Shown: one piece after another, positions 1-64,000 of the stretch
How positions within the stretch are numbered: position 1 is the stretch's first letter
Layout: each line of letters begins with the position of its first letter
Assembly: GCA_963716695.1 (NCBI GenBank)
Contig: CAVQTT010000024.1
Coordinates: 51,387 to 115,386 of the forward strand
Direction: 5' to 3'
DNA length: 64,000 nt
DNA from: an uncultured Chloroflexia bacterium
GTDB lineage: Bacteria; Chloroflexota; Anaerolineae; Anaerolineales; UBA11858
Made by a program: the position numbers and the translations under genes
Notes under the pieces: generated by a model
What the model was told of the DNA's origin: nothing
Database searches by the model: none
Seen by the model: the letters and a program-made list of their open reading frames with translations, nothing else

Positions 1-1
1 G

Positions 2-175
2 CTGCTGGCTGTGATGCACGGAGGCATGCCCCTGGAAGAGGTCGCTCACAGGATGGACACGAACCGAAATGCACTTTATAAGCTGCTGCACGATGCCCGC
101 AAACAAATGCGGAACAGTTTGCAGGAAAAAGGGATGACTCCCCAGGATGTCCTGGATGTCTTTGAAAACCAGTAA
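2..175 (+). CDS. ECF sigma-70 factor, C-terminal region 4 (partial, runs off the window start)
   Basis: Frame-2 translation LLAVMHGGMPLEEVAHRMDTNRNALYKLLHDARKQMR... fits a sigma region 4.2 helix-turn-helix; lies directly upstream of a zinc anti-sigma gene. Confidence 0.8.
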   Translation: MLAVMHGGMPLEEVAHRMDTNRNALYKLLHDARKQMRNSLQEKGMTPQDVLDVFENQ

Positions 176-217
176 GACATATCCAGCAGAAAGCATCCGT
201 ACCTCAGGAGAGAACAA

Positions 218-454
218 ATGAAATTATCCTCTGAAATAATCCGAAAAATGATGAGCTCCGTGAAATCGACCCGGGATCAGGAACTGACCTGCGGGCATTG
301 TTACGATGAACTCGACCATTTTATTGAAATGAATTTACACGGCAAAAACGCCGCAGAAGCGATGCCCCTGGTTAAAGAACATCTCGACCGCTGTGAGGCC
401 TGTCGGGAAGAGTATGAAGTACTGCTAGAAGCTATCCAAGCCATGTTAAGTTAG
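218..454 (+). CDS. Small soluble zinc-binding anti-sigma factor (ZAS, zf-HC2)
   Basis: HLDRCEAC = HxxxCxxC ZAS motif; RBS AGGAG upstream; follows the ECF sigma gene. Confidence 0.75.
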   Translation: MKLSSEIIRKMMSSVKSTRDQELTCGHCYDELDHFIEMNLHGKNAAEAMPLVKEHLDRCEACREEYEVLLEAIQAMLS

Positions 455-477
455 GAGACCTTACCGGTATAACCACC

Positions 478-672
478 ATGACAGAGATTATCAAAGATAC
501 CTGCATCCACTGCTCCAGAACTGACAGCGAAGTGCCGTTGGTGACTCTCAGATTCCAGGGAGGTGAATTCCAGATCTGCACTGAGCATTTCCCGATCTTG
601 ATCCACCGTCCCCAGGAGCTGACGGGGAAACTTCCCGGGGCTGACCGGCTCACAGCAGCTGATCACGATTAA
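478..672 (+). CDS. Small hypothetical protein with CxxC...CxxH putative metal site
   Basis: CIHC and CTEH motifs; co-oriented, 23 bp after the anti-sigma gene. Confidence 0.55.
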   Translation: MTEIIKDTCIHCSRTDSEVPLVTLRFQGGEFQICTEHFPILIHRPQELTGKLPGADRLTAADHD

Positions 673-737
673 GCTCGGTTTTTCCCTGTTACATCCAATT
701 CTGATTTCCATTTAGCACTGAGCCAGGAGCTGATCCT

Positions 738-1463
738 ATGCGCTTGTTGATTATCGTATCCGGAGATTTCGGATTGAGGAATCTGCACAATATCCAGGCC
801 CATGCCCCCGCTGACTGGGTGATCAACACCTGGCAGGCGCCCAGCATTCTTCCCCGCATGATCGATGACCCGGATGACCATCTCCCGGATTCGTTTCCTG
901 ATACTGATCTGATCCTCTCGTTTGCCGAACTTCCAGGTGTCGCAGAACTGCTGCCAGAAATCGCCAAGTCAAGCGGTGCAAAAGCCGTTGTTGTCGCTGT
1001 GAATAACGAAACCTGGCTGCCCCTGGGATTGGCCCGCCAGCTGCGCGGCTGGCTGGAATCCATTAATGTGGCCGCCGCCATGCCAAGACCTCTCTGTTCC
1101 CTGACAGAAAATGATTACGGGGTTACCCGTTATGAGAGGATCGCATTTGACAGCCCGGAAATTGCAGCCTTTGCCCGTTTATTTGGGAAACCGGACCTTA
1201 AGATCGAGGTTGATGAAAATACTCAAACCATCCGATCCGCTGTTGTGGTGAGGGATGCTGTCTGCGGCAATACCCGCCATGTTGCCGAAAAGATCGTTGG
1301 CCTGCCCACCAGCCAGGTGCTTGATAAGGCTGGTTTACTCCACAAACATTTCCCCTGCCTGACCACCATGACCAAACTGGACGACTTCGATCATGAAACC
1401 CTGATGCACGAATCCGGAAACCAGCTGACTTCCAATTTGGCCGCCCAGCTGAACCTGGATTAG
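738..1463 (+). CDS. DUF166 family protein
   Basis: IDDPDDHLP, PRPLCSL, RDAVCG and HKHFPC motifs resemble DUF166; RBS AGGAG upstream. Confidence 0.7.
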   Translation: MRLLIIVSGDFGLRNLHNIQAHAPADWVINTWQAPSILPRMIDDPDDHLPDSFPDTDLILSFAELPGVAELLPEIAKSSGAKAVVVAVNNETWLPLGLARQLRGWLESINVAAAMPRPLCSLTENDYGVTRYERIAFDSPEIAAFARLFGKPDLKIEVDENTQTIRSAVVVRDAVCGNTRHVAEKIVGLPTSQVLDKAGLLHKHFPCLTTMTKLDDFDHETLMHESGNQLTSNLAAQLNLD

Positions 1464-1484
1464 GGAACCTGATCCCTTTTTTTT
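1457..1484 (+). terminator. Intrinsic terminator after DUF166 gene
   Basis: ggattagg-gaa-cctgatcc stem followed by T8. Confidence 0.6.
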
Positions 1485-1589
1485 ATCTAACAATACCCCA
1501 AGACATCCTTTTCGTATGACAGCTGGTCCTAAAAAGATGCCCCCAGTGTGTTGTATAATGCACACAGAAAGTCAACTTGAAGGATTGGC

Positions 1590-3296
1590 ATGCGATCCCT
1601 CCCCCGTTTGCTGTTGATAATTTTTGGGCTGATTTTAGCTGGCGGCATCTGGTTAACCGCCGGCCCGGTCAGCGCCCACCCCCTATCAGATCTCAGCCAA
1701 ACTCCCTCCAGCGAGAGACCCCCACCGCTGCCAACGATCTACCCTCCCTCACAGGCGGGTAACGGCGCCCAGGTCTACTGGGGCATGTGCCAGGACTGCC
1801 ACGGGGACCAGGGGCAGGGCCTGACCGCCGAGTGGCGGGCAGGGTTCGCGCCGGATTACCAGGACTGCTGGGCCTCCGGCTGCCACGGGGAATCGCGGCC
1901 GGACAACAGCTTCCTGATCCCCGCATCCGGCGCGCCCGGCCTGGCAGGGCCAGGCGCCCTGCCTCGTTTCAGAACAGCATTTGAATTGGGCTCCTATATC
2001 CAGGATGCCATGCCGCTCTCCCCTTCCGGGTCAATCACCCCCGATCAGGCCTGGGAATTGACCGCTTACCTGCTCTCGCTCAACAACGCGGATCCACCTC
2101 AAATCCAACTCTCTGGAAAAACCGGGGCTGCGATTCCAATCCATGGAGAAGTCACCCTTCCAGAAAGTGAGCTGCCCGGGGGCCTGCTTTTGGCCCTGGT
2201 ATTATTTCTGGCGGCAGTTGGGGTCGGGAGAGGCCTAACCCAAAAATACCCCTCAAAAACCAAATCCGGGCGGGAAAACTTTTATCATCATTTGCATTCC
2301 CCCAGGATCCCTGTCAAACAGGCTTCTTTCAAATTTACTCTGGGAGCAGGGGGGTTGGCGGTATTCTTCTGCCTGGTGTTATTGATCACCGGCGCCCTGG
2401 AAATGTACTATTATATTCCGACGCCCGAAAAAGCGGCTGAATCTATTCAGGTCATCACCAGCCTGGTTCCATATGGCAATCTGGTCCGCAATCTGCATTA
2501 CTGGTCAGCCCAACTTTTAGTCATCACACTGATGGTGCACCTGCTGAGGGTCATCCTGACCGGTTCCTACGCCCCTCCCCGGAGTTTCAACTACCTGCTG
2601 GGTTTGATCCTGTTGGTAGTGGTTTTGCTGCTCGATTTTACTGGTTATGTGCTACGCTGGGATGAAGGCATCCGTTGGGCCCTGGTAGTCGGCACCAACC
2701 TGTTAAAGACCATCCCGGGAGTAGGAGAAGGCTTGTACAGCTTTCTGATCGGAGGATCAGAACCCGGCCTGGCAGCCTTGACCCGTTTTTACAGCTGGCA
2801 TATCTATGGTTTAACCCTGGGCGCAGCAGGCGTGGGAGCCTGGCATATATTTAAAGTCCGTCGGGACGGAGGTATCAGCAGCCCGCCACCACCCCGGGGC
2901 GAGATCCTGGAAAAAGTTCCCCGGGCTGCCCTGGTCAAAAAAGAAGTATTGGCCATGTTGATCACTGGAGGTATTCTGCTGCTGCTATCCATGATCATTC
3001 CCGCACCGATCGCAGGGCCGATCACAGATGGTAGGGGAATGATCGGGGATTCGCAGGCTCCCTGGTTTTTCATCTGGATCCAACAAACATTAAAATGGGG
3101 TGATCCATTCTGGTGGGGAATTGGCCTGCCCTTGTTCTTGGTGCTGATCCTGGGTCTGCTCCCCTATATTCTGCCCAATGCCAGACCTGAAGAGCTGGGA
3201 AGCTGGTTTCCATCCGGTAATCGGGCCGGCCAGATCCTGGGAAGCCTGATCATCGGGTTGATTTTTTTTCTGACCATTCTGGGTTGGGTCCGGTAG
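1590..3296 (+). CDS. Cytochrome c domain fused to cytochrome b (bc/b6-type, including a subunit IV-like C-terminus)
   Basis: Signal peptide; CQDCH and CWASGCH; cytochrome b His pairs RNLHYW..VHLLR and SWHIY..WHIFK; FTGYVLRWD; APWFF at the PEWY position. Confidence 0.85.
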
Positions 3297-3306
3297 GTAT
3301 TTGACT

Positions 3307-3738
3307 ATGGCTCAAGATAATAATTTGTCGCGAAGGGGTTTTATCCAGGGGGGGGGTCGGATGCTGTTCTGGCTGGCGGGCGTCCTGGGTTTGGGGGGTT
3401 TGATCCGATATTTCAGCCATCAACCTGAAGCTGGACATCCCAGCAGATTCGATCTCGGACCTCTGGATGAGCTGCCAGGTGAGGGACCGATCCTCTATCC
3501 AAATATCCCCGCTGCTGTTTTCCGGGCAGGGAATGATTTCAGAGCCTTGAGCCTGGTGTGTTCCCATTTAGGCTGCACCCTGGAAGCTGCTGAAAGCGGG
3601 TTCAGCTGTCCCTGCCATGGGTCAAAATTCTCGACTGAGGGCAGGGTGATCAGCGGCCCGGCCCTGGCGGACCTTCCTGATCTGGACCTGGAAATCACTA
3701 CGGATGGCCACTTGATCCTCACCCGGAGAGATAACTAA
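3307..3738 (+). CDS. Rieske [2Fe-2S] protein, Tat-exported
   Basis: SRRGFI twin-arginine signal; CSHLGC and CPCHGSKF Rieske boxes. Confidence 0.92.
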
Positions 3739-3740
3739 CC

Positions 3741-4650
3741 ATGAAACAGCCCTGGAAATCGATCCTGGGAATTCTGGGAGGGATTTTCATCCTGGCCCTT
3801 CTGGCCGGATTGGCCCTTTACGGCCTGGGAGAATACCGCCTGGAAAAGAAGTATTCCTCCGCACCTGTCCTGATATCGATTCCGGCTGACCAGCCAGATC
3901 TCCTGGAAGGGCAGCGGATCTTTCGCTACCGGGGATGTGAGGCCTGCCACGGCGAAGAGCTCCAGGGATTGGTTTACCTCGCTAACCCGGCTGTGGGGCA
4001 GGTGATCACACCCAATCTCACGACCGGCAGGGGAGGGATCGGGGGGGAGCGCACCGATCTCGATCTGGTCCGGGCCGTCAAATACGGACTAAAACCTGAT
4101 GGAACTCCGCTGTTATTTATGCCCTCAACTGAGTTCTATTATCTCTCTGATCCGGATCTGGGCCTGGTTCTGGCTTATATCCGCAGCCTGCCCCCGGTTG
4201 ATAACCAGCCGGCTCCCAGCCAGCTCTCACCGACCGGATTTATCGTCATGAACCTGACCAGGGCGATCACTTTTCTGCCGGCAGAATTGATCCCTATGGA
4301 TCAAGATCCTCCTCAAGCGCCGGATCCGGGATTGACAGTTGAATATGGAGCCTACCTGGCTTTATCCTGTCCGGTTTGTCATGGCCTGGGTTTATCTGGG
4401 GGTGAGATTCCCGGGTTTCCCCTTGAATGGCCGGCAGCCGGCAACCTGACTTCCGGGCCAGGGGGCCGTCTCCCAACCTGGGGAGAAACTGGATTTATTG
4501 AGATCATGCGCCAGGGCGAAAAACACGGCCGGGCCCTGCATCCGGATTATATGCCCTGGACTTCCTACCGGCACATGACCGACCTCGAGCTGGAGAGCAG
4601 TATACCTGTATCTGGTATCGCTCCCCCCCAGTGTTTTTGGGTCCCACTAA
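3741..4650 (+). CDS. Membrane-anchored diheme cytochrome c (apparent +1 frameshift near 4593)
   Basis: CEACH and CPVCH; repeated NLT...MP motifs; removing one base near 4593 gives ...AVYLYLVSLPPSVFGSH* ending at 4650, paralleling AYIRSLPP of the first domain. Confidence 0.8.
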
Positions 4651-4673
4651 ATTCAACTATGCTCTCCTTAAAC

Positions 4674-4702
4674 AAAAAAGGGACACCGTGTTTGGTGTCC
4701 CT
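4674..4702 (-). terminator. Intrinsic terminator between convergent units
   Basis: agggacacc/ggtgtccct inverted repeat with an A6 tract on the left (U-tract on the minus strand). Confidence 0.7.
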
Positions 4703-4873
4703 GGTGGTTATGTGGGGAATTCGTTAGGCTTCCCCCACGACACAGGTCTCGCTCGGATTTCAATGAAGTGCCGGATCACTGGTTACAGCATTACGAAATC
4801 AGATTGAGAGAAGCGCTTAAAGGCAACGGCCTCTCTCGATCATGGGGAATTATTCTAAACCGCTGCCAATCAG

Positions 4874-6829
4874 TCAGGGTGACCGAAACCCGAAATTATC
4901 GAAGCGGACATCGGTTATCTCTGAGCCCGAACCACCTGCGCCAAAACCTACATCTCCCTCGAGGATCTTGAGCGGAGCAGCGGAAAGGATTTGAGTTCCA
5001 TCAACATAAACAGTCAGCTCGGATCCGATGCAATCCAATTGGTAGTGATTCTGACCGGGGATCAGACCTGTTGGGAAGTCCTCGATCAGAATAACCTGTT
5101 CACCTTCAAAGAACGCAGCCACCACCAGCGAGCCATCGCCTTCGATTTCTGCATAGTAGAAGTTGTCGTTATCTTGGTAGCGGCAGATCAGATAGATCCC
5201 TGCGCTTGTCGACCCGGAAACCCGGTCAACATCAACCTCAACCTGCACATCACCGATGATTTGGCCAGACACTGCGGTGAGATGGAGATGCCCAATGCCG
5301 TCCGTGGTGTAAATTGAAGATATATCACCTTCGATATCCAGCTGGACATAGGTCAAAATATTATTGCCCAGAGGCTCGTTGACCTGGAAAATACTGTAGA
5401 GCGTGGTGAAATTGTATCTGCCTGTGAACAAAGATTGTTTGGTAAACTCCAACTGCCACAGACCTCCGGCAATATCGACATTGAACTTGTCCGATTCGGT
5501 ACTGGGAAGCAGATTTTCTATAGTCTCGACGAAGGCTGGCACATCCAGATCCCAGGTCCCGATCAGGCACTCGTCACAGGCGAGTTCCTCATCCGGGATC
5601 ATCGATAATTCGATCGCAAAGTTCCCCCCGCTGGCAGGAGCGCTGGTGAGGAGAACGTAATAGGTCACCGGACCACATCCAGCGATGACTTTTTCGGGCA
5701 GATCGGTCCAGACTGGCAAACCGACATCGAGACGGGCAGCGTCATATCCCTCTGCCGAACCGGTGATAACTCGAGAATTATTATAGGAATGACCCTCTGC
5801 AAATGTTATTTCGTAGCGGGATAAAACAAACGGTTTGGCATCGAGAGTACGGATATTGGCTTCTTTGACAACTATCTTGTGGTCAGCCTGGATATAGGCT
5901 GGCAGGGTCGGGATGGTTTGTTTGGATGTGTCGATAATCGTTTCATCCATCACTGCCCGGCCAAAATCATGAAAGATGGCCTGGATATTGGGATAACTAC
6001 CCAGGGCGGCTGCCTGGGCGGCCACATTCCCCTGGACAGGCATCGCTTTGATAATGTTGAGCACTCCAGCGTCTCCTTGCTGGTTGGCTATGTACTGGAA
6101 GAAGAGGAAGTTATCGTATGCCATTTCGGTCAGCGGCGTATCCGCCGAACGATAAACGAAGCTGGGTGTCCAGTCCCACTCGATATTGATACCTGGGTAG
6201 ACTACATTGCTGAAATAGGTCGCGGTGCCCTCGCCCCACCAATCCTGTACTCCCCAATCTGCGTCAGCTTGGGCAGGGAAGTTCCAGACCTGGTAGCAGT
6301 GGAACATTTCATGGGCGATGGTCTGGAGAAAACGCCCGAATGCCGCGCCGCTGGCTGCAGTTCGGCTGCCCTCGATCGACTGCAATGCCAGGTAGCTTTC
6401 CCCAAATTTTTCGATTTTCACTGCTTCATCATCATACTGGGAGAAATGCCTTTCCTCGTCAGCTACCAGGCCTTCAAAGACCTGTCGAGATCCCGCATCG
6501 TTGTTTGAGGAGCATTCGTTGGCCCAGATATTATAGTCCCTGGCGCTGTCCTCTTCCATCTTCCGGCTCTGCTCGAGCATTATTTTGACATCCTGGACTT
6601 TCTTGACCTCTGCTGCGGCTACCATCTCAACATCACCATTCAAGAAAATGATCCGCTCTGCACAGCGTTCGATATGTGTCATTTCCTCGATCGCGGTTCT
6701 GATGAACAGGGCTGCCAAGAGATCAAATCCCTGATCCTCACAATGGAAGTGAAAATACATGTACTGGTGCACGGCATATAATTCATCCGCGACTGCTTTG
6801 TTCAGCAGTTCAATGCTTTTTTCATACAT
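4874..6829 (-). CDS. bfr: Bacterioferritin (aa 1-~163) fused in frame to a HEXXH gluzincin-like region and a C-terminal beta-sandwich (LamG/DUF1080-like) domain; possibly chimeric
   Basis: DEL, EEMTH, EE and DEERH ferroxidase ligands with heme Met; then AHEMFH...WWGEG; then GIYLICRYQDNDNFYY...VRFDNF; RBS AAGGAG upstream. Confidence 0.65.
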   Translation of the reverse strand: MYEKSIELLNKAVADELYAVHQYMYFHFHCEDQGFDLLAALFIRTAIEEMTHIERCAERIIFLNGDVEMVAAAEVKKVQDVKIMLEQSRKMEEDSARDYNIWANECSSNNDAGSRQVFEGLVADEERHFSQYDDEAVKIEKFGESYLALQSIEGSRTAASGAAFGRFLQTIAHEMFHCYQVWNFPAQADADWGVQDWWGEGTATYFSNVVYPGINIEWDWTPSFVYRSADTPLTEMAYDNFLFFQYIANQQGDAGVLNIIKAMPVQGNVAAQAAALGSYPNIQAIFHDFGRAVMDETIIDTSKQTIPTLPAYIQADHKIVVKEANIRTLDAKPFVLSRYEITFAEGHSYNNSRVITGSAEGYDAARLDVGLPVWTDLPEKVIAGCGPVTYYVLLTSAPASGGNFAIELSMIPDEELACDECLIGTWDLDVPAFVETIENLLPSTESDKFNVDIAGGLWQLEFTKQSLFTGRYNFTTLYSIFQVNEPLGNNILTYVQLDIEGDISSIYTTDGIGHLHLTAVSGQIIGDVQVEVDVDRVSGSTSAGIYLICRYQDNDNFYYAEIEGDGSLVVAAFFEGEQVILIEDFPTGLIPGQNHYQLDCIGSELTVYVDGTQILSAAPLKILEGDVGFGAGGSGSEITDVRFDNFGFRSP

Positions 6830-6925
6830 AGTTTCTCCTTATTTTATCTATAACCTGATTATAACAAATTTTGAGCACTGGTATTTATTGGAGCAGTTGC
6901 TCCCGACCAAAGGCATCCGGAATTC

Positions 6926-7567
6926 TTATCCTGCTAACAAGATCTCCGGTTGGTCCGCGGTTCGCTGGAATTTTTCATAGAATTTTCCGGCGTGTAATCC
7001 GTCCATCACGGCGTGATGGCCCTGGACAGAGAGCGGCATAACGGTCCTCGAACCCACCTGGCGGTACTTCCCCCAGGCAAACCGGGGCACGGAATCAGCC
7101 GGGTTCAACTTCAGGGGATGTGTAAAATCCGTAAAGGACACCCAGGGAATTGAGGTCATAAAAAGCATCCGGTCATCTGGGTATTTTTCCTCGATGGTTG
7201 GCTGGTCCTTCACCCGGGTTATTTCAGCAGCCGCATCTCGGGTGAACGCTCTAAAATCGGGCTGGTAATCGACTGTACAAAAGGTGAACAGCTCATCCCG
7301 ACTCAGGATCGTCGCCGAGGGATGCACGATCTCATGTTCAATGGGGTCTCCCTCCCGAACCCTCTGCCGGAATTCCGGGATTTCATTGGCGGATCGGGCG
7401 ACGAGATACATGATCGCCGCTGTAAAAGATATCCCCTGGGCTTTTACTTGGGGCAGCAGAGCTGTAAGATCAACCTCGGCTGTGAGGCTGAAATAAGGAT
7501 ATTCAAAGTCCTTAAAATACAGGTAGTGTTCCCTGCGGGACCAATTCTCCAGTTGGATCGTTTTCAT
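6926..7567 (-). CDS. cat: Type A chloramphenicol acetyltransferase-like protein
   Basis: WSRREHY, SIPWVSFT, PRFAWGKY and catalytic HHAVMDGLH; start chosen at MKTIQ after GGAGG. Confidence 0.85.
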   Translation of the reverse strand: MKTIQLENWSRREHYLYFKDFEYPYFSLTAEVDLTALLPQVKAQGISFTAAIMYLVARSANEIPEFRQRVREGDPIEHEIVHPSATILSRDELFTFCTVDYQPDFRAFTRDAAAEITRVKDQPTIEEKYPDDRMLFMTSIPWVSFTDFTHPLKLNPADSVPRFAWGKYRQVGSRTVMPLSVQGHHAVMDGLHAGKFYEKFQRTADQPEILLAG

Positions 7568-7633
7568 AACATATCGCCTCCCTGGCCTAACACAATCATA
7601 TCCTTTTTTCTGCCGGAATTGAAACACCAAACC

Positions 7634-7662
7634 AAAAACCCGCCGGGGTAGGAGGCGGGTTT
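7634..7662 (-). terminator. Intrinsic terminator after arsM
   Basis: aaacccgcc/ggcgggttt inverted repeat with A-tract. Confidence 0.6.
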
Positions 7663-7684
7663 GAGATCGGAAACTTGGATATGT

Positions 7685-8473
7685 TTATTTTTGAGCCTCA
7701 ATCGTTGCCGAAAGCACATAATCCTCGATCGGCACTCCGGGGGTCCATTTATTGATGAACTCCCTGCTCTCGTCTTTGGGGTTGATCCGAATTGCTTTAA
7801 AACCAGCCTGTTCCAGGATCCCCCGCAGCTCATCCACCTGGAGTGCGCCAGCTACGCAGGAAGAATACAGGGCGAGATCGGCCTTCATTTCCGGCGGAAG
7901 TTCGACCGAGGCTACCATATCAGAGATTGCCAGACGCCCTCCGGTTTTCAGCACCCGATAGGCCTCATTAAATACTGCCTGTTTGTCCGGGGAAAGGTTG
8001 ATCACGCAGTTGGAGAGGATCACATCGATTGTATGATCATCAACAGGAAGTTCTTCAATCTGTCCTAAACGAAATTCAACATTTTCAAAAGAACCCTTGG
8101 CTGCATTTTCCTCCGCCCGGTGGATCATGTCCGGAGTCATATCCACGCCAATCACCTTTCCGGAGGGGCCGATCTGCCTGGCTGCCAGGAAGCTATCAAA
8201 CCCCGCTCCACTGCCCAGGTCAAGCACAACCTCTCCCTCTTTTAGATCTGCAATGGCCTGGGGATTGCCGCAGCCCAGGCCCATATTTGCTCCAACAGGC
8301 ACACTGGCCAATTCCTGGTCTGAATAGCCCATCAGGGAAGATTGTTTTTCCGGTTGGATCAATTCAAAGGGGTCGATCAGATCGCCCCCGCAGCAGGATG
8401 TTCCCTCCCGGGCAATATCTCCATATCTGGTCTTGACTGCTTCGCGAATTTCGTCCTCTCGGGGACTGCTCAT
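7685..8473 (-). CDS. arsM: Arsenite S-adenosylmethionine methyltransferase
   Basis: N-terminal CC, GLGCGNP, VLDLGSGAGFD, SNCVINL and SCVAGA motifs. Confidence 0.9.
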   Translation of the reverse strand: MSSPREDEIREAVKTRYGDIAREGTSCCGGDLIDPFELIQPEKQSSLMGYSDQELASVPVGANMGLGCGNPQAIADLKEGEVVLDLGSGAGFDSFLAARQIGPSGKVIGVDMTPDMIHRAEENAAKGSFENVEFRLGQIEELPVDDHTIDVILSNCVINLSPDKQAVFNEAYRVLKTGGRLAISDMVASVELPPEMKADLALYSSCVAGALQVDELRGILEQAGFKAIRINPKDESREFINKWTPGVPIEDYVLSATIEAQK

Positions 8474-8525
8474 AATTGTGCTCCCTAAATTTCCTGCATT
8501 ATATCAGGGATGGAAGGATCCACCC

Positions 8526-9011
8526 TCAGAATTTTTTCTGATAGACATGGCAGTAAGGCTGTTGATTCTTCTTGACGTAATAATCCTGGTGATAATCCTC
8601 CGCCACCCAGAATTTTTCAGCCTGGATGAGCTTGGTTACCACGTCATAACCTTTCTCCTTCAGTAAATCGATCAGGTTTTGGGCCGTTGCCATCTCAGAA
8701 TCACTGGAGTAAAAAACAGCCGAAAGATACTGGGGGCCGAGATCCGGTCCCTGCCCGTTAGCCTGGGTGGGGTCATGGATCTCAAAAAAGAACCGGGTGA
8801 GCTCTTCATAACTTACCCGATCCGGATCATAGCTGATCTCAACAGCTTCCAAATGTCCGCTGGTTTTAGTCAACACATCCTGGTAGGTAGGGGACTCCAG
8901 CGTGCCGCCCATATACCCGGAAACAGCATTAATTACTCCTGGTTTGCTTTGGAAGAGGTGTTCAACGCCCCAGAAACAACCTCCTGCGTAATATGCTTTG
9001 GCCTGGTTCAT
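8526..9011 (-). CDS. msrA: Peptide-methionine (S)-S-oxide reductase
   Basis: AGGCFWG, GHLEAV, HDPT, AEDYHQDY, YCH. Confidence 0.95.
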   Translation of the reverse strand: MNQAKAYYAGGCFWGVEHLFQSKPGVINAVSGYMGGTLESPTYQDVLTKTSGHLEAVEISYDPDRVSYEELTRFFFEIHDPTQANGQGPDLGPQYLSAVFYSSDSEMATAQNLIDLLKEKGYDVVTKLIQAEKFWVAEDYHQDYYVKKNQQPYCHVYQKKF

Positions 9012-9012
9012 A

Positions 9013-9381
9013 TCAATTCTCCGCTTTAAACACTAATGAAATTGAGTTTACACAGTGACGGGTATTTTTTGGAGTCAGCTGTTCACCCAGGAATACATGG
9101 CCCAGGTGCCCGCCGCAGTTGGTGCAGGTAATTTCGGTTCTCCGCCCATCGGGATCTTTCTTCCGCGTAACTGCGCCTGTAACCTCGTCATCAAAGCTGG
9201 GCCAGCCGCAGCCGGATTTGAATTTATCAACCCCCTGGTACAGAAGGGCATCACATTGGCGGCAGTGATATGCTCCCTGTTCATAAAAATTATCAAATTC
9301 TCCGCTGAAGGCCCGCTCGGTTCCTTTGTGCAGGATCACCCGCTGCTCTTCAGGAGTTAAACTGCGATAGTCTTTAGTCAT
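9013..9381 (-). CDS. msrB: Peptide-methionine (R)-S-oxide reductase
   Basis: [35 protein letters not shown]. Confidence 0.95.
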
Positions 9382-9509
9382 ATCCACCTCTCCGATTTTG
9401 ACGCAGATCAATCACCAAAAATCCATTATACATGTGGATCTCTAACCTGATTGTTAATCCTGTATTTATTATTTGGGATCTGTACCTTAGTTTAAGATTA
9501 GCCATAGTC

Positions 9510-10028
9510 CTAATCTCTTACCAATCGGGGAAGCAATTTCCCTGCTCGATTCCGAACCGCCGGGCTGCCAGTTTCTGCCAGTCTTTCCACTGCGATCCTG
9601 ACATCATCAAAAAGCTGGTCGTCTTTCCAGCTCAGATCGACCAGCGCTTGTAAGGCGTTGGTTTGGACGATTTTACTGGCATCTTCCAGGTATTCGAACA
9701 GCCATTTTGCTGCTCGGCCTCTTTCCCTCTTTGATAAATCAAGCCTGGGTAAAATCTGCGCCGTATGCCAGCGAACCTCCTGCTGGGTATTTTGCAGGAC
9801 TCTTTTGAGTATGAAAGTTTTATAAGGTTTCAGGTGTTCAGGATGGGTTCGGGAAATCTTTTCGAGGGCATCGGAAGCTCGCATCCTGACACCGGGGAGA
9901 GGATGGATCAGACCCTGAACCAATATCTTTATCAGTTCTGGATTCTTGAGGACTTTCTTAACTACTTCGGGAACCCTGCCGATTGTCCTCAAGTCACCTT
10001 CCTCAAGCAGGCTGATGATCTCATCCAT
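9510..10028 (-). CDS. HEAT/ARM-repeat hypothetical protein
   Basis: Helical repeats VRMRASDALEK, EVRWHTAQIL, VQTNALQAL; RBS AGGAG. Confidence 0.65.
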   Translation of the reverse strand: MDEIISLLEEGDLRTIGRVPEVVKKVLKNPELIKILVQGLIHPLPGVRMRASDALEKISRTHPEHLKPYKTFILKRVLQNTQQEVRWHTAQILPRLDLSKRERGRAAKWLFEYLEDASKIVQTNALQALVDLSWKDDQLFDDVRIAVERLAETGSPAVRNRAGKLLPRLVRD

Positions 10029-10069
10029 ATCGTTCTCCTGGTTTGCCGTCGGGGAGTTTTAGGCATTGA

Positions 10070-10588
10070 TTAAATGCCAACTGTTGCACTGCGCCTCTCC
10101 AGCAGCAGGGTATCGCGCCACTCTCCTGCCCGGGGTCCATAACCCATTTTACCGATCTTTTGCCGTTCCCCAACCAGGCGGAAGCCAAATTTCCTGTGCA
10201 GCTCCAGGCTGGGCTGGTTCTCCGGGAATATACTGGCCTGCAGGGTCCAGAAACCGGCCCCTTCAGATTCCAGGATGACCCCCTCCATCAATAATTTGCC
10301 AGCCCCACGCCCCTGCTGTTCTGGATCGACATAAAGCGACAACTCTCCCAGCCCCCGGTAGACAGCCCTTTCAGATACCCGGGAGATAGCGGCCCAGCCT
10401 ATCAGCTGGCCATCATCCAGGCATACCATCGACAGGGCGGGTAGGAATTTTTTGTTCCATTCTTTCCAGCTTGGGGGCGGAGAGTGTTCAAAAGTGGCCT
10501 GCCCGGTATCAATGCCCTTTTGATAGATTTGATTAACTTCCGGCCAATGCCGAGACTCCATTTTTTGAAGGCGCATCCCGGGTATCAT
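10070..10588 (-). CDS. GNAT N-acetyltransferase (phosphinothricin/YncA-like)
   Basis: IYQKGI.TGQATFE, ELSLYV, QGRGAG, IFPEN.PSL.LHRKFGF; ATG overlaps the upstream stop (ATGA). Confidence 0.85.
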   Translation of the reverse strand: MIPGMRLQKMESRHWPEVNQIYQKGIDTGQATFEHSPPPSWKEWNKKFLPALSMVCLDDGQLIGWAAISRVSERAVYRGLGELSLYVDPEQQGRGAGKLLMEGVILESEGAGFWTLQASIFPENQPSLELHRKFGFRLVGERQKIGKMGYGPRAGEWRDTLLLERRSATVGI

Positions 10589-10946
10589 CTGAATAGAACC
10601 CAGCTGAGAAGATAGGACAACAAGCCATTGCATCAGGACCATCAGGTAATAATAACCCCCGATCCGGGTGGGCTTCTGCTTGCCATCCTGCTCTTCAACG
10701 ATAAAATCCAGCCAGCTTTCAGAAAACTGTTTGGTTTTGGCCCGGTAGATCAGATGTACTCCCAGGCTTAATAAGAAAAAACTACCAAAGAACACCAGGG
10801 TCTTCTAGCCCGCCAAACGCAAAGTAGACAACTCCGATACTGCCCAGCAGCAGCACCACCTTTAAGATCTTGTACCAGCCGGGCTGCAGTTCGTGGTCCC
10901 GGATGAACCTGGCGTCTGCCATGATGCCTTCAAAGATTTTTGGCAT
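10585..10946 (-). CDS. Small membrane protein with two apparent +1 frameshifts (~10805, ~10632)
   Basis: Reconstructed MPKIFEGIMADARFIRDHELQPGWYKILK...KTLVFFGSFF...YYYLMVL...NGLLSYLLSWVLFR*. Confidence 0.55.
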
Positions 10947-11065
10947 GCTGATTCCTTGACATGTTGATCTGGATCAGATAAAGGGATTGAAATCTTGACC
11001 GAAGGATCACGAATCGGTCATCCGCGCTCAGGCCGGGATGAATTGAGGCCGGCTCGACTCACTGT

Positions 11066-11662
11066 TCAGCGAAACCAGGGGAATATAGCCCCGGTTCTGG
11101 CCTGGTAGCATTCATATTCCTCTCCGAAGGCGTCCAGGAGCTGCTGTTCCTCCGCCGGGATCACCAATAGTCTGAATGCCAGCAGCCCAGCCAGGCAGTA
11201 GCCCAGCACGATCCAATCTCCAAACACAAAACCCAGCGCCAGAAGCAGTACCAGGGCTGTTCCGTAAAGCGGATGACGAACCCTGGCATAGGGGCCCCTG
11301 GTTACCAGTTCGTGGGAATCTTTGGTCAGCACAGTCTCCGAGATATTTTTTCCGATGCTGCTGAACACCCACCACAACAGGGGCAGACAGCTTCCCGCCA
11401 GGACCAGGCCCAGGATCTGCAGAAACAGCGGGGGATTAAAGTGGGCCCAGGCCAGGGCTGATGGATAAAAAATATTGAGAAGCAGCACCAGCAGCAGGGG
11501 GAAAGCCAGGCCCATCCGCAGGGATAAAGCCAACCAGCCCTCCTGTTTGCGTTCGATGGTTCCCCCTTCTTCCCGGGCTCGCTTCCGGAACGCTCCCGAG
11601 ATCAAAAACGCCCCCAGCAAGATGATTCCACTCAGCGCTCTAAACAAGATCTCTGTCTTCAT
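11066..11662 (-). CDS. Isoprenylcysteine carboxyl methyltransferase (ICMT/PEMT) family membrane protein
   Basis: HELVTRGPYARVRHPLY and EEQQLLDAFGEEY..Y motifs. Confidence 0.85.
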   Translation of the reverse strand: MKTEILFRALSGIILLGAFLISGAFRKRAREEGGTIERKQEGWLALSLRMGLAFPLLLVLLLNIFYPSALAWAHFNPPLFLQILGLVLAGSCLPLLWWVFSSIGKNISETVLTKDSHELVTRGPYARVRHPLYGTALVLLLALGFVFGDWIVLGYCLAGLLAFRLLVIPAEEQQLLDAFGEEYECYQARTGAIFPWFR

Positions 11663-11836
11663 GCTTTCTCCCGGGGACAAATTGCCTGTAATCAACCCTC
11701 ATTCATCATTATCCAATAATTTACTATATTTGCCAAACTGGATCTTACTCATTTAATAACTCTTGGCCGCTCTGAAGAATAAAACCAACTCGGTCCAGAA
11801 ACCTGCTAAGTGCTGCGACCCTTGGAACAGGGGAGC

Positions 11837-12385
11837 TTAACGGCCAAGTTTCAATCGTTTTTCAGGGTGAAACTGGAATGTCTGATCCGGCACGATCAAA
11901 CATATCTCTTGGCACAAAAACGAACCAGCGCTGCTTTGGTTCTGTAATTTTTCCAACAAGGCCTGGTTGACCTCTGGTCCTGATAATCCTTCCGTGATGG
12001 TCAGGTGGGGAGTAAAACCCTCAGTGTGAGGCCGTGACAGGTCGAAGAACCCAGTCTGATGTAAGGCTTCTCGAAGATCCAGGATCCGGGCTGTGGGCTG
12101 GACCTCGTACCAAATACAGGGGTAGGGTAAAAAGGATTTCAGGGGGCCGTATTGAATTTCAAATGGATCCCTATCCCCGGTGATAGCCTGGAGCTTTGCC
12201 CACTCCTTTTCATTGAGGGGACGGGTCAAAGGCTGGGTCAAGGTGATGTGGGCTTCACAGGTAGCCGCAGAGGCGGGATCATAGATCTCGCGCTGGCTGT
12301 TCACTATCCTGCGAACAGCTTCGGGAGGCCAGATCACCAGGACTCCGTGCTGATAGCCTTTCTGCCAATCCTCCCAGTGTTCCAT
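11837..12385 (-). CDS. 2H phosphoesterase (2'-5' RNA ligase family)
   Basis: Two HxT motifs, AHITL and PHLTI. Confidence 0.8.
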   Translation of the reverse strand: MEHWEDWQKGYQHGVLVIWPPEAVRRIVNSQREIYDPASAATCEAHITLTQPLTRPLNEKEWAKLQAITGDRDPFEIQYGPLKSFLPYPCIWYEVQPTARILDLREALHQTGFFDLSRPHTEGFTPHLTITEGLSGPEVNQALLEKLQNQSSAGSFLCQEICLIVPDQTFQFHPEKRLKLGR

Positions 12386-12404
12386 ATCTGCACCATTTAT
12401 CAGG

Positions 12405-13019
12405 TCATTGGTCTGAAAAGAAGGCCTCGAGCAAGTCAGATAATGCCCCCTGGAGGGGGGATTGTTTTTTATCCCGCTTTGATTTCTTCTGCTCGTCCGA
12501 TGCTTCCTTTTCGGGTTTTCTGCGGGGAACACCCCTGTCCCTTCCCGGGGCCTCAACCACTTTGGTTAGTTCTCCGTAATCCAGCCAAATCAGGTCATCC
12601 TGGTGGCAGGTATCGATCACAATATTCCCCGGTCCGTTATATTGGAAGGTTTCCATCTTTTGCAGGCAGATCGGACACTCAGATTGCCTCTCCAGTTCGG
12701 TAGGATTAAATAAACTCACCGGCGCTGGCGGGGTTTTATCCCTGGACCGGCGGCTGTCAACCACCTCTCTGAACCTGGTTCGATTAAACATCAATCCCCG
12801 GCAGTTTCGGCAATGAAAACCCCGGTAATAATCATCCACCGTAACCAAATTGAGGGAGATATTACACTGGGGGCAGTGGATCCCGTCTGTATTCTCACCC
12901 AGGATTCTTAATCCCTCCAGGGTCGCATTCGGAAAATGATAGCTTCCGCAGTGTTCACAATGATAATAATCCCGTTCCCGAAAAAGTGTCGTCGGAGCGC
13001 CGCATTGTTTACAGTTCAT
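12405..13019 (-). CDS. Multi zinc-ribbon (zf-TFIIB-like) protein
   Basis: CKQC, CEHC, CPQC, CRNC, CPIC and IDTC...IWLDYGEL. Confidence 0.7.
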   Translation of the reverse strand: MNCKQCGAPTTLFRERDYYHCEHCGSYHFPNATLEGLRILGENTDGIHCPQCNISLNLVTVDDYYRGFHCRNCRGLMFNRTRFREVVDSRRSRDKTPPAPVSLFNPTELERQSECPICLQKMETFQYNGPGNIVIDTCHQDDLIWLDYGELTKVVEAPGRDRGVPRRKPEKEASDEQKKSKRDKKQSPLQGALSDLLEAFFSDQ

Positions 13020-13112
13020 AAGAGAATTATCCGTTGATTACTGACTGATGAAAGAAGTATACCTGACAACTTCCAATTTGCTGACTGGTCGATAAAGGGG
13101 GGAAATCCAGGA

Positions 13113-13683
13113 TCATGAAAGACTGGCGATCAGCAGATTCCCGAGCCAGATTGCCCAGGTCGGATAGAGGATCCCCAGCAGAATGGATCCAGAAATAAAG
13201 ATCGGGTCAGATTGACCTCCTTTCAAAAACCCCCCCGCGACCAGGAGATAACCCAGGCCAGCTCCCAGGCCGGTCCAGATCAAACCCCCTGGCAGTTCCG
13301 GGGACCCAGCAGCGCTGAGATTTGCCATCATTAACCAGAATCCAATCGCTCCGCCCGCAGGAAAGTACTTCTGAGATCCTTCGAGGTCAATCTGGCCGAC
13401 CAGCAAACGAATCTGCCCCGCAGCGCTGAAAATAGATGCCGCCCAGCCCCATCGCGCTGGACAGAATGATGGTGATCACCCTGGGTGGAGTCATTAACTG
13501 GTTGAAAAGAAAAATCAGCGGTATGGTCAGGATAACCTGAAATATACTGAACAGATCGTTCAGTTTTCCAAACCCTTTCCCAGTCCAGAAAAAAAGCCGG
13601 CCGGTGAAAAAGGTCAGAATTGCTGCCGCTGCGCTCAGATATGCAGCCCAGCCATAGAACAGGATTCCTGTTTCCTGGATCAA
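13113..13683 (-). CDS. Hypothetical multi-pass membrane protein (apparent frameshift ~13430)
   Basis: ORFs 13387-13683 and 13113-13406 join into one hydrophobic protein. Confidence 0.55.
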
Positions 13684-13800
13684 GACTGACCTCCCAAATC
13701 AGCGAGATTTTCAATATTTATGGATATATAGTTGATCCTATACGATCAGGATGGATTGTAAGATCCCGGGCAGTCACCTATTGCCCGTCGCCCTTTTTAG

Positions 13801-15423
13801 CTATTGAATCTGGAAGACGTAGGTGCTGTAGGGCGGCAATTCACCCACTGGCTGAAAATCGCTCATTATCCCGGCAGTCAGATCCAGGTCCTCCACTCGG
13901 ATGTCACTGAGAAGCGGTTTTAATGGATAGGATCCGTCATTCAGCGGTATTTCAGCTCCCGAAAGGGCAAAATTCCTCACGGGCTCATCAGTAAGATTGA
14001 TCAGTGTTAATATGATTTCAGTTTTCTGAATTCGCAGGGCTGCAAACACAGCCGGCGTTCCTGTATCAAGAATGATGGTGCCGCCGGTTTGCAAAGCGGG
14101 ATGGCCTTTTCGAACCGCAATCAGGGACTGGTAATGGGAGAGCAGCCCGTCTTGATCATACATCTGGGCAGCCACATTGGTATGGAGATAATCATCATTT
14201 ACGCTGCGCCAGGCATCTGTTGTACTGAATCCAGCTCCAGGATCTGCTGACCACTGCATTGGCAGCCGGAGGTCCTCATCAGGTTTTTTTCCCAGCAGTC
14301 CGATTTCTTCACCATAATAGATAAAGGGAGTACCTGGCGCAGTTAATAGCAGCGAGGCCGCCACTTTGGCCTTGCCAACGTTTCCATTGAGCACACTCAG
14401 CACTCGGTTCTGGTCATGATTAGCTAGGAAAGTTGCATAGTTCCCGGCAGGCATATCTTTGAGTGTCAATTGGTAAGCACTTTTTATGCCAGTATTTGAG
14501 CCCCCGTTGGCAGAGTTGACAAAACCAGCGGCCAGCTCAAAATTGAACACCTGGTCCAACTCATCATCCGAATAGATGCTGGCCAGATATCCCCCAGCGC
14601 CAAACACTTCCCCCACGATATAGATGCCAGGAAACTCTTCTTTGTAGAATTGATTGAATTCCCGCAGCCATTCATGGGTGGAGGGGACATTCTCCGTGAG
14701 CTTATCTTCCTCAATAAGGTGTTTAATGGCGTCCAGGCGGAAACCATCCACTCCGACATCTTCAACCCAATAACGGATCACCTGTTCCATTTGGGCGGTC
14801 ACATCCGGATTGTTGTAGTTCAGATCGGGCATGCCTGCCCAGAATAATCCATAATAGTAACCCTGAGCGCCTTCATGCCAGGCATTTCCCCCCCAGCCAG
14901 GATGGTTTTCCTCCCAGATGTACCACTCACGGTAATCTGATTCCGGGCTGCTGTTGGCGTCCTTGAAAAAAGGGTGTTGGTCGGAGGTATGGTTCAGAAC
15001 CAGGTCGATAATCAGATGCATATCCCGCCTATGGACCTCCTCCAGCAGTTTCTTAAAATCAGCCATTGTGCCGTAATCAGGGTTAACCGCATAATAGTTG
15101 ATCACATCGTAGCCATGATAGGAGGGTGAGGGATGGATAGGCATCAACCAGATCGCGTTCACTCCCAGGTTTTCCAGGTAATCCAATTTTTGGGTTATGC
15201 CGTTAAAATCACCGATCCCATCCGCGTCACTGTCGAAAAAGCTGCGCACAAAGATCTCGTAAAAGACCGCCTCTTCCCACCAGGGGTGTGTTTCTGAACC
15301 TGCCTGATCAACCGGAAGGTTGAATAGCTCAGTGAGAGGATAATTCCCCGCTGGATTGAAACTGCAGCCGGCAGTCAAAATGGTCAACAAGAAGGTGATC
15401 AAGATGGTCTTATTAATCTTCAT
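13801..15423 (-). CDS. Lipoprotein alpha-amylase, GH13
   Basis: Lipobox LTAGC; SYHGYD, DLVLNH, DGFRLDAIKH, VGEV, FLANHD catalytic regions. Confidence 0.9.
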   Translation of the reverse strand: MKINKTILITFLLTILTAGCSFNPAGNYPLTELFNLPVDQAGSETHPWWEEAVFYEIFVRSFFDSDADGIGDFNGITQKLDYLENLGVNAIWLMPIHPSPSYHGYDVINYYAVNPDYGTMADFKKLLEEVHRRDMHLIIDLVLNHTSDQHPFFKDANSSPESDYREWYIWEENHPGWGGNAWHEGAQGYYYGLFWAGMPDLNYNNPDVTAQMEQVIRYWVEDVGVDGFRLDAIKHLIEEDKLTENVPSTHEWLREFNQFYKEEFPGIYIVGEVFGAGGYLASIYSDDELDQVFNFELAAGFVNSANGGSNTGIKSAYQLTLKDMPAGNYATFLANHDQNRVLSVLNGNVGKAKVAASLLLTAPGTPFIYYGEEIGLLGKKPDEDLRLPMQWSADPGAGFSTTDAWRSVNDDYLHTNVAAQMYDQDGLLSHYQSLIAVRKGHPALQTGGTIILDTGTPAVFAALRIQKTEIILTLINLTDEPVRNFALSGAEIPLNDGSYPLKPLLSDIRVEDLDLTAGIMSDFQPVGELPPYSTYVFQIQ

Positions 15424-15525
15424 ACATACGCTTGGGCTCCCTGGGAAAATGAATAACGTCAGACAACCAGGCAGGAGCTGTCCGGTTCTAAAGGACATTC
15501 TATAAAGGGGGTTGGCGGGGGGATA

Positions 15526-16536
15526 TTATCCTTTAACGCCGCCAATTAGCAGGCCGCCCACAATTTGTTTTTGCAGGGCAATATATATTATTGCCACCGG
15601 CAGAGCAACGATCACCGCCATGGCCGCAAATCGATTCCAGGGGATGCTGCTGGCATATTGTCCGGTCATATTGTAGAGTGTCATCGCCAGGGTATAGCTC
15701 TGGGGTTTGGTGAGGAAAAGCCAGGGCATGGCAAATTCCTGCCAGTGGCCGATAAATCCCAGGAAAAATGTCACCGCCAATTGAGGGGTTGCCAGGGGCA
15801 AAACTATCTTAAAAAAGATCTGGTTGGATCCAGCGCCGTCGATTTTGGCGGCTTCTTCCAGCTCAACTGGAATGGTATCCAGGTAGCCTTTCAAATTCCA
15901 GACCGCAAAAGGCAGCGCCGTGGCGATCATGGCGATGCCGACGCCATAAAGCGAATCCCGAAGGTTAAATAGCAATTTCCCGGTCCCTTCCAGGCAGGTG
16001 GCCAGGGGCGCCAGCGCCAGCACTCCTTGACCGCAATCAGCCAGGCGGACGCTGTTCATTAGCAGGTAGAGCGGAGTCGCCAGACCAATTCCAGGCATCA
16101 GCAGCGGGATAAAAACCATCACCATCAGGACCTGGCGAAACGAGAAGTTGAATCTGGAAAAAGCATAGGCTGCCGAGACAGAAATCAGGACAGCCAGTAA
16201 ACCCACGCTGAAAGATAACAAGAAACTGTTGCGTAAAAGCTCAACAAAGCTGACTGGGTTGGCTGTCGGGTGGTCAAGCACCTGCCGGTAGGCTACCAGG
16301 GAGATCTCTTTCGGGATCAACTGCAGGGTGGATGGTCGCCTGGTTTCTGTGCTGAATGACATGGTGATGATGTACATGATCGGGAACATCACTTCAATGG
16401 CAATGATTACCGTCAATACTTGCAGAAGCAGCTGACGCCAGAGGGGTAAACCGCGGCCGCCTTCCTTTTTGGAGGTGTTGAAATTCAGGATACGGGCAAG
16501 GATATTCTTCTGGGGGGTTTCGGCTTGGGCTGTCAT
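15526..16536 (-). CDS. Sugar ABC transporter permease (MalG-like)
   Basis: EAA motif ELEEAAKIDGA; multiple TM segments. Confidence 0.9.
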   Translation of the reverse strand: MTAQAETPQKNILARILNFNTSKKEGGRGLPLWRQLLLQVLTVIIAIEVMFPIMYIITMSFSTETRRPSTLQLIPKEISLVAYRQVLDHPTANPVSFVELLRNSFLLSFSVGLLAVLISVSAAYAFSRFNFSFRQVLMVMVFIPLLMPGIGLATPLYLLMNSVRLADCGQGVLALAPLATCLEGTGKLLFNLRDSLYGVGIAMIATALPFAVWNLKGYLDTIPVELEEAAKIDGAGSNQIFFKIVLPLATPQLAVTFFLGFIGHWQEFAMPWLFLTKPQSYTLAMTLYNMTGQYASSIPWNRFAAMAVIVALPVAIIYIALQKQIVGGLLIGGVKG

Positions 16537-16537
16537 A

Positions 16538-17551
16538 TTAAACCTCCGCATAGGATTTGGTTGCCCGGGTGATCCGGTTGGTTATCAAAAAGACGGTCAA
16601 AGCCACAAAAAATATGATCATCGCAAAAGCGGCCGCCACTCCAAATAAACGCAAATTCCTAACCAGGTCGTAGGCAAAAGTGACCAGGATCTCCGTGGAG
16701 CGAGCCGGCCCACCCCCGGTCATAAAATACACAAAGTTGAAGAGATTGAATGAGAGCGTGAAGCCGTAGATCGCGGCGGGCACCATGGCCGGGCGCAGGA
16801 GGGGTACGGTGATCTTAAAGAATTGTTTGGTGTGGGATGCCCCATCGATCGAGGCGGCTTCATATAGTTCAGTCGAGATGCTCTGCAGCGCGCCGGTTGC
16901 TACCAGGGTCATAAAGGGCCAGCCCAGCCAGAAATTGGCGATCATCATTGCATAATAAGCCAAAGGCAGGGGAGAATTGGGCAGCAGCCAGGGGATGGGC
17001 GGGGCGTATTCGGTCAACCAGCGAATCCGCACAGGGTCTGCTGTCCCTATAAAATTCAGAAAGGTGGTCAAAAATTGGTTCATGGCCCCGTAGCGCTCGT
17101 CAAAGATATTGCGCCAGACTGTTGCCACGACCAGGGGAGGTACCACGATCGGCATAATATAAATAGCCCGGTAGATCTTCTTGAACCATAATCCTTTGGT
17201 ATTCAACAGGGTGGCGATCAGCACTCCTGCCGGAACATGGACCGCCACGTTGGACAGGGCCCACCAGAAGTTATAGGTCAGGATCCGGAAAAATTCGAAG
17301 TTTTGGACAGGCAGGGCATTGGTGAAGATATCAATATAGTTCTGGAAGCCAATATTTTCCAAATCGGGTGATGAGAGTCCCTGCATCAGGTGCCGGGTTT
17401 CAAAATTAGTAAAGGATACGATCACCTGGTAGACGAGGGGATAAAAAGTAATAAAGGCCATGACAATAAATGCTGGCAGCAGGTACATATAAGGCAGAGC
17501 GAATTTACCAATTTGCAGCTTCCGGCCGCCAATTTTGTTTGCACTCTTCAT
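16538..17551 (-). CDS. Sugar ABC transporter permease (MalF-like)
   Basis: ELYEAASIDGAS; FNLFN; GGGPARSTEILVT. Confidence 0.9.
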   Translation of the reverse strand: MKSANKIGGRKLQIGKFALPYMYLLPAFIVMAFITFYPLVYQVIVSFTNFETRHLMQGLSSPDLENIGFQNYIDIFTNALPVQNFEFFRILTYNFWWALSNVAVHVPAGVLIATLLNTKGLWFKKIYRAIYIMPIVVPPLVVATVWRNIFDERYGAMNQFLTTFLNFIGTADPVRIRWLTEYAPPIPWLLPNSPLPLAYYAMMIANFWLGWPFMTLVATGALQSISTELYEAASIDGASHTKQFFKITVPLLRPAMVPAAIYGFTLSFNLFNFVYFMTGGGPARSTEILVTFAYDLVRNLRLFGVAAAFAMIIFFVALTVFLITNRITRATKSYAEV

Positions 17552-17651
17552 GGGGACTCCTTCAGGTTAAGGGATATTCTCCTTGGGGTGCAGGTATGCG
17601 TGGATGGCAAGCCATCCACGCATACCGCGAACTTCTATTACAGTTTGAGAT

Positions 17652-18821
17652 CTATTTATTCGCGTTTTCGGTCGCGGTGGTTACCCAATCCGCTGCTGCA
17701 GTGCCGACTTCAAATACCTCGTCGGTGCCGCAGAAGTTGGACCAGTACAAACCAAGTTCGGGAACCTGGGGGCGAACATAAGCGGTGGAGAAAGCCTCCA
17801 GAAGACCCAGCATCAGGGGATCGGTAACTTCCACATCGGTGCGGGCCGGAACATGGCCAGCATCATCCATCATCAGTTTCTGAGCGGCAGCGTTGGTCAG
17901 GTAAAGAGCTACTTCGAAGGCTGCTTCCAGATTCTGGCTGTTGGGGTTGAAGTAGTAGCCATCAACGCCAAGCAGCGGATTGGATGGGCCACCCGGGCCT
18001 GCCGGTAGTGGGGCAACTGCCAGGCTGTCGCCCAGAGCTGCAGAGTAATCACCCATAGCCCAGTTGCCGTTGGTGATAGCAACAACAGTGCCTTCGGTGA
18101 AGGGAGCCAGGCCATCACTGTCATTCTTCGGCCAGCTGTTTTCCTTCGCGATCTGGTACAGATCATTCAGGTAGCTAACTGCATCAGCAATACCTTCGCC
18201 AGCCACAACTTTCCAATTTTCGTCAAAGATCTCGCCGCCAAAGGATCCGTAGAAACCCCAGTGGTGGTAGCAGCCAAAGCTGAGGGAAACGGGGGTGCCG
18301 CCTTCCATCAGGGCCAGAAGTTCATCTGTGGTTGCAGGAGCTTCGGGCAGAAGATCGGTGTTATACCAGAAAGCGACAGCTTTCAAGGATTCGGGAACCC
18401 CATAAATAACACCTTCCACGCTCATGCCGTCAACGGCCAAAGGAGCATAGTCACCGAATTTGCCTTCCGCCAACGCGGTCACATCAGCGATCAATCCAGC
18501 GCGGGCATCATCACCCAGGGAGTCGTTGGGGGCGATGAACATGTCGGGTCCACCACCGGCAGCAACATCGGTGCGGTATTTATTGTAGATGTCATTAAAA
18601 GGGATCTGCAGGACGTTGATCTTGTACTGGGGCATATCTGCCGCAGCCTGTTCGATCAAAGTAGCCATGGCGATTTCTTCAGCAGAGCCGGTTCCATAGG
18701 CATGCCAGAAAGTTACTTCAACTTGCTCGGCATCCTTCGCAGGGGCAGCGCCGCCGCAAGCAGCCAGGACAAGCGAAACAACGATCATCAGGCTGAACAG
18801 CAAAAATAGAGATTTCTTCAT
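17652..18821 (-). CDS. Maltodextrin-type ABC substrate-binding lipoprotein (MalE-like)
   Basis: Lipobox LAAC; GGGPDMFIAPND; IYGVP; NGNWA; RBS AAGGAG. Confidence 0.88.
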   Translation of the reverse strand: MKKSLFLLFSLMIVVSLVLAACGGAAPAKDAEQVEVTFWHAYGTGSAEEIAMATLIEQAAADMPQYKINVLQIPFNDIYNKYRTDVAAGGGPDMFIAPNDSLGDDARAGLIADVTALAEGKFGDYAPLAVDGMSVEGVIYGVPESLKAVAFWYNTDLLPEAPATTDELLALMEGGTPVSLSFGCYHHWGFYGSFGGEIFDENWKVVAGEGIADAVSYLNDLYQIAKENSWPKNDSDGLAPFTEGTVVAITNGNWAMGDYSAALGDSLAVAPLPAGPGGPSNPLLGVDGYYFNPNSQNLEAAFEVALYLTNAAAQKLMMDDAGHVPARTDVEVTDPLMLGLLEAFSTAYVRPQVPELGLYWSNFCGTDEVFEVGTAAADWVTTATENANK

Positions 18822-19581
18822 TCTTTTTCTCCTTAACGTTATTTATAAAGGGATAAAACTTGGGTTGGGTATGACTTTATCGCTGAGGAGTATCACCTCC
18901 TTGTATCGGGGATGGATTGTATTAGTGGATCTAGCCAGGCTAGATTTTTTGGCGTTGAAGGCAAACCAAACCCATTCCATGATCAAACTTTCTGGTCCTG
19001 ACAGTCAAGAATCACCCCATTTCTGCGGCCAGATGATCGGCAAAATTGCCCTAGTTGATTTGTATTAGATTGTACATCAAATTTGAAAAGCGGCTGGATA
19101 TCCTGCCCGCTAGATGGATAACCTGGAGAATAAGTACTATGAGGAGCGATGTTCAATGAGGATCACCAAAAAATCAATGTTTGGTCGGGAAATCTCCCAT
19201 ATCCTGCAAAATTCGTTCTAACTGCGGCATCATTCCGGTTCTAGAGATGCAGGCGATGACCGCTCAAACTGGTCGCACAGCTACTTTCCAGTGTTTTGGC
19301 ATTAAATCATAAAAACTGTCCCTGTCAAGAAATCTGGGGCCAGATTATGGACCTCAGTGACTTCCCCGGTCAGTGACAAATCCATCCTTATCCCGAAACC
19401 GCTTGGCCTGGACACCCCTTTGGAAAGTATCTTGGACCCAGATCCGCTCTATGATGTACAGGGCAGGGATTTCACTTTCGCACCATCTCTAGGATATTTA
19501 CAATGAGTTTTTCGTGGTCTGTCAGAATTTCTTGAAACGGGCCTGCTGATCTTTACCTCCAGTTGTCGGGTTAAATATAAA

Positions 19582-19640
19582 ACCGCCGGATGGGGACCGG
19601 AATCATAAATTGTTTCTTTATGATCCAGGGATCCGGCGGT
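19582..19640 (-). terminator. Long imperfect hairpin downstream of heliorhodopsin (probable terminator)
   Basis: Outer accgccggat/atccggcggt 10-bp stem and inner atcataaa/tttatgat stem; T-rich tail on the minus strand. Confidence 0.5.
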
Positions 19641-19659
19641 ATATTCCTCCCGGTTTGAT

Positions 19660-20457
19660 CTAGACAGGTGCCAGCGTTCCCGCAAATATGATCCAGGCCA
19701 GGATTGATTTGGAAACCAGGCTGAGCACGATATAAGCCCTTTCTCCAAAAAGATAATCTTTCCAGGGTCCAATTTTTTTGTACTGCAGGACCATGTTGAT
19801 AGCAAAAATATTGAAGAACACAAATAAGGTAGGATTGATCACATAAACAAAATCAGGCGGTTTGGCGTCACCAGAATTGATCGAACCAATAAAATAAACA
19901 AAGACCACGATCCATGGGAATATCCCGGCAATGCTGCCGTAAATAAAAGCTGTCCAATTGGTCCTGTCTGTGTTCTGATTGTGGTACTCCATCATAATGC
20001 CAAACAGATTCATCATGGCATTAATTCCAAAGATCAAGATGATCGCTCCCAGATCCCACACCCCGGAAAGCATTCCGATCAGGACGATCATCAGGGAGGA
20101 GCTCAAGGCGTACTCATAAAATCGGGTGGGGTTCATGCCTTTTAGCAGGTTCTGTTTATATTTTTTATTTCCCACAGTAGCCAGATAAAAGTGCGCCGCT
20201 GCCGAGATCAATAAAAAGGCAGCTATCGCCGGTCCAAATCGCAGCTCATAAAGTAGTTTTGTCACTGGCTGCAGCGATAAGGTTTCTGGATTAAATCCAA
20301 GAAAATTAGTAAATATGGGATAAGTAGTATCGTTGCTCAGAACGATCATTAAGATGCCCTGAATAAGATGAAGGAAACCCATAATCAGGTTGAACCTCGT
20401 CAAGCGGGAAAATTTCCCCTCCGTCAGATCTTGAACTGCTTCAGTTGGTTTTGTCAT
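19660..20457 (-). CDS. heR: Heliorhodopsin
   Basis: FN..MGFLHLIQ, AAAHF, NPTRFYEYALSSSLM, FGIMME, PPDFVY, LQYKKIGPW..Y.FGERAYIVLSLVSK with the retinal Lys. Confidence 0.93.
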   Translation of the reverse strand: MTKPTEAVQDLTEGKFSRLTRFNLIMGFLHLIQGILMIVLSNDTTYPIFTNFLGFNPETLSLQPVTKLLYELRFGPAIAAFLLISAAAHFYLATVGNKKYKQNLLKGMNPTRFYEYALSSSLMIVLIGMLSGVWDLGAIILIFGINAMMNLFGIMMEYHNQNTDRTNWTAFIYGSIAGIFPWIVVFVYFIGSINSGDAKPPDFVYVINPTLFVFFNIFAINMVLQYKKIGPWKDYLFGERAYIVLSLVSKSILAWIIFAGTLAPV

Positions 20458-20527
20458 AATTCTCTCCTAATAATTTAGTGGTTGCACATATGATGTCGTG
20501 TTTTTATAGACAAAACATGTACAAACA

Positions 20528-20557
20528 ATCATACCGTAGGGGTTAGTGGTTTGTCAA
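20528..20557 (-). promoter_or_regulatory. Sigma-70-type promoter for heliorhodopsin
   Basis: Minus strand TTGACA-18 nt-TATGAT about 70 bp upstream of the start. Confidence 0.55.
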
Positions 20558-20574
20558 GGCCTTATTTGAGTTGA

Positions 20575-21711
20575 TTATTGGAGATCGAGTAGGCTGGAAA
20601 TAAAACTAAATTCTCGTTCGATACGCTTCTTGTTTAATCCCATTTTTCTGAGCGAGTATTTGTGTTTGGATTTGAATTTTTGGGCTTTTTGGGATTCATT
20701 TTCCAGGATCTGGATAAAATCCGGGCTGAGTTTAAATCCAAACTGCTGGTAGATCTGTTCCACAGTACCCTGGGGGTCAGCTACCAGGTCCTGGTACCGG
20801 ATCCGGATATATTGGTCCGGGGGCAGGGTCTTCAGATATTGATGGGGGTAGAGATACCAGTGTTTGCTGGATTCGATAATCGTTTCCTGGAGGGAATAAT
20901 CGGTCCCTGGGTCTCCATAGGTATGGGTGTGTTTCGAATACAGGCTGATGGTGGAGGGTATCACCTGGAGGGGATTGCGAACCAGGTTGATGAATTTGGC
21001 GTCGGGAAACTGCTGGTGGAGTGTTTTGACCTTCGGGGAATGACTGGGGTTTTTTGAGATATAGCGCCTGCCCCCATGAGCATAGATGTGTTTCTTGACA
21101 ATCTCGGAATAGTACTCCATATCTCGCTGTTTTTCTTCCGGAGGGATTTGATCATCATAATAGATATATTTCTTGATCAATATCGGGAATGGGAAAAATG
21201 CCAGCAGATCAAAAGCTGACCAGATGTGAAACAGAACCTGCCCGTCCTCTTCAGCTTCATTTAAGCCGATCTTGTGGATATGGGCTTCTTTGGCGACGAT
21301 CCGGTCAAATATCCCCACGATCCAGCGGGCAGGATTGCCAATCGCATAATTGATCCTCATTAACCCGCGGTAAAAGGCTCTGCCAACCACCGACGGAGCC
21401 AGGTAGAGCTCCCAGCTAGAGAAGCTGGTGGATTGATCATCTTTTACCATCAGGCGGTGCAGCAGGGTTGTCCCGGATCGGAAATTTCCAACAATAAAGA
21501 CCGGTTCCCGAACCTCTGTGTCCTGGTGATCGGGATAGATCAGGTTGTCAAGCAGATAGGCAGCCCGGATGCTCAGCTGCCAGAAGGGATAAAAGAGGAA
21601 GATAAATCCTACGATCAGGAGTCGTTTAAGGGAAAGTCTGCCCGGAGTGCCTTCAGACTTGAAGAAAGTGTAATAAAAGGTCTTTAGAAAAAGCTTGCTA
21701 TTGAATCTCAT
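20575..21711 (-). CDS. PAPS-dependent sulfotransferase family protein
   Basis: PVFIVGNFRSGTTLLH 5'-PSB loop; KNPSH; FPDAKFINLVRNP; YQDLVADP. Confidence 0.85.
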   Translation of the reverse strand: MRFNSKLFLKTFYYTFFKSEGTPGRLSLKRLLIVGFIFLFYPFWQLSIRAAYLLDNLIYPDHQDTEVREPVFIVGNFRSGTTLLHRLMVKDDQSTSFSSWELYLAPSVVGRAFYRGLMRINYAIGNPARWIVGIFDRIVAKEAHIHKIGLNEAEEDGQVLFHIWSAFDLLAFFPFPILIKKYIYYDDQIPPEEKQRDMEYYSEIVKKHIYAHGGRRYISKNPSHSPKVKTLHQQFPDAKFINLVRNPLQVIPSTISLYSKHTHTYGDPGTDYSLQETIIESSKHWYLYPHQYLKTLPPDQYIRIRYQDLVADPQGTVEQIYQQFGFKLSPDFIQILENESQKAQKFKSKHKYSLRKMGLNKKRIEREFSFISSLLDLQ

Positions 21712-21857
21712 GATTTTTGTTCACTGCCTGCCAAAAACCCACTATTTCTGGATCAGCCCCAAATCACCGTCCGTGCCTAAAGCAAACCATAGTATAGCAT
21801 AACAATTCCTGGCTCTGGTTGGTTCGATGATACGCGCATCCAGCCAGGCAGGGAGGC

Positions 21858-21885
21858 TTGTCAATCCAAATCCTTCTTGTATAAT
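21858..21885 (+). promoter_or_regulatory. Sigma-70-type promoter of the serS leader
   Basis: TTGTCA-16 nt-TATAAT just before the T-box. Confidence 0.6.
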
Positions 21886-21914
21886 GGGAGCTAAAGACAT
21901 CAACCTTAAAGATG

Positions 21915-22164
21915 GCCGCGGAGATCAGTATCCGGACTGATTACCCAGAGAGTTCCCGACTGGTGCAAGGGAATTAATCTGTTCCGGTGAAATCCTCTCC
22001 GCATCCTGGAGCCAGATCTCCAGGACATCTCTCCCGGAGGGGCAGCTTTTTGCCGTAAGGGAGCCGGACCGTCCGTTATCGCGGATCAATGAGACCGCAA
22101 TTCTGCGGTGAAAGCAGGTGGCACCACGAAAGCCCCCTCGTCCTGCTGGAGAGGGGAGTTTTTA
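21915..22164 (+). ncRNA. T-box riboswitch (Ser) with terminator
   Basis: Stem I gcggaga..tctccgc with AGTA/GAA loop-E, AGAGAG and GGTGCAA apical motifs; TCC at 21993-21995; CCGTTA; T-box AAAGCAGGTGGCACCACG at 22111-22128; terminator cccctc..gaggggagttttt. Confidence 0.9.
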
Positions 22165-22188
22165 ATTAACCAGCATGAGGAGTAAGGC

Positions 22189-23464
22189 ATGTTAGATATT
22201 CAACTATTCCGGGACAATCCCACCCTGGTTCAGGGAGGGATTAAAAAAACGCCAGGAAGATCTTTCTGTAGTGGAACGGGTGATCGAACTCGACACCAAT
22301 CGCCGGGATCTGCTGCAAGATGTGGAACGCTTACGGGCGGAGCGCAATCAGGAATCCAAAGCCATAGGCAGGATCAAGGATTCCGCCGAACGCGAGGCCC
22401 GGATCTCTGCCATGGGAAAATTGGGTGAGCAGCTCGCCGGCCTGGAAGAAGAACTAAAGAGTATTGAACCGGCTTTGATGGCTCTGCTGGGAAGCCTTCC
22501 CAATCTTCCTGATGATCGAGTACCCCTCGGAAAGGATGATACTGAAAATCAGCGGGTCAAAACCGTGGGAGAAAAACCGGTTTTTGATTTTGCCCCCCGG
22601 GCGCATTGGGATTTGGGGCCCGAGCTGGGTATCATCGACTTTGAACGCGGCACAAAACTTTCCGGCACTCGATTCTATGTGCTGAACGGGGCTGGCGCAA
22701 GACTCCAGCGGGCATTGATCAGTTTTATGCTCGACACCCATATCAACCATGGATACGAGGAACGCTATACACCCTTTATGGTCAAGGAGGAGGTCGTCTA
22801 CGCATCCGGTCAGCTTCCGAAATTTGAGGGAAACCTCTACCATGATCACGAAGAGGATTTTTGGTGGGTGCCAACCGCGGAAGTCTCACTCACCAGCCTG
22901 CACAAGGACGAGATCCTGGAAGAAAAGGATCTGCCAGTGAAATACACTGCTTATACGCCCTGCTTCCGGCGCGAGAAGATCAGCGCCGGCCGGGAAGTCA
23001 GGGGCATCAAAAGAGGCCACCAATTTGACAAGGTGGAAATGTATATCTACTGCAGGCCAGAAGATTCCGAAGCTCAGTTTCTGCGAATGCTCGATGACGC
23101 TGAACGTATCTGCCGCCTATTGGACCTGCCTTACCGGGTGAATAATCTCTGTACAGGCGATCTGGGTTTTGCCGCTGCTTATACTTACGATATTGAGGTT
23201 TGGGCAGCTGGCTGCGCGGAATGGCTGGAGGTATCATCGATCTCCAATACCCGCGATTTTCAAGCTCGCCGGGCAGCCATCCGCTACCGCCCGGAAGATG
23301 GCAAGAACACCCGCTTTGTCCACACCCTGAATGGTTCCGGCCTGGGTTTGCCCCGGGTTTTGATCGCTGTGCTGGAAAACTATCAACAGGCCGATGGCTC
23401 GGTTTTGATCCCGGAAGTACTGAAACCCTGGATGGGTGGGGTCGAGATCCTAGAACCCAGATGA
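22189..23464 (+). CDS. serS: Serine--tRNA ligase (apparent +1 frameshift in the A7 run at 22243-22249)
   Basis: MLDIQLFRDNP start; PTAEV, CFRRE, RGHQFDKVE, EVSSISN, HTLNGSGL. Confidence 0.95.
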
Positions 23465-23507
23465 TTTGGAGACCACTGAGAACTTAAAATCTTGGAAGTT
23501 AATAATT

Positions 23508-24002
23508 ATGCCAAACTGGTTAAATCTTTCTCTGAATATTTTCACCTATTTGATCATGGCCGTAGGATTGTTCGGCATGATCCTCCCCATCTATCCCGGA
23601 GTGGTGATCATCTGGGCTGCAGCCCTGCTCCATGGCCTGCTGACCGGTTTTGTAACCCTCGAGATCTGGGTGCTGGTGATCATCACACTCTTGATGATTG
23701 CCGGAACCCTGGTAGATAATTTCCTAATGGGCGGCAAAGCCCGCCAGGCCGGAGCCAGCTGGATCTCTATCGCCGGAGCGCTTCTGGGAGCCGTGATCGG
23801 AACCTTTGCTCTCCCACCTCTGGGCGGGATTATTGCCGCGCCGGTATTACTCTTCGTTCTGGAATATGCCCGCATCCGGGACAGCGAAAAGGCCTGGCAA
23901 ATAACCAAAGGTCTGCTCACAGGATGGGGAATGTCATTTGTGGCCCGCTTTTTGATCGGCCTGGCCATGGTGGCCGTCTGGGCCATCTGGGGCGTGCGAT
24001 AA
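23508..24002 (+). CDS. DUF456 (YqgC-like) membrane protein
   Basis: GLFGMILPIYPG, GGKARQAGAS, PPLGGIIA motifs. Confidence 0.75.
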   Translation: MPNWLNLSLNIFTYLIMAVGLFGMILPIYPGVVIIWAAALLHGLLTGFVTLEIWVLVIITLLMIAGTLVDNFLMGGKARQAGASWISIAGALLGAVIGTFALPPLGGIIAAPVLLFVLEYARIRDSEKAWQITKGLLTGWGMSFVARFLIGLAMVAVWAIWGVR

Positions 24003-24074
24003 TCGCTGGAAACCCCCTGTGTTCGGGATATTTCAACCAGGTCCAGTTCCCAATCTTTACCCCGGAGATTATTT

Positions 24075-24578
24075 ATGAAACCCGCCTTATTGGTAATCGA
24101 CATGCAGCAAGTATTCTTTGATGAGAATCCTGCCGCGTCCAGCTCAATGACTTCCGCGGTTGAATATATCAACGCCGCGATTGAGCTCTTCCGTAAAAAA
24201 GATCTGCCAATTTTTGTGATTGAGGACCTGGATGAGCAGGACGGCCGTGTGCCCGGCTCCCCAGGTTTTGATACAACTGCCCTTATTAAATTGGACCCCG
24301 CTGATCCCCGGATCCACAAAACTTACGGCAATGCCTTTAACAAGACCAGCTTGCACCAGCAGCTTCAAAAGCTGGGCGTGGACACACTCTTCCTGACCGG
24401 TTTTGCTGCCTCCCAGTGTGTGCTCTCCACCTACCGGGGCGCCCTGGACCTGGACTATGATCCCCTGATCTTCAGGGGTTCCCTTGCTGATGCCAACCCA
24501 GAGAGGATCCCCTTTGTGGAAGAGATTCACAACCTGCTCTCCTACGGAGCCCTGGTGAAATTGATCGAGCTGGCCTGA
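24075..24578 (+). CDS. Isochorismatase/cysteine hydrolase family protein
   Basis: ALLVIDMQ, KTYGNAF, GFAASQCV catalytic Asp-Lys-Cys. Confidence 0.85.
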   Translation: MKPALLVIDMQQVFFDENPAASSSMTSAVEYINAAIELFRKKDLPIFVIEDLDEQDGRVPGSPGFDTTALIKLDPADPRIHKTYGNAFNKTSLHQQLQKLGVDTLFLTGFAASQCVLSTYRGALDLDYDPLIFRGSLADANPERIPFVEEIHNLLSYGALVKLIELA

Positions 24579-24591
24579 TCTTGGGGACCTT

Positions 24592-25240
24592 ATGGATCTG
24601 ATCAAACCTCACAGCGTGATCCTGTTCCAGGGCGATTCCATCACCGATGCCGGGCGAAACCGGGCCGGTTTTGGAGCCAACGCTGGAAATATTTTGGGGT
24701 ATGGCTATGCCCGTCTGATCGCAGATCAACTTCTGGAAACATACCCAGCCTCTGGTATGCAGATCTACAACCGGGGCATTAGTGGAGACCGGATCCGCGA
24801 CCTGGAAGATCGCTGGGAAAGGGACAGCCTGCGCCTCCTGCCCGAGCTGATCAGCATCCTGATCGGCGTCAATGATACCTGGAACTACCTCTATTCTGGG
24901 GCTGGAACCAGCCCAGAAGAATTCCGCCAGGTTTATCTCCGGATCCTCCAGCTAACCCGCCGCCAGCTCCCCTCTGTTCACCTGGTCTTATGTGAGCCCT
25001 TTTTGCTGGTCACTGCTCAGGTAGACGAAATTTGGGTCGAAGATCTTGATCAGCGCCGGGCCATCGTCAGAGAGCTTGCTGGAGAATTTGGGGCGAGCTA
25101 CGTTCCATTCCAAACAGCCCTTGATGAAGCAGCCCAGAAGCATCCCCCTTCCAGAGCTTTTGGACGATGGTGTACATCCCACCGACCAGGGACACCGGGT
25201 CCTGGCAGATTGCTGGCTGAACGCTGTCCAGGCGAGTTAA
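24592..25240 (+). CDS. SGNH/GDSL hydrolase (apparent +1 frameshift ~25148)
   Basis: GDSITD, NRGISG, GVND; the catalytic DGVHP lies in the shifted frame ending at 25240. Confidence 0.85.
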
Positions 25241-25244
25241 CAAA

Positions 25245-25277
25245 AGAACACGGTTTCCTTGTGGAAAACCGTGTTCT
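25245..25277. terminator. Terminator between convergent GDSL and Trm112 genes
   Basis: agaacacggttt/aaaccgtgttct 12-bp inverted repeat. Confidence 0.65.
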
Positions 25278-25300
25278 GAGCTTGCCGGTCCTGGTAATTC

Positions 25301-25519
25301 TTATTTGTCTGGCGGGGGAACTGGCAGGTCAGCTACAGCTGTATCTACCCATTTGTCACCCTCATCGATCAGCATCACCGGGATATCCTGCCGGATGGGA
25401 TATTTTCTTCCGCATTCCTTGCATACCAGCCAGGATTCCTGGTAATAATCCAGCGTGCCTTCCCGGGTTTGTACACAGGCAGGACATCGTAAAATCTCTA
25501 GAAGTTCTTTACTGACCAT
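25301..25519 (-). CDS. Trm112/YcaR family protein
   Basis: LLEILRCPAC...LVCKECGRKYPIRQDIPVML; RBS AAGGAGG. Confidence 0.9.
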   Translation of the reverse strand: MVSKELLEILRCPACVQTREGTLDYYQESWLVCKECGRKYPIRQDIPVMLIDEGDKWVDTAVADLPVPPPDK

Positions 25520-25561
25520 TCATTCCTCCTTAACTGGAGCTGATTGCCTTTAGATTATAAC

Positions 25562-27437
25562 TTACTTCTTTTTACAGGGATTGTCCGGGTCCGGGTTTTC
25601 TGGAGGAAAATTCTTGGTCCCTTCGCCATACTGACAAACAGCAGCCCAGGGTTGATATTTGGTCGTAAAGATATCCTGCCAGAGTTTTTCACCATTCCTG
25701 GAGACATCCCGCGTGACCGTGACAGTCGCTCCTTCAACAGCCCAATCGACCTGCCGTATCTCACCCTTGCTCAGCTCTGGATTCATCTCGTATACCGGGT
25801 CTGGGGCATCTTTTTTACTCTTTAATCCAGTAGTGGTCCAATTTACGGTGCGTCCATCCGCTGTGCTGTAAAATTTCCAAACCAGCTGGCGGTATCCTTC
25901 GTAGACATAGGTCTCCATTAATATCCAGTTTTTACTGTCATTCTTAAATTTAAAATCCACAACAGGTACAAAGACCGTAGCGTCCAAACCGGCCAGCTTG
26001 GAATTATTGCTCCCGTTGGGATTCTGTTCATAATACAGCACCCGGTAGGCATGGGGGTAGCGCTCTACTACCTGAAAGCCGCCGAAGAACACTGTCCGGA
26101 ACAGGGTTGTGCTCACCTGGCAAACTCCCCCTCCTACACCTTTGATCGTGCGATCCCCAAAAATGATCCAGGCTTCTGAATAGCCTTCGTCCAGGCTGAC
26201 GTCTCCGAGTTGTTCCGCCATGGAAAAGGTTTCCCCCGGAGCGATAAAAACTCCGTGGAATTTGGCCGCTGCGGTGGCAATATTATTGATCCTTGAACTA
26301 TCCGATCCATAATAATAGCTGGTCTGGGAGCTTACCAGTTCAGTAATCCCCAATTCCGCGGCCGTGGTTTCCGAGGTGATTGCCGGAAGGTTTTTTTCAA
26401 CCACCAGTCCAATATCGTGGGCTCCCGCCAGGAGCTCTTCCTGGATCTTGATTATGGATTGGTTGATATCCAGGGTCAGGCCGGTCTTTTCACCTTCAAT
26501 CAAAACCAGCTCCCGGGTCTCGTCATCGAAATACATCTGGGCATTCTGGGGTTTTCGATCTATATTGACAGCCCGGTTTTCCAAATATTCACGCAGCTGC
26601 TCTGAGTCCAGGGCAATCCGGAAATCCTGGCCCTCGGGGGTTGTGATCCGCTCGATCACCATCATTTCCACCAATCGCTCGGGGCTCAAGGACCAGGGAC
26701 CGGGATCATTCTCCCTTCCTTCTGGAATTCTCAAGATCAGCGGTTGAGAGAGGATCAGGCGGGCAAATTCAGCCTGAGCCGTGACGTCCAGGATCTCTGG
26801 ATAGGTTTCGGTCACTATTAATGGCAGGCTGCCGTTCTGCAGCGTTTGCAGCTGCATCCTGATCACTTCCAGGGAACCTGGAATATCAAGCTCCCTGCCG
26901 ATCTGGCCGGGTTGAACCAGCACATCCAATCCTTCCAGGCGGATAGAAGCCTCAACAGCAGGTTGATTGAGTTCAGCCGCGATCTCAGTTAGGATCTCCG
27001 TACTGGTTTTTTCATCCAAAACAAATTGGGGAGCCAGGATCACACCCCGGCGCAGGATCTGGATCTGGGCAGCTATGCGCTGGGCTATGCCTCCAGTTCT
27101 CCCGGTATTAAACGCCACTTCAGCATTAAAGTTTGGACTGAAGAACATGCCCAGCTCTGCGGGACTGACATCCCAGTTGAGATCATCATATTGCAGGCTG
27201 ATCCGTCCCTGTTTAGGAAAGCTAGAAAGCATCTTCGATCAGGCTGGCAGCTTGCTCCGGTGGTTGACCGCTGAGGTTGACTTGTCCCAGGTAGATCCCG
27301 GGGAATATCCTGCCACCGTAAATTGTTCGGAATCCCAGGGTTCCCAGGCCTATCACCAGGGCAAAAATCAGGATCCCTCCAGCCAGGGCGGCTGAGATCC
27401 GGAGCAATAATTTCGAAGCTTGAGGGTTCTTTTTCAT
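25562..27437 (-). CDS. VanW family protein with peptidoglycan-binding-like N-terminal repeats (apparent frameshift ~27226)
   Basis: N-terminal TM, GRIFPGIYL; RINNI, PGETFS, GGGVCQVSTTLF, ERYPH, GLDATV. Confidence 0.85.
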
Positions 27438-27552
27438 GGTTATATTCTATCCAGTTGAAACCGATCAAAAGTTTAAGGATATCCTGCAGGGCTATGATGA
27501 TATCCTGGTGATGGGTAGCGGTGCAATAGTCTTGCCAATTCTTCCCTTAATT

Positions 27553-28329
27553 TTACTCCGCTGAACCTGAATGAGGGATCGAGATCCGGGAAATTGCTTC
27601 CTGAAACCAATCCCGCTTCTGGTGGGGAACTGGACTGGAAATTTCAGCAAGGGCCTCCAGGGGGCGGATCATCTCTGGCAGGGTCACGGGTCTGCCGGCC
27701 CGGGACGAGCCGTTTCGGATGAAAAGGTCATGCTGGGAACGATGGCAGCTGGCCGCCAAGATCTTGCAATCCAGCCAGGGGGATATATCCAGCAAGAAGT
27801 CTGGAACGGGTGTAAACAACCCGGTTTCTCTAGACGGGTATCCCGGTGAATATAAAGCGGGAGAGATCTCGGGAATCATTGACAGTGCCAGCTTGACCGC
27901 CTGGTGGACCTGGATATGTGACGGATGGCCGTATTCACCGGCAGCCCCGTGGGTCAGGATCACCTCAGGTTTTAGGTTCCGAATGATCCCTTCCAGGTCC
28001 CTGGCTGCAAGGTCAATATCATCCGTAAAGGGATACAGTTCTCCTTCCGGGCCGACAACCCGATCCTTGTAATCCAAGAATTGCAGGCTGGCGCCGCCCA
28101 GGGTTCCAACCGCGCAGCGGAGCTCCTCCTCCCGGACCTGGCCCAGATCATCCCGGTCACAGATCGGCGGATCCCCCATTTCCCCTCCTTCCCCCCGCGT
28201 GGCACAGACAAAATGGACTTTCAGGTCCAGGGTGGCCAGGAACGCCAAAGTACCACCCAGGAACATGGTTTCATCATCCGGGTGGGCAAAAATGGCCAGG
28301 ATTCTGCTTGGATTATTGTTGGGGCCCAT
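27553..28329 (-). CDS. PIG-L family deacetylase (MshB/BshB-like)
   Basis: AHPDDE, ATRGEGGE, YGHPSH, HRSQ. Confidence 0.88.
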   Translation of the reverse strand: MGPNNNPSRILAIFAHPDDETMFLGGTLAFLATLDLKVHFVCATRGEGGEMGDPPICDRDDLGQVREEELRCAVGTLGGASLQFLDYKDRVVGPEGELYPFTDDIDLAARDLEGIIRNLKPEVILTHGAAGEYGHPSHIQVHQAVKLALSMIPEISPALYSPGYPSRETGLFTPVPDFLLDISPWLDCKILAASCHRSQHDLFIRNGSSRAGRPVTLPEMIRPLEALAEISSPVPHQKRDWFQEAISRISIPHSGSAE

Positions 28330-28466
28330 AAATTCCTAATGTACCACAAGCTCTATTAATAAGGTATAAGAACCCTCCTCAGAAACAAAACGCCCTATTC
28401 CTCCGTATATAATTAATGTGAAAAATATTTGATTTAGAAAATGGAAAATCTTAGACGGAGGAGAAA

Positions 28467-29480
28467 ATGCAAATCACAATTTTGGTCTCAGCCCTAGCTG
28501 CTTTTTCCTGGCTGGTGGTGATCGGATTCCTGGCATTGATAGTGATCCGGGCTCGCCAGGGAAGAAAGACTCGCGGCGTCCTGACCGGGATCATTGTTGC
28601 TGTGGTAGCTGCAATCTTGTTAAATACCATTAGTGCCGGGCTGGTTTTTATTCAACCCCAGGAACGTGGTGTGGTCATCAGCGCGGTTGAACCTACTGGA
28701 TACAGACCGGAACTCCTCCAACCCGGATTGCGCTGGGTGATCCCCTACGCAGAAAACGTCAAAATCTATTCGATCTCCAAGAGCACTTACACCATGTCCA
28801 TCGCCTTTCAGGAAGGGGAGATCCAGGGAGACGATTCGATCGCTGCCCGCACCGCGGATGGACAGGAAGTCTATATTGACGCCTCGATCATTTTTTCCCT
28901 GAACCCGGCTGATATCCTGGATGTGCATATCACCTGGCAAGACCGCTACGTGGATGGTTTGGTCCGGCCGACTGTGCGGGGTGTGATCCGGGATGCCGTA
29001 TCCCAGTTCCGGGTGGGCGAAGTATACAGCACCGAGCGAGATCAGCTGAAACTCATGATCGAAGAAGCCTTAACTGTCAGCATGGATGATAATGGATTGA
29101 TCCTGTCAGACTTTGTTTTACGCAACATCACCTTCACCCCTGAATATGCTGCCTCCATCGAACAGAAACAGATTGCTGAACAGCTGGCCCAGCAGGCAGA
29201 ATATATTGTTGAACAACGTCGGCAGGAAGCCGAGCAGGCCCGCCAGGTTGCTGCAGGCACCAGGGACGCGGCCATCATCGATGCGGAAGGTCGGGCCCAA
29301 TCCGTAGTGATTGAAGCCAAGGCTGAGGCCGAGGCCTTGCAGCTGATCGCTGAAGTCCTGGCAGCTAATCCAGCGCTGCTGAACTACCGGTACATCGAAA
29401 AATTGGCACCCGGGATCCAGGTTATGCTGGTTCCGAATGACAATCCCTATCTGCTTCCTCTGCCGGAGTTAGCTCCCTGA
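28467..29480 (+). CDS. SPFH/prohibitin family membrane protein
   Basis: PGLRWVIPY, ARTADGQ, LRNITF..EY..SIEQKQIAEQ coiled coil. Confidence 0.88.
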   Translation: MQITILVSALAAFSWLVVIGFLALIVIRARQGRKTRGVLTGIIVAVVAAILLNTISAGLVFIQPQERGVVISAVEPTGYRPELLQPGLRWVIPYAENVKIYSISKSTYTMSIAFQEGEIQGDDSIAARTADGQEVYIDASIIFSLNPADILDVHITWQDRYVDGLVRPTVRGVIRDAVSQFRVGEVYSTERDQLKLMIEEALTVSMDDNGLILSDFVLRNITFTPEYAASIEQKQIAEQLAQQAEYIVEQRRQEAEQARQVAAGTRDAAIIDAEGRAQSVVIEAKAEAEALQLIAEVLAANPALLNYRYIEKLAPGIQVMLVPNDNPYLLPLPELAP

Positions 29481-29514
29481 TAAATCCTGCTTCACAAAAT
29501 CTGAAATAACTCAC

Positions 29515-29538
29515 ACCGGGCAGCTAAAGCTGCCCGGT
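29515..29538 (+). terminator. Hairpin after SPFH gene
   Basis: accgggcagct/agctgcccggt perfect inverted repeat. Confidence 0.55.
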
Positions 29539-29703
29539 TGATATTTAAATAGATCCTCTCCTGATCCACCTGCCTGGCTGTTCTGGTCAAAAAAATACCC
29601 TTGCCATGCTCCCTGAATCATTTGGCAGATATACGATTGGTCAGCTTGTGATAAAATTTTTTTGACCCCCAAAATATATAGTGGTTCCAAAAGTGTTGTG
29701 ATT

Positions 29704-30768
29704 ATGGACCAAGAGAAGAAACCCTCCGGTCGTCAGATCCGCCTCACCTCATTGTCCAAATGCGCCGGGTGAGCATCCAAGCTAAGCGCGGAAGCGCTGG
29801 CGCAGGTTCTGCGCCCCCTGAATGGCATGTTTCCCGCCCCGGATTATCCTGATCTGCTGGTGGGGTTAGGACAGCCTGATGACGCAGCTGTTTGGAAGCT
29901 GGATGACGACCGGGTTTTGATCGTCACCACGGATTTCTTCACTCCGGTGGTGGATGATCCCTATGATTATGGCGCAATCTCCGCAGCCAACAGCCTTTCA
30001 GATATCTATGCCATGGGAGGAACTCCCTTCCTGGCTTTGAATATTGCCGCTCTTCCTCCCGGATTGCCCCCCGAGATCTCAGGAGAGATCCTCAGGGGAG
30101 GAGCCGAAAAAGCCCGGGAAGCCGGCGTGGTGATCGCCGGAGGACATACTGTCCAGGACGAGGAACCCAAATTTGGTATGGTATGCCTGGGATTTGCCCA
30201 TCCGGACCTGCTGATGACCAAATCTGCAGCCCATCCCGGCGATGCCCTGGTCATCACCAAGCCCTTGGGATTCGGGGTCACAACCACCGCAATCAAGGAT
30301 CAAAAAGCCCGGCCTGAACACATCGAGGAAGTTGTGATCTGGATGAAAAGGCTGAATCGGAAAGCCAGTGATCTAGCCCAGTCATTTGGAGTGAAGGCTG
30401 CCACAGATATCTCGGGGTTCAGTCTTTTAGGCCATGCCTGGGAAATGGCCCATTCATCGAGAGTAGGGTTTAACATCCATTGGGATATGATCCCCTTTAT
30501 CAGTTCTGCCAAAGAATATGCCCGGGATTTCAGTTTTCCTGGCGGCGCGTACGATAATAGAAATTATTTCAGCCACCACATCAAGGCGCCCAAATCCCTT
30601 TCTGAGGAGGATTTGATGCTGCTCTTTGACCCCCAAACCAGCGGAGGTTTATTGTTCTCGATCAGCTGCAATCACCTGGATGAGCTGCGTCAGCAAGCGG
30701 AAGCGATCGATCAGCCGATCTGGGTGATCGGGGACGTAGTGGAAGGAAATCAACTGATCATTAAATAG
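29704..30768 (+). CDS. selD: Selenide, water dikinase with in-frame UGA (Sec) at codon 23
   Basis: MDQEKKPSGRQIRLTSLSKCAG(TGA 29770-29772)ASKL... continues in frame into DDAAV, TTDFFTP, ANSLSDIYAMGG, GGHT, TDISGFSLLGH, DPQTSGGL. Confidence 0.93.
29773..29815 (+). promoter_or_regulatory. Candidate bacterial SECIS element
   Basis: Hairpins agcgc-GGAA-gcgct (29785-29798) and ggcgcag-GTT-ctgcgcc (29799-29815) immediately 3' of the UGA. Confidence 0.7.
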
Positions 30769-30811
30769 GTTGAAACAAGAATATAGCTTCCCAACAGCCC
30801 CATATTTAAAC

Positions 30812-30842
30812 AAAAAAGACTGTCATCCAGACAGTCTTTTTT
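30812..30842. terminator. Bidirectional intrinsic terminator
   Basis: aaaaaagactgtc/gacagtctttttt between convergent selD and dinB-family genes. Confidence 0.85.
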
Positions 30843-30858
30843 AGATCTCCTTGAGAAT

Positions 30859-31368
30859 CTACCAATCACCAGCATAGTCTACCCGGTAAGGTTGGGCTTG
30901 TTTCACCAAGAAAAACCGCTGTAATTCCACCAGCTGTCGGAGATGAAGCAGGTCATGGGTTACCCAGGAGACGAACATATCCCCGGCTTTTATCTCTCCA
31001 AAGGGTGCTTCATACAACATCTCCCAATCCACCAGGTCGAAATTATCCAGCCAGGCCAGGGCTTCATTCCGTAATCTCATGTACCGGTTAAGGGTTTCAA
31101 ACAGATCCCCCTGGTTATATTCCCTTTCAGATACCCAGCCCTGGGGATCGATCTCTGGCCAGGGTTTGTCAGATTTTTCCAGGATCATTTTCAGCCGAAC
31201 TGGAAAATCAAATTCCTCTTCATCTGCCAAATGACTGACAACTTCCAGGATTGACCAGGTCTCTGGATCCGGTTTCCAGCGAGCTTGATCTTCAGGCACT
31301 CCCTGGGCCAGTGAGGCTACCCGATCCCTGTTGAGCGCCAGCTGCCGTTTTAAATAATCAATATCCAT
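30859..31368 (-). CDS. DinB superfamily protein
   Basis: WSILEVVSHLADEE and HDLLHLRQ metal-binding His motifs. Confidence 0.85.
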   Translation of the reverse strand: MDIDYLKRQLALNRDRVASLAQGVPEDQARWKPDPETWSILEVVSHLADEEEFDFPVRLKMILEKSDKPWPEIDPQGWVSEREYNQGDLFETLNRYMRLRNEALAWLDNFDLVDWEMLYEAPFGEIKAGDMFVSWVTHDLLHLRQLVELQRFFLVKQAQPYRVDYAGDW

Positions 31369-31455
31369 GCCGCCTGCCCTCCTGATAACTGAATGACCGC
31401 TCTAATTTTACCTGGTCCCCGGGACCCAACAATTCCCATTATACAGGAAAGACTT

Positions 31456-32163
31456 TCAACTCCACCTGAATCTGCCCAGGGCTGCCTCTACCCCAGCTCT
31501 GGCGTGAATTTCCATAGTATCAAAAACCGGCACCCTGACATCTCCTGTTTTCACCAACAGGCCGATTTCGGTACAGCCCAGGATGATGCCCTCGGCCCCC
31601 TTTGTGATCAGGGATTGAATCACTGACAGATACTTCTCTCTGGACTTTGCCAGAACTTTACCCTGAACCAATTCATCATAGATCACCCGGTGTACCAGCT
31701 CCCGCTCGTCCTGGTCAGGGACCAGAATTTGGAGTTGATGCCTGGTCTCCAGTCTGCCGCGGTAAAATTCCTCCTCCATAGTGAACCTGGTGCCTAATAA
31801 TCCTACCGATTGAATACCTTTCTGCTGGACAGCCTGGGCTGTTGCATCGGCGATATGCAGCAGCGGGATTGAAAGTGATCTGGCCACCTCGTCCGCCATC
31901 AGATGCATGGTGTTGGTGCAGATCAGAACAAAATCCGCCCCAGCACCTTCCAGTTTCTGAGCGCTGCTGACCAGGATCCGGGTCGCATCCGCCCAGTTTT
32001 CCTCCATTTGAAGTGCTTCGATCTCCGCAAAATCCAGGGAGACCATTACGATCCGGGCGGAGTGGACCCCGCCAAGTTCTCTCCTGACTTCCTGGTTGAT
32101 GATCCGGTAATACTCAATGGAGGATTCCCAGCTCATTCCCCCCAGCAGGCCGATGGTTTTCAT
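31456..32163 (-). CDS. Aspartate/glutamate racemase family (YgeA/RacX-like)
   Basis: IGLLGGMSWESS, CTNTMH, GCTEI. Confidence 0.92.
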   Translation of the reverse strand: MKTIGLLGGMSWESSIEYYRIINQEVRRELGGVHSARIVMVSLDFAEIEALQMEENWADATRILVSSAQKLEGAGADFVLICTNTMHLMADEVARSLSIPLLHIADATAQAVQQKGIQSVGLLGTRFTMEEEFYRGRLETRHQLQILVPDQDERELVHRVIYDELVQGKVLAKSREKYLSVIQSLITKGAEGIILGCTEIGLLVKTGDVRVPVFDTMEIHARAGVEAALGRFRWS

Positions 32164-32165
32164 GA

Positions 32166-33051
32166 TCAGCTCCCCTTTAAACGCTTTCTTATGAATTGAT
32201 ATTGATCGACATCACAAACAGGCTTATAGCCGATCTGTTGGTAAATATGATTCGAAATTGGATTAAGTAGATCAGTAAACAAAAAACAATGCTTGAATCC
32301 CCTGTTAAGCAATGCCTGACTCAATCCAGCGGTACAGGCGCTGGCAAATCCTTTCTTCCGCAGCTCTCTGGGAGTGAAAACCGCCCCGATCCTGATCCCG
32401 TTGGGCGTGGGTCCGCTGTAACCAGCCATCGAAACCGGCTGACCTTGCACTTCCCACAACATCAGCCCCCGCTGTCCTGGTGAAGCGTTTAAGAATCTGT
32501 CCACCTGTTTTTCCACCCGGTCCAGGATCGGGTTCTCCACCCAAGCCATCTCGATGAAAATTCGTGAACCATTCCAATAATAATGCCTTGTCGCGATATT
32601 CCACGGACCGCAATCGTCCAGGCACCCCTGAGACAGGATCGACTTGATCCAGCCGGTAGATCCTCATCGCCATTTTTAACTCTGCTTCACCCGGGGAAAT
32701 ATCCTGCCAGATCCTCGCTAATTTCGCTGTCAGGGTCTTATTTCCGGTTATCCCGGTAAAATTCTCGCCCAGTTTTTCGGCCAGGTCGGCCAGAACGGCT
32801 TCCAGTATTTTTGTGGGGATAGGAGAGGCATGATAAGTGAACAGGACCGGATAGGGTGGAGTACAGATCATCGCCAACCTGAGTTCTCCTTCCTCAACCA
32901 GGCTCAGATAAGGTGGTTTTTCGAGGAATTCTCCAGCTAAAATGCTGGCCAAAATACCCAGGGGAAGATTATTTTCGGTTTCGTTTTCCAACAACAATTC
33001 CCTGGTGCGATTCAGAAATTCAATCGGGTCAGTAAAATGCAGGATCTTCAC
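32166..33051 (-). CDS. GNAT acetyltransferase (apparent +1 frameshift ~32525)
   Basis: N part ETENNLPLG; C part RIGAVFTP..RKKGFA, LFTDLLNPISN.IYQQIGY. Confidence 0.8.
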
Positions 33052-33334
33052 ATCTGGCCTCCCTCACCCGGTGAACTCGAGCGGGAATTTGCTGATTTAA
33101 TCATAACATTTTCCAGGAAGTCAATTCGGGGGGGCCCCAAATATCTCTCTAGCCTGGATCAGGAACATTAATCCCGATGTTTAATTATCCACCCTTAGCT
33201 AATCAGGGCGGCCCCCTGTCGCATAAAATTCCGGCCAGAATGACTCTTGAGAAGGATATTTGCCCTTCTGAGCGCTAGACCAAGACGGTTTGCTATTATG
33301 CTATAATCCTCTTTCTGGAAAAAAGGCCAAGGTT

Positions 33335-34579
33335 ATGTTTAAGCGATTACGTGACATATATTATGACTTTCCCAACAAATTCTGGATTGTGGTTGGCGCA
33401 GCCTTTATCGATCGCATCGGTGGAACGCTGCTATTTCCCTTCTTTTCTCTCTACATAACGCAGAAATTTAACGTTGGGATGACCCAGGCGGGCCTGGTTC
33501 TGGGTGCATTTTCGGCTTTTGGCCTGATCGGATCCATGATCGGCGGTGCCCTGACAGACAAATTCGGCCGCAAGGTCCTGATCATATTTGGAATGGTCGT
33601 CAGCGCTGTCAGCACTCTGTCGCTAGGTCTGGTGAATGAATTTGCAGTCTTGCTTCCCCTGGCGGTTGTGATTGGCCTGCTGACAGATATCGCCGGTCCT
33701 GCCCGCCAGGCGATGGTGGCTGATCTGCTTCCAGAAGATAAAAGACAGGAAGGATTTGGCATCCTGCGGGTGGTCGCCAATATGTCCTGGATCATCGGTC
33801 CGACCATCGGCGGCTTTATCGCCAACCGGAGTTATTTTGCCCTTTTTGTGCTGGATGCGATCATCAGCATCATTGTGGCGGTGATTTTCTATATCTATGT
33901 CTCGGAAACCAAACCGGAAAGTTCAGAAGAGCCCAAGAGCATCCTGGGTACCTTCGCTGGCTACCGTGTTGTGCTCCGGGATTACGCCTATCTGGCCTTC
34001 CTGGTTGTGTCCATGCTGATGGGTATCGTTTACCAGCAGATGTACAATACCCTTTCCGTTTATCTGCGAGATAATCATGGGATTGAACCCCAGGGCTATG
34101 GTTTCCTATTAACAGCCAGCGCTGTTATCGTGATCCTGTTCCAATTTTCAACCACGCGGGTGATCAAAAAGTATCCCGCCTTTATCATGATGGGCCTGGG
34201 GGTGTTCTTCTATATGATCGGGTTTGGTATGTTTGGATTTGTAACTGTTTATTGGCTGTTCACTGCTGCGATCGTGATCATCACCATAGGTGAGATGGTT
34301 ATCATGCCAACTGCTTCAGCCCTGGCGACAAAATTCGCTCCAGATGATATGCGGGGTCGTTACATGGCTGTATTTGGATTTTCATGGGCTATACCTGCCA
34401 CAGTGGGGCCCAGCCTGGCGGGGTTGATCCTTGATAATTACGATCCCAACCTGCTCTGGTATATTGGCGCCGGGATTTGCGCTGTTGCGATTGTCGGTTT
34501 CTACGGGCTGCATCTCTGGCTGGGTAAATGTGACCGGTTCAAATCGATAGTAACGGAAGAAGATGCCCTGACTGTTTGA
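33335..34579 (+). CDS. MFS transporter
   Basis: About 12 TM segments; GGALTDKFGRK motif A; DMRGRYMA. Confidence 0.9.
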   Translation: MFKRLRDIYYDFPNKFWIVVGAAFIDRIGGTLLFPFFSLYITQKFNVGMTQAGLVLGAFSAFGLIGSMIGGALTDKFGRKVLIIFGMVVSAVSTLSLGLVNEFAVLLPLAVVIGLLTDIAGPARQAMVADLLPEDKRQEGFGILRVVANMSWIIGPTIGGFIANRSYFALFVLDAIISIIVAVIFYIYVSETKPESSEEPKSILGTFAGYRVVLRDYAYLAFLVVSMLMGIVYQQMYNTLSVYLRDNHGIEPQGYGFLLTASAVIVILFQFSTTRVIKKYPAFIMMGLGVFFYMIGFGMFGFVTVYWLFTAAIVIITIGEMVIMPTASALATKFAPDDMRGRYMAVFGFSWAIPATVGPSLAGLILDNYDPNLLWYIGAGICAVAIVGFYGLHLWLGKCDRFKSIVTEEDALTV

Positions 34580-34588
34580 GCAGAAATC

Positions 34589-34620
34589 AAAAGCGCCTCC
34601 AATGCAAGAAGCGCTTTTTT
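34589..34620. terminator. Bidirectional terminator-like hairpin
   Basis: aaaagcgc..gcgctttt between convergent genes. Confidence 0.5.
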
Positions 34621-34643
34621 GTAACCCCTCGCTTCTCCCGGTA

Positions 34644-36302
34644 TCAGGTGGTTTTTTTTCTCCTGTACAAAATCAAACCAGCTCCACCCAGAGGCAGTGC
34701 CCCCAGGGGAAAACACGGCCCCCTCCCTCCGTTCTGGTCTGGCTCCTGGATATTCTCGCTTTCTCCCTGGGTCCGCTCGGATTCATTTTCCGCTGGAAAA
34801 CCTGGACCGCCGATCCATCCCAGATCATCGATCCAGACCGTACCTTCCAGCTGAACATCTTCAGTGCTAAAACCAAATGCCAGGCCGGATATCTGGTCTG
34901 GTTTTGTGAACTCTGATCCCGCGTCTGCCTCCCATTCCACGCGCCGGAACCTCTCCCAGGGAATATCGATCTGCATCCAATCCTGGGCAATTTCCTGGGT
35001 CAGCTCCAGTTCATAAAGGTAGGATTCCTTTCCTTCTGGTCCATCGACATATAGGTCCACGTTTAAGGTCTGGTCGGTCTGCCCGCTGTGAATATAAAAA
35101 ACCATTCCCCGCCTATCATGCCAGTCTTGTGCTTGGTCATAAGACAGGCCGCATGTTCCCCAGCCGTAAGGAGAAATTTGATAATCCAGGCGCAAACTGT
35201 TTCCGCTGAAACCCTGCCCGGTGTCATTTACACAGCTCAAGGAGGATGATGTCCCCTCATCCCAATAAGCTTCCCAGCCGCTGGTTCCCTGCGGCCCTTC
35301 ACCTTCAAACTGATCGATCCATCCTGATAGATCCGCTGAGAGAGCAGTCGATTGATCTGAAGCGGTTTCCCCTCCGATCTCATCGTTCCCTTGGGCAGCC
35401 GGGGGGAAAGGCGCGTCACTCTGCCAGCGGTTGTAAAAATAGTTCAACAAGGGGATAAATTCAACAGTTGCTTTTTGGCTCCCCTTCCGGGAGGGATGGT
35501 CATCCCCGGAGGGATAATGCAGTGTGTTTTGAGAGGCAACTTGATGGATCTCCTGCCCATTTTCGTAGCTGTGATGCCCATCGCTGCCTGTCAGCAGATT
35601 ATAAAAATCAAAGACGGCCACATTCTGGTAGGGATAATCATTTTCCAGCAGCCAGTCCTGGACCAACCATTGATTAAAAGCCCGGGCATTGGCAGCGTTG
35701 CCGCTGTGGCTCAGGGGAGGGGCAGTGATAACAACAAATAACTTCTCTGGATGGTTCTGGAAATACTTCAAGATCTCGTTGTAGACATATTTGGCATGAC
35801 CCACTGACAGCCAACCCTCCTCGTTGGGCAGGTCCCCGGGTTTCCCTTCCAGATCAGAATTGGGAAAACAAGACTTAAATAGGATGATCTGGTTTTCTCC
35901 TCCGGGATCTGGCTGGCTTCGGGTGTAGCTGGAGTGCTGTCCGTTCTCATGATAAAGCGCTTCCATGGTTTCGGCTGTCGATCCACTGCTGAACCACTCC
36001 AGCCAATCCGGAATATCCGTTCGATCTCCGATGCTATTTGGTCCCCAGCCATAATTGGTATCACTGACAAAATAATTATTTTCCCCCAGGGCTTTTCCAA
36101 GATCACCATAACCATCATTTAACCAGTTCTCTCCGGTTGAATGATGAACGAAGATCAGCTTCACTACCTGGGCGGGGGGATCAGAACCATCATCTTGTTG
36201 AAGACTGATCTCGAGGTGGTCTCCCACCGGAGAGAATGCTGCCAAACAGATGAATGTGCTGATAATAATGAGCAAGCTGGTCATTTTTGTTTTTCTATTC
36301 AT
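34644..36302 (-). CDS. Secreted protein: SGNH-like domain, CBM11-like domain and C-terminal Cys/TM/basic tail
   Basis: Signal peptide; HHSTG..FKSCF..GDDHP; DQFEG..W..DW..GMVFY..W..IDIPW..F..VWIDD; tail GPCFPLGALPLGGAGLILYRRKK. Confidence 0.65.
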   Translation of the reverse strand: MNRKTKMTSLLIIISTFICLAAFSPVGDHLEISLQQDDGSDPPAQVVKLIFVHHSTGENWLNDGYGDLGKALGENNYFVSDTNYGWGPNSIGDRTDIPDWLEWFSSGSTAETMEALYHENGQHSSYTRSQPDPGGENQIILFKSCFPNSDLEGKPGDLPNEEGWLSVGHAKYVYNEILKYFQNHPEKLFVVITAPPLSHSGNAANARAFNQWLVQDWLLENDYPYQNVAVFDFYNLLTGSDGHHSYENGQEIHQVASQNTLHYPSGDDHPSRKGSQKATVEFIPLLNYFYNRWQSDAPFPPAAQGNDEIGGETASDQSTALSADLSGWIDQFEGEGPQGTSGWEAYWDEGTSSSLSCVNDTGQGFSGNSLRLDYQISPYGWGTCGLSYDQAQDWHDRRGMVFYIHSGQTDQTLNVDLYVDGPEGKESYLYELELTQEIAQDWMQIDIPWERFRRVEWEADAGSEFTKPDQISGLAFGFSTEDVQLEGTVWIDDLGWIGGPGFPAENESERTQGESENIQEPDQNGGRGPCFPLGALPLGGAGLILYRRKKTT

Positions 36303-36505
36303 GGGAACTCCATCGGGATAGATAGGTATGATTAAAGAAATTCCCCAATTCCTGAGCTGTCTGCCCTGCCTGGTAAATACCCCAGTATTCCCCCTCGATT
36401 GGATGGGGGAGGATATTTCAGAACACCCCACTATTAACAAGAAGATCAGGCTCAGGATTATCCGGGTGCAAACGTTCGGAACAAACAGGTGATTCTCTCC
36501 CTTCA

Positions 36506-36898
36506 TCAGGTTTGCTTTCTAAGGGCCCCTCGCCCTGAGATCGTCAGCCAGATACCAGACAGGATCATTCCATAAATCAATCCCTCTGAAAACCATCCGC
36601 TCCAGTATGGTCCTGGTTTGATAATTAAAGGGATGTGCTTCAAGATTCCAGCCAACGCCAGAAAGGTCCCCATGAACATGGCTCCATAAATTCCGCGCCG
36701 TTTTCCCTGCACCATTTCCATGAAGACAAGCAGAAAGATCAGGATAAATACCCCTGCCAGGATCTGGGCCGTCATGTTGCTGATCCTGAATTGCTCCGGA
36801 ATATCGAATAGAAAATCATCGATCAGATGGGGAATTGAAAAAACTGCCAGCAGCAGATAAGCCAGGACAGAGTTGGGATAGTTCCGGGATTCAGGCAT
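36506..36898 (-). CDS. Hypothetical 4-TM membrane protein
   Basis: Hydrophobic ORF with GGAGAGG RBS; PHLIDDFLFDIP. Confidence 0.6.
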   Translation of the reverse strand: MPESRNYPNSVLAYLLLAVFSIPHLIDDFLFDIPEQFRISNMTAQILAGVFILIFLLVFMEMVQGKRRGIYGAMFMGTFLALAGILKHIPLIIKPGPYWSGWFSEGLIYGMILSGIWLTISGRGALRKQT

Positions 36899-37033
36899 AA
36901 ATCCTCTCCATTATTTACGGATGAACCTCAGCGGGCTCATCGCCTTAGAGCAGAGGAAGGATAGCGGACTTTCCTCTGCAACCTCATCTGGTGTTTTTCG
37001 TATATTAAATCGAAACCAAACAAGGAGAGTCTA

Positions 37034-37237
37034 GTGGATAGGCAGCAGGGTTGTCTTACCGGTTTGTTTAAACTATTAATGCTTGATGTGCTGTTCGACT
37101 GGCTCCAGAAAACCTTTGGGTTTGGTCGAGGAGCATCCTGCACGGGCTGCGGGTGTGGATTTATTCTGCTGATCATCTTTGTTGCCCTGACCTGCCAGGT
37201 GTTTTTTAACACCAACTGGCTGCAGTTTGGTTTTTAG
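37034..37237 (+). CDS. Small Cys-rich membrane protein
   Basis: AAGGAG RBS with GTG start; GCL..SCTGCGCG followed by a TM helix. Confidence 0.6.
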   Translation: MDRQQGCLTGLFKLLMLDVLFDWLQKTFGFGRGASCTGCGCGFILLIIFVALTCQVFFNTNWLQFGF

Positions 37238-37294
37238 GCTCACAGGAGCCGGCTTATCTCCAGAACGTTCTCCGCCCCGGAAATGTTACACCTC

Positions 37295-40200
37295 CTAGTT
37301 TCCAGAGTCGACTGTAAACATATCTCCGGCGCTGACTGCCTGAACTTCTGGGAAATACTGCTGCCAGGCTCTGGCGGGCAGGATCTGGTATTCTCCCGGG
37401 TGGGTGAGTGAGATTGTATAGACCAATTGATAGGTCCCTGCCGGAACGAAATCAGCAGCCCAGACAACACGGTGGTCGTAAGCTGCCGGCTTGTTGAAAT
37501 ACCACCAACCCCAACCATCTTTGAGCGGCGCTCCTGCTTGATATTCAACCTGATCCTGTCGGCTGGTGTTCAGCCTGGTATCGAGAACCTCTGCCCCGGC
37601 CGGGATCCGATCTTCGACAACCAGATATCTAAGGTCATTTTCGACCACCAGGGTTAATTGAACCTGGATCAGATCCCCAACATTGGCTGATTGTGTAAAG
37701 ACGACCGGGTCTTCAAGATCGATATCAGCATAAACCCGGGAAATACTCAGCCCTTTTCCAAAGGGTTGAACATCTGCAGCTGGCCTGTAAACCTGCAAAT
37801 GTGTCTTGTAATATAAATTCCCCTCACCTTCTCCATGGGTTATTGTCAATGCATTGGGATGATCTGGATAAAGCTGTTCGATAGGCAAGCTGGCTGTGGC
37901 AGCTTCCAACCCTCCAGGTCCTTCCGCCAGGCCTGTGATCAAATCGGATCCATTTACACCTGCTGAGAACTCATAACTGTTCCTCAGTTCACCACTCTGC
38001 AGGAGAACTTCATTTAATGCCAGGATAGACCAGGCTGAAGCATATGCAGAACCCCAGTCGCCTCCGGCCGAGCGGCCAGCTACCAGGTAGCGGGTTGATT
38101 GGGAGATCAGATCGCTGAAGCCCCCCGTTCTAGCCAGGGCATAATTGATCATTGCCGTTGTTGAGACTGTATTATTCTAACCAGCAGCGGCAGGTTTCTG
38201 GGCTCTCCCAATGAGTGCCGGTTGCGGTGTGAATAGCACTTGAAGCGAGGTTGGAATACAAGCTCCGGGAATGTTCATTGCCTGGCAGCTGGGATTCCAG
38301 GGCCAGGGCCAATAAAGCCTGATTGGCAGGGCTGATCTGACTGCTGAAAGGGATCAGACTCAACATGCCGGAGCTGACTTCGATCCCGGATTCAGCTAGA
38401 GCAAAATACTTGAAAGCCAGCAAATTATACTGCCAGTCCTGGGTCAGCATCTCAACTGCTGGCAGGGTTGCCAGTAGATACCCCCGGGCATTCTGGATGA
38501 GGGTATCATCGACAAACACACCTGATTGCTGGGCTTTTACCAGGCCAAACAGGATATAGGAACTGATCTCTTCATCACTGGTCCCACCCTGCCACCAACC
38601 CCAACCCCCATCTTCGTTCTGGCTGGCAGCCAGGACTTCCAGGGTTTCGGGAATCAACTTTCCAAGTCTATTTTCAAGGAGCGGATAAGCTTGCTCAAGC
38701 TCCTGAATGCTGGCATAGGTGATGACGTTGGGCAAAAAATGGGATATCAGGGAATCACTGCTAAGCTTCTCCTGGCTTTCGAGGGCGTCCAAAGCTTTTA
38801 ACAGCACAGCCGCCAGCGAGGGGGAAATCTCAATATCCAGGGATCCTGTGCTCGGGTCAAAACTCCGGGGGAGAGTAACCACTTCCAGCAGATTACCTTG
38901 CTCGGAGAGCACTCCGGCAGTTCCATAGGTAGTGGGTGCAGTGTAACGATACACCGGCAAAGGTCCTAAATAGGGACGAACCGCATCCTGCAGATCACCC
39001 GCCCTGGCGCTGAACAGCAGTTCTGCCTGTTCAACATCCTCCACACTTCCCCACCACTCAACCCGGGTTCTCGATCCAGCCTTGATTTCAACTTCCTGGA
39101 TGGCAAATTCCGGATGATCGAGGGATATTCCTCCACTCTGGAGACTGACCTCGGCCGTCAGGTCGCTGTCAGTATTATTATGAACGACTGCTGCCAAAGC
39201 CAGATGATCACCTGCGACCAGGAATCGTGGTGTTACAGGTCGGATCAGCAGATCTTTGCTGGTAATGATCTGGGCAGTCCCCTGGCCTACATCTGTCTCA
39301 ACAGTCACTCCCCGGGCATCCACCTGCCAGGTAGTTAAGTTATCCGGGAGCAGGAATTTAACCTGGGCTTCGCCGTTAATATTGGTTACCAGATCTGCCT
39401 GCCAATAACTGGTATCGTCAAAATCGTCTCTGGTGGTGAACTCTGCGTCGCCGCCTCCTCCCCCCAATCCTCCCGGCACAAATACATTCCTTCCGGCGTG
39501 TACGCCAAGGGGAAAACCGAGCCGTACAGCCAGGGGCTGAATGCCATAGAAGGCCTCTCCGATCTCAGGAGAATTAGGATCTGCCAGGGCCAGAACCGCC
39601 AGGTCGACCACTGCCAAAGAGAACTCTCCGACCAGGGGTTTTCCATTCTGGTCGGAGACCCTGATCTTAACCGCAACTTCCTCACCAGGGCCCAGCCTCT
39701 CCGGTTTGCCGATCACTTCCACGTTTAAGATCCGGTCGGAAGGCTCAACAAGCAAATTAAGATATCCCTGACGGAAATCCTTGATTCCTCCCGGCCCATC
39801 GCCGATCAGGATCACTGAAACATATACATTGGGGGCATCCTCGGAATCCAGGGGCAGGGTGATCATTTCACCAGATGAAGTTATATGCAGTGTTTGGTAA
39901 TCAATCACTTTATGGCGCTCAATGGTCACCAGAACCTCGGCTCCGGTCGGGAAGGGATTGGGAATAAAGATCCGGGCTTCATCACCTGGCAGATAGGTCT
40001 TCTGGTCTGCAACCAAATTGATCTTTTGATTGCTTTGGGTAGGCCAATTTACCGTTCCGGTTCCTCCAACCCAAAGAGTAACCTCTGTCCTGGCTCCTCC
40101 GCCATACACATCCAGCTGGTAGGTTCCAGGTGCTGGGGGCGTAAAATCCACCACCGCCTCGCCACTCCGGTTGGTGCTGAGCTTCTTTTTGGAGATCAGT

Positions 40201-43161
40201 TCCAGCTCCCGAGTGTAGTCTACCTGCCCGATCTCACCGATCTCATAATTCCAGGAAACCTTGTTGAACTCTGCCGTTAAACTATGAACGCCGGCAGGTT
40301 GTTTTTCCCAATCCACGGTCAGGATCTCAAAATCAACTTGCTGATCAGCCTCAACGATCCAGGCTGAAGGATCTACTCCGATATAAAAATCACTGGGGTG
40401 GACTAGCATCTCGGCCTGGCTGGAAACCTGAAACCCGCTTTCATCCTGGGCGGTCACGCTCAGGAAATAAACTGCCGGCAGGATGATCTCGTTTTCATAT
40501 TGATCGATTTTCGAGACCTGGTCCTGGATTGTCCAGCTTCCATGAATGTCTGTTATTCCCTCTCCTGACGCCACCAAGCTCCCCCAGGAAGGTGGAAAAT
40601 GATAGCCCGGGTAAACAAACCAATCACTGTCCAAAACTCCCACCTGATATCCTGGTAAATAAAAATCCGTACCCTGGGCCCTCAAGCTCCAGCTCAGATC
40701 GATCTCGCTTGCCGGAGCATCAAAATAATATCGGGCGGAAAGATCGCCCTGCCATTCCTCGCCGGGCAAAATTTCGGCTTGATTGAGAGTCAGCCCCAGA
40801 TTGATCTCAGGCTTGCGATATTCAGCGACCTGGAATAAAACCATGCCGTATTCAGTTTCCAGACGGTAATAACCTGGCCTGGCATGGCTGGACAGCTGGA
40901 ACTGACCGTGGGCAGTCCCGTACTTCGAAAGGGGCAGGGTTACTTCCTGGCCGATCCCTTCATTTTGATACAGGGTGACCTGGATCGTTTTATCGGCCGG
41001 GATGGCATAACGTCCGTCTTCCCGGTCCCTGTGAACCAGGCGGTAGTAGATAGTTTGGCCGGGCCGGTAGATCGGCCTGTCAGTATAGATATAGGTTTGA
41101 GGTTGGGGAACACCGTAGTTTGAATCAAGTCCAAAATGATAGGGTTCAATTCCAAACGCCCAATCACTGGAAGTAATTCCAAAATTTTCCTCTCCCGGTG
41201 TTCCACTCACGGCGTAAAAAACACGATCATAAAGGTCAAGTGGCTGGGGAAAATCCTCCTGGTAGATGCCTTCAGAATCGGTTTTACCCTCTCTAAACAG
41301 TTCACCTGTATCCTCGAAGATCTTGATATCCGTATTGGCAAGGGGTTCTCCGGTCTCCAGGTCAATCGCCCAGATCAATACATTCTCTGGACTGGTTTTC
41401 ATCATCAAGTGATTGTTGCTGACCGCCAAAAGATAGGGAGAAGGATTGTAGGGAAGCTCGGAAGAGTAGATTTGATATCTGTACAACCCTGGATCCATTT
41501 CTGTTCCTGCCTGATTGAGAGGCAGGTTTATTGAATAGCTGTCATCCCCCTTGACATTAAATATCTGATCCCAATACTTTAACATCGGGCGGATAATAAT
41601 CATCCAGGGACTCATATCTGCCTGGACCAAAAAACAAACCAAAGGCTTGTTCAGGTATGGTGCCAATATTGATCGAGATCTGGTATAGATTGCTGGCCCA
41701 GGCTGGGATGGCGTTCTCAGTGCCGGTTAGATATAACACACTCGAACCCTGGGAAACTGTCAGGTTGGGAGGAAGCGGTTGTGTTGTAAAATTCAACGTT
41801 TGAATTATGCCCAGGGTATCCCCCCACTCATCGGCCAGGCCCTCCTTAATCCTCAGGCTGTAGCTGGTGAGGGGTTCAAAATCGCCGTAGAGATTCAAGA
41901 CATTCCCGTAACTTCCAGATGTGGGACAAAGATCACCTACTTCAGGAAAGATCGTGACATTGTCCAGAACACTGTCTCTGTCAACCGGGTTATTAAAATA
42001 CAGGGTCACTCCCTCATAAATAGACGGGGTATAGGTCTGACCGGCTGGTGTTCCCAGGAAGGCAAAATCACCCGTTGTCGAAAATCCCCAGCTGGTGTCC
42101 AGCCCAAGAGCAGTACCAGCAGCAGAGGTCACTTCTCCGGGCAAAATCGCCGTGTAGGGGGTAGTCCGATCAAGCAGCTGATCTGGATTAAAGGTCGCCT
42201 CCCTGTGATCATCCGACCACAACAGCGTTCCCTCCACCTGATCTCCCTGGCCATTTACCACTTGGAAATGGTCAGCAACGCTGCTCCCGTCCATGGCCTG
42301 GTTAAAAATCAGCTGAATATCCTTATCCAATTCGAACGCCGTTTCACCATCAAAGGGTTCGAAGGACAGCAATCGGGGATAGCTGGTGGAAAATGACCAG
42401 AAGCTGGTATCAGCAGGGTTTAATTGGGTTCCCAGAATGCTTGTCAGCTCTTCAGGGATATTAACCTGGTAGGTCACCCCTCCGGCCAAGCCAGTCGTGG
42501 GTTTGAATTGATAGGTGCTGGTGTTAAGCCACTCTCCTTCACCGGAGACCCCTGGAGTCAGGATCAATCCAGGAGGAAAATCCCGGCTGTTGTTTCCCAG
42601 GGGGACGATCGGTTGATTAAACACGACCATAATTACCGAGGCCGGGTCTACTTCATTGCTGCCTGGCAGGGGTAACATCGTGGTTGCCGAAATCCAGTCC
42701 GGGGTGAAGAAAAAACCCCTGAACGGATCCGTCAGGGAAAGTCCGTTTTCAGCGGCAGCGGTGGTATCCAGGTAGAATTCCACTTTCTCTCCCTGGGGAA
42801 AGGGGCTGTCTGGAATAAAGACCAGGGTTGCTGGATCAGTCCAGTGAAAAGATCCTGCCAGAGCAGGGCTGACTTCCAGGGACGCTTCAACACTGCCTTG
42901 ATCCATGGGCTGATTAAAAAACAGGCTGATCGGACCGCTTAATGGAATTGTGCTCCCCAGGGGTGGGTCAGCCTCAACAATTGTGGGCGGAAGGGGTTGG
43001 GGAGTATTGGTTGGCGCAGGTGTTGGGGTATTTATCAGCCCGGTATCTAGAAATCTTTCCTGGATCATGGCGGGCACATTACAGGAGAGTGAGATCAGGG
43101 CAAAGACAATCACACTGGCCGTTAGGATGGATTTGATCCCGGGGCGATTAAAAGATTTCAT
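37295..43161 (-). CDS. Bacterial alpha-2-macroglobulin-like lipoprotein with N-terminal Ig-like repeats (two apparent +1 frameshifts, ~41579 and ~38178)
   Basis: Lipobox LSC; FNQPMD Ig repeats; YTDRPIYRPG, VAEYRKPE, LPDNLTTW, PRFLVAGD, QNEDGGWGWW, VEDRIPAG, PGEYQILPA. Confidence 0.9.
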
Positions 43162-43248
43162 CGGCTGAATTCCTTTTCAAATATCAGGTTTCTGCGCCTG
43201 ATTCATTGTGAGATTGATTATACTCCCTTCCCATGGACGGCAATCCAA

Positions 43249-43289
43249 CACCAAAAAATGCTGTCGGACTTCGACAGCATTTTTTGGTG
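43249..43289 (-). terminator. Intrinsic terminator after ssb
   Basis: caccaaaaaatgctgtcg/cgacagcattttttggtg 18-bp inverted repeat. Confidence 0.85.
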
Positions 43290-43311
43290 AGTCAGTCTGG
43301 TTGGTGAGGAA

Positions 43312-43656
43312 TCAATCTGTATCGGGCATTTTACGATCCAGCATTTGCATATTGGATGATATTACCTTCGTAAAATAACGGGTAGTGCCATTTTCCTCAT
43401 AAGAATCGGTTTGCAGCCTGCCTTCCAGGAAAACCAGGCTGCCCTTTTTCAAATATTCACTGCAAATTTCTGCCAACCTTTCCCAGGCTTCAATATTGAA
43501 CCAATCGGTAACTTCCTGGGATTCTCCTTCCTTGTCTTTCCAGCGGCGGTTCACAGCCATACTGAAAACACAAACTTTTTTTCCGCTGGGGATGTTTTTG
43601 ATCTCGGGGTCTCGCCCCAATCTGCCAATTAATTGAACCCGGTTCAGGCCCACCAT
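43312..43656 (-). CDS. ssb: Single-stranded DNA-binding protein (short, lacks the acidic DDDIPF tail)
   Basis: LNRVQLIGRLGRDPE, TDWFNIEAW, LKKGSLVFLEGRLQT. Confidence 0.92.
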   Translation of the reverse strand: MVGLNRVQLIGRLGRDPEIKNIPSGKKVCVFSMAVNRRWKDKEGESQEVTDWFNIEAWERLAEICSEYLKKGSLVFLEGRLQTDSYEENGTTRYFTKVISSNMQMLDRKMPDTD

Positions 43657-43698
43657 ATTTCCCTCCTTATACGATATAATTGATAGGTCTTAGTTTGC

Positions 43699-43728
43699 AG
43701 TGTAGCGTTAAGGAAATGGGTTTGTCAA
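43699..43728 (-). promoter_or_regulatory. Sigma-70-type promoter for ssb
   Basis: Minus strand TTGACA-18 nt-TACACT. Confidence 0.5.
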
Positions 43729-43822
43729 CCATAGCTCTCTTTGAGATTTGCGCTGATTTTCAGGATGTCATTTTGCTTTCCACTCTACAGTTTTCTTATC
43801 AAAACAGGACCATTAAGATCAT

Positions 43823-44458
43823 ATGTATATAGCGATTGAAGGCGCAATAGGTGTCGGGAAAACCACCTTATCCCGCTTATTATCGTCGCGCTTCCAGGCC
43901 AATCTGATGCTGGAAGTATTTGAAGAAAACCCCTTCCTGGCTGATTTTTATGCCGATCGCGATGCATTTGCTTTTCAAACCCAGATTTTTTTCCTCTTGA
44001 GCAGATACCACCAGCAGCAGGATGTTCCCGAAGAGCTGAAATCCGGCAAAAAACTGATTGCGGATTACACTTTTGAAAAGGATGCCTTGTTTGCCAAACT
44101 AAATCTGGATGGTGATGAACTGGATACCTATTTCAGCGTGCATAACGCCCTGGCAGAAAAACTTCCTTTGCCGGATTTGATCGTCTATCTCCAGGCTGAA
44201 ACCAGCGTCTTGATGCAGCGCATCGCGCATCGCGATCGACCATATGAACGGAATATGGACCAGAACTATATTCGTAATTTGAATCAAGCCTATGAAGTTT
44301 TTTACGGCGACCAGCACACTGGTGCTCCGGTGCTCAAGATCAATACCAACCAGCTGAATTATGTAGCCAAAGAAGAGGATCTTGATTGGGTCGAAAACCG
44401 GATCCGCCAGACCCTCATGATCGGGCCCTACCAAACTCAATTCTTCAACAAAGCCTGA
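43823..44458 (+). CDS. Deoxynucleoside kinase (dck/dgk family)
   Basis: IAIEGAIGVGKTT, NPFL.DFY, FQTQIFFL.SR, RI..RDRPYE. Confidence 0.9.
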   Translation: MYIAIEGAIGVGKTTLSRLLSSRFQANLMLEVFEENPFLADFYADRDAFAFQTQIFFLLSRYHQQQDVPEELKSGKKLIADYTFEKDALFAKLNLDGDELDTYFSVHNALAEKLPLPDLIVYLQAETSVLMQRIAHRDRPYERNMDQNYIRNLNQAYEVFYGDQHTGAPVLKINTNQLNYVAKEEDLDWVENRIRQTLMIGPYQTQFFNKA

Positions 44459-44479
44459 ATTGGGGAAGGAATAGCCTTA

Positions 44480-45470
44480 ATGCGTTTTACACCTGAAATA
44501 CTCCGCCGCCACGCCCAGGTCCTGGTTGACAAGGAGACCAAAAAAAACCGGAGCATAATCGGAGCCTATCTTCAAGGTTCACTATTATATGGATCTCCTC
44601 TCCTGGGTGGTGCGGGGGATATCGATCTGGTATTCATTCATAACTCTCCCCCCGTGACGAGATAGACAGATCCTGAAGCTCACCCCTGAGATCCAGTTTG
44701 ATATTGAACATCACGACCAGGTCCTGTATCAAAAACCGCGGGAAGTTCGCTTGAACCCCTGGCTGGGGTCTGCCATTCGAGACGCCAAACCCCTCTATGA
44801 TCCCCGCCACTTTATAGACTATACGCAAGCCGGGGCAAGAAGTAATTTTGACTTCCCTGAGAACATCCAGGCCCGGTCCAAGCCCCTGATCGATAAAAGT
44901 CGCCAATTCTGGATGGATCACCAGATCACTGGGTCGAGAGAGCTCCTGGTCGAATTCCCCGCTTTCCTGGACGCTCTTCACAATGCTGTGACCGCTGTAA
45001 GCCTGCTTTCCGGTCCGCCATTATCCCCCCGCCGGGTGGGTTTGGATTTTCCAGCTCGGGCAGCTGCTGTCGGCGCGCCAGGTCTATCCCTGGCCTTCAA
45101 TCACCTGCTGGGAAGCGTCGCCCTGGACCCGGATCAACTAAAAACCTGGCTGAAAGATTGGGAAATAAGCCTGCAGGAATTGAACACCAAAGTCTCTCCC
45201 GCCCCCTTGCTGACAGAAAGAAAAACTTATTTTCTCGCTGCCATGGAATACTTCCTGAAAAGCAGTCGACCCCAGGATATGCTCTGGCCGCTGATCACAA
45301 CCTGGACCGAAGCCATCACCCTCCTGCCAGAAGACACGCCAAGCCAGCTGGCCTGGATCAAAGCCCTGACCTCGCTGGGATTTGCCGGCAAGGATTACCA
45401 AACCCGGCTGGCCGCCCTGGATGGATTTTTAGAAATATGTGAGTCTTTGATATTGGGAGAATCTCCCTGA
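44480..45470 (+). CDS. Hypothetical protein with an N-terminal Pol-beta-type nucleotidyltransferase motif (apparent +1 frameshift ~44658)
   Basis: YLQGSLL....GDIDLVFIH; shifted frame RDRQILKLTPEIQFDIEHH joins the 44751 ORF. Confidence 0.6.
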
Positions 45471-45484
45471 AGCTGATAACGGAA

Positions 45485-46771
45485 CTAGGGGGTCTTCTTT
45501 TCCGGCTTCGGCAGCACAACCCTGAGGGTTGCTCCTTTACTCAATCCCTGGCTTTCAGCCCAGATCCTACCCCCATGAAGATTGACCAGTTCCCGGGCAA
45601 TTGACAGCCCCAGTCCCAATCCGCCATAGCGCCTGGTCATGTGATCGTCTTCCTGGTAAAAGACCTCAAAGATCTTCTCCAGGCTCTCAGGATTAATCCC
45701 CCGCCCAGTATCAGCAATGGATACCATCACTTCATCTTTTTTATCTTCGACGCTGAGAATTATTTCACCGTCCACCGGCGTAAAGCGGATCGCATTTAAT
45801 ATCAAGTTGATAAACACCACGCTCATTTTTGGCAGATCGATATACAGCGGGATCGGGTCCTCCGGCAGCTGGTATATCACGGTATGATCTTCCTTGTTAA
45901 CTGTGACCCGGACTTCTTCCTGGGCAAAATCGATCACCTGCTGCAGGGTTGTGTCCTGGTAATCAAGATCAGCCTCTCCAGTGTAGAGCAGATTCATATT
46001 GGCGATATCGTCCAGCACGGCCCGCAATTTGGATGAGGCTTTAATGATCGAAGCTGCCAGGGGTTTGTTCTCTTCGATTGCATCCTCATACAGCAAGGTC
46101 GCATATCCCAGGATATTACCCAGCGGTGTACGCAGCTCATGCGAGGCAACTGCCATCAGATCCCGCTTTAACTTGTCTGCCTGACTCAATTCGATATTGG
46201 CTTTTTGCAGAGCCTGGATCAGCTGGGAATTATGGATCGAAATTGCGGCCTGAGACGCAACCACCAACAGCAAGGATACGTCAAAATCTGTGAATTCGCC
46301 CTCCTTTTTATTGAGGGCTTCGATCACTCCGGTAACCCGGTCCTTGATGCGCATCGGAACACCCAGCAGGGAATCGACCTGCAATCCAACTTCATCGGCA
46401 ACTTCGTCATAATGACGGGGGTCGTCCTTGGTGCTGTTGATGACCAGGTGGCGGTTTTCTGTATAGATGGTGCCCGCCAGGCTGTTCTCCAGCGGGACGG
46501 GGATCTGTTCCAGCTGATCTATGTTGACACTGGTGGTTGCTGCAAAGCGGAGTTCTTTTTCCCGCTCATCATAGAGCAGGATCGAAATCACACAACATTC
46601 TAAGAGGTCGGCTGCGGACTCGAGGATGTTCTGAAGAAGCAGTTCTGGCTTTAAGGTTGAGTTCAGGATCGCACTGATCTCTACCAGTTGGGCAATCTTG
46701 CGGGTCTTTTTTCGGATCTCTGGTTCAGCGATCGAAGAGGTCAGGTTGTTGAACATATCGGACTTGCCCAA
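45485..46771 (-). CDS. GAF-domain sensor histidine kinase (soluble, orphan)
   Basis: GAF SLLGVPM; ASHELRTPL; NLILNAIRFT; DTGRGI; GGLGLGL. Confidence 0.92.
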   Translation of the reverse strand: MGKSDMFNNLTSSIAEPEIRKKTRKIAQLVEISAILNSTLKPELLLQNILESAADLLECCVISILLYDEREKELRFAATTSVNIDQLEQIPVPLENSLAGTIYTENRHLVINSTKDDPRHYDEVADEVGLQVDSLLGVPMRIKDRVTGVIEALNKKEGEFTDFDVSLLLVVASQAAISIHNSQLIQALQKANIELSQADKLKRDLMAVASHELRTPLGNILGYATLLYEDAIEENKPLAASIIKASSKLRAVLDDIANMNLLYTGEADLDYQDTTLQQVIDFAQEEVRVTVNKEDHTVIYQLPEDPIPLYIDLPKMSVVFINLILNAIRFTPVDGEIILSVEDKKDEVMVSIADTGRGINPESLEKIFEVFYQEDDHMTRRYGGLGLGLSIARELVNLHGGRIWAESQGLSKGATLRVVLPKPEKKTP

Positions 46772-46846
46772 TGATAATTATTGATCAGCTGGTTAATTAT
46801 AGTCCAACTACCCCAAGGAACACCTTTTATTTTCGAAAGTCCTGAC

Positions 46847-47597
46847 CTATTCTTCGAACCTGGAATCCTCGATTTGTTTTTTTAGATCTCCCTCTCCAGT
46901 CGAAATAGCGGAAGGTTGATCTTTGTTGCTAAATCTAGCTTCAGCTGCCATAAGTTTATCCTGAGACGCCCGGGCCAGGACACTCATTTTTCCGCAGTGG
47001 GGACAGCGGACCAATTTTCCCGTCACCATATTAGGAGACATCATCGATCGCGAAAAAGGCAGCTGGCACCTCGGACATACCACACCTCCTGCCGGCCCAT
47101 ATTTTCCCAGCACAAAGTTCTTCTCCCGATTAAATAGAAGAGGAAGACCAATCCCCAGAAGAGTCAGGACTGCAACCCCGATCAAGAGCGGCCCAATCAA
47201 TTGCTGGGTTTCTCCCCAGGCTTGATCCGAAGACAGGAAATCCTTGCTGATCCGATTGGATTCCAGAGACTGGCCATCAGCCAGGTATCCCACGGCAGAC
47301 ATGCGGTGTTCGCCTTCAGAAAAATCACTGGTGTGGAATTTATAATGAAATGGTTCTTCTTCGATCACAGCGATCAAATCCCCATCAAAATAGAATTCCA
47401 CCCGGTCTAAATCCTCCGGAGGGCTGCTGATCTTTAGTGTAAAATTTCCCTGGATTTTGTTAAGTCCCCCATAGCCAAAATTCCTGGTTAATCCCAACAC
47501 CAGACTCCTCACTCCCGCTCTGAGCTGAAACCGTCAGCGGGAACATGAGGGCTAGAATTATCGCTCCTAGATATAGTGTCCGTCTATTTATTTTCAT
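46847..47597 (-). CDS. Signal peptide + Ig-like domain + TM + zinc-ribbon protein (apparent +1 frameshift ~47505)
   Basis: Reconstructed MKINRRTLYLGAIILALMFPLTVSAQ; RVEFYFDG..PF..GEH; TM; CPRC...CPHC. Confidence 0.65.
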
Positions 47598-47601
47598 GGA
47601 T

Positions 47602-48393
47602 TTATTTCCATCTCGAGAGGATCGTTTCCCGCTGAAATACTTGCACAGCGAAGTAGAACAGGATGGTGTCCAGGATCACCAGGGCCAAGGCCAACCAAAG
47701 AATAAATTGTTCGTTGATCAGGATCAGCCCGGTAGTCTGACTGACGAAAAGAAAAACCACCGGGAGGACAAAGATCCCCGAGATCTGCTCCGCAACCCGG
47801 GGGTCGCTCACCCGCGATGATATCATCACTGCAATGCTGACACCCATCAGGGAGAGCAGCGGACCCACCAAAAAGATTGCCAGCATCCAAAGCGGGTCGA
47901 ATAACTTTCCGACCACCAGCGGATTAGAAACCATCAGGTAAGCCCCTCCTGCATAGATCAAATACCCAACCCAGGTGGAGAGGACAGCTGGCAGGACTCC
48001 AGCCAACCCTTTGCCGATCAGGATCTCGATCGTTGATACCGGGGTCGCCAGAAGCGGCTCCAGGGTTCGGGTGGTCTTTTCACCCACGATGCTGTAAGAA
48101 GCTACCGTCATCGGCACAATCACCGGAACCATCATAAATAGCAGGATGAATTGGGTGACAATATAATACAGCATACAGTCGCCGCCGGATAGCTCCCCGC
48201 AGAGGGGGACAAATTGAGGAGGAAGATCTGCGGAGGAGATCCCCCCAAAATCCTCGGACCTTCCCGTAAAATAGAGGATGACCAGCGGCAGGGCAGTCAT
48301 CATCAGCGGCAGGAACGCCACCGTAAACAGGACAAACCTGTTCCTAAAGACTTCTCTCCATTCCTTGATGACAATTGCTTTAATTCTATTCAT
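47602..48393 (-). CDS. ABC-2 type transporter permease
   Basis: KEWREVFRN; SIVGEKTTRTLEPLLATP; FQRETIL. Confidence 0.88.
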   Translation of the reverse strand: MNRIKAIVIKEWREVFRNRFVLFTVAFLPLMMTALPLVILYFTGRSEDFGGISSADLPPQFVPLCGELSGGDCMLYYIVTQFILLFMMVPVIVPMTVASYSIVGEKTTRTLEPLLATPVSTIEILIGKGLAGVLPAVLSTWVGYLIYAGGAYLMVSNPLVVGKLFDPLWMLAIFLVGPLLSLMGVSIAVMISSRVSDPRVAEQISGIFVLPVVFLFVSQTTGLILINEQFILWLALALVILDTILFYFAVQVFQRETILSRWK

Positions 48394-49330
48394 GCTTTTT
48401 TTCCTCGGCTGCATCGATCAGCTCCAGGTAGACATCTTCTAGTCTGCGGCGTAGCTCACCCACAAATTGGATCTCCGCGCCATTCTCAACCAGCATCTGG
48501 ATCAAACGCGGATTATCTCGTTCTGGGTCCTCAACGGTAGCCACCAGTTTGCTTTCCACGATCTCCACTCCGCTAACGAACTGGGCTCCTTTTAACAGGT
48601 CTGCATAGGCCTGTTTCATTTCTGCTAAATGAAAGACCACTTTTCTCCCAAAAAGCTTCCGCCTCAAAACTCCTGGGGCGTCTAAGGCCAGCAAATGACC
48701 GCTCACCACGGCAACCCGGTCGCACAATCGGTCAGCTTCCTCCAAATTGTGGGTGCAGAGGATTATTGTCCGGCCTTCAGCTTTTAAGTCGGCGATAAAA
48801 TCTCTCACCAAGCGGGAAGCCTGGGGGTCCAGGCCGCTGGTCGGCTCATCCAGAAATAGAACTTCCGGCTCATGCAATAACGCCCGGGCAATGGCAAGCT
48901 TCTGGCGCATGCCTTTTGAAAATGTCCCCACCGGTTCAAACCGTCGATTCCAAAGTCCCAGCAATTCCAGATAGCGTTGAATTTGGGTTTCGATCTTTTC
49001 GACTCCGTACATGGCTCCAAAAAAAGCCAGGTTCTGCTCGGCTGTCAAACCATCATAGAGACCGGGAGCTTCGGGAAGCAGCCCGATCCTGCGGCGAATC
49101 TCCTGCCCCTCTACGCCAACTTTAAATCCCGCCACGGAAGCCTCTCCTCCCGTGGGCTCCAGCAGGGCCGCAAGCATCCTCACCGTGGTGGTCTTTCCTG
49201 CCCCATTGGGGCCCAGCAGGCCAAACACTTCTCCCCGATCCACCGAGAAGCTCAATTGGTTTACTGCCAAAATATCGCCAAAACTCTTGGTGAGCTCTTT
49301 GGCGGTAATCACAGGTTGATTATTCATCAT
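48386..49330 (-). CDS. ABC transporter ATP-binding protein
   Basis: GPNGAGKTT, FSKGMRQK, LFLDEPT, H-loop. Confidence 0.95.
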   Translation of the reverse strand: MMNNQPVITAKELTKSFGDILAVNQLSFSVDRGEVFGLLGPNGAGKTTTVRMLAALLEPTGGEASVAGFKVGVEGQEIRRRIGLLPEAPGLYDGLTAEQNLAFFGAMYGVEKIETQIQRYLELLGLWNRRFEPVGTFSKGMRQKLAIARALLHEPEVLFLDEPTSGLDPQASRLVRDFIADLKAEGRTIILCTHNLEEADRLCDRVAVVSGHLLALDAPGVLRRKLFGRKVVFHLAEMKQAYADLLKGAQFVSGVEIVESKLVATVEDPERDNPRLIQMLVENGAEIQFVGELRRRLEDVYLELIDAAEEKKHE

Positions 49331-50192
49331 ATCGACTCTCTTCAACTTGCTTGCTGGTAATTTGAGGGGTTCGCAAACCCGGTTCAGGAGGAGGTGGACT
49401 GGAAGGCTCATCCATTTCTGGATCCCGGTAGCGGATCTGCCAGGCCCAGAACAGCCAGGACCCTGCAAACACAAAAATCAACCCCTCCAACAGGACCAGA
49501 TCCATCCTGGTCACAAAAATAACAGCGATTGCGTTCAACGCCGTATGCCCCAGAACAGCAACAGCCACCCAGGAGAGCCTTTTTTCCTTGATTCCCTTGT
49601 AGACCAGGATCGAAGCCCCGACATGGAAGGCCAGGGCGGATATTCGCTCCCAAGCTCCCAGCAGGGTGTGCTGCCAGGGCACAGCCCAATAAGCCTCAAG
49701 CTGGGATTGGATCTGCGTAACCTGCTCGGGGTCAAAACCCGCCAGGGACCCCTCGCCCCCCAGGGTCAGAACCTGGACCAAAGCCACCAGCGCCAGCCCA
49801 CCGGTCAATACTGCCTCGATCCCTCCGTGGCCGATACCATATTTTACAGGCAGCAGCTCCTGAGCATCTCCCCTTAACCAGAAGCGGAGGACCAGGTAGC
49901 GGGTTATTTCCTCGAATATTCCTGCCGATAAACCGACCGCGACCCCGAAGACCAGGATCTGAATTCCACTCTCCGAGAGGATGGAAATATTCCTGCCCTC
50001 CAGGAAAGGCAGCAGCAGGAATTGATTAAATGGTATGTGGCCCACCTGAGAGAGAATAAAGGCCGCGAGACCAATCCAGATCGGGCGGAATCCTGATTTT
50101 CCCCGTTGATAGAACTTAATAGCCAGCCAAACCGGAAATCCCACCATTAGAATAATATTGAGTCCCCGCAAAATAACGCCAAAAGTTGTCAT
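49320..50192 (-). CDS. YhfC family intramembrane glutamic protease (PrsW/CPBP superfamily)
   Basis: AGIFEEITR, GIGHGGIEA, ER..A..FH, HTALN motifs. Confidence 0.85.
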   Translation of the reverse strand: MTTFGVILRGLNIILMVGFPVWLAIKFYQRGKSGFRPIWIGLAAFILSQVGHIPFNQFLLLPFLEGRNISILSESGIQILVFGVAVGLSAGIFEEITRYLVLRFWLRGDAQELLPVKYGIGHGGIEAVLTGGLALVALVQVLTLGGEGSLAGFDPEQVTQIQSQLEAYWAVPWQHTLLGAWERISALAFHVGASILVYKGIKEKRLSWVAVAVLGHTALNAIAVIFVTRMDLVLLEGLIFVFAGSWLFWAWQIRYRDPEMDEPSSPPPPEPGLRTPQITSKQVEESRYDE

Positions 50193-50201
50193 AGTTTTCA
50201 G

Positions 50202-50217
50202 TGTTTCACGTGAAACA
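50202..50217. promoter_or_regulatory. parS: parS centromere-like site
   Basis: Perfect 16-bp palindrome TGTTTCACGTGAAACA, matching the canonical ParB/Spo0J site. Confidence 0.9.
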
Positions 50218-50297
50218 TCTCCCTGTAAGGTCTGTTTTTTGCTCCACCCTGAGGGCAGAGTTTATCTGTGCCGGCGCAAATCCCCTCGGTTTCCCCC

Positions 50298-50684
50298 CTA
50301 ATCTTGTTTGCTCTCCTCGGAAATCCTTTCGAAATAGCCCTTGATCTCGTCCGCTTCATAACCCAGGTAGGCTGCTTTGCGAATATAAAACCGGGTCAAT
50401 TCCACAATTTTATCCTCTCCTGCTCTTGTCCTCGGTTTTTGTTCTTCAGGGTCCAGAATAAACGTTCCTCTGCCTGGTTGAGTTGAGATCACAGCTCCTC
50501 GGTCCAGCATTCGATATGCCCTGGCGATGGTATTAAAATTCACTCCCAGCTGTACTGCCAGCTGCCTGGTGGTGGGAAGCTGGTCTCCTGGCAATAATTC
50601 CTTTTTTTCAATTAACTCCAGGATCTGGTGAGCGATCTGCTCATAGAGCGGAATTCCGCTTTGAAACTCGATCTGAATATCCAT
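50298..50684 (-). CDS. GntR family regulator, YtrA subfamily
   Basis: PLYEQI, PGDQLPTTRQLA, VNFNTIARAY, GRGTF; short C-terminus; heads an ABC operon. Confidence 0.9.
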   Translation of the reverse strand: MDIQIEFQSGIPLYEQIAHQILELIEKKELLPGDQLPTTRQLAVQLGVNFNTIARAYRMLDRGAVISTQPGRGTFILDPEEQKPRTRAGEDKIVELTRFYIRKAAYLGYEADEIKGYFERISEESKQD

Positions 50685-50833
50685 ATCCCTATGCCTCTGA
50701 TCCTGGATTGTATCATTGTATCAAATAAAATTCTAGCTGATAATCCTGGATTGGCAAGGGTCTCTGAGGAATGAATGCCCTGCGTTTTTGGGAATAGTCC
50801 TGGGTTTTAGTCCTGGATTAGTTCAGGGCTGGC

Positions 50834-50862
50834 TTGACCGTGTTCGGCCTTTTAGGTATACT
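50834..50862 (+). promoter_or_regulatory. Sigma-70 promoter of tRNA-Leu
   Basis: TTGACC-17 nt-TATACT. Confidence 0.7.
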
Positions 50863-50874
50863 AGAATTTCATTT

Positions 50875-50959
50875 GCCGGAGTGGCGGAACAGGCAGACGC
50901 GCGCGACTCAAACTCGCGTTCCTTCGGGATTGTGGGTTCGACTCCCACCTTCGGCACCA
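50875..50959 (+). tRNA. tRNA-Leu(CAA)
   Basis: Cloverleaf; anticodon arm cgcga-CTCAAAC-tcgcg; long variable arm; GGTTCGACTCC T-arm; encoded CCA. Confidence 0.95.
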
Positions 50960-50969
50960 AGAATAATTC

Positions 50970-51002
50970 AACCGACCCTCAAGAGGGGGTCGGTTTTCTT
51001 TT
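50970..51002 (+). terminator. Terminator after tRNA-Leu
   Basis: aaccgacc/ggtcggtt stem followed by a T-rich tract. Confidence 0.75.
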
Positions 51003-51186
51003 ATTCAAACCAGGCAGGTCAGATAAAACAGGAAATCTATTTCCATGCCTGTCTATTTATTAAGTCAATGGGGGAAATTTAGCACTTCTTCTACTCCTGG
51101 AATCCTGCCGACCTCCAGAATAATTTACCCTCACCTGGTGGGAGAGGTTATAATTTTTAGTACCATTCTTCAAGAAGGAGCCCAGC

Positions 51187-52443
51187 ATGCCCTCAACAAA
51201 AGATATCCTGGCTGTGATCATGGGAGGGGGTCAAGGTACCCGGCTCTACCCGCTTACCAAGGTAAGGGCAAAACCTGCTGTCCCGATTGGCGGGAAGTAC
51301 CGGCTGATCGATATCCCGATCAGCAACTGCATCAACTCCAATGTCGATCGCATTGCTTTGCTGACCCAGTTCAATTCAGTCTCCCTTCACCGCCATATCA
51401 CCGGGACCTTTAATTTCGATCCGTTTCACCGGGGCTGGGTTCAGATCTGGGCCGCCGAACAAACCATTCTCAATGATACCTGGTACCAGGGCACCGCCGA
51501 CGCGGTCCGCCAGCAGATATTTGAAATTCACAGCACAGGTTTGGAATATACTTTGATCCTGGCAGGAGACCACCTCTACAGGATGGATTATGAATTAATG
51601 GCAGAACATATGTGGGAGCACGGCGGGGATATCTCCATCGCCCTTCAGCCTGTATCCCTGGAGGCTGCTCCCCGCCTGGGCATCCTGAAACGAGGTAAAG
51701 ATCACCGGATCACCGATTTTGTGGAAAAACCCAAAGACTTAAGTGTTCAAAAAAGCTTCATCAGCAGGGATGATCCCGAGAAGCCATTGCTGGGATCTAT
51801 GGGGATCTACCTTTTTAAGACATCCGTGCTCGATGATCTGCTAAACAAGCTTGATGTGGACGATTTTGGCAAGGAAGTCATCCCCCAAGCTATTCGCTCC
51901 CACAAAGTGGTTGGCTATGATTTTAATGGGTACTGGGAAGATATTGGTACCATGCGCTCTTTTTATGAAGCCAATTTGGCTTTGACACAACCTTCCCCTC
52001 CTTTCAATTTTTATGATGTCAATCAACCCATCTATACCCATGCCCGGTTCTTGCCAGGATCGATCATCGCGGGCGCCAACCTGAAAGACGTCTCACTCTC
52101 CGATGGTTGTTTTATTGGACAGGCTGACATTGAATGCAGCGTGATCGGACTTCGCAGTCAAATTCAGGCTGGCTCGGTCATCCGTAATACAGTGATTATG
52201 GGAGCTGATTATTACGAAGGGGACAAAACTGCTCCAGGCCCGGTTCCTATCGGTGTCGGAGAAAATTCTTATATTGATGGGGCCATCATCGATAAAAATG
52301 CCCGGATCGGGAAGAATGTTGTGGTCAAACCCTTCCCTCCAGGAACGGAACTGGATACCACAAATTGGTCAATAAGGGATGGAATCGTGGTCATTCCCAA
52401 GAGCGTGATTATCCCTGATGGCACCCAGATCGTCCCAGAATAA
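51187..52443 (+). CDS. glgC: Glucose-1-phosphate adenylyltransferase
   Basis: GGGQGTRLYPLT..RAKPAVP, WYQGTADAV, AGDHLY, FVEKP, DDFGKEVIP, YWEDIGT. Confidence 0.97.
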   Translation: MPSTKDILAVIMGGGQGTRLYPLTKVRAKPAVPIGGKYRLIDIPISNCINSNVDRIALLTQFNSVSLHRHITGTFNFDPFHRGWVQIWAAEQTILNDTWYQGTADAVRQQIFEIHSTGLEYTLILAGDHLYRMDYELMAEHMWEHGGDISIALQPVSLEAAPRLGILKRGKDHRITDFVEKPKDLSVQKSFISRDDPEKPLLGSMGIYLFKTSVLDDLLNKLDVDDFGKEVIPQAIRSHKVVGYDFNGYWEDIGTMRSFYEANLALTQPSPPFNFYDVNQPIYTHARFLPGSIIAGANLKDVSLSDGCFIGQADIECSVIGLRSQIQAGSVIRNTVIMGADYYEGDKTAPGPVPIGVGENSYIDGAIIDKNARIGKNVVVKPFPPGTELDTTNWSIRDGIVVIPKSVIIPDGTQIVPE

Positions 52444-52459
52444 TCCCCCCTGGGGAAAT

Positions 52460-52910
52460 ATATTAACAAAAAAAACCCTCAAATGAGGATATTTTAAGTT
52501 AATAAGGGATTAATAATATAGCCAATAACTGTGGATAAATAGGGTTATTGTGTGGATAACCTACGCTAAATGGGGATAACCTCCCGTTTTATTGGGGTTT
52601 TTCCGGTGTAAAAGTTGAGAGTTTTGGGCTATCTATCCACAGAAAATGACCCCTCTTTCTATCATTTACCGTTTTTTAGGGATAATCCTCCCTCTTATCC
52701 TTCTACAATCCCCAGGGGCTTGTGGAAGGATAGTGGGTCTGTGATTCAAAACTTGCCCCATCAAGGATGGGTGACCGGATGCTGTCCCCCATATAGAGGG
52801 GTTATTATGCTAAATAGCAGAGAGAGCACTACAATCTCCACATATCCCCAACCCCTACTAAGACTACTATTTATAAATACTTAATTATCAAGGGGATAAT
52901 GTATACCCTC
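52460..52910. other. oriC: Probable chromosomal replication origin (oriC)
   Basis: AT-rich 485-bp gap; perfect TGTGGATAA at 52530 and 52551; near matches at 52571, 52633, 52677, 52834, 52842 and 52891; CTA-CTA-AGA-CTA-CTA trios at 52855-52869 followed by an AT-rich tract. Confidence 0.8.
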
Positions 52911-52928
52911 CAACAGCGCAGATCGAGT

Positions 52929-53705
52929 TCAATTACCTTTCCAGACAGGAGGTCTTTTTTTCAGGAAGGCTTGCATACCCTCCTTTTGATCCTGGCTGGA
53001 GAACAGGGCATAGAAAATTTCCTGTTCTTGAGATAATCCCTCTTTAAGATTATTTTCAAAGGATAAATTGACGGCTTTTTTAGCTGCTTGAATTGCCAGG
53101 GGAGCACGTTCTGCGATCTGTTGGGCGAGATTGAGAGCCTGGTCCAGGTATTCTTCCAGGGAAAAAACCTGGTTGATCAGTCCATAATGCAGGGCTTCAG
53201 CTGCCGTCAGGGTTCGATTATTGAGGATCATCTCCATGGCAAGGACTTTGCCAACTGCTCTCGTCAGGCGCTGAGTACCACCTGCTCCTGGAATCACACC
53301 CAGGTTGATCTCGGGTTGACCGAATTTAGAATTCTCGGCAGCAATGATCATGTCACAGGACATAGCCAATTCGATCCCTCCTCCCAGGCAGAAACCTGCA
53401 ACCGCGGCAATGACAGGTTTGTGGATTTTCTGGATTTCAGAAAATAGCGGGATAAAGGGACTTTCCCTGATCTGTTCCTCGCTGGCTTCAGCCATATGAA
53501 CGATATCTGCGCCAGCAGCGAAAGCTTTTTGACTGCCGGTCACAACGATCGAACCCACCGTTGAATCGCTGTCGAATAGATGCAGCGCATCAGCTAGTTC
53601 TGTCAGCAGATCCAGGTTTAACGCGTTATAGGCTTCAGGTCGATTTAGGGTAATTAGTCCAACGCGGCCTTGAAGGGAGGTGAGGATATTTTTGTATGAT
53701 TTCAT
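52929..53705 (-). CDS. Enoyl-CoA hydratase/isomerase
   Basis: LNRPEAYNAL, FAAGADI, LGGGIELA, FGQPEI..GVIPGAGGTQRL. Confidence 0.93.
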   Translation of the reverse strand: MKSYKNILTSLQGRVGLITLNRPEAYNALNLDLLTELADALHLFDSDSTVGSIVVTGSQKAFAAGADIVHMAEASEEQIRESPFIPLFSEIQKIHKPVIAAVAGFCLGGGIELAMSCDMIIAAENSKFGQPEINLGVIPGAGGTQRLTRAVGKVLAMEMILNNRTLTAAEALHYGLINQVFSLEEYLDQALNLAQQIAERAPLAIQAAKKAVNLSFENNLKEGLSQEQEIFYALFSSQDQKEGMQAFLKKRPPVWKGN

Positions 53706-53738
53706 GATTGATAAGCTCCTCTTTAAAATTTAGGGGTA

Positions 53739-54476
53739 TTAATTGGAGGAAAAACTGGAGCAGAGTGGAATTTGATCTGGATTGTCGATCCCGTTTAGTG
53801 GGAGATCAAAATAGGAGGATGGATCCAGAGTGTTTTTAATATTTAGCTCATTCAGGAATGTTCCCCTGCCATCATCTTTGACGATTGAAAAATGGAGGTG
53901 GACTCCAACAGGATTTCCTGGAGTGCCGGAATAATTACCCTGGTATCCCAGCAGGGTTCCTTCAGAGATGAACAGGTCTGTTGTTCCTGGAGGAAAATCA
54001 TCCACAATGTAGGAATTACCATCCTTGTTTGCCAGGTGAGTGTAATAGGTCCAGATTTGTCGATCAGGATGGAGAGGATCGCTGGGAATGCGGATGATCA
54101 GGGAGGATTTCCAATCAGTCATCCTGGTCAGGTAGCCATCATAAGCTGCAAAAACAGGGGATTCTCCGCTTCCCTGGCTGGTAAAAATATCAATTCCTTG
54201 ATGTCTGTGTCCGGGTCGAAAGGAATCGTCCCACAAGAAACCAATATACCCAGAAGTAGGAAAAAGAAAGGGGGAGGTTGATTTGCAGCGGGTTAATTCT
54301 TCGACCGACCAATCAGGATAAGCGAGTGGATTGCGGATCCAGGTAACTACTCGCCGGGATCGGTCCGAAGGGCTGAAATAATTTCTCGACAGGAAGTATC
54401 CAACCAAGGTCAGCAAGATAATGAGCAGGGGGATAAACAACCATTTCAGCAAGTTGGGGTTTCGCCTGGGATTCAT
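53739..54476 (-). CDS. M23 family metallopeptidase, membrane-anchored
   Basis: N-terminal TM; HQGID, YTHL, HLHFS zinc motifs. Confidence 0.8.
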   Translation of the reverse strand: MNPRRNPNLLKWLFIPLLIILLTLVGYFLSRNYFSPSDRSRRVVTWIRNPLAYPDWSVEELTRCKSTSPFLFPTSGYIGFLWDDSFRPGHRHQGIDIFTSQGSGESPVFAAYDGYLTRMTDWKSSLIIRIPSDPLHPDRQIWTYYTHLANKDGNSYIVDDFPPGTTDLFISEGTLLGYQGNYSGTPGNPVGVHLHFSIVKDDGRGTFLNELNIKNTLDPSSYFDLPLNGIDNPDQIPLCSSFSSN

Positions 54477-54820
54477 AGTTCATCCGGCGGAGATGGAAAG
54501 GATTGGATCCGATCCAGGCTGTCTTCCAGCCGGGATCCAGTCAGGATGATGCTATTTCCTCCGGTTAATTTTTGGAGTATATCTCCAGCGATTTCACCCG
54601 GTTCGGAAATCAGGGCCTCTTCCAGGGATGGTCGATCCTGAAAGCTAAAAGTGTAGATCCGTTGGATCTGGGGGGACCCCTGGATGATCCTGTCGATCCT
54701 GGTTACGGATTCCTGGAGCAATCCGGGCATTTTTTCGGCTGCCGCCAGGAACGCTGGCCAACCGGTATCAAAGGTTTGAATATCGAGGGCTGCGGGAAGC
54801 AAGATGATCAGTTGATACAT
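54473..54820 (-). CDS. EthD-like dimeric alpha/beta barrel hypothetical protein
   Basis: AEKMPGL...F.D..SLEEAL.SEPG pattern; overlaps the M23 start. Confidence 0.5.
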   Translation of the reverse strand: MYQLIILLPAALDIQTFDTGWPAFLAAAEKMPGLLQESVTRIDRIIQGSPQIQRIYTFSFQDRPSLEEALISEPGEIAGDILQKLTGGNSIILTGSRLEDSLDRIQSFPSPPDEL

Positions 54821-54851
54821 AGAAGGGAGGAGAGGTTCAATGAGGGATATT

Positions 54852-56303
54852 TTAGGGAGCAAATACGTGATAGACGTTCCCGCCTTTTTCCTTGGCCTTG
54901 TACATGGCGATGTCAGCCTTCTTGATCAGGGCTTCCGGGGTATCCCCATCGTCCGGGAAAAAAACGATCCCAATGCTGGTTGTGATATTTACTTCATAAC
55001 CTTCCAGGCTAAAAGTTGTACTCAGGGCAGATAATATACGCTCAGCAGTTGGGATTGCGTCCTGCTGCAACTGCATTTCAGGAAGAATCAACAAAAACTC
55101 ATCACCGCCCATGCGGGCTACAGTATCGCTCTTCCGGAGCAAACCTAACAGCCTCTGGGCTACGGCTTGGAGAAGAGTATCACCGACATTATGCCCGTAG
55201 GAATCATTCACAGCCTTGAGATGATCGAGATCAAATAACATCACACAGATCTTCTGGTCGTTGCGCTGGGCCCGGGCAATTTCCAGCAGGATGCGCTCAT
55301 TAAAAAGCCTGCGGTTTGGCAGCCCGGTCAAGGCGTCATGATTGGCCAGATGTTTGATAGCTTTTTCGGCTTTTTTCCGGTCAGCGATCTCCTGCTGGGC
55401 CTGTTCATATAACTTGGCGTTCTGGATTGCGATCGCAGCCTGGTCACCGAGGAATTCCAGGGCCCGAATCTCGTTCTCAGAAAAAACATGAGCCCTTTTA
55501 AGAGCGACGTTCATCACCCCCAGCACTTTGCTGCCGATTTTCAGCGGCAGGCTGATGATCGATCCCTCCCAGACCCTGTCCTCAAATAGCGGGTCGGACA
55601 GAGTATCATCTACAACGATCAGCTTGCCCTCCCGGGCAACTTGATAGGTAATGCCTTGCGGACGGGGATGCATAAAGGGTTCTTTTTGTTGGTGCCCGTC
55701 AAATAAGGCGGCGGCGAATGACAAAGACCCATGTTCGTATAGAAATACGTGGGTATCATCTGCAGAGACCAGTTCCAGGGCGCTCTCTAAAATAGCTTCC
55801 AGCACAGCATCCAGGGATAAATTCATGGTCAAATGCAAGCTGGCTTTCCTGATCGAGAGCAGCTCGTTCAGCCGGTTGTTCAAATCTTCCTGAACCAGGA
55901 GATTCGACCTGAGGTATTCTGATTGGGAAACCAGTGAATAAATGAAGTTGAGAAAAAGGGGAGTTTCCAGATCTTTCCGATTCACGCGGAATATATCCCT
56001 CTTTTCCTGGTAGGGTATCAGGGAAGTCCTGTCAGCGACCAGTACCAAGGATATACCCTTGAACGAACCGGCGATCTCGGGTAACAGGACCTCCAATGGA
56101 GTATCCAGAGATTGAATGTCTACCAGCATAACATGGCAGGATTCTCTGACCTCGGCTGGAATGACCTCTTTGAGATCCGAAAGGTGTTGAATCTTAAGGG
56201 CGGGACCAGGAAGCCCAGAGTTCTGGGAGGATACCAGCCAACCCTTGAGACTTTTTGTGAAAGAGGGGTTGGCAGAATGGCTGAGGATGTAAATGGATTC
56301 CAT
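54852..56303 (-). CDS. GAF-GGDEF diguanylate cyclase
   Basis: HDALTGLPNR, DLDHLKAVND.YGH..GD, RKSD I-site, GGDEF. Confidence 0.93.
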   Translation of the reverse strand: MESIYILSHSANPSFTKSLKGWLVSSQNSGLPGPALKIQHLSDLKEVIPAEVRESCHVMLVDIQSLDTPLEVLLPEIAGSFKGISLVLVADRTSLIPYQEKRDIFRVNRKDLETPLFLNFIYSLVSQSEYLRSNLLVQEDLNNRLNELLSIRKASLHLTMNLSLDAVLEAILESALELVSADDTHVFLYEHGSLSFAAALFDGHQQKEPFMHPRPQGITYQVAREGKLIVVDDTLSDPLFEDRVWEGSIISLPLKIGSKVLGVMNVALKRAHVFSENEIRALEFLGDQAAIAIQNAKLYEQAQQEIADRKKAEKAIKHLANHDALTGLPNRRLFNERILLEIARAQRNDQKICVMLFDLDHLKAVNDSYGHNVGDTLLQAVAQRLLGLLRKSDTVARMGGDEFLLILPEMQLQQDAIPTAERILSALSTTFSLEGYEVNITTSIGIVFFPDDGDTPEALIKKADIAMYKAKEKGGNVYHVFAP

Positions 56304-56547
56304 AACTTAAATGTGCCAAATGTCTGAGGAATGTTTTCCCATTATACAACAGGTTGGTGGTGCCGCAGCTTGGGAATAAGGACAGCTCCCTATCCCGGGC
56401 ATTTCGCATAGGTATCAACCTGGATAATATAATCAGTTCCTGATTTTGGATAGGAAATACTGGAAAAACCCTAATCTATCCCTCTCCAAAAAATATGGTA
56501 AGATAGGCCTAAGTGGAGGTGATGGATCGAATAGATCCACAAAACCC

Positions 56548-56907
56548 ATGACAGAAAAAATAACTATCATCGAAGGACCAACTCCGGAGTTTCGTGAAGT
56601 GAACGGCCTGTGGATCCAGGGAGTGACTGATAGCCCGGGCCAGTTCGATACCTTTTTTACTGAACTGCGAACATTTGACGGCCCTGCCCTGCTAGAGCGC
56701 TGCAGCACTGCCTGGGACAATAACGAGCTGATCGTGCTGGAGTATCGGACTGAAGTTGGCCTGGTGGAAGAGATCACCATCATAGCGGCGCATTTTGAAG
56801 AAACTGACGAAGGGGATACGATCCAGCTCTGGGTTCGCCAGCCCCGGGAAGATGTCGAATTCGAGTTAAAATTTGATGACAGTGATGACGAGGAAGATTA
56901 TTTTTAA
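56548..56907 (+). CDS. Conserved-looking acidic hypothetical protein
   Basis: MTEKITIIEGPTPEF...LRTFDGPALLERC; followed by a terminator. Confidence 0.6.
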   Translation: MTEKITIIEGPTPEFREVNGLWIQGVTDSPGQFDTFFTELRTFDGPALLERCSTAWDNNELIVLEYRTEVGLVEEITIIAAHFEETDEGDTIQLWVRQPREDVEFELKFDDSDDEEDYF

Positions 56908-56925
56908 CAGGTCGATTCCAGGAAC

Positions 56926-56950
56926 AAAAAACTCCCCGTCAGGGGAGTTC
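56926..56950. terminator. Terminator between convergent genes
   Basis: aactcccc/ggggagtt inverted repeat with A-tract. Confidence 0.65.
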
Positions 56951-56968
56951 CTTATTTAAGAGGTTGAT

Positions 56969-57256
56969 CTAGTCTTCCCAGAATTCTCCCTCAATAATCG
57001 TATCTTCAGCAGGCACTTGTTGATCCTGGGGAGCCTGCGTGATCCGGAGTTCGTCAACCAGATCGTCTGGAACCAATGACAGGAAAAATTGCAGGAAAAG
57101 AGTGATCACAACGGCATCATCGAAAGGGCCTGGTACCAGGTCAGGGTAAAGCAGATAGAGCAGGGACAAAAAAGGAAGCAATTTTATCAGGGGATGAACC
57201 CGCTTATCCTTCATCAAACGCATAATTAATTGAAGCTGTTTTACCATGAGCGTCAT
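56969..57256 (-). CDS. DUF1232 (YkvA-like) protein
   Basis: D.RVHPLIK, YLLYPDLVPGPFDD motif. Confidence 0.7.
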   Translation of the reverse strand: MTLMVKQLQLIMRLMKDKRVHPLIKLLPFLSLLYLLYPDLVPGPFDDAVVITLFLQFFLSLVPDDLVDELRITQAPQDQQVPAEDTIIEGEFWED

Positions 57257-57335
57257 CCTGGACCAGAATTCCAGCGGAACTTAATTATACTACTGTAAGG
57301 TTAGAGAGCTCAGGTTATCTTGTATAATTCGGCAT

Positions 57336-58020
57336 ATGATATTATTACCACCCTTGGAAGGTCTCTTATTTGATTTCGACGGCTTGATCCTGGATACAGA
57401 AACTCCGATCTTTAAAGCCTGGAATGATAAATTCAATGAATATGGCCAGCAGCTATTGCTGGAGGATTGGGCAGAAATCCTCGGAAAATCAACGGACGAC
57501 CTCGGGCCGATCGAAGATTTCTTGGATTCCATCGCCAGCGAAGAGGAAAGTCAAAGGATCATCCAGCAGGTTTCGGAGACAGAAAGAGGCCTGATAGAAA
57601 AACAGAGTCCTTTACCGGGAGCAGTTGAGCTGATTAAACGAGCCAAATACTCAGGGAAGAAATTGGGAATCGTATCCAGCTCGGACCGGAAATGGGTCCA
57701 CGGGCATCTGGGCCGCCTGGGACTATTGGATTATTTTGATCATACATCCTGCTCCGATGATGTCGCTGACGCCAAACCTGATCCTGCTTTATATCACCTG
57801 GGGCTGGGAAAGATGGGCTGTTCTCCTGATAAGGTGGTGGTTCTTGAAGATTCTCCCAATGGAGTTTTGGCAGCCAAAACGAGCAGGCTTATACTGCATT
57901 GCTGTGCCCAATTCGATCACCTGCCAGCTGCCATTTTTTGAAAATGGGGGAACTCCAGACCGGGTGCTGAACTCCTTGATAGATTTTCCCTGGGATGAGA
58001 TGATGAAGGAAAATCAATGA
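57336..58020 (+). CDS. HAD family phosphatase (apparent +1 frameshift ~57878)
   Basis: FDFDGLILDTE, VSSS, KPDP, EDSPNG; shifted frame KRAGLYCIAVPN ends at 58020, overlapping the next ATG. Confidence 0.88.
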
Positions 58021-59138
58021 AAACTATCCTCAACGCGATCATGAAATTTGGGGCCTTTCTCATGGCAGGAGCCTTGGTTTTTGTGCTTCCGCTTGCGCTG
58101 GTGGCCAATAATTTTGGAGAGGTGCTTTTTAATGGGGAAGAGATCAATAATATTGCCAACTCAGTGATCTTGGATTCAGAGATCATTCCGGCTGGGTTGG
58201 AAATCATCACCAATCGCCAGGCAGAAGATATATCCAATAAAATCGAGAATACCGGTCAGCCAGAAGGTCAGGAGTTGAATCTATTTAATTTGATCTACTC
58301 CATGGAAGAAGAGAACTGGATAAATTTCCGGGAAGCTCTGCTTGATGACCAGGTGGTCGGGGATTGGATCACGGGTACAATAGCAGCCTTGTTCCAGTGG
58401 CTGGATTCTGAGGACCCCCTGCCATATGTCTCCTGGGACTTAAATCCCCTGATCGATCGTATGGTCGGTTCAGCCGGGGAACAAGCGGTCGTGGCCTTTT
58501 ATGAATCCCTGCCTGATTGTACAGACCTGCAGATGGAGGATATGCAAACTCCCCCGGGAACGCCTCTGCCCCGGGCAAAAATGGTCAAGGAATTATGCAA
58601 ACTCTCCACATATCCACATTCTGAACAGATCCAGGTCTATAACGATGTCATGAAAATGGTAGTTGAGGCAACTCCATCTGAGTATAACGCGACCAAGGTG
58701 ATCCTCAACCAGGATGAGGTCGGGAGTGCGTTTACTGCCAAGTGGAACTTAAGGACTCTGCGCTGGAATCTTGACACAGCTCTCCTGCTGCCTATCGGCC
58801 TCCTGTTTTTGATCTTGGTGCTGGGTGTACGATCACTGGAAGGTTTAGGTCAGTGGTGGGGAATACCCCTGGCAGGGGGCAGTTTGATCACCCTGATCAC
58901 CTCCCTCCTGTACCGGCCGCTCTGGACCGGACTGCTTACCGAAAGGATGCCAGAATCGATCCCACCCACCTCGCTTTTTTACCACGAGCTGATTGAAGCC
59001 AGCACCAGGCTGATCTCACCGGTTTTCAACCCCCTGCGCTGGCAGTCATTTATCATCCTTTTGATTGGTTCTGGCCTGATGGCCATGGGTTTTGTCCTCC
59101 GCATGCGGGGACCAGATAAAAACAACGATCCAGACTGA
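58017..59138 (+). CDS. Hypothetical membrane protein
   Basis: N-terminal TM, extracytoplasmic domain with LPDCT...LC, three C-terminal TMs. Confidence 0.65.
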   Translation: MKTILNAIMKFGAFLMAGALVFVLPLALVANNFGEVLFNGEEINNIANSVILDSEIIPAGLEIITNRQAEDISNKIENTGQPEGQELNLFNLIYSMEEENWINFREALLDDQVVGDWITGTIAALFQWLDSEDPLPYVSWDLNPLIDRMVGSAGEQAVVAFYESLPDCTDLQMEDMQTPPGTPLPRAKMVKELCKLSTYPHSEQIQVYNDVMKMVVEATPSEYNATKVILNQDEVGSAFTAKWNLRTLRWNLDTALLLPIGLLFLILVLGVRSLEGLGQWWGIPLAGGSLITLITSLLYRPLWTGLLTERMPESIPPTSLFYHELIEASTRLISPVFNPLRWQSFIILLIGSGLMAMGFVLRMRGPDKNNDPD

Positions 59139-59156
59139 ATGACATCATGTAAATAT

Positions 59157-59192
59157 AAAAATCCCTGCCGCATGACATGGCAGGGATTTTTT
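59157..59192. terminator. Bidirectional terminator
   Basis: aaaaatccctgcc/ggcagggattttt inverted repeat. Confidence 0.85.
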
Positions 59193-59210
59193 GTTTGTTG
59201 AGATCGTCAG

Positions 59211-59299
59211 CGGAGGGGGTGGGATTCGAACCCACGGTGACCCTTATAGGCCACAACGGTTTTCGAGACCGCCCCATTCGGCCACTCTGGCACCCCTCC
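59211..59299 (-). tRNA. tRNA-Ser(CGA)
   Basis: Minus strand GGAGGGGTG..., anticodon arm gcggt-CTCGAAA-accgt, long variable arm, GGTTCGAATCC; CCA not encoded. Confidence 0.95.
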
Positions 59300-59587
59300 C
59301 TGATCACAAAACATTATACCAAGCGGGCAAACAAGAGTAAACTCAACCCGAACCGGTGCTAATTGAGCCTGCCGGCGTGAGCCAGGTGAGTTTTTTATTA
59401 AACTTTCCTTAACAATTTTGTTGATTACCCCCTGCTGGCCGAGAACTTCCTCTTTACAACCAGATGCCCTCCAGAATATCTCCAGATTAATACGCTACAA
59501 TGAGGCAGATTTGAGGGATTTTGTTGCTCAATTACCTGGAGGGATTTCCCTCCAGATCATGGATAGACCAGGTCACGAGGAAAAATT

Positions 59588-61021
59588 ATGAAAACAAGAA
59601 CCATTATTATCATTGTTGTGATCGCTTTGGTTTTAGCAGGCGGTACATTTGGCATTGTCAGTGCCCGCCGTCAAGCCCAGGCCAGCTCCAGCGATCTGCA
59701 AACTTACCAGCTTGGCATGGGGGACCTGAATGCGGTTGTGGACGAGACAGGTGAAGTCCATGCCGATCAGAGCGCCAACCTTCTGTGGGAGAGCGCAGGA
59801 GTGGTCGACCAGATCACTGTTGGACTGGGCGATCGCGTCAAAGCTGATCAGGTCCTGGCAACCTTAAGGGAAGACTCCCTTTCCCAAAACTATTTTATGT
59901 CCCAGCAGGAACTGATCAATGCCACTAGAGCTCTGGAAGACCTTTATGAGAATGCCGCTCAGGTTGCAGCCAATGCCCAGTCTGCGGTCGCGGTAGCCAG
60001 GGACAAACTCGATGATGCCGAATACCGCTGGCTTCTGAACCAGCCCGGAAATCGCTACTCACCTGAAGAACTAAAAGCAGCCAAAGCCAGATTGGTTCTG
60101 GCAGAGAAACAATTGGAGAACAAGCAAAAACGCTATGACAATGCCAGGGGATCGATTAATAAAGCCCAGGCCCAGCTGCTTCTAACGGATGCGATCAACC
60201 AATGGCAGCAGGCGGTCTGGTATGTCAATTGGCTCCAGGTAGGCGCCGATGAGATTGAGATGGCAATCTTGGATGCCAACGTCGCTGTGGCTCTGGCAAA
60301 CCTTGATTCCGCTGAAAGGCAGTATGAAAAAGTAAAAGATGGTCCGGATCCAGATGATATCAGGATGGCTGAAGCCCGGATCGCAGGTGCCCAGGCCACC
60401 GTTGATGCGGCCTCAATAACGGCCCCATTTGATGGTGTGATCACGGCAGTTGAAGTTCTGGCGGGAGACCTGGTAACTCCCAACAGCCTGGCTTTCAGGA
60501 TCGATAATCTGGATAACTTGCTGGTGGATGTGAATATTTCTGAAGTGGATATCAATCAGATCCAGGTTGGACAGCCTGCCACGCTGAACTTTGATGCCAT
60601 ACTGGGCCAGGAATACCAGGGAGAAGTTGTCAAAGTATCTCCCGTGGGAGTACAGCAGCAAGGCCTGGTTTCCTTTGAAGTAACCATCAAGGTCCTGGAC
60701 GCAGACCCAGAAGTTCGACCCGGATTAACCACGGCTGTTCAGATTGTTGTCCGCCAGGTGAGAGATGCTCTTTTGATTCCCAATCGGGCAGTACGCTGGG
60801 TCAACGGTGAACAGGTTGTATATTTGTCCCCATCTGGCAAGGCGGCAGATTTGGTGAGCCTGGTTAAAGTTCCGGTATCGCTGGGGGCCTCGTCTGATGA
60901 ATATACCGAGCTGTTGTCTGGAGATCTGGCAGAAGGAGATTTTCTGGTCCTGAATCCACCCAGTGTCAGCATTTTTGATGAAATGCAACCCGGCCAGGGT
61001 CCCCCCGATGGATTCCGTTAG
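59588..61021 (+). CDS. Membrane fusion (MacA/HlyD-like) adaptor subunit
   Basis: N-terminal TM; V.LGDRVKADQVLA; coiled coil; ITAPFDGVI; ISEVDI; RPGLT. Confidence 0.88.
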   Translation: MKTRTIIIIVVIALVLAGGTFGIVSARRQAQASSSDLQTYQLGMGDLNAVVDETGEVHADQSANLLWESAGVVDQITVGLGDRVKADQVLATLREDSLSQNYFMSQQELINATRALEDLYENAAQVAANAQSAVAVARDKLDDAEYRWLLNQPGNRYSPEELKAAKARLVLAEKQLENKQKRYDNARGSINKAQAQLLLTDAINQWQQAVWYVNWLQVGADEIEMAILDANVAVALANLDSAERQYEKVKDGPDPDDIRMAEARIAGAQATVDAASITAPFDGVITAVEVLAGDLVTPNSLAFRIDNLDNLLVDVNISEVDINQIQVGQPATLNFDAILGQEYQGEVVKVSPVGVQQQGLVSFEVTIKVLDADPEVRPGLTTAVQIVVRQVRDALLIPNRAVRWVNGEQVVYLSPSGKAADLVSLVKVPVSLGASSDEYTELLSGDLAEGDFLVLNPPSVSIFDEMQPGQGPPDGFR

Positions 61022-61045
61022 ATAGCGGTTGAGCAGGAGTTTAAT

Positions 61046-61726
61046 ATGAGTGAGTGGGTAGTTGAAGCCAAAGATATTACCAAGGTTTATCAGATGGGCG
61101 AAGTGCAGGTCCATGCCTTGAGGGGACTTTCGATCAATATAGCCCCGGGGGAGATCCTGTCGATTATGGGCCCTTCCGGTTCTGGAAAATCAACCTTAAT
61201 GAATATCCTGGGCTGCCTGGATCGTCCAACTTCCGGGGAATACAGCCTGAACGGTGAGAGCGTGGCCGCCTTAAATGATGATCAGCTGGCAGAGATCCGC
61301 AACCGGGGGGTAGGTTTTGTCTTCCAAAGCTTTAACCTATTGCCCAGGGCAACAGCTCTCGCAAATGTTGAACTTCCCATGCGCTATGCAGTATTAAATG
61401 GGCGCAACCGCAAGGATGTGGCCAGACAAGCCCTGGAGGCAGTCGGGCTGGGGGATCGCATTCACCACCGCCCCAACGAATTATCCGGCGGCCAGATGCA
61501 GAGAGTTGCCATCGCCCGGGCCCTGGTTAATGACCCGGCCATTATTATGGCTGATGAGCCGACCGGCAATCTCGATACCAAATCTGGCGACGAGATCATG
61601 GGACTATTAAAGAACCTAAACAAGGACAGGGGCACAACCCTGATCATAGTCACCCATGACCCGGAAGTAGCCGAACTGACAAACCGGGTGGTATCCATCC
61701 GGGATGGATTGATCGCGGAGAATTGA
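61046..61726 (+). CDS. MacB/LolD-type ABC ATP-binding protein
   Basis: [41 protein letters not shown]. Confidence 0.95.
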
Positions 61727-61727
61727 T

Positions 61728-62954
61728 ATGAATTTTGCATCCTCATTATGGGAGGCTTTAGAAAGCCTTTCTTCAAATAAAGTCCGGACTGCCTTGACCA
61801 TGCTGGGGATTGTGATCGGCGTGGGAGCAGTGATCGCCATGCTGGCCATTGGGACCGGCACAGAACAGGCAATTGTGGGTGAAATCGAAGGCATCGGAAC
61901 CAACCTGCTTTTTGTAGCCACCAATTATGAGGATGTAAAAAACCCTGAACCGTTAACCATCCAGGATGCTGAAGCGCTCAGTGATCCCCTCTTTGCGCCC
62001 TCGATCGCAGCCGCGTCCCCGGTTGTTCAGGGTCAGGCTGAACTGACCTACGCTGGCCAGGTAAAAATTGCCTCCCTGGTGGGGGTAACAGAAGATTATT
62101 ATCTTGTGCAGACAGTCGAGTTATCGGAGGGCGAGTTCTTTTCTTCCACCCAGATCAATGGGGTTGCCTCGGCAGCCATCCTGGGAACCAATTTGGCAGA
62201 AGACCTCTTCGGCCGCAGCGATGGCCTGGTGGGTGAAACGGTCAGAGTAAATGGCCAGCCCTTCAGGATCGTGGGCATCCTGAAGAAGGAAGGAGGCTCA
62301 GAATTCGGCTCCAGCGCTGATGATCAGGTCCTGGTTCCCTTAACAACCGCCCAGATTCGGCTGCTGCCCCGCAAAGCAGCCAACCAGGTGGACCTGATCT
62401 ATGTTTCAGCGATTGATTCTGATTCTGTCAAAGCGGCCGAGGATGAGATTTCCATCATTCTGCGCGACAGGCATAAAATCAAGCTGGCAGAGGATGATTT
62501 TAGAATCCTCACCCAGGAACTATTCCTCGATTTTGCTTCCACTGTGACGGGAGTGTTTACGATCTTTTTAGGTGGAGTAGCCGGCATCAGCCTCCTGGTG
62601 GGCGGAATAGGGATTATGAATATCATGCTGGTATCAGTCACCGAAAGGACCAAGGAGATCGGCCTCCGGAAAGCTGTTGGAGCAAAAAAGAATGATATAT
62701 TGACCCAATTCCTGATCGAATCTTCGTTGCTGAGTGCCCTGGGTGGCATAATTGGCATTGTTTTGGGCTGGTTATTAGCCCTGGGAGTTGGCAAGATCGC
62801 AGCTGCCAATGATTTTTTGTTGAACCCGGCAATTACAGTCAACTCCGTTCTTTTGGCAACCCTATTCTCTGCCGCGGTGGGATTATTCTTCGGTATTTAT
62901 CCCGCCAGCAGAGCCGCTCAACTGGAACCTATAGAAGCCCTGCGCAGCGAATAA
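61728..62954 (+). CDS. MacB/FtsX-type ABC permease
   Basis: RTALTMLGIVIGV, GGIGIMNIMLVSVTERTKEIG, GIYPA.RAA.L.PIEALR. Confidence 0.95.
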   Translation: MNFASSLWEALESLSSNKVRTALTMLGIVIGVGAVIAMLAIGTGTEQAIVGEIEGIGTNLLFVATNYEDVKNPEPLTIQDAEALSDPLFAPSIAAASPVVQGQAELTYAGQVKIASLVGVTEDYYLVQTVELSEGEFFSSTQINGVASAAILGTNLAEDLFGRSDGLVGETVRVNGQPFRIVGILKKEGGSEFGSSADDQVLVPLTTAQIRLLPRKAANQVDLIYVSAIDSDSVKAAEDEISIILRDRHKIKLAEDDFRILTQELFLDFASTVTGVFTIFLGGVAGISLLVGGIGIMNIMLVSVTERTKEIGLRKAVGAKKNDILTQFLIESSLLSALGGIIGIVLGWLLALGVGKIAAANDFLLNPAITVNSVLLATLFSAAVGLFFGIYPASRAAQLEPIEALRSE

Positions 62955-62974
62955 ACCCCACCTGAAAGGAAGAA

Positions 62975-63688
62975 TTGCAGATTAGCGATATGGACAGGAT
63001 ACTTGTAGTTGATGATGACAGGGATATAGTCAGGCTGGTGCGCTCCTACCTGGAAAAAGCTGGCTTTCAGATCCTGACCGCTTATGATGGTGAAACAGCC
63101 CTGCGGGTCCTGAAAGCTGAAAAACCCCAGCTGGTGATCCTGGATTTAATGCTGCCCGATCGGGATGGGTGGGATGTGGCGCGCCTGGTTCGCTCAGATC
63201 CCCAATTAGCCGCGACCCCGATCATTATGTTGACGGCCCGGATTGAGGATAATGACAAGATCGTCGGCCTGGAGATCGGAGCTGATGACTATATCACCAA
63301 ACCATTTAATCCCCGCGAGGTTGTCGCCCGGGTCCGGGCCCTGCTGCGAAGATCCCGGCAACAACTTCACCTGCAAACTCCGATTCGGCTCCAGGTAGGG
63401 GAATTTGTGCTCGATCTGGGTAAACGGGAATTAACCAGGGACGGCAGCGAAATAGAGCTGACTCCCTCTGAATTTGAATTGATCAAAGTATTGATGCACA
63501 ATCCTGGTTTTGTGATCACCAGAACGGAACTGGCAGAAAAGGCTCTCGGGTATGGATCAGAAACTATTGGGCGAACCCTGGATTCCCATATTAAAAATCT
63601 GCGCCGGAAAGTCGATCCCCCTGATGATGACCAATCCTTTATCCAAACAGTTCACGGTATTGGCTATCGATTGAGAGAACATTCCTGA
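62975..63688 (+). CDS. OmpR/PhoB family response regulator
   Basis: ILVVDDD, LDLMLP, GADDYITKPF, winged-helix HIKNLRRK..TVHGIGY. Confidence 0.95.
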   Translation: MQISDMDRILVVDDDRDIVRLVRSYLEKAGFQILTAYDGETALRVLKAEKPQLVILDLMLPDRDGWDVARLVRSDPQLAATPIIMLTARIEDNDKIVGLEIGADDYITKPFNPREVVARVRALLRRSRQQLHLQTPIRLQVGEFVLDLGKRELTRDGSEIELTPSEFELIKVLMHNPGFVITRTELAEKALGYGSETIGRTLDSHIKNLRRKVDPPDDDQSFIQTVHGIGYRLREHS

Positions 63689-64000
63689 TGAACCAGCTCT
63701 GGGTGAGAATCAGCCTGACATACGTGGCAATCGTGATCTTTCTGATCGTTGTGCCAGCTGTGGTCTATTTAACGATCCAGGCTGACGACATCAACCTGGG
63801 ATACCCGGACGTGGTCATCAGTGACCAGATTCCGGAAGATTTTAGACCCAACCTGCTCTCCAGAATGATCGGTTTCCGGGACAGCCAAATGGTGATCCAT
63901 CTGGTGCGGATCCTGTTTTCGATCTCAATCATAGGTATGCTTGTGGGAGTGATCAGCAGCCGGGGATTGGCCGCTCCGCTGAATAACCTGGCTAAAGCTG
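63688..64000 (+). CDS. Membrane sensor histidine kinase, N-terminal part (partial)
   Basis: TGATG-coupled to the response regulator; two TMs, then SRGLAAPLNNLAKA at the start of a HAMP domain. Confidence 0.75.
   Translation, partial: MNQLWVRISLTYVAIVIFLIVVPAVVYLTIQADDINLGYPDVVISDQIPEDFRPNLLSRMIGFRDSQMVIHLVRILFSISIIGMLVGVISSRGLAAPLNNLAKA

What the first reader, a model, noticed from the sequence alone, without database searches (positions are those of the whole stretch)
4874..6829. Bacterioferritin fused in frame to a zinc-peptidase-like region and a glycan-binding-type beta-sandwich
Seen: a complete Bfr (ferroxidase ligands and heme Met) runs without stop or RBS into AHEMFH..WWGEG (junction ~6340) and then into a LamG/DUF1080-like domain (junction ~5255). 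Known: Bfr is a ~160-aa 24-mer with C-termini at the four-fold axes, and zincins need an N-terminal subdomain before HEXXH. Here HEXXH starts about 10 aa after the junction and the last domain also looks N-truncated. Inference: either a new ferritin cage displaying protease/lectin modules, or a mosaic made by recombination or misassembly that stayed in frame twice. I cannot distinguish these from the sequence.
Basis: partly seen in the sequence, partly recalled or inferred. Interest (0 to 1): 0.7.

Follow-up and report, generated by a model that had tools for sequence, protein, structure and literature searches.

The report
Bacterioferritin gene carrying captured gene fragment
An ordinary iron-storage (bacterioferritin) gene in one uncultured Anaerolineales strain has taken up, two codons before its stop, a 1.6-kb scrap of the species' own peptidase-lipoprotein gene pair that happens to stay in frame, so the "three-domain fusion" is a one-off mosaic and not a new kind of protein cage.

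Summary
It is a mosaic. Residues 1-163 are identical to a stand-alone 165-aa bacterioferritin of conspecific strains. A 1608-bp block (4733-6340) follows. Contigs of ~96%-identical strains from two studies join straight across this block. The orphaned last bfr codons (GAA GCC TAA) and the bfr terminator lie directly after it.

The block derives from a two-gene locus of the same species:
- codons 309-660 of a 730-aa DUF6055/HExxH lipoprotein gene (96.6% identical);
- codons 90-224 of the neighbouring 224-aa CBM66-like lipoprotein gene (92.6% identical), plus 141 bp of its 3' flank.

The two pieces are joined in frame by an internal deletion. The peptidase piece starts one residue before the active-site helix and lacks the whole N-terminal beta-sheet subdomain. 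The beta-sandwich piece lacks its first 3 of 14 strands.

The fused protein is on record from one contig among about 15 billion proteins. I found no transposon ends and no Ku or reverse transcriptase.

Most likely this is a recent, strain-specific illegitimate insertion that gives bfr a non-functional tail. Interest is low.

The parts
6835..6840 (-). Shine-Dalgarno-like AAGGAG ahead of the bfr ATG (6829-6827)
   Evidence: Read directly from the sequence.
6341..6829 (-). Native bfr, codons 1-163 of 165
   Evidence: 163 of 163 residues are identical to the stand-alone 165-aa Bfr P0187. Pfam Ferritin E 5.8e-26. Congeners carry stand-alone ORFs whose translations run 160-165 aa, 67-85% identical. 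DNA is collinear with congeners from about 6364 upward.
4733..6340 (-). Inserted block of 1608 bp (536 codons), absent from close strains
   Evidence: Contigs of a ~96%-identical strain in runs X1 and X2 (two studies) join 4714 to 6341 with 18 letters in between. The last 10 of those letters equal window 4723-4732, so the true gap is 4733-6340. The congener G007 has bfr and the cytochrome c gene 95 bp apart by ORF coordinates, with the blastn matches 191 bp apart. There is no second copy in the genome.
5285..6340 (-). Fragment A: codons 309-660 of the species' 730-aa DUF6055/MXAN_6640-type HExxH lipoprotein gene. It holds the active-site helix, the helical subdomain, a beta-sandwich and the first part of the C-terminal beta-barrel.
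   Evidence: 340 of 352 residues are identical to P0002 residues 309-660, with no similarity on either side. Domain map from the AlphaFold model of P0002. Weak HMM hits: PF19527 and NF045524.
5282..5284 (-). Junction codon CAT (His516), which belongs to neither parent; the site of the internal in-frame deletion
   Evidence: P0002 continues QTSLL, P0226 precedes with YIF, and the window has H.
4874..5281 (-). Fragment B: codons 90-224 plus the stop of the neighbouring 224-aa CBM66/DUF1080-like lipoprotein gene
   Evidence: 125 of 135 residues are identical to P0226 residues 90-224. The PF06439 match covers profile positions 51-183 of 187 only. The first 3 of 14 strands are missing relative to the P0037 model.
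4733..4873 (-). 141 bp of non-coding 3' flank carried in with fragment B
   Evidence: It lies inside the block skipped by the relatives' contigs. It has no similarity to the flank of the more distant locus L035.
4724..4732 (-). Orphaned native bfr codons 164-165 and stop (GAA GCC TAA)
   Evidence: Same letters as in the relatives' contigs directly after codon 163 (table 5c). P0187 ends ...GAAEA.
4679..4702 (-). Native bfr terminator-like hairpin with a T-run, between the convergent bfr and cytochrome c genes
   Evidence: Pattern scan: 9-pair stem, 6 G-C pairs, followed by TTTTTTGTTTA.
3741..4727 (+). Convergent neighbour: a cytochrome c gene with a +1 frameshift near 4597, about 135 bp from the insertion
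   Evidence: The window ORF is 328 aa and the conspecific proteins are 302 aa. The conspecific C-terminus RAVYLYLVSLPPSVF is read in the next frame of the window.

Best explanation
This is a strain-specific structural variant of an ordinary bacterioferritin gene.

A 1608-bp piece of DNA was inserted cleanly between codons 163 and 164 of the 165-codon bfr. I found no target duplication, no terminal repeats and no loss of host bases.

The piece comes from a two-gene accessory locus of the same species. That locus encodes a secreted gluzincin-like HExxH lipoprotein, followed by a small CBM66-like lipoprotein. The piece is truncated at its 5' end at codon 309 of the first gene. It also carries an internal deletion that joins codon 660 of the first gene to codon 90 of the second.

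Both joints happen to keep the reading frame. Translation from the bfr start therefore runs on for 488 extra residues.

Steps that are shown: the composition of the mosaic, the empty site in close strains, and the origin of both pieces in neighbouring genes of the lineage.

Steps that are inferred:
- The DNA joint is biological. I take it to come from homology-independent (illegitimate) end joining or template switching; the mechanism is not resolved.
- The event is recent.
- The tail has no function. It lacks the signal/lipobox region, the substrate-binding beta-sheet subdomain of the peptidase, half of the C-terminal barrel and three strands of the sandwich.
- The tail probably prevents normal 24-mer closure, because Bfr C-termini point into an 8-nm cavity.
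For: - Residues 1-163 match the stand-alone Bfr P0187 at 163 of 163 positions. P0187 sits in the same 90% cluster and is on record from 3 contigs, whereas the fused protein is on record from 1 contig.
- Contigs in runs X1 and X2 (two studies, about 96% identical: 28 other letters in 657) join across the block. The host sequence resumes at the very next codon, GAA GCC TAA. The native terminator lies just beyond.
- In the 24 congeners of the 40 relatives searched, 16 have an intact stand-alone bfr and 2 a bfr in two pieces; none has a fused one. G007 shows the same gene order (methyltransferase, CAT, bfr, cytochrome c, Rieske) without the block.
- Fragment A matches P0002 residues 309-660 at 340 of 352 positions. 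Fragment B matches P0226 residues 90-224 at 125 of 135 positions.
- P0002 and P0226 both list a longest contig of 1,027,383 bp (ENA). The donor locus therefore belongs to the same species-level lineage.
- The two gene types are neighbours elsewhere. In L035 the genes at 442..2658 and 2701..3402 lie 42 bp apart. The NCBI locus tags E4G99_00675 and E4G99_00680 sit on one 16,945-bp contig. P0004 and P0228 sit on one 17,226-bp contig.
- GC content and tetranucleotide make-up of the block are ordinary for this genome (63rd percentile).
- The truncation points fall inside folds.
- The tail is 53.7 kDa, about 65 nm3. Twenty-four tails need about 1558 nm3, against a cavity of about 268 nm3. The C-terminus is internal (PMC10301331, passages).
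- A second ferritin-family gene exists at C1:127474-127884, so losing Bfr function would be tolerable.
Against: - No raw reads of the source sample were available. No served run holds more than 13% of the sampled words of 4600-7000, so the joints rest on a single public assembly.
- The genome is a 24-contig MAG with 6.7% estimated contamination.
- Staying in frame and in sense orientation at two joints has a chance of only about 1 in 18 if nothing selects for it. Ascertainment explains part of this, because only an open frame would have been flagged.
- I found no Ku (PF02735) and no reverse transcriptase (PF00078) in the 91%-complete genome, so no dedicated joining machinery can be named.
- Fragment B is less similar to its conspecific counterpart (92.6%) than the five other proteins compared (95-99%).
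- An 8-nt patch (4715-4722) right after the orphaned stop also differs from the relatives, and a frameshift lies 135 bp away. The locus therefore carries more than one lesion, which could also point to a local assembly problem.
Confidence: 0.72

Rival explanations
1. Assembly or polishing artefact: the block was placed into bfr by the assembler, for example from reads of a co-occurring conspecific strain that carries the intact two-gene locus, and no such DNA molecule exists.
For: - The fusion is on record from a single contig of a single MAG.
- The MAG has 6.7% estimated contamination.
- Conspecific strains with the intact donor locus exist.
- A frameshift and an 8-nt divergent patch lie within 135 bp of the block.
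- Another MAG carries a different chimeric ORF that starts with 47 residues of a Bfr (P0189).
Against: - The host sequence is perfectly continuous across the block, from codon 163 to codon 164 with no base lost or repeated. A random chimeric join would not give this.
- No shared sequence is visible at junction 1 that a k-mer graph could mis-thread. P0002 reads ...GAPED before FGRF, and Bfr reads ...ASGAA.
- Three joints would all have to be artefacts.
- The assembly is otherwise clean. Six of six other window proteins compared have the same length as their conspecific counterparts.
Confidence: 0.12
2. Decay in place: the whole two-gene locus once sat downstream of bfr in this lineage. Two later deletions (bfr codon 164 to peptidase codon 308, and peptidase codon 661 to lipoprotein codon 89) left the present remnant.
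For: - The donor locus belongs to the same species and lies on the same long contig as orthologues of window genes.
- The genome keeps no trace of the missing parts (P0002 1-308 and 662-730, P0037 1-92) at tblastn E <= 1. The locus was therefore lost and not merely copied.
Against: - The last bfr codons and stop (GAAGCCTAA) lie after the block, not before it. The original locus would have had to enter inside bfr, and the first deletion would have had to start exactly at that old boundary.
- Strains with an empty site and an identical Bfr are on record from several contigs.
- I could not read the position of P0002 relative to bfr on the 1,027,383-bp contig.
Confidence: 0.1
3. A functional new protein: a Bfr scaffold that carries a peptidase-derived and a glycan-binding-type module, either as a cage with external tails or as a smaller oligomer.
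For: - The frame is open over 651 codons with a good ribosome-binding site.
- HExxH and the downstream Glu are kept.
- The Bfr ligands are intact.
- Both joints are in frame.
Against: - Both added domains are cut inside their predicted folds.
- The export signal of both parent lipoproteins is absent.
- None of the 35 or 2 long homologues found has this architecture.
- Identical Bfr without the tail occurs in conspecific strains.
- The Bfr C-terminus is internal, and the 24 tails exceed the cavity about six-fold.
Confidence: 0.04

Closest known systems
Stand-alone bacterioferritin (e.g. the solved Bfr 1nf4; conspecific P0187, 165 aa)
   Same: Residues 1-163 match P0187 at 163 of 163 positions. 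The ferritin-like domain, the ferroxidase-type Glu/His residues and the Met at the position of the heme ligand are present.
   Different: The last two residues are replaced by a 488-residue tail. The NCBIfam bfr equivalog cut-off is not reached (61.6 against 125.55 bits).
DUF6055 (PF19527) / MXAN_6640-type HExxH putative metalloproteases: about 730-aa Anaerolineales lipoproteins such as P0002 and P0003
   Same: Fragment A is 96.6% identical to P0002 residues 309-660. It keeps HExxH and the invariant WWGEG Glu. The P0002 model resembles gluzincins weakly: M1 4fgm, M9 collagenase H 4arf and M30 lugdulysin 7bb8, with E 1e-3 to 9e-3 and probability 0.94-0.99.
   Different: The leader, the helical N-domain, the whole beta-sheet subdomain (residues 1-308) and the last 70 residues of the C-terminal barrel are missing.
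CBM66 / DUF1080 (PF06439) concanavalin-like beta-sandwich; small lipoproteins P0226 and P0037
   Same: Fragment B is 92.6% identical to P0226 residues 90-224. The model of the full-length relative P0037 matches CBM66 4b1m (E 3e-10, target TM 0.82).
   Different: The lipoprotein leader and the first 3 of 14 strands are absent. I found no evidence of glycan binding for this family.
Engineered C-terminal fusions to Bfr and ferritins
   Same: A peptide is appended to the Bfr C-terminus.
   Different: Engineered tags are short and sit inside the 8-nm cavity (PMC10301331, passages read). Here the tail is 53.7 kDa per subunit and consists of broken domains.
Capture of chromosomal DNA fragments at repaired breaks, or chimeric genes made by illegitimate recombination (general knowledge, recalled; no paper read)
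   Same: A clean insertion without repeats or a transposase, made of a truncated piece of another locus.
   Different: The joining pathway is unknown, and neither Ku nor reverse transcriptase was found in the genome.

Membership tests
Bacterioferritin (Bfr) | Ferritin-like four-helix-bundle domain | tested here: met
   PF00210 covers residues 6-140, 91.5 bits against a cut-off of 24.5. 46 solved Bfr/Dps-like sequences match at E <= 1e-5; the best is 1nf4.
Bacterioferritin (Bfr) | NCBIfam equivalog model TIGR00754 above its cut-off | tested here: not met
   61.6 bits against a cut-off of 125.55. This is a divergent Bfr-type ferritin.
Bacterioferritin (Bfr) | Di-iron ferroxidase ligands (Glu, Glu, His, Glu, Glu, His) and the heme-ligand Met next to the second Glu | tested here: met
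   E16, E49, M50, H52, E92, E125/E126 and H128 are present and align with the E..EM.H..E..E..H pattern of 1nf4. Which residues are ligands in solved Bfr is recalled, not taken from a call.
Bacterioferritin (Bfr) | Subunit of about 155-180 aa that closes into a 24-mer with the C-terminus inside | tested here: not met
   The ORF is 651 aa. The 24 tails need about 1558 nm3 against a cavity of about 268 nm3. The C-terminus is internal according to PMC10301331. Assembly itself cannot be tested with these tools.
Zincin / gluzincin metallopeptidase (DUF6055, MXAN_6640 HExxH family) | HExxH on the active-site helix plus a downstream Glu | tested here: met
   H173, E174, H177 and E200 are present. The corresponding P0002 columns H318, E319, H322 and E345 are invariant in 32 family members. 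The ligand role of the Glu is inferred.
Zincin / gluzincin metallopeptidase (DUF6055, MXAN_6640 HExxH family) | N-terminal beta-sheet subdomain before the active-site helix | tested here: not met
   The fragment starts at P0002 residue 309. The strands at 204-292 of the model are absent.
Zincin / gluzincin metallopeptidase (DUF6055, MXAN_6640 HExxH family) | Family HMMs above their curated cut-offs | tested here: not met
   PF19527 scores 21.7 against 27 and covers profile positions 129-220 of 417. NF045524 scores 37.6 against 140 and covers profile positions 114-209 of 290.
Zincin / gluzincin metallopeptidase (DUF6055, MXAN_6640 HExxH family) | N-terminal leader with a lipobox-type Cys, as in full-length members | tested here: not met
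   Full-length relatives start with a hydrophobic leader ending in A-C. The fused ORF starts with Bfr.
Concanavalin-like beta-sandwich (PF06439 DUF1080 / CBM66-like) | Complete sandwich | tested here: not met
   The fragment corresponds to P0226 residues 90-224. Strands 47-51, 68-72 and 75-81 of the P0037 model are missing. The PF06439 match covers profile positions 51-183 of 187 at 16.5 bits, below the cut-off of 26.8.
Insertion sequence / transposon | Terminal inverted repeats, target-site duplication, transposase | tested here: not met
   No repeat pair lies at 4733 and 6340 among the 20 direct-repeat families and 25 inverted-repeat pairs listed. No transposase domain was found in the ORF.

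The most novel reading that the evidence does not exclude
The chimeric ORF is expressed and retained as a newborn gene. The Bfr dimer or a partial shell serves as an oligomerisation scaffold, with the C-terminal helix flipped outward. It would present a metal-binding HExxH helical module and a beta-rich module in the cytoplasm. This would be a natural example of a new multi-domain protein born from captured gene fragments in an uncultured bacterium.
Probability: 0.04. Interest if true: 0.6.

Novelty: new member of a known kind. Interest (0 to 1): 0.2.

Why it matters
This matters mainly as a caution. A striking domain architecture in a single metagenome-assembled genome can be a one-off in-frame insertion, and here each piece could be traced to its parent gene.

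Two small positive points follow:
- It is a well-resolved natural example of a clean, repeat-free capture of a fragment of the species' own DNA, with an empty site in sister strains.
- It draws attention to a conserved and uncharacterised Anaerolineales gene pair. One gene encodes a 730-aa gluzincin-like HExxH lipoprotein, and the other a CBM66-like lipoprotein. The peptidase has no solved close structural relative (best Foldseek E 1e-3).

Tried and rejected
- Raw-read test. The look-up of sequencing runs listed 9 runs, none holding more than 0.13 of the sampled words. The four runs laid are contigs, not reads, so the joints could not be tested in the source sample. Apart from the two contigs that join across the block and one 35-nt piece in X2, nothing in those runs covered 4762-6300. 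This shows nothing by itself.
- A degenerate DNA pattern across junction 1 gave 0 matches in metagenome contigs.
- A peptide-pattern scan across junction 2 in the same collection returned one locus, L035. It does not span the junction, but it showed the two gene types side by side.
- The search for related loci with P0002 in genome contigs found no close relative among 17 loci (best 49%). The family-wide search found at best 34% among the other 66 genomes (67 searched, own included). I could therefore not read the donor's DNA or measure dN/dS.
- The idea that the block is foreign DNA from another organism was dropped once the donor contig proved conspecific. Composition is ordinary.
- Transposon, Ku-dependent end joining and retro-insertion of an mRNA copy: no terminal repeats, no Ku and no reverse transcriptase in a 91%-complete genome.
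- Only 1 of 21 fetched loci with a DUF6055-type match also holds the lipoprotein gene, but most of those are distant relatives.
- An alignment meant for folding the whole chimera (A4) mis-registered the third segment. I did not fold the chimera and folded the two intact parents instead.
- Sequence search of the tail against solved structures gave nothing meaningful (best E 0.61).
- A literature search for DUF6055, MXAN_6640 and PF19527 found one paper with a passing mention (listing only).
- The search of earlier findings was not open.
Full report
**Observation**

The window holds an uninterrupted 651-codon ORF on the minus strand, 6829 to 4874. AAGGAG precedes its ATG at 6840-6835.

Pfam finds a Ferritin domain at residues 6-140 (E 5.8e-26). 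It also finds a weak DUF6055 match at 168-254 that covers only profile positions 129-220 of 417. NCBIfam gives bfr (TIGR00754) at 61.6 bits, below its cut-off of 125.55. It gives the MXAN_6640 HExxH model at 170-266, covering profile positions 114-209 of 290.

The first 163 residues match 46 solved bacterioferritin-type sequences, with 1nf4 the best at E 1.3e-21. The Glu/His pattern and the Met are present at E16, E49, M50, H52, E92, E125/E126 and H128. HEMFH is 173-177, and the Glu of WWGEG is E200.

**Segment 1 is the organism's ordinary bfr**

- Of the 24 congeners among the 40 relatives searched, 16 carry an intact stand-alone Bfr ORF, 67-85% identical over residues 1 to about 163, and 2 more carry one in two pieces. 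The Bfr translations read from the fetched loci run 160-165 aa.
- The exact look-up puts the 651-aa protein in a 90% cluster with two stand-alone proteins. P0187 (165 aa, 3 contigs) is identical at 163 of 163 positions and then ends in EA. P0186 has 167 aa. The fused form is on record from one contig, the 606,432-bp contig of this genome.
- DNA of congeners is collinear with the window from about 6364 to 8361.
- In G007 the order is methyltransferase, CAT-like gene, bfr, then the convergent cytochrome c and Rieske genes. Only 95 bp separate the ORFs of bfr and the cytochrome c gene there.

**The empty site**

Contigs of a strain about 96% identical were laid on the window. They differ by 28 letters in 657. 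They come from runs X1 and X2, which belong to two studies.

These contigs join 4714 to 6341 with 18 letters in between (tables 5, 5c and 8). The last 10 of those 18 letters are identical to window 4723-4732. On the coding strand they read GAAGCCTAAC, which is bfr codons 164 and 165 plus the stop.

The extra DNA is therefore 4733-6340, which is 1608 bp or 536 codons. It sits exactly between codons 163 and 164, and no host base is lost or repeated. The terminator-like hairpin of bfr follows at 4702-4679.

An ENA contig of 19,636 bp carries P0187 together with close counterparts of three other window proteins. It is a further record of the uninterrupted gene.

**What the block is made of**

- Residues 164-515 match P0002 residues 309-660 at 340 of 352 positions. 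P0002 is a 730-aa protein. There is no similarity on either side.
- Residues 517-651 match P0226 residues 90-224 at 125 of 135 positions. P0226 is a 224-aa lipoprotein.
- His516 (codon 5284-5282) belongs to neither parent.
- Behind the stop codon, 141 bp of flank (4873-4733) came along.

All 35 long homologues of the whole ORF are DUF6055-type proteins without a ferritin domain. The highest coverage of the query is 75%. A search with the Bfr part among proteins of 358-1140 aa gave two hits. One is a frameshift-type read-through (P0188). The other is an unrelated chimera that shares only 47 residues (P0189).

**The two parents are neighbouring genes of the same species**

P0002 and P0226 both list a longest contig of 1,027,383 bp from ENA. 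They are 95.1-99.1% identical to window proteins encoded at 17.6-56 kb. That these are one and the same contig is my inference from the equal length and source.

Adjacency of the two gene types is seen elsewhere:
- Directly in L035, where the 738-aa gene at 442..2658 is followed 42 bp later by the 233-aa gene at 2701..3402.
- In consecutive NCBI locus tags E4G99_00675 and E4G99_00680 on a 16,945-bp contig.
- In P0004 and P0228, which share a 17,226-bp contig.

Against this, only 1 of 21 fetched DUF6055-type loci holds the lipoprotein gene. Most of those loci are 24-49% relatives.

The second 'junction' is therefore an internal deletion. It removed peptidase codons 661-730, the spacer and lipoprotein codons 1-89.

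The block's GC content (0.512 against 0.506 for the genome) and its tetranucleotide profile (63rd percentile of 600 genome windows) are ordinary.

The genome holds no second copy of the block. It also holds no trace of the missing parts at tblastn E <= 1.

**Where the cuts fall in the folds**

The AlphaFold model of P0002 was built from 32 sequences (mean pLDDT 82.5). It shows:
- a disordered leader at 1-68;
- a helical domain at 78-192;
- a beta-sheet subdomain at 204-302;
- the active-site helix at 310-328, with HExxH at 318-322;
- a helical subdomain up to 440;
- a beta-sandwich at 463-560;
- a beta-barrel at 569-729.

The window fragment starts at residue 309 and ends at 660. It therefore lacks the leader, the N-domain, the entire sheet subdomain and the last part of the barrel.

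Foldseek finds only weak gluzincin matches for this model: M1 4fgm, M9 collagenase H 4arf and M30 lugdulysin 7bb8. Their E-values run from 1e-3 to 9e-3.

The model of P0037, a homologue of P0226, was built from 40 sequences (pLDDT 89.0). It is a 14-strand sandwich spanning residues 47-222, and its closest solved relative is CBM66 4b1m (E 3e-10). The window fragment lacks the first three strands.

**How it probably arose and what it does**

I found no terminal repeats or duplication at the ends of the block and no transposase domain. The 91%-complete genome shows no Ku and no reverse transcriptase. The joints show no visible microhomology on the host side.

I therefore infer a homology-independent insertion of a fragment of the lineage's own DNA. 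The fragment came either from within the cell or from a conspecific.

A +1 frameshift in the convergent cytochrome c gene lies only about 135 bp away. The window ORF is 328 aa against 302 aa in conspecifics. The 8 bases at 4715-4722 also differ from the relatives. Together these suggest either one untidy repair episode or a locally troubled assembly.

The product would be Bfr with a 53.7-kDa tail of broken, leaderless domains. The Bfr C-terminus lies on the inner surface of a cage with an 8-nm cavity (PMC10301331, passages read). Twenty-four tails need about 1558 nm3, and the cavity offers about 268 nm3.

A second ferritin-family gene, at C1:127474-127884, could cover for a damaged Bfr.

**Artefact or real**

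The exact resumption of the host sequence speaks against a chimeric join. So does the lack of shared sequence at junction 1, and so does the otherwise clean assembly. Six of six other window proteins compared have the same length as their conspecific counterparts.

However, no read of the source sample could be laid. The fusion therefore rests on one assembly.

My odds are:
- 0.72 for a real, recent and functionless insertion;
- 0.12 for an artefact;
- 0.10 for decay in place of a locus once whole beside bfr;
- 0.04 for a functional novelty.

**Verdict**

The 'new ferritin cage' reading is not supported, and the 'mosaic by recombination' reading is supported and now resolved to its parent genes. 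This is an ordinary kind of event in an unusually clear instance, and its interest is low.

Noticed in passing
window 3741-4727 (+), frameshift near 4597: The cytochrome c gene convergent to bfr reads 328 aa, whereas conspecific proteins (P0233, P0234) have 302 aa. Their C-terminus RAVYLYLVSLPPSVF appears in the +1 frame of the window, so one extra base sits after ...TDLEL. This is a second lesion about 135 bp from the insertion.
   Followed up: yes
window 4715-4722: The eight bases directly after the orphaned bfr stop (GAATTCCC on the coding strand) match the otherwise ~96%-identical relatives' contigs at only 3 of 8 positions (relatives: TAACCGCT). This may be part of the same repair scar.
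   Followed up: partly
P0002/P0226; L035 442-3402; NCBI tags E4G99_00675/00680: A conserved Anaerolineales gene pair. The first gene encodes a ~730-aa lipoprotein with a gluzincin-like HExxH...WWGEG core, a beta-sandwich and a C-terminal barrel. The second encodes a ~225-aa CBM66-like lipoprotein. The peptidase folds confidently (pLDDT 82.5) but has no solved relative better than Foldseek E 1e-3, so it may be an undescribed peptidase family. Some members (P0023, P0024, P0026, P0027) carry the sandwich domain fused at their own C-terminus.
   Followed up: partly
P0189 (791 aa, NCBI, contig of 14,025 bp): Another MAG encodes a protein whose first 47 residues are a congeneric Bfr N-terminus (89% identical), followed by 744 unrelated residues. 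This is a second, different chimeric ORF involving this bfr, either real or a misassembly.
   Followed up: no
ENA contig of 1,027,383 bp (proteins P0202, P0209, P0218): The conspecific long contig yields many shortened proteins (123, 219 and 100 aa against 389, 556 and 418 aa in the window). This looks like a frameshift-rich long-read assembly. Its own Bfr does not appear in the 90% cluster.
   Followed up: no
G000 C1:127474-127884 (+): A second ferritin-family gene (PF00210, E 2.6e-41, open frame of 174 aa) lies elsewhere in the genome.
   Followed up: no
window 6926-7630 (-) and 7685-8473 (-): Upstream of bfr lie a chloramphenicol-acetyltransferase-family gene (PF00302, E 1.9e-39) and a methyltransferase. 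A JGI source names a 90%-cluster member of the methyltransferase arsenite methyltransferase. Both genes are syntenic in congeners.
   Followed up: no
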